DNA of 31,656 bases from Candidatus Marsarchaeota archaeon (GTDB taxonomy: Archaea > Micrarchaeota > Micrarchaeia > Norongarragalinales > UBA8480): positions 1 to 31,656 of the forward strand of contig JAMCXP010000048.1 in NCBI GenBank assembly GCA_023474775.1, written 5' to 3'. Positions within the stretch are counted from its first letter, which is position 1. Every line of letters starts with the position of its first letter. The position numbers were made by a program, and so were the translations under genes. The notes below the pieces were generated by a model. The model was given only the letters and a program-made list of their open reading frames with translations, had not been told where the DNA came from and did no database searches. Positions 1-31,656 of this stretch are shown one piece after another.

Positions 1-7
1 GACAAGA

Positions 8-1162
8 ATGACCACGCCAGACTTCGTTCCGGCAATGAAAAGAGCGAGCGCAATAGTAACCGACGAGGGAGGGGTGACTTGCCACGCTGCTATAGTTTCA
101 AGAGAATTGGGAGTGCCGTGCATAGTTGGAACAGAAAAAGCAACTGTTGTTTTAAAAGAAGGAGAGATTATAACCGTTGACGCGAGCAACGGAGTTGTAT
201 TGGAAGGAAATGTCGAAAGGCAGCAGCCAATAAAACTTGAAGTACAAGCAGGAGCTGAAAGACTGGTCACAGGAACTAAAATTTACGTCAACCTGGCCGA
301 ACCTGAAAGCGCAGACAAGATAGCCGCACAAAACGTTGACGGTGTTGGCCTGCTGAGAGCAGAGTTCATGATAGCTGGTTTTGGAAAACACCCTAAAAAA
401 CTGTTAAAGGAAGGCAGGCAGGAAGAGTTCATAACAATGCTGGTTAAAGGATTGAGAAAATTCTGCGCCGCCTTCAGCCCAAGACCAATTATCTACAGGG
501 CCACCGATTTCAAAACGAATGAATACAGAAATCTTGAAGGAGGAGCGGAGTTTGAGCCGCAGGAAGACAATCCCATGATTGGATTCAGAGGCTGCTTCAG
601 GTACGTGAAAGACCCTGACGTTTTCAACCTTGAACTTGAAGCAGTTAAAAGAGTAAGAGAGCAGGGATTCAAAAACCTCTGGCTTATGATACCTGTAGTC
701 AGAACAGTTCACGAGTTTAAAATAGTTAAAAACCTTGTTGAAAAAGGTGGGTTGTTTCAATCACATGACTTCAAGCTTGGAATAATGTGCGAAGTACCCT
801 CAACAGTTATTCTGGCGGAAGAGTTCTGCAAGGCAGGGGCTGACTTTTTCAGCATTGGATCCAATGATTTGACTCAATTAACCCTAGGTGTTGACAGGGA
901 CAATCCGATCGTAGCAGAAGATTTTGACGAAAGGGACGAGAGTGTTCTAAGATCAATAGAACATGTAATAAAAACCTGTCATAAATTCGGGGTTAAAGTT
1001 GGTATTTGCGGTCAAGCTCCATCAGAATACAGAGAGTTCGCTGAAAAACTAGTGGAGTTTGGAATAGACAGCATTTCAGTCAATCCTGATGTTATCGATT
1101 CCACCAGACAAGTGGTGGCAAGCGCCGAATTAAAAGTTCTGCTTGACAAAGCCAGAAAATAA
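8..1162 (+). CDS. ppsA: Phosphoenolpyruvate synthase (pyruvate, water dikinase), C-terminal part; 5' end lies outside the window
   Basis: Phospho-His motif TDEGGVTCHAAIVSRELG, plus GVGLLRAEF, EDNPMIGFRG, FSIGSNDLTQ and GICGQAPS; the frame is open to the left edge. Confidence 0.97.
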   Translation: MTTPDFVPAMKRASAIVTDEGGVTCHAAIVSRELGVPCIVGTEKATVVLKEGEIITVDASNGVVLEGNVERQQPIKLEVQAGAERLVTGTKIYVNLAEPESADKIAAQNVDGVGLLRAEFMIAGFGKHPKKLLKEGRQEEFITMLVKGLRKFCAAFSPRPIIYRATDFKTNEYRNLEGGAEFEPQEDNPMIGFRGCFRYVKDPDVFNLELEAVKRVREQGFKNLWLMIPVVRTVHEFKIVKNLVEKGGLFQSHDFKLGIMCEVPSTVILAEEFCKAGADFFSIGSNDLTQLTLGVDRDNPIVAEDFDERDESVLRSIEHVIKTCHKFGVKVGICGQAPSEYREFAEKLVEFGIDSISVNPDVIDSTRQVVASAELKVLLDKARK

Positions 1163-1179
1163 CTATAGCTTTTTTTTTT

Positions 1180-2550
1180 TCAAGATAGTAGACTCGCGCC
1201 TTTTGAAAAAATCTCATGATTTTCCTTTAAACCCTGCAAAGCGCTGCTTGTGCTGACCGCTCTTAAAAGATCTGGAGAGTGCCTCTGCGGTTTTTTTGAT
1301 ATTCTCAACCTTATCTCATCGTTGTTTTTAAGAACTCCGGCCTTGCCTGTGTTTTTATTGTTTATAAACGCACCCTGTACATAATTGCCTAAGTGAAAAG
1401 GATTTTTTAAACCGCCTATATTTTTAGGAAGGTTGAACGCCGCGTCTAAAACAGTTGAGTTTTTAGGAAGGTTTAGAAAATAATCAGCGCCTTCAATGCC
1501 CTGCACTTTCACCCTCACGTTTATCAAATCATACCTGTTAGATTCTTCTATAAGCCGCCATGCTTCTTTCTCCCTATTCTGGTCCATAAACTGATTGGCT
1601 TTCTTTATAACCTCCATTTTAGGGTCAAGCTGCTTGTTTAAACCACTTTTATAGAATGCATGCTTGATATTATCGCTTTCCTGTATTTTATCATGCATCT
1701 CTTTTGTTCTTATTTGAACTTCAAAAGGGGTTTTCTCTCCTTCGATATCGTTTTCCATTATCAAATGAAGCGACTGATACCCGTTCGGCTTTTTATTTTT
1801 AATATAATCCTTCACATCAATAAGCTTTCCATAATCTTTTACAATCTCCCTAATCTTTTCAACATCTTCCATGCTGTTGACTATAATCCTAACTCCAATA
1901 TAATCGTTGATTTTTCTGTCCTTGTAAAAAATACTGGCAGGGCTTTTAACTCTTGCCTCCAATTTGAAGTCTAAGCCAGCATTTTTCATTTTTTCAGTCA
2001 AATCCGTTTTAATTTCATCAAGTTTTCCTTCAAAACCCTGTTTTTCAATGAATTTTTTAATTCTTTCATACTCCTTAGGCTCTTTGACAGCGAAAGCCTT
2101 ATTCTTAATATCATTTGCTATTTCATGCAACCCCATAAGCTCTGCCAGAGGGCCATAAATTCTAAGGATTCTTTCAGCAGCCTCTTTTTTTTGCTTCTCG
2201 CTTGTTTTAGGGTTTGACACTCTTTCTTTTTGATCCATCAATCTCAAAAGAAAAATCTTTGGGTTTATTGTTATATCCTCCAGATTTGACTTGAATTCCT
2301 TCCTCTCCTCGCTTTTATAATGCTGATGGAAATGATGGATGAGCTCCCTCGCCTCCCTGTCAATTTTGTAGTTCTGCTGCGGGATTTCATAGAACTTCAA
2401 CCCGTGAAACAAAGCGGCCGTGATCAAGGCCGGGTCTGCTTTTTTTTCATGAAGCATCTTAGCAGTGTTTATGTAATGACCTGCGTTATTTTTGTACGCG
2501 TCCCTTGCCTGATCTATTTGCTTTTTATACTCTTCATAAAAATCAGTCAT
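1180..2550 (-). CDS. RelA/SpoT homolog: degenerate HD domain, (p)ppGpp synthetase domain and TGS domain
   Basis: Synthetase motifs ARVKSPASIFYK, DYIGVRII, DYIKNKKPNGYQSLH, FEVQIRTKEMH and HAFYK; HD motif reads AALFHG; TGS-like LPKNSTVLDAAF...GAFIN...LKNNDEI. Confidence 0.92.
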   Translation of the reverse strand: MTDFYEEYKKQIDQARDAYKNNAGHYINTAKMLHEKKADPALITAALFHGLKFYEIPQQNYKIDREARELIHHFHQHYKSEERKEFKSNLEDITINPKIFLLRLMDQKERVSNPKTSEKQKKEAAERILRIYGPLAELMGLHEIANDIKNKAFAVKEPKEYERIKKFIEKQGFEGKLDEIKTDLTEKMKNAGLDFKLEARVKSPASIFYKDRKINDYIGVRIIVNSMEDVEKIREIVKDYGKLIDVKDYIKNKKPNGYQSLHLIMENDIEGEKTPFEVQIRTKEMHDKIQESDNIKHAFYKSGLNKQLDPKMEVIKKANQFMDQNREKEAWRLIEESNRYDLINVRVKVQGIEGADYFLNLPKNSTVLDAAFNLPKNIGGLKNPFHLGNYVQGAFINNKNTGKAGVLKNNDEIRLRISKKPQRHSPDLLRAVSTSSALQGLKENHEIFSKGASLLS

Positions 2551-2618
2551 TCATAATTTGTTTTTTAAAAAGCTTTTAAACCCTTCTTTTAATCAGATAA
2601 ATAAGTTGGATGTCTTGA

Positions 2619-3449
2619 CTATTTGAAAGCCTTGCCTCCTGAACCGCAAACTTTAATTCTGCCAATGCAGGTTTTTTTCATAGCCTCCCTAGCCTTTTCA
2701 AGATGAGTTCTGGGGTTTATGTCAGAGTTCTCATCAAGCGATTTTTTAAGCGCCAGAGTGAATGATTTTCTCAACTGAGTGTCCATGTTTATTTTTCTAA
2801 TCCCTAGCTTAACGGCCCTTTTAATCTGAGAGTCGGAAACGCCGGAACTGCCGTGAAGAACCAGCGGTGTTGGAATTTCACTGCTAATCTCCTTTAAAAG
2901 CTTAAAATTAAGCTTGAGCTTTTTTTCACTCCAACCGTGGCTGTTGCCGATGCTGACCGCCAGCGCGTCTGGCTTTGTAAGCCTATAAAAACGCATTGCC
3001 TCTTCAGGGCTGGTGTACCTAGCTTTTTTTTCCTCAACATAATCTTCCTTGCCTGCTAAAGCCCCAATCTCAAGTTCTATTGGAATTCCTCCGCTTATCT
3101 TCTTTGCTTGAAGTGAAATTTTCACGTTCTCATTGAAAGGCTTTGAAGAACCATCCAGCATTATAGAAGTAAAACCGCTTTTAACGCACCTTTTCACAGT
3201 GTCAAGATTCTTGCCATGATCAAGGTGAACGCCTACTGGAATTCTTGTTTTTTTAACCGCCTGCAGTGTGTAAGCAGCGAACTCTTCAAGCCCGGCGTAC
3301 TCAAGAGCGCTTTCAGACGCTTGAATTATAAGCGGTGATTCAGATTCTTCGCCGGCTTGAATTATAGCCTGAACCGTTTCAGTGTTGTAAGCATTAAACG
3401 CCGGAACCGCGTAATCCCCTCTTAATAGCGTTTTAAGCGAGGCCAGCAT
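2619..3449 (-). CDS. fba: Class II (metal-dependent) fructose-1,6-bisphosphate aldolase
   Basis: YAVPAFN, HLDHG, SIMLDGS, ELEIG, AVSIGNSHG, LVLHGSSG, KINMDT. Confidence 0.95.
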   Translation of the reverse strand: MLASLKTLLRGDYAVPAFNAYNTETVQAIIQAGEESESPLIIQASESALEYAGLEEFAAYTLQAVKKTRIPVGVHLDHGKNLDTVKRCVKSGFTSIMLDGSSKPFNENVKISLQAKKISGGIPIELEIGALAGKEDYVEEKKARYTSPEEAMRFYRLTKPDALAVSIGNSHGWSEKKLKLNFKLLKEISSEIPTPLVLHGSSGVSDSQIKRAVKLGIRKINMDTQLRKSFTLALKKSLDENSDINPRTHLEKAREAMKKTCIGRIKVCGSGGKAFK

Positions 3450-3464
3450 TTCTACTCACTAACC

Positions 3465-4535
3465 TTAGAGAAAGTCTATCTCTCCAACGTCAAACTCGTT
3501 CTTTCTCTGCGGTGTTTGTTTAACCTGCTTTCCAAGCATGTACGGGCTTTTAATACCGGTGAAGATTGCTATTGCCTCAAGTTTTCCTTCAAAAGCAGGG
3601 TCCACCCTAGCGCCCCAGATAACGCTGGCGTTTGGATCCACTCTTTCTGTAAGCATCTCTCCAACCTGGTTGCACTCTCCAAGAGTCATGTCGCTTCCCC
3701 CTGTTATATGTATAAGCACTCCAGTAGCTCCAGTGTAGTCAACGTCAAGCAGAGCGTGGTTTAAAGTGTTTTCCACCACCTCCTTAATCCTGTTGGTTCC
3801 CTTTGACTCGCCGACAGCAATCATTGAAACTCCTCCGTTGCTCATAACCGCTTTAACGTCGGCAAAATCAAGATTAATCAAACTTGGAGTGGTTATTGTT
3901 TCCGTTATACCTCTAACTGCTCTTGCTATAACCTCGTCGGCGACATTAAAAGCCTGGTCTATTGGAAGATTAGGGACCAGCTGAACCAAGCGATTGTTAT
4001 CAATAACAATAATAGTGTCAGACTGGTTTTTCAAGTTTTCAAGAGCAACGTCTGCTTTTTCAAGCCTAGCTCTTTCAAGAGCGAAAGGATAAGTAACAAT
4101 AGATATTACTATAGCTCCCTGCTTCTTGGCTATTTCAGCGATTACTGGAGCGCTTCCGCTTCCTGTCCCGCCTCCCATTCCAGCTGTCAGAAAAATCAAG
4201 TCAGCGTTTGACATTATCTTTTCAAGAGCGTCCCTAGAAACATCAGCGGCTTTCATTCCGATTTCAGGGTATCCTCCTGCTCCAAGCCCTCTTGTAATAC
4301 TGGCTCCTATTAAAACTTTTTTAACGCTTTCAGATATTGTTGTCAAGTGAAGCCTGTCAGTGTTGATGGCTACCATATCAGCTCCCTTTATTCCCATTCT
4401 TGCAAGCCTGTTGACAGAATTGCACCCTCCTCCTCCTGTTCCTATAACCATTATTTTAGGAGTTTCAAAAAAATCCTCCCTTTCCTTTTTAACAGACCCT
4501 TTTCCCCTCAAAGCCTCTCCGACAATATCCTCCAT
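3465..4535 (-). CDS. ftsZ: Cell division protein FtsZ (archaeal FtsZ2-like N-terminus MEDIVGEAL)
   Basis: GTGGGGCNSVNR, AINTD, GLGAGG, tubulin signature AGMGGGTGSG, INLDFADV; SD-like AAGGTGA upstream. Confidence 0.98.
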   Translation of the reverse strand: MEDIVGEALRGKGSVKKEREDFFETPKIMVIGTGGGGCNSVNRLARMGIKGADMVAINTDRLHLTTISESVKKVLIGASITRGLGAGGYPEIGMKAADVSRDALEKIMSNADLIFLTAGMGGGTGSGSAPVIAEIAKKQGAIVISIVTYPFALERARLEKADVALENLKNQSDTIIVIDNNRLVQLVPNLPIDQAFNVADEVIARAVRGITETITTPSLINLDFADVKAVMSNGGVSMIAVGESKGTNRIKEVVENTLNHALLDVDYTGATGVLIHITGGSDMTLGECNQVGEMLTERVDPNASVIWGARVDPAFEGKLEAIAIFTGIKSPYMLGKQVKQTPQRKNEFDVGEIDFL

Positions 4536-4538
4536 TTT

Positions 4539-4637
4539 TCATTTCACCTTTGAATTAAATATTGCATATTCCTTTGCTTGTTTTATTTTTAATTCTTTCG
4601 CTTTTTTGTTTTTTTTGCTTTTAATTTTTTTTCCCAT
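4539..4637 (-). CDS. Candidate 32-aa Lys-rich small protein directly upstream of ftsZ (not in the ORF track)
   Basis: Manual translation MGKKIKSKKNKKAKELKIKQAKEYAIFNSKVK*; the stop is 3 nt before the ftsZ ATG; TATA-like AT boxes lie upstream. Confidence 0.45.
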   Translation of the reverse strand: MGKKIKSKKNKKAKELKIKQAKEYAIFNSKVK

Positions 4638-4768
4638 TATTTTTGACTGAAATCTATTTAATACACGCTCGGACCGAAATTACTAATAATTATATAAATT
4701 ATTTTAAGCGATGTTAAAAAAAAAGCATACAGAAAAGGTTAAAATAAAGCAAATTCATTTTTATTCCC

Positions 4769-5041
4769 GGTTTTCAGGATAGCCGGGGGGTTAAGGGTCC
4801 CTTGGAAGCCGCAATCCCTTTGAGCGGGGTGATGAATTGATTGAAGGTTGTTTGTCAACAGTTTTCAACTCCCGTTTAACCGTAGACGTTTTGCCTTGCG
4901 TTACGGGGGAGGTTATGAACCGAGCCAGGTCGGAAGAAGCAACTCTAAGTAATCGCTCCCGTGCTCACAAGTCTACAAAGCCGAGGCGATGCGGGCTGTT
5001 GCCGCTGTTGGCTGCAATCGACTTTCAATCTCCTGAAAACC
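4769..5041 (+). ncRNA. ffs: Archaeal SRP (7S) RNA
   Basis: Helix 8 signature GCCAGGTCGGAAGAAGCAAC at about 4924-4943; Alu-like GCCGGGGGGTTAAGGGTCCC at the 5' end; terminal helix GGTTTTCAGGA (4769-4779) / TCCTGAAAACC (5031-5041), followed by a T-run. Confidence 0.93.
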
Positions 5042-5068
5042 ATTTTTTAAAAAGGTGATTTTTGCTCT

Positions 5069-5899
5069 TTGGACAAAACAGTTGTGACAATGCTTGCGAT
5101 AATAGTTTTCCTCTCGTTTCTTTTAGGATACAGCTCAAGCGTTCCAGGCGCGGTAAGCACGGCGCAGCCTCAACTTCAATCATCAAATTGTTCATTCAAC
5201 TCTTCAAATGTTAAATTGGTTTTAAATTCAACCTACAATTCAACTAGATTTTCAAATTCTATTATAATTCCCTTGGTAGCGGTTTCAAGCTCGGGAGGAG
5301 GGGAGGTGGTAAACCTTACAATAACCGAAAAACCAGGAAGCGGGAAAAGCTTTTTTGATTTCGGCCTTTCCTCGCCTTTAATTGCCAACGAAACGCAGAA
5401 TTCTTTTTCCTACGCTGTTGAAGTCGCCAAAAACTTCGACGCTCAAACCCTTTCGCAATCAAACACAGTAGATTTTTACTATTCTTTTGATTCAAACGTA
5501 AGCGAGGTGGACGGTTACAGCGCTGGACTTGGAGCGACTATTGGAACCATTCTACTGCTTAAAAACGAGTCTTTAATGCCTGGCGTTGGTGTTACAGGTG
5601 GAATTGAATTAAATGGAAGTGTAATCCAGGTGGGTGGAGTTCTAGACAAAGCCCAAGCACTTAAAAAAGCAGGGTTCAACGAGTTTGTAATTCCAGTTGG
5701 GGAAGGAGTGGTGAATATAACTCAAAACTCTACAATGGAAAACTGCACCCATACAATCATAAACGGGCAGGTTTTCAATGATTGTCAAGCTCAAACAATT
5801 TACTCAACAATTCCTGAAAGCGTGGAAAGCACGGTTGGAATAAACGTTGTTGAAGTAAGCGATGTTAAGCAAGCCTACGCCCAGCTTGCAGCGAACTAA
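5069..5899 (+). CDS. Membrane-anchored or secreted S16 (Lon proteolytic domain-like) serine protease
   Basis: N-terminal hydrophobic helix; Lon-type catalytic Ser motif VDGYSAG and Lys motif QVGGVLDKAQA; no AAA+ module; TTG start after the SD AGGTGAT. Confidence 0.85.
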   Translation: MDKTVVTMLAIIVFLSFLLGYSSSVPGAVSTAQPQLQSSNCSFNSSNVKLVLNSTYNSTRFSNSIIIPLVAVSSSGGGEVVNLTITEKPGSGKSFFDFGLSSPLIANETQNSFSYAVEVAKNFDAQTLSQSNTVDFYYSFDSNVSEVDGYSAGLGATIGTILLLKNESLMPGVGVTGGIELNGSVIQVGGVLDKAQALKKAGFNEFVIPVGEGVVNITQNSTMENCTHTIINGQVFNDCQAQTIYSTIPESVESTVGINVVEVSDVKQAYAQLAAN

Positions 5900-5910
5900 A
5901 GTGGTTTTAA

Positions 5911-6516
5911 ATGAACAAAAAAATTTTTCTATTATTCATCCTAACCCTAGGCATTTTAAGCTTTTTAGAAGGGTATTTCTCTTCATCTTCAGGCTCTTTA
6001 ACCTTTTACGCTCCGGCTATAACTACCAACAACGCGGGAGAACTCGTGCCATTCTCGCTTGCAGTCAAACCAGGCTTCGGGAGGGTTTTCGTAAACATTG
6101 AAAACACTCAGTTCGCTTCAGACGTTCAACAGTCATTCCTTTTAGCAAGAAGCGACGCAGAAAAAATATTAGGGGTTAATCTAAACAACTATGATTTTTA
6201 TTTAACAGTCAACGCCAACGGCGGGAGCGTGAGCGGGGAAAGCGCTGGAGCATTGTTCACAAGCGCTATTGTAAGCGTTTTCACAGGAAAGCAGTTGAAC
6301 CAGAAAACAGAGATAAGTGCTATGCTTGCAAGCAACGATTCCCTTCTTCCTGTCGACGGTATTGATGAAAAGATTCTAGCAGCATACGTGGCCGGAAAAA
6401 CAAGATTCATTGTTTCATCCCAGCAGAATATTCCAAACCAGAACGAGCTTCCGGCTGGCATTCAAATAATACGAGTTGATAATGTAAGCCAGGCTGTAAG
6501 CGAAATGCTTTCATGA
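5911..6516 (+). CDS. Second membrane-anchored S16 (Lon proteolytic domain-like) protein, paralog of the upstream gene
   Basis: N-terminal hydrophobic helix; VSGESAGA (Ser) and PVDGIDEKILAA (Lys); KPGFGRVFV. Confidence 0.82.
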   Translation: MNKKIFLLFILTLGILSFLEGYFSSSSGSLTFYAPAITTNNAGELVPFSLAVKPGFGRVFVNIENTQFASDVQQSFLLARSDAEKILGVNLNNYDFYLTVNANGGSVSGESAGALFTSAIVSVFTGKQLNQKTEISAMLASNDSLLPVDGIDEKILAAYVAGKTRFIVSSQQNIPNQNELPAGIQIIRVDNVSQAVSEMLS

Positions 6517-6550
6517 TTTTAATTGTTTTTTTGAATCAAAATAGTAATGC

Positions 6551-6561
6551 TTTTTATATTG
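6551..6561 (+). promoter_or_regulatory. Probable TATA box for a leaderless transcript starting near ATG 6582
   Basis: TTTTTATATTG lies about 21-30 nt upstream of ATG 6582, the usual archaeal spacing. Confidence 0.45.
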
Positions 6562-6581
6562 CTTGTTTCTATCTTTTAACG

Positions 6582-7832
6582 ATGACAACCGAAAAAGCAA
6601 AAAATATTCTGTTCAATCACTTAAATGAGCACACTATTTTTAACATTAAAATTCAAGCGGAAAGAAACAAGTCAAATAATTTCTTCAAATCAGTCCTTGA
6701 AAAAACTGGCGATGATTTAAAAAAAGAAGGAGAGACTGTTGAAAAGGCTGACATCAAAAAATTATTTTACGACAGGGATTACCAAAAACTGTTTGACGAC
6801 AATTCAAAGCTTGTTGAAGATTTTGTCAAGAACCTCAACCAAGAGCAGGTTGACGAGAACTTGTATGGAGATTTAACAGAAGGGGCGAAAAGCATTTTTT
6901 TCAAGTACTTAAGCTCAAACAAAATAGAAGAATATTCAAAAAAAACAGAGGAAAATCTGCTGACTTTCAAAATAGTTTTCATAAACCTGCTGAGAGAATT
7001 GAAGGAAAAAAATGAAAAAGTAAAAGGAGCTCACATTGTAAACAGAATGCTGGAAAAAGAAGTTAACCCCTCTTACTGGAACGACCAGTTAAGCGCTGTC
7101 AAGTCCTTGATTGAGGATATGGAAGGTAAAAAGCAGGAAGCCTTATTTGACGACGAAGAGCTTAAACAGCTTGCAAGCGAAATTCAAATGGTTCTCCCAA
7201 CAGAGGTTTCAAAAGAGCAGATTCAAAAAAGCGTTGAAGCGCAGAAAAAAGAAACGCAGTACTCAAGGTTCATAAAAATGCAACTTAACGTTTCAACCCA
7301 GCTAAGAGGTTTTGAAGGCAATGTTCTTAAAAAAGCATTGGAGGAGAGCGGCAAGGAAGAAAAACTCAAGCAGACCGAGGCTCTTTTAAAAAATCAGAAA
7401 GAAGCCGACACTGGCAAGGAATTACAATCAAAAATACAAACTCTAAGAAATTTAATCGAGTCTGAAAAAAGCTTGAACACATTCCTGCAGGAGCTGGCCA
7501 CTATAAACAGCGTGGACCATGAAAAAGTTTCAATAGTCAAGGTGGAGGGGGAGGTTGAAGGCAAAAAATATAAATTTCCGGCGTTGAAAGTTACATTTAA
7601 AATCGACGCTGAAACTCTAAAAAAACACTTGAAAAACAACGTATACAGCGAGTTGCTGACTCCATACTCGATTGAAGAAAAAAACAACGGAATTGAAATT
7701 CTAAACACTCTTGGAGAAAGAGAACTAGTGTTTAACGGACAAGACTTTACTTTCAATCTTGACATAGAGCCCGGAAAAAGACTTGCAAGGCACGCTGAAA
7801 GACTGAGCGCGCTTAAAAAGTTGATTCAATGA
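6582..7832 (+). CDS. Hypothetical Lys/Glu-rich, largely helical or coiled-coil protein (start set at MTTEK; the ORF track extends to 6513)
   Basis: Long ORF with host-like codon usage; no recognisable motif. Confidence 0.75.
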   Translation: MTTEKAKNILFNHLNEHTIFNIKIQAERNKSNNFFKSVLEKTGDDLKKEGETVEKADIKKLFYDRDYQKLFDDNSKLVEDFVKNLNQEQVDENLYGDLTEGAKSIFFKYLSSNKIEEYSKKTEENLLTFKIVFINLLRELKEKNEKVKGAHIVNRMLEKEVNPSYWNDQLSAVKSLIEDMEGKKQEALFDDEELKQLASEIQMVLPTEVSKEQIQKSVEAQKKETQYSRFIKMQLNVSTQLRGFEGNVLKKALEESGKEEKLKQTEALLKNQKEADTGKELQSKIQTLRNLIESEKSLNTFLQELATINSVDHEKVSIVKVEGEVEGKKYKFPALKVTFKIDAETLKKHLKNNVYSELLTPYSIEEKNNGIEILNTLGERELVFNGQDFTFNLDIEPGKRLARHAERLSALKKLIQ

Positions 7833-7887
7833 AAAAAAGCGCGGAGGGCGGGATTCGAACCCGCGCGGCGCAGATGCACCAATAGCT

Positions 7888-7908
7888 TTCAACAGCTTTT
7901 CTCCAGTT
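7888..7908 (-). other. Canonical 37/38 intron of tRNA-Ser
   Basis: Central helix CTGC/GTTG (one U-U mismatch); removal restores a 7-nt anticodon loop. Confidence 0.78.
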
Positions 7909-7916
7909 TAGCAGGC

Positions 7917-7937
7917 TTACGGATTTTAAAAAGTTTT
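7917..7937 (-). other. Non-canonical tRNA intron at 29/30 of tRNA-Ser
   Basis: Relaxed BHB with central helix GCGG/CCGT. Confidence 0.8.
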
Positions 7938-8010
7938 TACCGCCATAGCCACTAGGCGACCTCCGCATTTAACTTGATTTTGAGCTGAAAAGCTTTTAAT
8001 CCATTCCCTT

Positions 8011-9108
8011 TTATTTCAGGCGTTTCAAAACAGTAGTGGCATAGCTCCCTGGGGGAAGCTTGAATTGTATATTATTAGCTGTTTTGCTGATTTTGACAAG
8101 CATTGTCAGAGCTCTTAACCCTCCTTTGCTTGAAAGCTCAGGCATTGACTTTAGGTTAAAATCTTCTTTTTTTATTTTTTCTTTTTTTAATATTTTTTCT
8201 TCTGTTTTGTTGAGTTTTGTCTCGCTTCCTATTATGTTCGCCACAACGAAAACTTTTCCCTCCCTTGCTTTTTTTTCATCTCCTCTTTTTTTTACAAGAC
8301 TTGGAAAGCCAAGCTCGTTCGCACCGCAGTAAAACTCGTTTTTCATTGCTTTGTAGATATTTCTTTTTTTCATCTCCTCATTGAACAGCTTTGCCTGGTA
8401 GGCGTGTATGAAAAGAAGCTGCAGCGTTCTTGGGATTCTTCTGAGCGCTCCGACATAGTCATTCTGGTGTTGCGAGAGGTGTTCTATCATGATTCTTTCA
8501 TATCTTAGAAATTTCGGGAAGTATTCGAGGGCTTTTTTGAAGTTTTTGTCTTTTTTCAATCTTGTCCTTTCCTTTTTTGAAGAGTCGTTTCCATCGCACA
8601 GGTAGCTTGTAACCGCTTCTTTAAACCTTCCTTGAACTAAAAGCTTTCCAATCTTGGCCGTGTTTTTTCTCATCGATCCGAATCTCTGAGGCCCGAACTC
8701 GTTTGGAATCACTCTCTCTTTTTTTATTATTTTTTTATTAAACGTTATGATGAAATTATTCCCCTTGAGCTTTCCCATTGCAATTTTTTCATTTGAAGTC
8801 CAAGCGCCGTTTATTTGAATGTCTTTTATTTTCAAGTAAAGCAGTTCTTCTGGCTTCACTTTGTAAGCGCTGCAAAGCTGCACCGTAATGGCGTTTCTGT
8901 CCTTGTTGCCGGCGCTTGAAAAGCTTTTTCTGGACCTTCCAACCGCCTTTGCGATGGCGCTGAGAGCTTGGAGAGTGTTCCAGTTTTTTTTCTGAAGAAT
9001 GAAGAGAGTTTGATCTCCCTCACTGTTTTTTTCATTTATTTTTTCGTTTAACTTCAAAACCCTGCCAGTATAGTCTATCTCCTCCACTATAAAATCTTCA
9101 GGATTCAT
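8011..9108 (-). CDS. truD: tRNA pseudouridine(13) synthase TruD
   Basis: PEDFIVEEI, catalytic AGNKDRNAITVQ, GNNFII, PNEFGPQRFG, HAYQAKLFN, FKLPPGSYAT. Confidence 0.95.
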   Translation of the reverse strand: MNPEDFIVEEIDYTGRVLKLNEKINEKNSEGDQTLFILQKKNWNTLQALSAIAKAVGRSRKSFSSAGNKDRNAITVQLCSAYKVKPEELLYLKIKDIQINGAWTSNEKIAMGKLKGNNFIITFNKKIIKKERVIPNEFGPQRFGSMRKNTAKIGKLLVQGRFKEAVTSYLCDGNDSSKKERTRLKKDKNFKKALEYFPKFLRYERIMIEHLSQHQNDYVGALRRIPRTLQLLFIHAYQAKLFNEEMKKRNIYKAMKNEFYCGANELGFPSLVKKRGDEKKAREGKVFVVANIIGSETKLNKTEEKILKKEKIKKEDFNLKSMPELSSKGGLRALTMLVKISKTANNIQFKLPPGSYATTVLKRLK

Positions 9109-9131
9109 TTCAAAATTCTTCCGTTAAATAT

Positions 9132-9590
9132 TCAGCTCCATATTTTATCAACCAGCATTTCTCCATATGTTGAATAGTTTATTATGTCCTCCAAAGTGTC
9201 TTCAATTTTCTCATCGACAACGCTCCTGCTGTTTTTTTTAAGAAGGTTTTGAACCCTGGAGTACTTGTCGCTTATCCTTACAATCAAGCCTTTTTCACCG
9301 AACCTGAGAATATTATCATCTCCGTAATCGGCGTTTTTCTTAACTCCAAGCTCAAAGCATTTTTCAAGTGTTTTTTCGGGTTTAACTTCATACCTGGAGA
9401 AAAGAATTGAAATAGCCAGTTCCTTGCTTTTCTTGAACATTTTTGATTGATTTTCAGGTTTGTTGAAGCTGTTTTTCAGCTCGTCCAGCATCGCTTCAAT
9501 TTTTTTACTCGCGTTTTCATCGCTTATTTTTTCTATTGCAATTTGTTTGAGAGAGTATTTCCTGAAGTTTTCCTTCCACATTTCAATCAA
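9132..9590 (-). CDS. DUF1599-like (nucleotide-modification-associated, all-alpha NTP pyrophosphatase-like) protein with an N-terminal extension
   Basis: KKNADYG...GLIVRISDKYSRVQNLL...EKIEDTLEDIINY matches the K-x-x-DYG / RxxDKxxR / ExxxDTLxDxxNY pattern. Confidence 0.75.
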   Translation of the reverse strand: MIEMWKENFRKYSLKQIAIEKISDENASKKIEAMLDELKNSFNKPENQSKMFKKSKELAISILFSRYEVKPEKTLEKCFELGVKKNADYGDDNILRFGEKGLIVRISDKYSRVQNLLKKNSRSVVDEKIEDTLEDIINYSTYGEMLVDKIWS

Positions 9591-9621
9591 ATGTTTTGAA
9601 CTTGATGGTTTAAAAAATATT

Positions 9622-10803
9622 CTAGTAAAGAATTCTTCTGGTGAGAGCGCCTATCTTGTGAAACATTTCACTGAACTGCGCTCCCTCCTGAGTTTCTGTT
9701 GAAATTGGAATTACCTCGCCGCCCTGCTCCTCGGTTTTTTTGATTATTTCTTCGAGAAGGTCTTCCTCTTTTTCTATTTTAGTCTCCCCGCCGCACTCGC
9801 ACTTGTAATCAGGCGAGTATTTTTCATATCTTTTTCCGCACTTTGGGCAGAGCAGGGTGTATTTCACAAGCTTAAATCCTTCAGTCACAAGAAGTTTTGA
9901 AACGTTCTTTTGTTCTAGGTTGCTCATTATTTCATTAACCCCGTAAGTGGCGGTTCCATTTTTAACTATCTCGGCCATGAACTCGTCAACTATCTTTTTT
10001 TCCTTTACCATTTCCTGCTCTGAGATAAGTTCTGAGCTTTTGTTTATCAACTCCCTCAAGCCCGACTCGTCCGCGTATCCAATATCAACAACCCCTATGA
10101 TTTTAAGCTGGTAGTTGAAGTATTTTCCCTTTACGAAATCCTCTTTTGTAGGTCCTGGCCCGCCCACTATAACTCCCTTGAATCTTTTAATGTCAAGGAA
10201 TGCGTTCATCGCCTCTCCTATTCTCTGATAATACTTTTCAACTGTTTCCTCATGTATTCTCTGGAATCTTCCGGCGCTCTGCCCTCCTTTGTGGAATTTT
10301 TGATGCGCCGTGCTGTGCAGTTTTTTGAGGACTTTTATTGTCTTACCCTTCAAAACGCCTACAGTGGCGTCTCTTCCGTCCATCGCCAAAATCCCGTAAG
10401 AATCTGAATTGTCGGTTATTTCAAGCAGTGGGTCCAAAACAAACTTGCTTTCACACCTGTAAAACTGCACTTGAAGCGGCTGGGGTGGGATGACCGTGAA
10501 TAATTCAATGTCAGGCTTACCCTCGGTTTCCGAGATGTTGCCGCAGAATATCGCAACCCCGTTTTCAGGCGGTGTTGGCATTTTCTTTAAAAAACTCATA
10601 ATCTTTTCAATTGCAGCTTGAACGTTTTTTTGCGTGGTCTTGCTTTTAATGTTTGAAGCCTGCCCATACTCGTCCCTAAGCTTTCCTACTATTTCACTTA
10701 CAGGGTAGTTTGGTGTTATGTAAACGCTTATGAGCTCGGTTCCCCTACCTGAATACTTAGTCATTTCCTCAAGCTTTTTCTTAAACTCGTAGTTGCTTTC
10801 CAT
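9622..10803 (-). CDS. prf1: Archaeal peptide chain release factor aRF1 (eRF1 family)
   Basis: GTELISVY, NIKS, YRCESKF, GGQS; C-terminal CPKC...CEC zinc ribbon. Confidence 0.98.
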   Translation of the reverse strand: MESNYEFKKKLEEMTKYSGRGTELISVYITPNYPVSEIVGKLRDEYGQASNIKSKTTQKNVQAAIEKIMSFLKKMPTPPENGVAIFCGNISETEGKPDIELFTVIPPQPLQVQFYRCESKFVLDPLLEITDNSDSYGILAMDGRDATVGVLKGKTIKVLKKLHSTAHQKFHKGGQSAGRFQRIHEETVEKYYQRIGEAMNAFLDIKRFKGVIVGGPGPTKEDFVKGKYFNYQLKIIGVVDIGYADESGLRELINKSSELISEQEMVKEKKIVDEFMAEIVKNGTATYGVNEIMSNLEQKNVSKLLVTEGFKLVKYTLLCPKCGKRYEKYSPDYKCECGGETKIEKEEDLLEEIIKKTEEQGGEVIPISTETQEGAQFSEMFHKIGALTRRILY

Positions 10804-10811
10804 TTTTTATC

Positions 10812-11372
10812 TTAGCCTAGAAGCTCGCTTCTTGCCTGCTCCAGTTGAATTCTTATAACATCCTGCTTTTTTCTAAGCATGCCTGTAAGCGATGAAGAGT
10901 ATTTTATTACCGCAATGTTTTCGTAAATCTCCTCCATTTCTTTGAACACTTCTTCGGCTTTTTTCTTGTTTTTATTTTTTAAGAGAATTTGAATTTGCCT
11001 TCTCAGCTCTCCCACGCAGTCGGCTAGTCCCTGCGCATAACTCAAATAATTGCAGTGAATACCCTCTGGGTAGGGAATTTCCTTTTTTTCTATAATTGCC
11101 TTCAAGCATCTAAATTCAGAGTATTCCTGCATTGCAATGCCCTTGATTTGATCAAAACCCGTTATTTTCTCGATGGCCTCAACTTTTGCGTCGGTTTCCT
11201 TCAATTCATCCTCGCTTATCTCTTCGTTTTGGTGGATTTTTTTAATCATCTTTGAGCACTCTCTAACAATCTCCCTTGAGAGCTTCAGCGCTTTGTCCTG
11301 CTCGGCCTCTTTCTCGCTCAGCTCTTTGTCAAGCTTTTCGATTATCTCTTCTATTCTGTTTTTTTTATCCAT
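10812..11372 (-). CDS. Translin/Trax (C3PO) family protein
   Basis: LKLSREIVRECSKMIKKIH, AMQEYSE, YAQGLADCVGELRR; start set at MDKKN (track start 11387). Confidence 0.88.
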   Translation of the reverse strand: MDKKNRIEEIIEKLDKELSEKEAEQDKALKLSREIVRECSKMIKKIHQNEEISEDELKETDAKVEAIEKITGFDQIKGIAMQEYSEFRCLKAIIEKKEIPYPEGIHCNYLSYAQGLADCVGELRRQIQILLKNKNKKKAEEVFKEMEEIYENIAVIKYSSSLTGMLRKKQDVIRIQLEQARSELLG

Positions 11373-11435
11373 GTTTATGTTTTGCATGCTCTGGTTTTTA
11401 ACTTTTTCACTTCTAATTTAAAGCTTGGGTTTAAA

Positions 11436-11879
11436 ATGAAAGTATTGTTCATCTGCAAGGGCAATGTTGCAAGAAGCCAGATGGCGGAAGGTTTTTTCAA
11501 CTCTATGACAAGCAAGCACAAAGCATTCAGCGCAGGGGTTAAACCAGGATTACATGAAGGGAAAACGCTTGATGAAGAAGAAGACAGCAGGAGGGTGGTC
11601 AAGGCAATGAAGGAAAAAGGTATTGACCTAAGTGGAAAGCGTTCAAAAAAACTTACAAAGAAAATGTTTGACAAAGCCGATTTAGTGGTTTCCATGTGCG
11701 GAATTGACACTCGATACGCCAGCAATTCAAGAAAGATTAAACACTGGAGGGTTAAAAACCCGAGATTTATGAATCCCGTCAAAATCGCTGAGGTTAGAGA
11801 CAAGATACAAAAAAAAGTAAAAATACTCGTGGGTGATCTTAATTCTAAACAAGCATTATTCAAAAAGCGCGTTGAATGA
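11436..11879 (+). CDS. Low-molecular-weight phosphatase / ArsC-fold protein
   Basis: MKVLFICKGNVARSQMAE (CX5R loop), FSAGV, GIDLSGKRSK, ADLVVSMC, HWRVKNP. Confidence 0.9.
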   Translation: MKVLFICKGNVARSQMAEGFFNSMTSKHKAFSAGVKPGLHEGKTLDEEEDSRRVVKAMKEKGIDLSGKRSKKLTKKMFDKADLVVSMCGIDTRYASNSRKIKHWRVKNPRFMNPVKIAEVRDKIQKKVKILVGDLNSKQALFKKRVE

Positions 11880-11897
11880 TATTCTTAAAACCTATTT

Positions 11898-12446
11898 TTA
11901 GGCTTTTAAGGTTTTAATAATTTTATTTATTTTGCTTTCAAGCTCTTCCTTGGTTGAATCGTTGATTATTTTTATTTTTGACAGGCTTATAGTTCCCTTG
12001 ATGTTTTGATTATTGCTTTCCCATTCTTTCTGCTCTGATTTTTTGAATTCTTCAAAAGTTTGGTTTTCCTCGCTTGCTCTTTTCCTTTTCATTGTTCTTT
12101 CATATCTTGTTTCTATTGGCGCGTCGATTGAGATGAGTGTGAATTTTTTCATTTTTTCCAACTCCCAAACTTCTTCAGGGGATCTTATCCCGTCTATAAC
12201 GGCGTTTTTAGGTTTTTCCATTTCTATTTTCTTGACTACCCTTTCAGCAAGAACCTGCGGTCCGTAATTCTCCCTAAGCTCGTTTGCTATGTTAAATAGG
12301 TTTTTTCTTTCAGGCGGCAAACCTCTTTTCTCGCACTCGTCCCTTACCTCCTCGCTTAAACTGTAATACTCAAATCCTTGCTTTTGTAAAATTTGAGAGG
12401 TTAAGCTCTTCCCAGAAGCGAATGTGCCCGTCAAACCTATTTTCAT
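11898..12446 (-). CDS. P-loop nucleotide kinase, dephospho-CoA kinase-like / archaeal UPF0200-like
   Basis: Walker A GTFASGKS, VIDGIRSPEE, IDAPIETRYER; substrate uncertain. Confidence 0.8.
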   Translation of the reverse strand: MKIGLTGTFASGKSLTSQILQKQGFEYYSLSEEVRDECEKRGLPPERKNLFNIANELRENYGPQVLAERVVKKIEMEKPKNAVIDGIRSPEEVWELEKMKKFTLISIDAPIETRYERTMKRKRASEENQTFEEFKKSEQKEWESNNQNIKGTISLSKIKIINDSTKEELESKINKIIKTLKA

Positions 12447-12675
12447 GAATTCTTTTTTAAAGCGTTTTCTTAAAAAAGCTTTTCTTTTTTTATGTTCTAT
12501 ATTAAATCTCGCAGTTAAATAGGTTTATTAACTCTTGAAAAGGCAAAACAATAATAGTAGAATTTTATGTCATGTTATTTGCCTTCAGTTTTTTTATTTA
12601 TTTCATTATCCCTAAGGTAAAGTTGGTAAGGTAGTTTGTAGAAGAGTACGTAAAAATTGAACCCGGCTTAAAATA

Positions 12676-12690
12676 GAAAGCTATATTAAG
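12676..12690 (+). promoter_or_regulatory. BRE/TATA-like promoter for the LAGLIDADG ORF and downstream tRNA-Gly
   Basis: GAAAGCTATATTAAG; the TATA ends about 25 nt before ATG 12715. Confidence 0.5.
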
Positions 12691-12714
12691 TAATTTCATA
12701 TCTAATTTAATAAA

Positions 12715-13443
12715 ATGAAATTTAATGATGAATATAAAATTCTTATAAAGAAAGGTATTTCATTAAATAAGATAAATAGAATTACAGGAATTGCAAAGTC
12801 AACTCTGTATCATCATTATAAAAAAATAAAAGGGAGGAAATATTCTTTAGTTTATTTTTCAGAATCCAATCCTGAAGTTGTCGGAGAATTCATGGGTATC
12901 TTTGCTGGAGATGGTAATTATTATTTTGATAGAAAGACATATCATCATACTATCAGAATTTTTACTGGCCTGTATGAAAAAGAATATGCGGATTTTCTAG
13001 AAAGTTTCCTTACCAAACTATTTTCTAAAAAACCAAGGAGGTATGCCAACAAAAAATCAGGCGTTATAATAACAGAGTTTTATTCTAGATTAATTTACGA
13101 TTTTATAAGAAAATATTTATATTGGGATAAACTAAAAGTTAAAAGTATACGACTAAAAAACTTTAGGAGTTTACATAGACCTTTCTTAAAAGGGTTTATA
13201 AGAGGATTATTCGATACTGATGGGGGGATATATAGAAAGAAGAATAAAGTTGCTATTGGAACTGCTTCAAAAAGACTGGCGTTTCAAATAAGAGAAATAT
13301 TTAGATTATTTAATATAGAGCCTGGTTTTTATAAATATAAACAAAAAGATTTTTGGTATATTGATATTTATGGTTCCAGAACGAAAAGATTTATGAAAAT
13401 TATTGGAACGCATCATCCAAATAAACTAATCAAGCGGCTTTGA
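12715..13443 (+). mobile_element. Free-standing HTH plus double-motif LAGLIDADG (homing endonuclease-like) ORF; the stop codon lies inside tRNA-Gly
   Basis: Motifs EFMGIFAGDG and FIRGLFDTDG; N-terminal HTH ISLNKINRITGIAKSTLYHHY; strongly AT-rich (9 G+C in 12721-12780). Confidence 0.85.
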
Positions 13444-13504
13444 TCTAATGGCATGATTCCACCTTCCCAAGGTGGTCGTGCGGGTTCGATTCCCGCAAGC
13501 CGCA
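13434..13504 (+). tRNA. tRNA-Gly(CCC), intronless
   Basis: GCGGCTT/AAGCCGC acceptor stem with A73; CCACC-TTCCCAA-GGTGG anticodon arm; GCGGG-TTCGATT-CCCGC T-arm. Confidence 0.96.
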
Positions 13505-13510
13505 CTTACT

Positions 13511-15181
13511 TTACATTTTTTCAAGCGTTTCAATGCCGAGCATTTCAAGGCACTCCCTGAGCGTCTCCTCTGTTTTTTTGACAAGCATAATTCTTAACCC
13601 GTTCTTGCTTTTAACCACCGTATTTTCAGAGTAGAAAGTGTTGAATAAGTGCGCTGTTTTTAATGCGTAATCCGCTATGATGTGTGGGCTTAACTCTCTT
13701 TCAGCCTGCTTTAATGCCGACTGGTAGAACGCCAGCTGACCTGCAAGTTTTTTTTCATTTTCATTCAACTCAAAATCAAAATTCATTTTTTCCAACTCTC
13801 CAAGTTCTTCCAATTTTTTGATAATGCTTTTGGTTCGTATATGAGTGTATTGTATGTAAGCGCCTGTGTCTCCTTCAAAGCTGACGCTCTGCTTTGCGTT
13901 GAACGAAATGTTCTTTTCGTTCCTCACTTTAAGCACTGAAAACTTCAACGCTGCTATTCCTACTTTTCTTGAAATATCATCCTTTTCTTTTTCGCTGTAA
14001 TTTTTTTCAGTTTTCTCCAGCTCTTTAAGCGCTTCAACCCTGCTTTCCTCCAGAATGTCTTCCAAAAGAATGGTGTTGCCCTCCCTGGTGGCGAATGCTT
14101 TCCCTTCAATTGTCATAAAACCATAACCAACATGCCTGAGAGTTTCGGTGTAATCCCTTCCAAGCATTTTAAGTATTTGAAACAACTGTTCAAAGTGGTT
14201 GTTCTGCCTTGAGTCAGTAACGTAGATACTTAAATCAGGGAGGTATTTTTCATTTTTATAGTCCGCCCAAGCCAAGTCTCTTGTTATATAAACAGTAGTC
14301 CCGTTGGATCTCATCAAAACAGTGTTTGGAATATTGTACTTTTCAAGCTTGACTATAAGCGCTCCTTCCTCAACAACAGCTATCCCCTTCTCCTCACATT
14401 CTTTGGCAATGAGCGCAGCGTTTTCTATGAACTGGCTTTCTCCTTTTATCTCGTCGAAGTTAATGCCCAGCAATTCATATGCTTTTTTGAATATTTTCAG
14501 CGAGTGTTCTCTTATTTTTTTAATCACTTTAAGCGTTTCAGCGTCTCCTTTCTCTATTTTTTCTATTATTCTATTAACTTCTGCTTTAAGCTCCTCGCTT
14601 TCCTCCACTTTCTTGTTTATTTCAACATAAGTGTCCAAAAGCTGCCTCTCGTTTTCTATTTTTTCCATATTAAGTCTTTTCATCGCGAGTATCATCAACG
14701 CCACCTGCCTTCCACTGTCACCGGGATAATTGATACTGAAAACCCGCCACCCGTTCCTTTCCATTATTTTTTTAATGCTGTCGCCAAGTATGGTGGACCT
14801 TATATGGCCAACGTGCAACGGCTTTCCTATGTTAGGAGATGAAAACTCCACGACCGCCGTTCTCGCTGCTTTTTCTTTTTTCTTTTCTTCAGCAAGGCTT
14901 TTGATGTAAAATTTTTTAGTGAAGGCCAGGTTTAAAAAATTGTTTTCAACTCCTTTAAAATCAACATTCTCGCAAAGATTTTTGTCTTCTATTATTTTTT
15001 TTATAATCTTCTCCGCGCTTCCCTTCTGCACTGCTTCAAAGAGCGGAATCGCCACGTCTCCGTAACTCTCATTTGCCCTAACGGGCTTTGTCTTTAAACC
15101 CTCGCCTTCAAGAAGCTTTGCTAGACCTTCCATTATTTTTTCAGCTTCCGACTGACGCATGTTTTGTCTTTCACTTCTCAA
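13511..15181 (-). CDS. argS: Arginyl-tRNA synthetase (true start may be ATG 15160)
   Basis: VVEFSSPNIGKPLHVGHIRSTILGD (HIGH), YPGDSGRQ, VYITRDLA, SFEGDTGAYIQYTHIR, DALR-type C-terminus. Confidence 0.97.
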   Translation of the reverse strand: MRSERQNMRQSEAEKIMEGLAKLLEGEGLKTKPVRANESYGDVAIPLFEAVQKGSAEKIIKKIIEDKNLCENVDFKGVENNFLNLAFTKKFYIKSLAEEKKKEKAARTAVVEFSSPNIGKPLHVGHIRSTILGDSIKKIMERNGWRVFSINYPGDSGRQVALMILAMKRLNMEKIENERQLLDTYVEINKKVEESEELKAEVNRIIEKIEKGDAETLKVIKKIREHSLKIFKKAYELLGINFDEIKGESQFIENAALIAKECEEKGIAVVEEGALIVKLEKYNIPNTVLMRSNGTTVYITRDLAWADYKNEKYLPDLSIYVTDSRQNNHFEQLFQILKMLGRDYTETLRHVGYGFMTIEGKAFATREGNTILLEDILEESRVEALKELEKTEKNYSEKEKDDISRKVGIAALKFSVLKVRNEKNISFNAKQSVSFEGDTGAYIQYTHIRTKSIIKKLEELGELEKMNFDFELNENEKKLAGQLAFYQSALKQAERELSPHIIADYALKTAHLFNTFYSENTVVKSKNGLRIMLVKKTEETLRECLEMLGIETLEKM

Positions 15182-15421
15182 TTTGTTTTTTTTAATTTTA
15201 ATTAATTGGTTTTTGAAATACTTTGCGTTTGCGCGTGTGAACTAAAAACCGCTTTTTAGCATAAGAATAGTTGAAGGAGGTTTATATGATTTACGCTGGC
15301 AGATAAGGGTCGTAAGATTTAGCTATTGTTTTGAATGCTTTTTTAATTTACAAGGCTTAAAGTGTTGGACAAATTTTTTTTAGGTGAACTTTTAAAAGTC
15401 TTGTTTTAGAAGAAATTAATG

Positions 15422-16225
15422 TTATATTATAATCTGCTCTCTTGGGTATATTTCAACTCCCTTGCTTGTTATCTTGAACGGGTGCATTGAAGTGTCGTGA
15501 TTTGTCTGTCTCATTTTGAGTATTTCAATAGCCCTCTGTCTTCCCTGCTTTATTAAAATGTTGTGCAGTAGTATAACCCCGTCCACCACGAACTCCTCCA
15601 CTCCGTACCTCCCAACAAGGTTTATTGACTCAGGCGTTTCTGAAACAAAAAAAGTTGTTATACCCATTGTTTTAAGCCTCTTGTTCAAATCATTCATCAG
15701 TCTTCTAAGTTCGTACGGGTTTTGAAGAGACCCTCCTAGATATGTTATACTGTCAACAACCAGCCTCTTCGCCTGCATGTCCTTTATCTTGTAGTATAAT
15801 TCTCCCGAAAGGCTGGTGGCGAAATTCTTCACTTCATACGGGTCTTTTGATATTATAGCAAGCTTGTTCTCCTTCTCGTACTTTTCTATTTCCATGCCAA
15901 AACTTTTAGCGGTGTGCCTGATGCTTTCTGAATTCTCCTCGAATGAGATGTATATTCCGGGCTCGTTGAACTTAACCACTCCCTCGTATAAAATCTGAAG
16001 AGATAGGTTTGTTTTTCCAGAGCCGCTTGAACCGTTGATTAGAATGGAAGAGCCTCTTGGAATGCCGTCAGGAATAAGCTCATCCAAACCGTTCACCCCT
16101 GTTTTCATTCTGCCGAAGTCTACTTTCTCCTCTTTCTTTTCTTCTATTCCAGCCACTGGCGCGAAAATTGGAATTTTTTTATCCCCACTATTTTTGTTCT
16201 CACTTGCGTTTTTTTTGCTCATCAC
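15422..16225 (-). CDS. Single-domain KaiC-like RecA-superfamily ATPase
   Basis: TGVNGLDELI, Walker A GSSGSGKT, YISFEE, Walker B LVVDSI, EEFVVDGVILL, RAIEILKMR. Confidence 0.93.
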   Translation of the reverse strand: MMSKKNASENKNSGDKKIPIFAPVAGIEEKKEEKVDFGRMKTGVNGLDELIPDGIPRGSSILINGSSGSGKTNLSLQILYEGVVKFNEPGIYISFEENSESIRHTAKSFGMEIEKYEKENKLAIISKDPYEVKNFATSLSGELYYKIKDMQAKRLVVDSITYLGGSLQNPYELRRLMNDLNKRLKTMGITTFFVSETPESINLVGRYGVEEFVVDGVILLHNILIKQGRQRAIEILKMRQTNHDTSMHPFKITSKGVEIYPREQIII

Positions 16226-16441
16226 ATCTTTTTTAATACAATCTGCTTTAAATTCCTTGCTTTTGAGTTTTAAGCATGTTTAAGTACGCCATGATTGGAC
16301 TATTAGCAAAAGAAAATCATGATAAAAAGCAGTATTTGTTATCGACAGGCATTTTTAGCTTTTTAATCTTCAAGCGTAATGTTTTTAACTATTTGTTTTA
16401 AAATTAATAATCAAAATTAAAACCATGATTTTTTAATCAAG

Positions 16442-16993
16442 ATGTTAAAAATGCTATCAAAGACTATTACAAAGGAGATTAAAGTGCTTAAACAACCGTT
16501 TTCAAGCATCGTGATTACCAGCAGTGATGATTTTAACGAGGTGGTGTTAGACCTTGTAAAATCTATAGGAAGCAATGCGACCATAGTGATGGTTTCATTC
16601 AACAAACCTTCCAGCACGTTCGAGAATATTTTCAAAGGAAAGACAAAAAGTGACATTTTTTACGTTGACTTGGTTACGCAGGTTGCCACAGGAGAGCCAC
16701 AGAAAAAGGAAAACGTTGTTTTCCTGGCCAGCCAGCGCAACCTGACTGACTTGAGCATAACTCTAAGCGAGGTTTTGAACAGACTTGAAGGGAAGAAATT
16801 CGTTATCCTGGATTCTCTGACAACAATGCTCCTTTACAATGATTCAAGCACCACCACTCAGTTTCTCCAGTTCCTTTCAAACAGGCTTAGATTATGGAAC
16901 ACAAGCAGTTTTATACTAACCATGGAAGGGAAAGGCGAAGAGGAGGTTATAAGAGTGGTAAGCCAAGTGGTTGACAAGACAATCAAAACCTGA
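16442..16993 (+). CDS. Inactivated KaiC/RecA-like ATPase domain protein (DUF835-like)
   Basis: RecA-type core (IVMVSFNKP, IFYVD, FVILDSLTTMLLYN, VSQVVD) with no Walker A lysine. Confidence 0.72.
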   Translation: MLKMLSKTITKEIKVLKQPFSSIVITSSDDFNEVVLDLVKSIGSNATIVMVSFNKPSSTFENIFKGKTKSDIFYVDLVTQVATGEPQKKENVVFLASQRNLTDLSITLSEVLNRLEGKKFVILDSLTTMLLYNDSSTTTQFLQFLSNRLRLWNTSSFILTMEGKGEEEVIRVVSQVVDKTIKT

Positions 16994-17037
16994 ATTTGTT
17001 TTTATCAAATTTAATCTTAAATTAAACTTATTCTGCT

Positions 17038-18039
17038 TTATTTTATGAAGCCTTGAACCAACAGTTGAAGTGTTTGCTGTGTTACCAAAAATATTGTTAC
17101 GGATATTATAAGCAGCACTGGAACGTACCCTACTCCTCGCGTTGCTTTTCCGTATCTTATCTGGCCTATTATAAAACCTGCTAAAAGATTAGTTGCTATT
17201 ATGCTTTCAAGCGCGAAGTAAAATATATCATTAGGGTTTATAGCGTTTGAATTTCCCCCGCCTCCGAAAGGAATGTTCTGAAGAAGCGTTCCAGTATTCC
17301 CTGTGTTTGCGGTCACCATTAAATTCTGGCTTATTTTAGAATAAGTTGTTGAAATTGAAAACAGCAGCGGCGCCATTATGGTTGCGGCGAATATTATGAA
17401 TAATGTATAAGTAACCGTTGAAGTTGAAATCTGCTTTTTAAGAGTTTGAGTGTTTCTGGTGTCTTCAGCCACTTCCTCAAGAAGTTTTGACATCTCCCCT
17501 CCTAGCCTTATGCCCTCCTGTATGAGTTGAACCGCTCTTTTAATAACATCGGATCTCACCCTGCCCGCCATTTTTTCAAGGTTTTCCTCTATTGGTTTTC
17601 CCCCGAAAGTGTCGGCGCTTATTTTTTTGATTTCATCCCTCAAAGGCCCAAACTCAGGCCTTGCAGCCAGCCAAATAGCGTTTTCAAGAGTCATTCCAGC
17701 GCGAATGTTAGCCGCGATTATATCAAGCGCGTCAGGCAGCAGCTCTTCTATTTTTCTAGCCCTATTATCGGCTGTCATCATTATCAGCATGTAAAGAAGA
17801 CCTGGAATTGAAATCAAAACCACCGCTGGAATGAGAAAGCGTAGCGTCTGGCTTTGAACTATTATCTGAGTAATAAAAACAGAAGCCAGTGTGGCGAAAA
17901 AAGTTAGGTATAAAGTAAATCCTATGAATATTCTAGGGCTAATAGTGAAACCGCCCTGTTCCATAAGCGTTGAAATTGAATTAACCATACTCTTTGGAGC
18001 CAGCATTGAAATTTTTAAATACAGCTTGTTGAAGTTCAT
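17038..18039 (-). CDS. Type IV pilus / T2SS-F membrane platform protein (TadC-like)
   Basis: IEELLPDALDIIAANIRAGMTLENAI, FGPLRDEI, GGEMSKLLEEVAED; several TM helices. Confidence 0.93.
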   Translation of the reverse strand: MNFNKLYLKISMLAPKSMVNSISTLMEQGGFTISPRIFIGFTLYLTFFATLASVFITQIIVQSQTLRFLIPAVVLISIPGLLYMLIMMTADNRARKIEELLPDALDIIAANIRAGMTLENAIWLAARPEFGPLRDEIKKISADTFGGKPIEENLEKMAGRVRSDVIKRAVQLIQEGIRLGGEMSKLLEEVAEDTRNTQTLKKQISTSTVTYTLFIIFAATIMAPLLFSISTTYSKISQNLMVTANTGNTGTLLQNIPFGGGGNSNAINPNDIFYFALESIIATNLLAGFIIGQIRYGKATRGVGYVPVLLIISVTIFLVTQQTLQLLVQGFIK

Positions 18040-18044
18040 TTCAT

Positions 18045-18923
18045 TTACACTCTCGGTCTTCTTGTTTTAATAAGATTTAAGAACACCAGCTGAAAAACCA
18101 CAAGAAAAACTATTATTATTGGGAAAATAATAGAGGTGATTGGAATGCTTACTATTGAAACTATAACTATAAGAAGTGTTATTCCGAGGCTTGGAACTAT
18201 AACCGCCATCATCATGTATATCATAGTCCACGGCGACAGCTCGTGAGCGTACTTCTCAATATCGTCCATTTTATCCTTTGTCAACCCGCTTATGGTTGTT
18301 TCAAGAGCGGTTCCAACATCGTTTCCCACTTTCAAAGCATTTGATATCTGCCACAAAATCCTCCTAAGCTTGAATGACGGGCTTTCCTTGCTCGCCTCTG
18401 AAATAGCGTCAAGCTCTGAAACACCCCCGTTTATCCTACTGACTATTTTCTTAAACTCCACGCTGACATCGCCGTAGTTTGTGGAAATGCTAATCATTGC
18501 ATTGAACAACGGAACACCACTTTTAACCTCAATATACAACTGTCTTGCCGCTGGTATCAAATTATCCTCTATCCTTCTCATTTTTCTAGTTGCTATAAGC
18601 TGGGGGTAGTAAATTATGGTAGCAAATGTGGCTAAAAATATTATAAACGAGACTAGCATGGAGAGAAAAAGCATGTTAATGCCAGCAAGCTCTCCAATTC
18701 CAAAAATCAAAGCGAATATTAACACTGTGTTTAAAATGGAAACTGTTGCGGTTATAGCCGAGTATTCTCTAGCGTCATAATCATAATCGGACTGCGCCAG
18801 CTCGTCTTCAAGCCCTGGAAAAAACTCAGCTATAAATTTACCGACTCCCTTAATCCTCTTTGCAATGCCAACTGCAAGCGGGTAGGGTACAAGCGAAAAA
18901 GGTATTGTCTTCACTTCAACCAC
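18045..18923 (-). CDS. Type IV pilus / T2SS-F membrane platform protein (TadB/TadC-like)
   Basis: IEDNLIPAARQLYIEVKSGVPLFNAM, YGDVSVEF, GNDVGTAL; several TM helices; overlaps the ATPase stop. Confidence 0.93.
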   Translation of the reverse strand: MVEVKTIPFSLVPYPLAVGIAKRIKGVGKFIAEFFPGLEDELAQSDYDYDAREYSAITATVSILNTVLIFALIFGIGELAGINMLFLSMLVSFIIFLATFATIIYYPQLIATRKMRRIEDNLIPAARQLYIEVKSGVPLFNAMISISTNYGDVSVEFKKIVSRINGGVSELDAISEASKESPSFKLRRILWQISNALKVGNDVGTALETTISGLTKDKMDDIEKYAHELSPWTMIYMMMAVIVPSLGITLLIVIVSIVSIPITSIIFPIIIVFLVVFQLVFLNLIKTRRPRV

Positions 18924-20947
18924 TCAGGCACTTTGTTTTTAGAAACGGTGTCAAGCAACTCGTCCCTATTCTTATAATACTCAGCTATCAAAGCTCCTAT
19001 ATTATTTACCTTGTCTATCTTATGCTCGAGCGCGAAGTCAAGTATTTTTTTCTTCTCGCTTATATCCTCTTCGATTTCATTTATGGTCATTCCAGTGTGC
19101 ATTGTCAGCTCGTCTATAAGCCTTATGAAGTTTCCAACCCTATCAAGACTGTCATCCCTGGCGTTCCACTTGTATATAACATTTAAATTCATTTTATTTT
19201 CCTCCGGCGTTATCTCTGCCACTTCATATGTTCTTCTTATCCCTGTTCTTCTCTGTCTGTACTGTACTATTATCAACTGCAGCGCTCCAAGAACTTCTTC
19301 AGGCAAGCTTATGGGAGGATTTAACAGCCTGTTTTTAACCTGTAGCACTTCATCAGCGTGAACCGTTGAGTAAACGGAATGCCCTGTATGCATGGCCTCG
19401 AAAAGCACTTCAGCCTCCTCCCTTCTTCTAACTTCTCCCAGCACTATCCTGTCGGGTCTCATTCTAAGAGAGTTGACAACAAGATCAAGCATGGTTATCT
19501 CTCCTTTGCCTTCAGGGTTGGGCTCTCTTGTAACCATGGGAACCCAATGCATGAAGTCAGGTAATACAAGCTCTCTTGTATTGTGAACAATGACATTGCT
19601 GCAGACAAAATTCTCATACAAAGGAACAGTCAAGTCGTAAACGCTTCCTTCATAGAAATTTTTGCTTATTCCAATTATCTTTGAAGTTTGAGCTTGAACC
19701 CTCCCTTGAATTTTAAGCTGCATTGAACCGGTGAGCGAAAGGTTTTCAGTTGCAATCATGGCAATGCAAATCTCATCCCCTTCTTTTAAATCACCTGCTC
19801 TAACCGGAGTCAAGAAATCCTTCATGATAAAAACAGAATGATCCTCCGTGACGCTTATGATTGTTTTTTCAGTCTTTATTTCAACAATATTTTTAGCTAT
19901 CCTATGTTTTATGAAAGCTGTTGGCTGTGTAAGCACCACCGCTCCATCTTTGGATGAAGAAAAAACCCTGATTTCATCATTAATGTTCAACGCGATTTCA
20001 GTTCCATCCTCGAGAATCGTTTTGTCTTTTGAAAGCTGGCCTTCAACAAGATCGCCGATCATTCTCTCATAAAAAACCTCGCCTTTCTGGAATATGATTT
20101 TCTCGCTTCCCTTAACGCTGTCCTCTATTGAAATCACCCTGTTGTTCGCTGGAACGAAAGGCAGAATGGCGTTCAAAAAACTGGTTTTACCTGAAGCAGT
20201 CCCCCCTCCGATGAGAATGCTCATCTCATACTGCATCGAAGTCCATATCAGCGCTGCAACCTCGCTTGTGATTGTTTTGTAGTCAGGACTTATCAGATTG
20301 ACTATTGTCCAAGGGTCTTTTGAAAACTTCCTTATTGTAAGAGAGTTGCCCTTGTTGTTTATGGGAAATAAAACAGAGTTAACTCTGCTTCCATTCAACA
20401 GGTGCGCGTCCATCATAGGCTGAAGGTTTGTGATTTGCTTTCCTATTTTCCTTGCTATTATCGAAGAGTAGTTGTAAATCTGCTCTTCAGAGCTTACAGT
20501 TATGTTTGTTGAAAGCCAGCCATACTTTTTATGATAAACTTTTACCGGTTCGTGCGAAGAGTTTATCACCACTTCTTCAAGATTATCATCATTCAAAACA
20601 AGTTCAAGATCTCCGAGCCCTGTCATATCGTTTATTATCTTTCCAACAAGTATTCTCTTCTCCTCTTCCGAAACCCCTGGGAGCTGCTCTTCTATAAGCG
20701 TTGAAGCCCGGTCTGCAAGTTTTATTTTAACCTTATCATTCTCTCTTGGATCCAGTATTTCCGAGGTTTTAATATCTATACTTTCTATTATCTTTTCCTT
20801 TAAATGCTCTAAAACCGCTTCTGTCGCGGGTTTTATCTTAACATGCTTTAAGTAATACTTGTTTGTGAACTCTCTTTCCTCCTGAGTTATTTCTATCTCG
20901 GCTATAACCCCCTCGCTTTCCACATTGTAATTTGTAAGGACTTTCAT
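18911..20947 (-). CDS. Type IV pilus assembly ATPase (VirB11/CpaF/TadA family) containing an intein
   Basis: Walker A GGTASGKT, Asp box ISIED|TREL, Walker B MRPDRIVLGEVR, His box MHTGHSVYSTVH. Confidence 0.95.
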   Translation of the reverse strand: MKVLTNYNVESEGVIAEIEITQEEREFTNKYYLKHVKIKPATEAVLEHLKEKIIESIDIKTSEILDPRENDKVKIKLADRASTLIEEQLPGVSEEEKRILVGKIINDMTGLGDLELVLNDDNLEEVVINSSHEPVKVYHKKYGWLSTNITVSSEEQIYNYSSIIARKIGKQITNLQPMMDAHLLNGSRVNSVLFPINNKGNSLTIRKFSKDPWTIVNLISPDYKTITSEVAALIWTSMQYEMSILIGGGTASGKTSFLNAILPFVPANNRVISIEDSVKGSEKIIFQKGEVFYERMIGDLVEGQLSKDKTILEDGTEIALNINDEIRVFSSSKDGAVVLTQPTAFIKHRIAKNIVEIKTEKTIISVTEDHSVFIMKDFLTPVRAGDLKEGDEICIAMIATENLSLTGSMQLKIQGRVQAQTSKIIGISKNFYEGSVYDLTVPLYENFVCSNVIVHNTRELVLPDFMHWVPMVTREPNPEGKGEITMLDLVVNSLRMRPDRIVLGEVRRREEAEVLFEAMHTGHSVYSTVHADEVLQVKNRLLNPPISLPEEVLGALQLIIVQYRQRRTGIRRTYEVAEITPEENKMNLNVIYKWNARDDSLDRVGNFIRLIDELTMHTGMTINEIEEDISEKKKILDFALEHKIDKVNNIGALIAEYYKNRDELLDTVSKNKVPEWLK
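19580..20119 (-). mobile_element. Mini-intein (180 aa, no endonuclease) in the pilus ATPase
   Basis: Starts at Ser (SVKGSE); block B SVTEDHSVF (TxxH); block F VYDLTV...ENF; ends VHN followed by Thr; removal restores ISIEDTREL. Confidence 0.93.
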
Positions 20948-20954
20948 TTTCTAC

Positions 20955-22043
20955 TCACTTTCTTAATTCTTTTATTTTTAAAAATCTCCCGTTTTTCATC
21001 CATGCTTTTATCCAAACTCCTTTCCTCCTGAACTTCAAAATTCTTATCCTGACCCTTCTTTTTTTTATTTCCTTTTCAACGTGCCTTGTTTTTTTAATTT
21101 CACCTGTTTTTCTCTGCTTGATTTCCTTCCTTAATTTTATCTTTTTTCTTTTATGAATTTTCAGGAGTTTTTTCTCTTCAATCGCGGTTTTTTCAATCTT
21201 TCTAGCTTCTTTCTTTTCAACAGTCTTACTTTCAGCTTTATTCGCCTGCCTTTTGCTTTCCTTCCTGTTTTCAGCTATTTTTTTGAACTCCTGTATTGGA
21301 ATTTCTATCTTCGCCCGCTTTCCGCCTTCGATTATTTTTGATTCAAGAGGCTGTAATGGCTTCCCATCTATTTTCTTTTCAAGCATTTTTGTCTTTTTCT
21401 TCAACTCGTCGGCCTCCTCCATCTCACTTTCGGGAATAACCTCGATCTTTTTTTTAATTCCAAAAATGCTTTTAATTTTCTCAATTATGGAAGGTTTTCT
21501 CTTTTCAATCTTCTTTATGTTGTCCTTGAAAGTTTGAAGCTGCTGGTCGAAAACATATATCCTCTTATATAATCCGTTGACTCTGTTTTCCATGACGTGA
21601 ACCTCTTCGATAACTTTCTGCATTTCACTTTCGGTTTTCTCCATTTCCTTTTCATCTATGTTTGTCTGCTGGGAGAGTTTTCTCAGGTTATTCTGAGCTA
21701 TGTTTATTCTTTTGTTTAAATCAGACTCTATAAATTCAAAGATGCTTTCAGTATCAAAAATTTGTTTTTCTATCTTCTTACCCTCATCGACCGCCAGTTG
21801 CTTGAATTGCGGAGTTAGAGTTGGCTTTGAGATTATCTTCTTCTTTGAGGTTAGAATGGTGTTTGTAAGCTCATATCTTATTGAAATCAAACCGCTTTCA
21901 GCCAGCATTTCACCAAGCTTTTCAACCTCATCCGGGTTCATGGCCAGAACCTTAGCCGCGTTGGTTACACTCACACTCTCATTAGCGTTTATGTACTCAA
22001 CCAGCCTGTCTATAGAAGTGTCAAGATTTTCCTTTATCATCAA
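20955..22043 (-). CDS. Hypothetical protein: N-terminal winged-HTH-like region, coiled coil and Lys-rich tail; first gene of the pilus operon
   Basis: TSIDRLVEYI...VSVTNAAKVL...EVEKLGEMLAESGLISIRY resembles a wHTH; long E/K heptad region; C-terminus may be frameshifted (see findings). Confidence 0.75.
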   Translation of the reverse strand: MMIKENLDTSIDRLVEYINANESVSVTNAAKVLAMNPDEVEKLGEMLAESGLISIRYELTNTILTSKKKIISKPTLTPQFKQLAVDEGKKIEKQIFDTESIFEFIESDLNKRINIAQNNLRKLSQQTNIDEKEMEKTESEMQKVIEEVHVMENRVNGLYKRIYVFDQQLQTFKDNIKKIEKRKPSIIEKIKSIFGIKKKIEVIPESEMEEADELKKKTKMLEKKIDGKPLQPLESKIIEGGKRAKIEIPIQEFKKIAENRKESKRQANKAESKTVEKKEARKIEKTAIEEKKLLKIHKRKKIKLRKEIKQRKTGEIKKTRHVEKEIKKRRVRIRILKFRRKGVWIKAWMKNGRFLKIKELRK

Positions 22044-22093
22044 AAAATACTTTCCATGTTTTTGTTTTTAACGTTTTCGCCTTTCAATTACCG

Positions 22094-22654
22094 CTATATT
22101 TTCTTTGTTACAAGATAACTTATAATAACGGCTGAAACCGAAATTAGAAGATTGTCGTCAATGTCAAGGTCTATCGTTTCAATCATCCCCAAGGTAAATG
22201 CGTAGGCAATGCCTTCAAACCCTAGAAATGAAAAGGCGGGGATCGAACTGAAAACAATGAATGAAACAAGCCCGTACCATGTTTTTTTTTCGTTCCAGGG
22301 AAGTTTAACCTCAGCGTTTCTTCCTATAAGCGTTGAAAAACCGTCGCCAACAGCCAGAATTGAAATCAAAGTTATGGCGTAAATAGGCGGGGTTAACGAG
22401 AGAATGAGAATCATACCTGCGAACATTGTAATAGCTCCTTTACCGGGTATTTTAACCCCTCTTTCTATCCGTTCGAGAATCCCGTCTATAAAATCGCTCT
22501 TAAATCCAAGAGCCTTGGCGTTTGAAAACAAAACACCTACAACAAGAAGAAAAACCAGCACTCCAAGAGTGTTTTCAACTCCAATGACATAAACCAGCCC
22601 TATGACTGCTATCCCTATAAAGATATGTATTGTTTGTCTCAGTTCTTCATTCAT
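22094..22654 (-). CDS. Dolichol/phytol kinase-like (SEC59/DGK1/VTE5, CTP-dependent) membrane protein
   Basis: ELRQTIHIFIG, AVGDGFSTLIG, KKTWYG, IDDNLLI. Confidence 0.88.
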   Translation of the reverse strand: MNEELRQTIHIFIGIAVIGLVYVIGVENTLGVLVFLLVVGVLFSNAKALGFKSDFIDGILERIERGVKIPGKGAITMFAGMILILSLTPPIYAITLISILAVGDGFSTLIGRNAEVKLPWNEKKTWYGLVSFIVFSSIPAFSFLGFEGIAYAFTLGMIETIDLDIDDNLLISVSAVIISYLVTKKI

Positions 22655-23054
22655 TTAAAATCCAACCCAGCTCTTCTATTTTATTTATTATCGTCTCGCC
22701 GAAAAAAGGGGTTATAACCCCCAATGAAACCCCTGCGCCAAGAATTGAAATTGACGGGGCTGAAAGCATCAGAATTATTGAAATTATAAGAAAAACGTAA
22801 AAAACCCAGCTTGAGAAAAACATCATTGCTATTGAAAATGGAACTGCTATTTCAATAACGCTTAAACCGTTGATATTCAGAAGGAAAGCCGCCACGTAAA
22901 TAGCAATGATTATCACAAAAGTTGCAATAAGAGTTTTCCTGCGCTTTGAAAAAACAAGGGAAATCAACGCCAATAATATTAATATGATTATAATATTTTG
23001 GCTTATAATGTTTGACGAAACTGTTATAAACTGGCTTAAAGTCTCTACAACCAT
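22647..23054 (-). CDS. Hypothetical integral membrane protein (about 4 TM helices)
   Basis: Almost wholly hydrophobic; overlaps the kinase start by 8 nt, which suggests translational coupling. Confidence 0.75.
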   Translation of the reverse strand: MVVETLSQFITVSSNIISQNIIIILILLALISLVFSKRRKTLIATFVIIIAIYVAAFLLNINGLSVIEIAVPFSIAMMFFSSWVFYVFLIISIILMLSAPSISILGAGVSLGVITPFFGETIINKIEELGWILNE

Positions 23055-23143
23055 GCTTATTTTCTCTTGCGTCGGGTTTATTAAATTTTTTGAGAATAAT
23101 TTCTAATGCAAAGCCGCAGTAGCTCAGCTGGTTAGAGCGCCAG

Positions 23144-23162
23144 TTCTTTTTTACAAGGCGTG
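23144..23162 (+). other. Non-canonical tRNA intron at 30/31 of tRNA-Met
   Basis: BHB central helix CGCC/GGCG (perfect), outer helix GAG/CTC. Confidence 0.87.
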
Positions 23163-23169
23163 ACTCATA

Positions 23170-23191
23170 AATTCAAACTCAAGATTGAGCC
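23170..23191 (+). other. Canonical 37/38 intron of tRNA-Met
   Basis: BHB central helix CTCA/TGAG, inner helix ATT/GAT. Confidence 0.9.
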
Positions 23192-23231
23192 ATCTGGAGG
23201 TGGGGGGTTCAACTCCCCCCTGCGGCATTGT

Positions 23232-25136
23232 TTAAGTCAGAATTGCCTTTATCCTTCTCACTCCAGCGCTTACTGCCTCTTCCTTTACAATCTTAAAAAC
23301 TCCTAGCTCTGAAGTGTTTTTAACGTGCGGACCAGTGCACACCTCAATGCTGTAACCACTTACATTGTAAACGCTTACTCTTTCCCCGTATTTTTCAGTG
23401 AACAACGCTTGAGCGCCTAACTTTTTAGCCTCTTCAACCGTCATCTCGGTTCTTTTCACGTTCAACCCTTTTTTTATTATTCCATTAACCTCATCTTCGA
23501 CTTTCTTTATTTCTTCAGGGGTGAGCTTCCTGTTGAAGTTGAAGTCAAACCTCAATCTTTCAGGAGTGATGTTGCTTCCTTTCTGCTTGATGTTTTTATC
23601 AACCACTCTCCTCAAAGCCTCGTTCAACAGGTGGGTGGCGGTGTGAAGCTTGGTTGTCTGCTCTGATTTATCCGCCAAGCCCGACTTGAATTTTTTTTCA
23701 GCCCCTACTCTTGACGTTTCCTGGTGTTTTTCCAGCTCTTTTGCGAATTCAGCTCGGTGGAATAATAATTTTTTTTCTCTCGCGATTTCGATTATGAGCT
23801 CTTCTGGGAAACCGTATGACTGGTAGAGTAGGAAGCCTTCCTTGCCGGTTATGGCGGCTTTGTCGATTTCGTTTTCTGTTATTCCAGCTTCCTTTACTTC
23901 GTAGTTTTCTCCTTGTTTTTTCTTTGTCCATACCCCTTCGATTATCTGCTCGTGGCTTGGCGATTGCATGAGTTTAATGTATTTTTCTGCTGGTATGGGT
24001 GTTTTTTCGCTGAATACTGCTTCGGCCGCTTTCAGCCCTTCGCTTATTACCTTTTTGAACCTGTTTTCTTCTTCATCAAGTTGTGAAAGTATGAATTTTT
24101 GGTTTTTGTTCAGTTCTTCATAGTCCTTTTCATATATTTCAATTACTTTTTTGGCGGTTTCAGCGGTAAAGTTTTCTTTTATTCCAATTTCCCTTCCATG
24201 CCTTATGGCTCTTCTTATAAGCCTTCTTAATATGTAACCCTGCTCAACATTGCTTGGCTCCACTTTTTTGTCGTCCCCAAGTATGAATGTCGCTGCTTTC
24301 AGGTGGTCTGCTATTATTCTGGCGCTTCTTTCCTCGTATTTTTCCGCCATGCTTTTTATTTTTTCAAGTATCGGCTTGAAAAGTTCGGTGTCATAGATTG
24401 ATTTTTTTCCCTGAAGCATGGCAGTGATTCTTTCCAAGCCCATTCCAGTGTCCACGTTTTTCTGTTTAAGCATTTCGTACTTTCCTTCTTTTGTCTTGTT
24501 GTACTCCATGAACACGTCGTTCCAGATTTCAACCCATTTTCTGTCATTGGTGTTGAATTCTTTTGGGTTGTTTTCGCCTTTCCAGTAAAACATTTCGCTG
24601 CATGGCCCGCATGGCCCGGTTTGCCCTGCAGGCCCCCAGAAGTTGTCTTCCTTTGGAAGAAATCTTATTCTTTCAGCAGGTATTCCCAGTTTCATCCATA
24701 TTTCTGCAGATTCTTCATCTCTTGGCGCGTCGCTGTTTCCTTCAAAGCATGTTACCGCTAATTTTTCGATTGGAATTCCAAGCCATTTTTCGTTTGTTAG
24801 GAATTCAAAGCTCCATTCTATCGCCTCTTTTTTGAAATAATCTCCGAAAGACCAGTTGCCTAGCATTTCAAAGAAGGTCAGGTGCGTGGCGTCTCCCACG
24901 CTTTCAATGTCGCCAGTTCTTACGCATTTTTGCGCGTCTGCTATTCTTTTTCCCATTGGATGAGGCTGTCCAAGGATGAACGGGACTAACGGGTGCATTC
25001 CAGCGGTGGTAAACAGAACTGTAGGGTCATGCTCAGGAATGAGAGATTCTGATTTTATTATTCTATGCCCTTTTTCTTTGAAGAATTCGAAGTATTTTTT
25101 TTTTATTTCCTCTGCTGTTATTTGCTCTGCTTTCAT
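23232..25136 (-). CDS. alaS: Alanyl-tRNA synthetase, short form (catalytic, helical and editing core; no C-Ala)
   Basis: LFTTAGMHP, QKCVRTGD, HLTFFEMLGNWSFGDYFK, DTGMGLER, IIADH, editing motifs HTATH and EVCTGPH, ends GVRRIKA. Confidence 0.97.
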   Translation of the reverse strand: MKAEQITAEEIKKKYFEFFKEKGHRIIKSESLIPEHDPTVLFTTAGMHPLVPFILGQPHPMGKRIADAQKCVRTGDIESVGDATHLTFFEMLGNWSFGDYFKKEAIEWSFEFLTNEKWLGIPIEKLAVTCFEGNSDAPRDEESAEIWMKLGIPAERIRFLPKEDNFWGPAGQTGPCGPCSEMFYWKGENNPKEFNTNDRKWVEIWNDVFMEYNKTKEGKYEMLKQKNVDTGMGLERITAMLQGKKSIYDTELFKPILEKIKSMAEKYEERSARIIADHLKAATFILGDDKKVEPSNVEQGYILRRLIRRAIRHGREIGIKENFTAETAKKVIEIYEKDYEELNKNQKFILSQLDEEENRFKKVISEGLKAAEAVFSEKTPIPAEKYIKLMQSPSHEQIIEGVWTKKKQGENYEVKEAGITENEIDKAAITGKEGFLLYQSYGFPEELIIEIAREKKLLFHRAEFAKELEKHQETSRVGAEKKFKSGLADKSEQTTKLHTATHLLNEALRRVVDKNIKQKGSNITPERLRFDFNFNRKLTPEEIKKVEDEVNGIIKKGLNVKRTEMTVEEAKKLGAQALFTEKYGERVSVYNVSGYSIEVCTGPHVKNTSELGVFKIVKEEAVSAGVRRIKAILT

Positions 25137-25211
25137 GAATTAATTTTAGGGCTATTGTTTTTTAAACATTTTTCCCTGTTTTCGCATTTTTATTTACTTG
25201 ATTATAAGGTT

Positions 25212-25499
25212 GAGTGCGAAGGCGGTACCCCGCCTTTTGTTGTACGAAAAACACCGAGTGTTTTTCCATTGGCAGCATTTATCTAAGCGGCTTTAAAAAA
25301 GCCTTGCGCCATACGGTGGGGCTCGTTTCACTTCCAGCGGTGTTAAGGCATCGTCGTGTCACGCGCCTGAAAAAAACATCGCAGGAATGTCGTTTCTGCT
25401 CCCCACCCCTGCCTTAAGCAGGGAAGGTTTGCCTTCTCATTGAAATTTGGTGGGCGGAAGTTCCTCCCTATAAAGGGTAAGCTGCCCGCCTTCACGCTC
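25212..25499 (-). ncRNA. rnpB: Archaeal RNase P RNA
   Basis: Reverse strand carries GAGGAACTTCCGCC (CR-I), AGCAGAAACG (CR-II), TGAAACG (CR-III), GCTTAGATAAATG (CR-IV) and AACAAAAGGCGGGGTA (CR-V); P1 GAGCGTGAAGGCGG/CCGCCTTCGCACTC. Confidence 0.94.
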
Positions 25500-25568
25500 T
25501 ACTTAGATTAGCCTAAAAATTGTTTTAAACGTTTGCTTTTTCAACTTGTATTGCAATAATAGTATAAT

Positions 25569-26588
25569 TCATTTTTCTTCCATTGCCTTCTTTAGCGTTG
25601 GCTGAATTATTTTCGGGTGTTTTTCTATTGGCATTGGCTTGAATAATTTTTTTATGTCACCAAGCGCATAAGGCTCGTTCTTCTTGTTATACTCTACCAT
25701 CTTACTCCAAAAATGTTTTTTGTCATTATTTAAAACCATTGCAGCGTAATCTTTGGTTTTAATCACACTTGCGTATTTTTTTTGCTTCATTCCCAAAAAT
25801 TCTTTTATTTTATTCTGCGAAGATAATTTTGAGTTTACAGAAGCATTCCAGAATAATGTGTGCCCTTCAAGTTTTTTAATCATTGCTTCTGGCTTCAGGG
25901 AAGAGTATCTGTATATGGGCTCCTCAAGATTGATAAATTGAACCCTGTACGTATCAGTAAAGCCTATTTTAATTATTGAAATGAATATCATTGAAAATAG
26001 TTTTTTTAACTCGTTTGGATTGAATAAATTTAACATGAAATGAAGCATAAAAAAATTTAAAGTTATTTTAAATCTGTTCATATAATTTTCATAAGAGTAG
26101 CCAAGAGTCCACGCGTCTTGAATTACGTTTATATATCTAAGATTTCTTGCCAGTCGCGTTCGATATTCTGTGTGATCCAATAAGTTCGTTCCAAAAATTA
26201 TATTGAAGGGCAGGTTAAATAAATCTGCGGTTGGATACATTTCAGGCAGCTTTTTGATTGTTTGAATCGATTTTTCATGTATTATTTCATTCGCCTGAAT
26301 ATATAAAATATAACTTCCTTTGCATTTTACTCTTACCTGATTGGCAGAGTTCGCTAGGGTAAGCAAAGGCGTTTTTTTATCCAAAACCCATTTTTTTCTA
26401 TACAATTTTATTTTATTGTGTTTTTTCTGCAGTTTTAGAAGCTCCTCCCAAGTTCCGTCAGTTGAATAACCATCCGATACCAAAAATTCATCGCATATTG
26501 GAAGCGCAGATTCTATTGCTTGTATAAATGGATATCCTTGTGATTTAACATTCCACACGTTCATAAATCCTGAAATAGTGTAATCCAT
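25569..26588 (-). CDS. GT-A fold glycosyltransferase (family 2-like)
   Basis: ISGFMNVWN...YPFIQAIESALPICDEFLVSDGYSTDGT, YIQANEIIHE. Confidence 0.85.
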   Translation of the reverse strand: MDYTISGFMNVWNVKSQGYPFIQAIESALPICDEFLVSDGYSTDGTWEELLKLQKKHNKIKLYRKKWVLDKKTPLLTLANSANQVRVKCKGSYILYIQANEIIHEKSIQTIKKLPEMYPTADLFNLPFNIIFGTNLLDHTEYRTRLARNLRYINVIQDAWTLGYSYENYMNRFKITLNFFMLHFMLNLFNPNELKKLFSMIFISIIKIGFTDTYRVQFINLEEPIYRYSSLKPEAMIKKLEGHTLFWNASVNSKLSSQNKIKEFLGMKQKKYASVIKTKDYAAMVLNNDKKHFWSKMVEYNKKNEPYALGDIKKLFKPMPIEKHPKIIQPTLKKAMEEK

Positions 26589-26663
26589 TTTTAGTTACCT
26601 TTTCAATTAATTTTATTGCGAAAGTATTAAAAGTATTGAGATTTAACATTTTTACACTATTGG

Positions 26664-29600
26664 TTGTATTTGTTTTGGTGGTTGAATTTGATTTTGGAGT
26701 TGCTTGCAATAATAATAATCGCTTTGCTTGTTTCAGCGCCTGGAATAATTTTTTGTTTCGCTCTGCTTAAAGGAGTTGATTTGAATCGCTTTGAAAAGAC
26801 AATTATTGGAGTTTTGCTTGGCTTGTTTATTCCCCCTTTGATGAGTTTTTTTGAATTCATTGTCTTCGGCTGGCTTTTCAACGTTTGGATTTTCTTTTTA
26901 AATACGGTTGTTTTTCTTGCCATTTCAATAGTATTGTTTTACACTCAAAAAATTAATTTTAGCTTTGATTTTAAATCTTTTGATTTTAGTAAAATTGATT
27001 CCAAATCGCTTGTTAACTTTATAAAAAACAATAAGGTTATGCTTATTCTAGCGGCGCTTATGCTTCTAGGCTTTTACGCTAGGTCTGCCACTCCCTCGAC
27101 AAATTTCTTTGAATTCGACCCTTATTACTATATGAGAGTTACCGAACAGCTGGTTAACTGGGGCGTTCCATTGCTTCACAGCATGGATGTTTACTATCCT
27201 CTTGGGTCTACTTACCGTGAGTTTCCACTGGTTTCTTATATGACGGGAGGCTGGTTTGATCTTTTCAATCTTTTCACAAACTCTTCTTTCAGCCTAAATA
27301 ATCTAATCTTAACTTCAAACGTCTACCCTCCATTGTTTGGAGCTTTAATGGCTTTCTTCGCATTTCTTTTTATCAAGGAAGAATACGGAAAAAGAGCGGG
27401 CTTGCTTGCCGCTGGAATAACCGCTTTCATGCCGCAGCTTATAGAGAAATTCGCATTCGGCGAGGCGCTGCTAGAGCCTATGGGTATATTCATAGCAATA
27501 GCAGTTTTCGCTTTCTATGCTTTGGCAGTGAAAAGAAAAAGTCTTAGACTAGGATTTATAGCCGCTTTTATGTTCGCCGCGACTCTTCTAGCTTCCGCCG
27601 AATATGTCTGGCCTTTCATGGTAATATCAGTTTACATGTTGATCCAATCATTCATCGACTTTTGGAATGGAGATCTTGACGACAGGATGGCGTTGATTAA
27701 TATTTTAATGGGTGTTGCCGCTCTGATAGCTTATGCTGCAAGTTTTATTTATGGAATTACAAGGGCGCCTTCAAATTCAATGGTTCTAACATTTTTCGCC
27801 ATCGCACCGTCAATCTTGTTTTTCATTATAAACAAGTTCAAGCTTGCCGAAAAAAAGGAAAGCAAAAAGCTTGTTTTTGGAGGTATAATAGCTTTTGTTG
27901 TTTTAGTGTTGGTATTGACGCCAATAGGCTATAAACTATATGAGTACGCCAATGGACTTACTGGTTTTGCGACAAACTCAAACTTCGTAAGCAAAACCGT
28001 GGCTGAACAATCACCAACCACTTCAGGGGTTTTTCCATCTTCAATGGGCATAATTGACCCGAATATTATATTGTTGATTACAACCATTGTCATGATTTTA
28101 ACTGCCTGTTTTATTATTTACAAGAAAAATAAAAGGGAAGGGCTCATCGCTGGAGGAGTTTCTTTTATTCTTCTGGTGTTTCATGATTTTTTGGATCCCG
28201 TAGCATCTTGGCTGTTTTCAACAGGCACCTCTTCAAGCAACCTGGCGCACTTCATAATTGAAAGTTCTATATTCTGGTACGTGGCGATTCTCTTCGTTCT
28301 TTTTATATTAGTTCAATTTTACGAGCCACGCAAGCACAGGCTTCAACTGCTTTTTGTTGTTTCAATCTTTCCGGTTGCTTATATTGGCTTGAGCATAATG
28401 AAGTATTTGGTTCACTTGGGCGCTGTTTTGGCTGTTGCAGGGGGGGTTTTGTTCGGGGAAGCTGTTAACCTCACGGGCGATATTTCAAACTACTTCAAAT
28501 TAGGGGGGGAGTATAACAATATAGTTTTAACTGGAATGACCTTCATTTCAATTGTTTTAATTGCCCTGCTTGTAACAGGAGTGCCACCCTGGCCTCAGCA
28601 AAGCAAACCTTACCCTGCAGTGGGGTTTTTTGACTCCTGTACAGGTGGTTCAAACAGTATTATGTGTCAGCTTCAATCTTCAAGAATTTCACAAGATTGG
28701 CTTGACGCTATGAGCTGGCTTAATAATAACACAAACATGTACAACGCTTCTATTCAGCAGAATTGCATTGCTAATTATGGTTATACTTGCAGGGTTATAA
28801 GCTGGTGGGATTATGGTCATTGGACTACCTTCTTTGGGAACACTCAATCAGTTTTGGATCCTTTCAACAGATATGAGTTCATGGACCAGGAGGTCGCCAA
28901 CGATTTTGTCGGAACGAATGAAAGCAATCTCGTAAATTCAATGCTTTACTTCCATGCTTCACACATTGAAGTGGATTTTGAGTTGATTCAAAAGTGGGGG
29001 GCGCTTGTATACTTAGCCGGAACCTGCACCTATAACAACACGGCCACTGGAGGCATAGCATTAGGATGTCCTGATCAATTAAGAATAACCGACTGGCAGG
29101 CAGGGCCTGGCCAGAGCATTTTTGAATTCCTTCATTATCCAGAATATCTTCAAGTGGTTGGCACTTGCCCACTTTCTTCTTCAATGTACGCGGTTAAAAG
29201 CAATTTTGACAGTTCTTCAACTCCTTATGATTATTGCATGAGCCAATCAGAGTTGGTTCCTGTTGTTAATAATAATCTAAATTTGGCAGGCGCAAAGCCG
29301 CTTGTGCTGGTTAATCTTTTAACTCCTGTTGAAAATTTGAATAATAATACGGTGTATCTTCTTCCAATCCAGCAGGGGGTTTTCGTAAATGCGAACCCTC
29401 AACTTCAGTCAAGCTATGGTTCGAACGAGTTTTTCAACTCAATGTTTGCAAGGCTTTACTTTTTCTCCAACCTTCCTGGCTTCACCCTTTCTTATGTTTC
29501 GCCTAATGGCGAGGTTAAGATTTTTTCGCTTAACTACACTGCTTATGAAAATTATGCTAATTCAATATCTTCATCAAGCTCAAACGCTTCAAACAGCTTG

Positions 29601-29717
29601 TCTAACCTTCCATTAAATTCTTCATCTTCTTTGAATTCGTCTAACTCTTCTATTCCCGAATCTAATTCTTCTATTTTGAATAAAACCTCTCAGAATTTAA
29701 CTTCAAACTCAAGCTAG
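26664..29717 (+). CDS. aglB: Oligosaccharyltransferase AglB (STT3 family); start uncertain (TTG at 26664 or 26688)
   Basis: FFEFDPYYY, many TM helices, TVAEQ, catalytic VISWWDYGHW, DK-like DFELIQKWGAL. Confidence 0.95.
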   Translation: MYLFWWLNLILELLAIIIIALLVSAPGIIFCFALLKGVDLNRFEKTIIGVLLGLFIPPLMSFFEFIVFGWLFNVWIFFLNTVVFLAISIVLFYTQKINFSFDFKSFDFSKIDSKSLVNFIKNNKVMLILAALMLLGFYARSATPSTNFFEFDPYYYMRVTEQLVNWGVPLLHSMDVYYPLGSTYREFPLVSYMTGGWFDLFNLFTNSSFSLNNLILTSNVYPPLFGALMAFFAFLFIKEEYGKRAGLLAAGITAFMPQLIEKFAFGEALLEPMGIFIAIAVFAFYALAVKRKSLRLGFIAAFMFAATLLASAEYVWPFMVISVYMLIQSFIDFWNGDLDDRMALINILMGVAALIAYAASFIYGITRAPSNSMVLTFFAIAPSILFFIINKFKLAEKKESKKLVFGGIIAFVVLVLVLTPIGYKLYEYANGLTGFATNSNFVSKTVAEQSPTTSGVFPSSMGIIDPNIILLITTIVMILTACFIIYKKNKREGLIAGGVSFILLVFHDFLDPVASWLFSTGTSSSNLAHFIIESSIFWYVAILFVLFILVQFYEPRKHRLQLLFVVSIFPVAYIGLSIMKYLVHLGAVLAVAGGVLFGEAVNLTGDISNYFKLGGEYNNIVLTGMTFISIVLIALLVTGVPPWPQQSKPYPAVGFFDSCTGGSNSIMCQLQSSRISQDWLDAMSWLNNNTNMYNASIQQNCIANYGYTCRVISWWDYGHWTTFFGNTQSVLDPFNRYEFMDQEVANDFVGTNESNLVNSMLYFHASHIEVDFELIQKWGALVYLAGTCTYNNTATGGIALGCPDQLRITDWQAGPGQSIFEFLHYPEYLQVVGTCPLSSSMYAVKSNFDSSSTPYDYCMSQSELVPVVNNNLNLAGAKPLVLVNLLTPVENLNNNTVYLLPIQQGVFVNANPQLQSSYGSNEFFNSMFARLYFFSNLPGFTLSYVSPNGEVKIFSLNYTAYENYANSISSSSSNASNSLSNLPLNSSSSLNSSNSSIPESNSSILNKTSQNLTSNSS

Positions 29718-29720
29718 CTT

Positions 29721-30065
29721 TTAAGGCTTCCACCAGACTTTATCTCCTTCTTTCAGCTTGAATTTTTCAATGCTTCCCTCGGGCGCTTCTATAAGATAAA
29801 GAGAGGGTTTAGGCGTTACATTTAAAGTGAAAGGTTTCACTGTTTTTGTCTGAACTATTTTTTTCTTCTCGTCAAGAAATACTGCGTCGAAAGTGACAAA
29901 GCAGAAAAGAGAATGTATTGAGTTTTCAAGGCTTGCTTTTCTTGAAAAGAAGAACAGCATTGGCTTTTTAAGTTTTTTTTTGAACATTATTCCCATAAGC
30001 TTTTCACCAAAGCTTCTCGCCTCGTCATGCTCCTTCCAAAGTATTTTTTTTCCCGTTCCAATCAT
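29721..30065 (-). CDS. DUF192 family protein (start set at MIGTGKK; track start 30113)
   Basis: ARSFGEKLMGIMF, SIHSLFCFVTFDAVFLD, YLIEAPEG. Confidence 0.85.
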   Translation of the reverse strand: MIGTGKKILWKEHDEARSFGEKLMGIMFKKKLKKPMLFFFSRKASLENSIHSLFCFVTFDAVFLDEKKKIVQTKTVKPFTLNVTPKPSLYLIEAPEGSIEKFKLKEGDKVWWKP

Positions 30066-30136
30066 TTCAATCAACAGATAATTTAAAAACATTTGGCTTT
30101 TTAATATTATCACTTAAAAAAAGGTGTTTTGAAGAA

Positions 30137-30829
30137 TTGCTTAACAGTGTTGGAGTCATTCCAGACGGAAACAGAAGATTCGCTAAAAAATACGGCATGG
30201 ATTTCAGCGAAGCTTACATGAAGGGTTTTGATAAAGTAAAAAACGTTGTAAGGTGGGCTTCTGAAAAAAACGTAAAGGAGGTTTACTTCTGGGCTTTGTC
30301 TTTCGAAAACTTCTCAAAAAGATCCAAAGTAGAATTATCAGTGCTTTTCACCCTGATGAAAAAATACATTGACAAGGCTTTGAGCGATAAAACCTTTGTT
30401 GACTTGAACTGCAAGGTAAGCTTCTTCGGAAATAGGATCGTATTGCCGCAGAATGTCCTGTCCAGAATAGATAAGATAGAAAGTCAAACAAGAGATTGTT
30501 CATCTTATAATTTAGGAATTGGATTAGCCTACAGCGGGAGGGAGGAGTTAATAACCGCTTCAAAAAAAATTGCTGCCGATGTCCTTGAAAATAAAATAAC
30601 CATAAATGAAGTTGATGAAAATACTTTTTCGAACTACCTATACACTCATGCCTCGCCCGATCTTGTCATAAGAACAGGCAGTGTTTCAAGACTTAGCGGG
30701 TTCATGCCATGGCAGGCGGTTTACAGCGAATTGTATTTTTCAAGTAAACTGTGGCCTGAGTTTGAAAAAAAAGACTTTAACAAAGCGGTTGAATTCTTCG
30801 ACTCTACTGAACGAAGATTCGGGAAATAA
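30137..30829 (+). CDS. uppS: cis-prenyltransferase (undecaprenyl/polyprenyl diphosphate synthase)
   Basis: VIPDGNRR, ALSFENFSKRS, YSGREE, PDLVIRTG...RLSGFMPWQ...YSELYF...LWPEF. Confidence 0.96.
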   Translation: MLNSVGVIPDGNRRFAKKYGMDFSEAYMKGFDKVKNVVRWASEKNVKEVYFWALSFENFSKRSKVELSVLFTLMKKYIDKALSDKTFVDLNCKVSFFGNRIVLPQNVLSRIDKIESQTRDCSSYNLGIGLAYSGREELITASKKIAADVLENKITINEVDENTFSNYLYTHASPDLVIRTGSVSRLSGFMPWQAVYSELYFSSKLWPEFEKKDFNKAVEFFDSTERRFGK

Positions 30830-30831
30830 AT

Positions 30832-31656
30832 TTATTGCTTGAATATGAAATCCATATCCCCAAACGCTTCAAGAATTTTATTAAATCCAAACCCGGCTGA
30901 AAAAACAGCCGAGTCAAGAAGATTATTGCCAAGCTTGTCGGCAATACTTCTTATAAGCAAATGCCTTTTAAGGGTTTTCTGCTTTCTCCATTCCTTCTCA
31001 TAATAATCGAGTTTTTTAACTGCTGTCATCGCGCCCAAGCCGCCAAAAACAATCCCCCCGCCTGTGGTTGATTTCACCTGGCCTGCAGCGTCGCCTACTA
31101 AAAGAACGTTGTTTTTTTTGTATAATGCTTCTCTCTTCATTGGTATGAAAGCGTGAAAATCCCTATTCAATTTTTTGAACTTTCTGATCTCGCTTCTCTG
31201 CAGAAATTTTTTTCTAATCTCTTTTATTTTTTTTATTTCAGTGGTTCCAAAACCTGTTTTTGTTTCAGCTCCCGCCGGGACAATCCACCCGTAAAACCCT
31301 GGGAATTGCTCGCTATCAAGATAAACATCAACAAGTTTTTCCTCGTTTTTTCCCTTAAACTCGGCTTCGTAGCATAAAACCTTTCTTTTTATTTCAGGAA
31401 GCTTGAGAATTGAAGCGGTTGTGGATGAAACCCCGTCGGCTCCTATCAAATAATCAAAGTCCAAACGCCCCCTGCTTGTTTCCGCTTTGTTTTTTTTTAT
31501 TCCCTCCAGCCTTGTTTTAAGCTTCAACTCAGCCCCGCTTTCAACTCCTTCTTTTATGACTTCTTCATCAAGCTTCTGCCTGTCCAAAACAACCGCTACG
31601 GGCGTTCGCCTTTCAACCCTGAAACTAAAATGCTTTGAGTGGATTACCGCTCCTAC
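30832..31656 (-). CDS. Geranylgeranyl reductase family FAD oxidoreductase; 5' end lies outside the window
   Basis: LIGADGVSS, FPGFYGWIVP, LLVGDAAGQVKSTTGGGI; the frame stays open to the right edge (VGAVIHSKH...AVVLDR). Confidence 0.92.
   Translation of the reverse strand, partial: VGAVIHSKHFSFRVERRTPVAVVLDRQKLDEEVIKEGVESGAELKLKTRLEGIKKNKAETSRGRLDFDYLIGADGVSSTTASILKLPEIKRKVLCYEAEFKGKNEEKLVDVYLDSEQFPGFYGWIVPAGAETKTGFGTTEIKKIKEIRKKFLQRSEIRKFKKLNRDFHAFIPMKREALYKKNNVLLVGDAAGQVKSTTGGGIVFGGLGAMTAVKKLDYYEKEWRKQKTLKRHLLIRSIADKLGNNLLDSAVFSAGFGFNKILEAFGDMDFIFKQ

What the first reader, a model, noticed from the sequence alone, without database searches (positions are those of the whole stretch)
12676..13504. 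HTH-LAGLIDADG endonuclease gene that takes its last codons and stop from the 5' end of tRNA-Gly
Seen: the ORF ends ATC AAG CGG CTT TGA, and GCGGCTTTGA (13434-13443) is nucleotides 1-10 of tRNA-Gly(CCC). The ORF is far more AT-rich than flanking genes, keeps acidic residues in both LAGLIDADG motifs, and has no intein splicing motifs and no intron around it. The only clear promoter lies upstream of the ORF, so the tRNA is probably co-transcribed. Inference: a free-standing selfish element that inserts between a tRNA gene and its promoter and uses the conserved tRNA 5' end as target or anchor. RNase P cleavage at tRNA +1 would remove the stop codon and leave a non-stop mRNA, a built-in way to limit nuclease expression. 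Alternative: a domesticated WhiA-like DNA-binding regulator. This is my best candidate for an undescribed system in the window.
Basis: partly seen in the sequence, partly recalled or inferred. Interest (0 to 1): 0.85.

Follow-up and report, generated by a model that had tools for sequence, protein, structure and literature searches.

The report
Homing-endonuclease cassette carrying replacement tRNA-Gly
A selfish DNA-cutting-enzyme gene in this tiny archaeon runs straight into a tRNA-Gly gene, and comparison with two sister species shows that the enzyme gene and that tRNA arrived together and replaced the resident tRNA, a natural "cut the target and bring a spare" element.

Summary
A 242-aa ORF (12715-13443) ends in TGA, which is nt 8-10 of tRNA-Gly(CCC) (13434-13504). 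The protein is an I-DmoI-like double-LAGLIDADG nuclease with an N-terminal HTH, and both catalytic Asp residues are kept.

About 70% of 176 relatives in DPANN archaea and CPR bacteria also end at or inside a tRNA gene, and nuclease clades follow tRNA type.

Two same-genus genomes have the same neighbours and tRNA-Gly(CCC) but no nuclease gene. They are empty alleles. The window's tRNA itself is foreign:
- It differs from both congeners at 13 positions.
- 11 of those 13 states match the tRNA linked to a related nuclease elsewhere.

Relatives show the cassette (own promoter, nuclease, tRNA) sitting inside a broken, inverted tRNA. A decayed piece of that stump survives here at 12657-12666.

"Inserted between the tRNA and its promoter" is not: the element replaced the promoter and the tRNA. 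The RNase P non-stop idea is untested, and a promoter-like site lies inside the ORF's 3' end.

This scan has found the same kind of element before on other DNA. I found no paper describing it.

The parts
12492..12654 (.). Extra DNA with no counterpart in the empty alleles and no match in any related cassette. Its origin is unknown. It holds a possible remnant of the resident tRNA promoter, TTGAAAAGGCA, at 12544-12555.
   Evidence: Homology to G001 and G002 stops at 12491. BLAST against all loci finds nothing for 12492-12654.
12655..12672 (-). Decayed stump of an inverted tRNA T arm (TTGAACCCGG at 12657-12666 is the reverse complement of CCGGGTTCAA). This is the conserved left end of the cassette.
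   Evidence: It aligns with the intact inverted tRNA 3' parts at the same place in L188, L190, L109, L008, L004, L012 and L112. Window 12655-12696 matches the L190, L012 and L191 cassettes at E=3e-4 to 0.014.
12673..12689 (+). The cassette's own archaeal promoter: BRE-like ATAGAAAGC plus TATA box TATATTAA. The TATA centre lies about 29 nt before the ATG, so the mRNA is leaderless or nearly so.
   Evidence: Conserved as aATAGAAAGnTATATTAA in relatives. The spacing is read. Promoter function is inferred.
12715..13443 (+). Homing-endonuclease gene, 242 aa. HTH at residues 6-39 (12730-12831). LAGLIDADG motif 1 with D66 (12910-12912). Motif 2 with D169 (13219-13221).
13383..13397 (+). BRE/TATA-like GAAAAGATTTATGAA inside the ORF (codons K-R-F-M-K), 37-51 nt before tRNA +1. 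Candidate separate promoter for the tRNA.
   Evidence: It resembles the resident tRNA-Gly promoter of G001 and G002 and other promoters in the window. The family shows enrichment at this distance, but a control does not separate promoter from peptide constraint.
13434..13504 (+). Cassette-borne tRNA-Gly(CCC), intron-less. It is the only tRNA-Gly(CCC) found in this 61%-complete genome.
13441..13443 (+). Stop codon TGA of the nuclease ORF, which is tRNA nt U8-G9-A10.
13516..13521 (+). T6 run, a candidate archaeal terminator for the tRNA or for read-through transcripts. Homology to the congeners resumes just before it.
   Evidence: Terminator function is inferred from the known oligo-T termination of archaeal RNA polymerase.

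Best explanation
Window 12655-13504 is a mobile cassette. It consists of a decayed stump of an inverted tRNA, its own BRE/TATA promoter, a free-standing I-DmoI-like LAGLIDADG homing-endonuclease gene with an N-terminal HTH, and a complete tRNA-Gly(CCC) fused onto the end of the ORF.

Proposed cycle (inferred):
1. The nuclease cuts naive tRNA-Gly(CCC) genes inside the tRNA body, probably around the 3' strand of the anticodon stem, the variable loop and the T stem. In relatives the broken resident tRNA ends at about position 43/44.
2. Repair copies the cassette from a carrier.
3. The cell loses its own tRNA but receives the cassette's copy, which escapes cutting because its anticodon stem, variable loop and T stem carry compensated changes. 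In other family members a small intron may play this part.

In this genome the cassette's tRNA lies exactly where the resident tRNA-Gly(CCC) lay. The resident tRNA and its promoter are gone. The likely route was recombination through the tRNA on the right side and an illegitimate join on the left.

The ORF has no stop of its own because nothing separates it from the tRNA, so the stop comes from U8-G9-A10.

Shown here: the anatomy, the empty alleles, the foreign tRNA, the stumps in relatives, clade-by-tRNA specificity, purifying selection and the fold. Inferred: nuclease activity, the cut site, the route of entry and the transcript structure.
For: Empty alleles. Congeners G001 and G002 keep the kinase-like gene, tRNA-Gly(CCC) and ArgRS. 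They have 56 and 100 nt where this window has 940 nt, and no nuclease homologue was found in them.

Foreign tRNA.
- The window's tRNA has 19 and 16 differences from G001 and G002, but only 10 from the tRNA linked to the 62%-identical nuclease in L190.
- It differs from both congeners at 13 positions, and 11 of those states are shared with L190.
- T7:A66 and the T stem GCGGG/CCCGC are shared with the nuclease-linked tRNAs of L188, L190, L191 and L109, and occur in none of 13 free tRNA-Gly(CCC) genes of the order.
- G001's tRNA is 85-89% identical to those of other families of the order, but 77% identical to the window's.

Stumps. In L188 the cassette is flanked by pieces that match positions 48-72 and 1-25 of a tRNA-Gly(CCC) at 23/25 each, in inverted orientation, and their acceptor halves pair. 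The same inverted 3' piece followed by the promoter is conserved in at least 10 relatives and is decayed here. L015 has near-identical direct repeats of the tRNA 3' part on both sides of its nuclease gene.

Family.
- 124 of 176 loci are joined to a tRNA.
- tRNA type needs 23 changes on the nuclease tree, against a mean of 37.8 (minimum 34) in 300 shuffles.
- dN/dS is 0.13-0.16 for the two unsaturated pairs.
- The nuclease is 57/42/43% identical to genomes whose ArgRS is 36/35/34% identical.

Enzyme. Both catalytic Asp residues are invariant. A family profile hits I-DmoI at 6e-8. The model has pLDDT 94.7 and matches I-DmoI with a TM-score of 0.81.
Against: - No cleavage assay exists, and the cut site is inferred only from stump ends in relatives.
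- In this window the stump is just a 10-12-nt remnant, and there is no 5' stump downstream of the tRNA. The 'inside a broken tRNA' anatomy is therefore seen in relatives, not here.
- 163 nt on the left (12492-12654) are unexplained.
- A 71-nt tRNA gives limited phylogenetic signal. Several of the 13 distinguishing positions are base-paired, so they represent about 7-8 independent events. One free tRNA of the order (G033) is 83% identical to the window's.
- tRNA-Gly(CCC) may be dispensable where tRNA-Gly(UCC) reads GGG, so the host's dependence on the cassette tRNA is not shown.
- The decayed stump could mean that this copy is old and no longer mobile.
Confidence: 0.7

Rival explanations
1. First reader's model. 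The element inserts between a resident tRNA gene and its promoter and uses the tRNA 5' end as target or anchor. The resident promoter then drives both genes, and RNase P cleavage at +1 leaves a non-stop nuclease mRNA as a built-in brake.
For: The right edge of the extra DNA lies 2 nt before tRNA +1. In the closest clade tRNA +1 is always the third position of a codon, and the stop is always tRNA nt 8-10, as TGA or TAG. Among 13 free tRNAs, nt 8-10 are mostly TGG. An RNase P RNA gene lies in the same window.
Against: The resident promoter is not upstream of the ORF, which has a cassette-borne promoter conserved in relatives from other genomic contexts. The tRNA is not the resident one. Stumps in relatives place the insertion inside the tRNA. 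In the wider clade the tail runs from 0 to about 33 codons, in all three frames, so the place of the stop is largely incidental. There are no RNA data.
Confidence: 0.1
2. This is a relic. The cassette entered long ago and the nuclease no longer homes. The ORF, or at least its 3' end, is kept because it carries the promoter and 5' leader of the only tRNA-Gly(CCC).
For: The stump is decayed here but intact in relatives. A BRE/TATA-like site lies at 13383-13397. TATA-like 8-mers are enriched 29-46 nt before linked tRNAs (24/92, against 4-12/92 in other windows of the same size), much as for free tRNAs (31/95). The distance from the conserved F codon to tRNA +1 is held at 32-44 nt in archaeal members.
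Against: The whole 242-aa frame is open and both catalytic Asp residues and all family-invariant residues are kept. The family is under purifying selection over the full length. The TATA-likeness of the F-h-x-x-h-x-P codons is the same in members without a same-strand tRNA (p=0.36).
Confidence: 0.13
3. It is a domesticated WhiA-like DNA-binding regulator of the adjacent tRNA rather than a nuclease.
For: An HTH plus a double-LAGLIDADG scaffold, as in WhiA. There are weak matches to Pfam LAGLIDADG_WhiA (17.2 bits here, 11 of 37 members at E<=0.01) and Foldseek hits to WhiA.
Against: The WhiA model scores below its cut-off of 23.2 bits. The HTH is N-terminal, not C-terminal. The catalytic acidic residues are invariant. 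No homologue was found in either congener, and only 3 of 11 same-family genomes gave a match, all distant. The ORF has foreign composition. It travels with a foreign tRNA. I-DmoI and intein nucleases are better structural matches.
Confidence: 0.05

Closest known systems
Phage T4 SegB, a free-standing GIY-YIG homing endonuclease in the tRNA gene cluster (PMC2330249)
   Same: It is free-standing. It lies among tRNA genes, recognises a site containing the conserved T-arm motif of a tRNA gene, and drives inheritance of its own gene together with the neighbouring tRNA genes while the recipient's tRNA-region markers are lost.
   Different: It belongs to another nuclease family (GIY-YIG against LAGLIDADG plus HTH) and sits in a phage rather than a cellular genome. 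It has no ORF-tRNA overlap, no stumps of a broken target and no one-to-one nuclease/spare-tRNA unit.
Fungal mitochondrial mobile endonuclease ORFs (mORFs) that carry a foreign gene terminus, e.g. Allomyces macrogynus atp6 and Glomus atp6/atp9/cox2/nad3 (as summarised in PMC3630166)
   Same: The endonuclease gene inserts into an essential gene and brings a replacement copy of the displaced part. The native piece stays behind as a duplicate. The inserted piece is more divergent from close relatives than the native one, which is the same argument used here for the tRNA.
   Different: Those targets are protein-coding genes in organelles and the replaced part is a C-terminus. Here the target is a tRNA gene in archaea (and CPR bacteria), and a whole tRNA or a tRNA end is supplied.
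I-DmoI, I-Tsp061I and intein-borne archaeal LAGLIDADG endonucleases
   Same: The same monomeric two-domain fold and catalytic motifs: profile E=6e-8 and TM-score 0.81 to I-DmoI.
   Different: Those enzymes are encoded inside rRNA introns or inteins, which restore the host gene by splicing. This one is free-standing, has an extra N-terminal HTH, and restores function by carrying a spare tRNA.
Collaborative/trans homing (F-CphI with the cyanophage psbA intron; T4 mobE with I-TevIII, PMC2790892) and synthetic cleave-and-rescue drives (F-CphI and the synthetic drives are from my own knowledge)
   Same: A free-standing nuclease next to a resistant version of its target gene, inherited as one unit.
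   Different: In those cases resistance comes from an intron or from engineered recoding. Here it apparently comes from compensated stem changes in this copy, and possibly from small introns in relatives (L189, L191, L002).

Membership tests
LAGLIDADG homing endonucleases (monomeric, I-DmoI-like) | Two LAGLIDADG motifs, each ending in a catalytic acidic residue | tested here: met
   GIFAGDG with D66 and GLFDTDGG with D169. Both are invariant in 37 relatives.
LAGLIDADG homing endonucleases (monomeric, I-DmoI-like) | Significant match to family profiles and to solved members | tested here: met
   Pfam LAGLIDADG_3 scores 45.9 bits against a cut-off of 22.5 and matches 37 of 37 members. A family profile hits I-DmoI at E=6e-8 over both halves.
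LAGLIDADG homing endonucleases (monomeric, I-DmoI-like) | Duplicated alpha-beta-beta-alpha-beta-beta-alpha fold forming a DNA-binding saddle | tested here: met
   The AF2 model has pLDDT 94.7. Foldseek matches I-DmoI at TMt 0.81, and also I-Tsp061I and the TliVMA intein nuclease.
LAGLIDADG homing endonucleases (monomeric, I-DmoI-like) | Site-specific double-strand cleavage of a long target | not testable with these tools
   This needs an in vitro assay. Complex prediction with DNA was not folded.
Homing elements in general | Presence/absence polymorphism at a homologous site, with a patchy distribution that does not follow the species tree | tested here: met
   Empty alleles in G001 and G002. 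The nuclease is 57% identical to a genome whose ArgRS is 36% identical. Close homologues sit in unrelated gene neighbourhoods.
Intron- or intein-encoded homing endonucleases | The gene lies inside a self-splicing or BHB intron, or in frame inside a host protein | tested here: not met
   It has its own ATG and promoter. No Hint/intein family was found. The adjacent tRNA is complete and uninterrupted.
Endonuclease cassettes that carry a replacement of the gene they break (mORF type) | The element-adjacent copy of the target is foreign, i.e. more divergent from close relatives than the flanking genes are | tested here: met
   The tRNA is 73-77% identical to the congeners (19 and 16 of 71 positions differ), while the flanks are 84-86% identical to G001. 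11 of 13 distinguishing states are shared with a nuclease-linked tRNA.
Endonuclease cassettes that carry a replacement of the gene they break (mORF type) | Remnants of the displaced native copy flank the element | tested here: inconclusive
   Clear in the relatives L188, L190, L004 and L015. In this window there is only a decayed 10-12-nt piece at 12655-12666 and no downstream stump. An Rfam search for partial tRNAs found none.
WhiA-type regulators | Degenerate LAGLIDADG scaffold without catalytic residues, C-terminal HTH, vertical inheritance | tested here: not met
   The Asp residues are kept. The HTH is N-terminal. The WhiA model scores below its cut-off. The distribution is patchy.
Integrase-driven elements that integrate into tRNA genes | A tyrosine or serine recombinase within the inserted DNA | tested here: not met
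   The 940 extra nt hold only the 242-aa nuclease ORF.

The most novel reading that the evidence does not exclude
The cassette is a natural cleave-and-rescue drive for a tRNA gene in which the two genes are functionally interlocked. The last codons of the nuclease double as the promoter and 5' leader of the rescue tRNA. On read-through transcripts, RNase P cleavage at tRNA +1 both matures the tRNA and removes the nuclease's stop codon, so nuclease output is coupled to tRNA processing. The same design would have spread across many tRNA species in DPANN archaea and CPR bacteria, and may seed odd tRNA introns.
Probability: 0.15. Interest if true: 0.85.

Novelty: new variant of a known kind. Interest (0 to 1): 0.6.

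Why it matters
Homing endonucleases are thought to survive by hiding in introns or inteins that repair the damage of insertion by splicing. Here the repair is different: the element brings a working, probably cut-resistant copy of the tRNA it displaces.

If this is confirmed, it would do four things:
- It would explain why hundreds of LAGLIDADG genes in ultra-small archaea and bacteria sit flush against tRNA genes.
- It would show that tRNA genes are swapped horizontally by selfish elements.
- It would offer a source of tRNA sequence and intron oddities in these lineages.
- It would provide natural nucleases with tRNA-gene targets.

This window is a good test case. Two congeners supply the uncut target allele, and the cassette supplies the presumed resistant allele.

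Tried and rejected
- An Rfam E-value scan of 12440-13560 for partial tRNAs found only the intact tRNA.
- Sequencing runs: only three DNA runs of a mine-tailings metagenome hold the stretch. There is no RNA run, and laying their contigs showed no joined (empty) form and no variants. Transcript ends and within-population polymorphism therefore could not be tested.
- Complex prediction of the nuclease with the G001 tRNA gene was not folded, so it gives no evidence either way.
- Internal-promoter test: TATA-like 8-mers are enriched at -46..-29 of linked tRNAs. The control showed that the conserved F-h-x-x-h-x-P codons are equally TATA-like in members without a same-strand tRNA. I therefore do not claim a promoter.
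- BLAST of the left extra DNA 12492-12654 against all 190 loci gave nothing.
- dN/dS between the window's gene and L188 or L190 is saturated (dS 1.6-4), so only closer pairs elsewhere in the family were used.
- Vertical inheritance with precise loss in both congeners was rejected, because their tRNA is the order-typical one while the window's is the nuclease-linked type.
The repeat succeeded.

Full report
OBSERVATION. The ORF 12715-13443 (+, 242 aa) ends ATC AAG CGG CTT TGA. ARAGORN and Rfam place a complete, intron-less tRNA-Gly(CCC) at 13434-13504/5 (60.9 bits). The last ten bases of the ORF are therefore tRNA nt 1-10, and the stop codon is U8-G9-A10. The ORF is AT-rich: GC is 0.26-0.31 against about 0.36-0.45 around it. 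The window is archaeal, with an RNase P RNA of archaeal type at 25214-25497. It comes from a 433-kb, 61%-complete assembly of a small genome.

THE PROTEIN. Pfam gives LAGLIDADG_3 (E=6.8e-12) and a weak resolvase-type HTH at residues 7-32. No intein family was found. In an alignment of 37 relatives the acidic residues of both motifs (D66, D169) are invariant. HTH_7 is matched by 17 of 37 members. A family profile hits I-DmoI over both halves at E=6e-8. The AlphaFold model (pLDDT 94.7) shows an N-terminal three-helix bundle followed by two alpha-beta-beta-alpha-beta-beta-alpha halves. Its best structural matches are the nuclease domain of the TliVMA intein, I-DmoI (TM-score 0.81) and I-Tsp061I, with WhiA lower. 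For two unsaturated pairs in the family, dN/dS is 0.13-0.16. This is a free-standing, probably active, I-DmoI-like enzyme with an added HTH. Activity itself was not tested.

THE FAMILY IS TIED TO tRNA GENES. I collected 186 related loci from genomes, metagenomes and look-ups of the closest proteins.
- Of 176 evaluable loci, 96 have a same-strand tRNA beginning at the end of the ORF and 28 have an opposite-strand tRNA there. Only 8 of 171 have a tRNA within 200 nt upstream.
- Hosts are mostly DPANN archaea, plus a tRNA-Tyr clade in CPR bacteria.
- The conserved protein ends within a few codons of tRNA +1. The tail is simply the translated tRNA up to the first stop, 0 to about 33 codons in any frame.
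- In the closest clade (55-69% identity) tRNA +1 is the third base of a codon in every same-strand member. The stop is tRNA nt 8-10 (TGA or TAG) in the window and in L188, L189, L190, L191, L192 and L194. In L193 it falls at nt 5-7 and in L002 it ends on nt 1.
- On a nuclease tree, tRNA type changes 23 times, against a mean of 37.8 (minimum 34) in 300 label shuffles. A 24-member clade is all tRNA-Gly(CCC) except one tRNA-Glu locus (L110) and L108, where no tRNA was found (three ARAGORN calls of Ser or Trp were corrected by eye, and the L189 tRNA is). Another clade is nearly all tRNA-Ala(GGC).

EMPTY ALLELES. The two same-genus genomes held (G001, 94% complete; G002, 77% complete) gave no match to the nuclease. 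Both keep the same neighbourhood. Window 11895-12491 and 13432-15181 align to one contig in each (84% and 86% identity in G001; 80% and 70% in G002). Between these blocks they have 56 and 100 nt where the window has 940 nt. Their tRNA-Gly(CCC) has a clear BRE/TATA (GAAAAGCATTTATAT), with the TATA box starting 33 nt before +1.

THE tRNA CAME WITH THE NUCLEASE.
- The window's tRNA has 19 and 16 differences from G001 and G002, which differ from each other by 11. It has only 10 differences from the tRNA attached to the 62%-identical nuclease of L190.
- It differs from both congeners at 13 positions, and 11 of those states are shared with L190. Several of these positions are base-paired, so they amount to roughly 7-8 independent events.
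- The pair T7:A66 and the T stem GCGGG/CCCGC occur in the nuclease-linked tRNAs of L188, L190, L191 and L109, and in none of 13 free tRNA-Gly(CCC) genes of the same order.
- G001's tRNA is 85-89% identical to those of other families of the order, but only 77% identical to the window's.
- Homology to the congeners resumes within five bases after the tRNA's 3' end.
- The close homologues lie in unrelated gene neighbourhoods. The nuclease is 57/42/43% identical to genomes whose ArgRS is only 36/35/34% identical.
The simplest reading is that nuclease gene and tRNA move as one unit and here replaced the resident tRNA and its promoter.

STUMPS SHOW WHERE THE ELEMENT LANDS.
- Directly upstream of the nuclease promoter, relatives carry the reverse complement of a tRNA 3' part: variable loop, T arm, acceptor 3' strand and discriminator. 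It is followed by a conserved aATAGAAAGnTATATTAA about 25-35 nt before the start codon.
- In L188 the piece upstream and a second piece downstream of the linked tRNA match positions 48-72 and 1-25 of a tRNA-Gly(CCC) at 23/25 each. Their acceptor halves pair. The cassette therefore sits inside a broken, inverted tRNA whose 3' stump begins at about position 44. L190 is alike.
- In L004 and L015 the nuclease instead meets the 3' end of a full inverted tRNA, and a second copy of that 3' part lies on the other side of the gene. In L015 the two copies are 28/30 identical.
- In the Ala(GGC) clade a same-strand 5' stump (positions 1-27) lies 150-220 nt upstream of the ORF.
- In this window only TTGAACCCGG (12657-12666) survives of the stump, followed by ATAGAAAGCTATATTAA (12673-12689). 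Window 12655-12696 matches the cassettes of L190, L012 and L191 (E=3e-4 to 0.014).
- The 163 nt to the left (12492-12654) match nothing. They hold TTGAAAAGGCA (12544-12555), perhaps what is left of the resident promoter.
- No 5' stump follows the tRNA here. I infer that the cassette entered by recombination between its tRNA and the resident one on the right side, and by an illegitimate join on the left.

HOW IT PROBABLY WORKS. The nuclease is made from its own promoter. The TATA centre lies about 29 nt before the ATG, so the mRNA is leaderless or nearly so. It cuts naive tRNA-Gly(CCC) genes inside the tRNA body, and repair copies the cassette. The cassette's tRNA escapes cutting. The densest block of differences from the congeners is at positions 39-47, with compensating changes at 27/29 and 63-64. 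In relatives the linked tRNA often has a small intron, or an insertion in the T loop as in L189. The carrier then relies on the cassette's tRNA, which is the only tRNA-Gly(CCC) found in this incomplete genome. The cut site, the basis of resistance and the host's dependence are inferences.

TRANSCRIPTION AND THE RNase P IDEA. A BRE/TATA-like GAAAAGATTTATGAA lies inside the ORF at 13383-13397, 37-51 nt before tRNA +1. It resembles the resident promoter of the congeners and other promoters in the window. Across the family, TATA-like 8-mers are enriched 29-46 nt before linked tRNAs (24/92, against 4-12/92 in other windows of the same size), about as in free tRNAs (31/95). The conserved F codon sits 32-44 nt before +1 in archaeal members. 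However, the same codons are equally TATA-like in members without a same-strand tRNA (p=0.36), so peptide constraint and promoter function cannot be separated. If the nuclease mRNA does read into the tRNA, RNase P cleavage would remove the stop codon. That follows from established RNase P function but is untested. Only DNA runs hold this sequence.

WHAT IS KNOWN. The closest analogues are listed here.
- T4 SegB: free-standing, lies in a tRNA cluster, its site includes the T-arm motif, and it carries neighbouring tRNA genes along (PMC2330249).
- Fungal mitochondrial mORFs that insert into a gene and bring a foreign replacement terminus (PMC3630166).
- Trans or collaborative homing (PMC2790892, listed).
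Full-text searches for LAGLIDADG genes with tRNA genes in DPANN or Woesearchaeota, or for free-standing homing endonucleases at archaeal tRNA genes, found no description of this arrangement. Those notes gave me the 'brings a spare tRNA' lead, which I tested here. One of them, which read the arrangement as settling 'without breaking anything', is contradicted for this clade by the stumps.

VERDICT. The feature is a homing-endonuclease cassette that carries its own tRNA-Gly(CCC) and has replaced the resident gene. I class it as a new variant of a known kind. This window's particular value is the pair of clean empty alleles, which makes the cleavage test direct.

Noticed in passing
L189:3217-3322: The tRNA-Gly(CCC) joined to the sister nuclease (63% identity) has a 39-nt 'T loop', that is a roughly 32-nt insertion at a non-canonical place in the T arm (Rfam 36.5 bits). 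ARAGORN misses it. It may be an odd intron that interrupts the nuclease's presumed target.
   Followed up: partly
L195 and L108, about 60-200 nt upstream of the nuclease start: In two members of the closest clade the nuclease gene lies directly behind a 5S rRNA gene. L195 then meets an inverted tRNA-Gly(CCC), and L108 has no tRNA at its end.
   Followed up: no
L111:3552-3638: A nuclease-linked tRNA-Gly(CCC) of 87 nt, with extra bases between the anticodon stem and the T stem. This looks like another non-canonical insertion near the inferred target region.
   Followed up: no
G039:C27:2708-3392 and G027:C23:132451-133173 (L087, L086): In another family of the same order, a distant LAGLIDADG ORF (30-32% identity, 322-356 aa) also lies just upstream of a tRNA-Gly(CCC). 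That tRNA has the order-typical sequence.
   Followed up: no
L194:3297-3345: A second tRNA-like start (ARAGORN calls tRNA-Pro at 3301) follows the cassette tRNA after about 4 nt.
   Followed up: no
window 7840-7966 (-) and 23113-23227 (+): Rfam finds two further tRNA genes (36.8 and 52 bits) that plain ARAGORN misses. Their lengths of 127 and 115 nt imply introns.
   Followed up: no
window 4775-5035 (+): The SRP RNA is matched by the bacterial large SRP model (77.9 bits) in an otherwise archaeal window. This is probably just the clan's best-scoring model.
   Followed up: no
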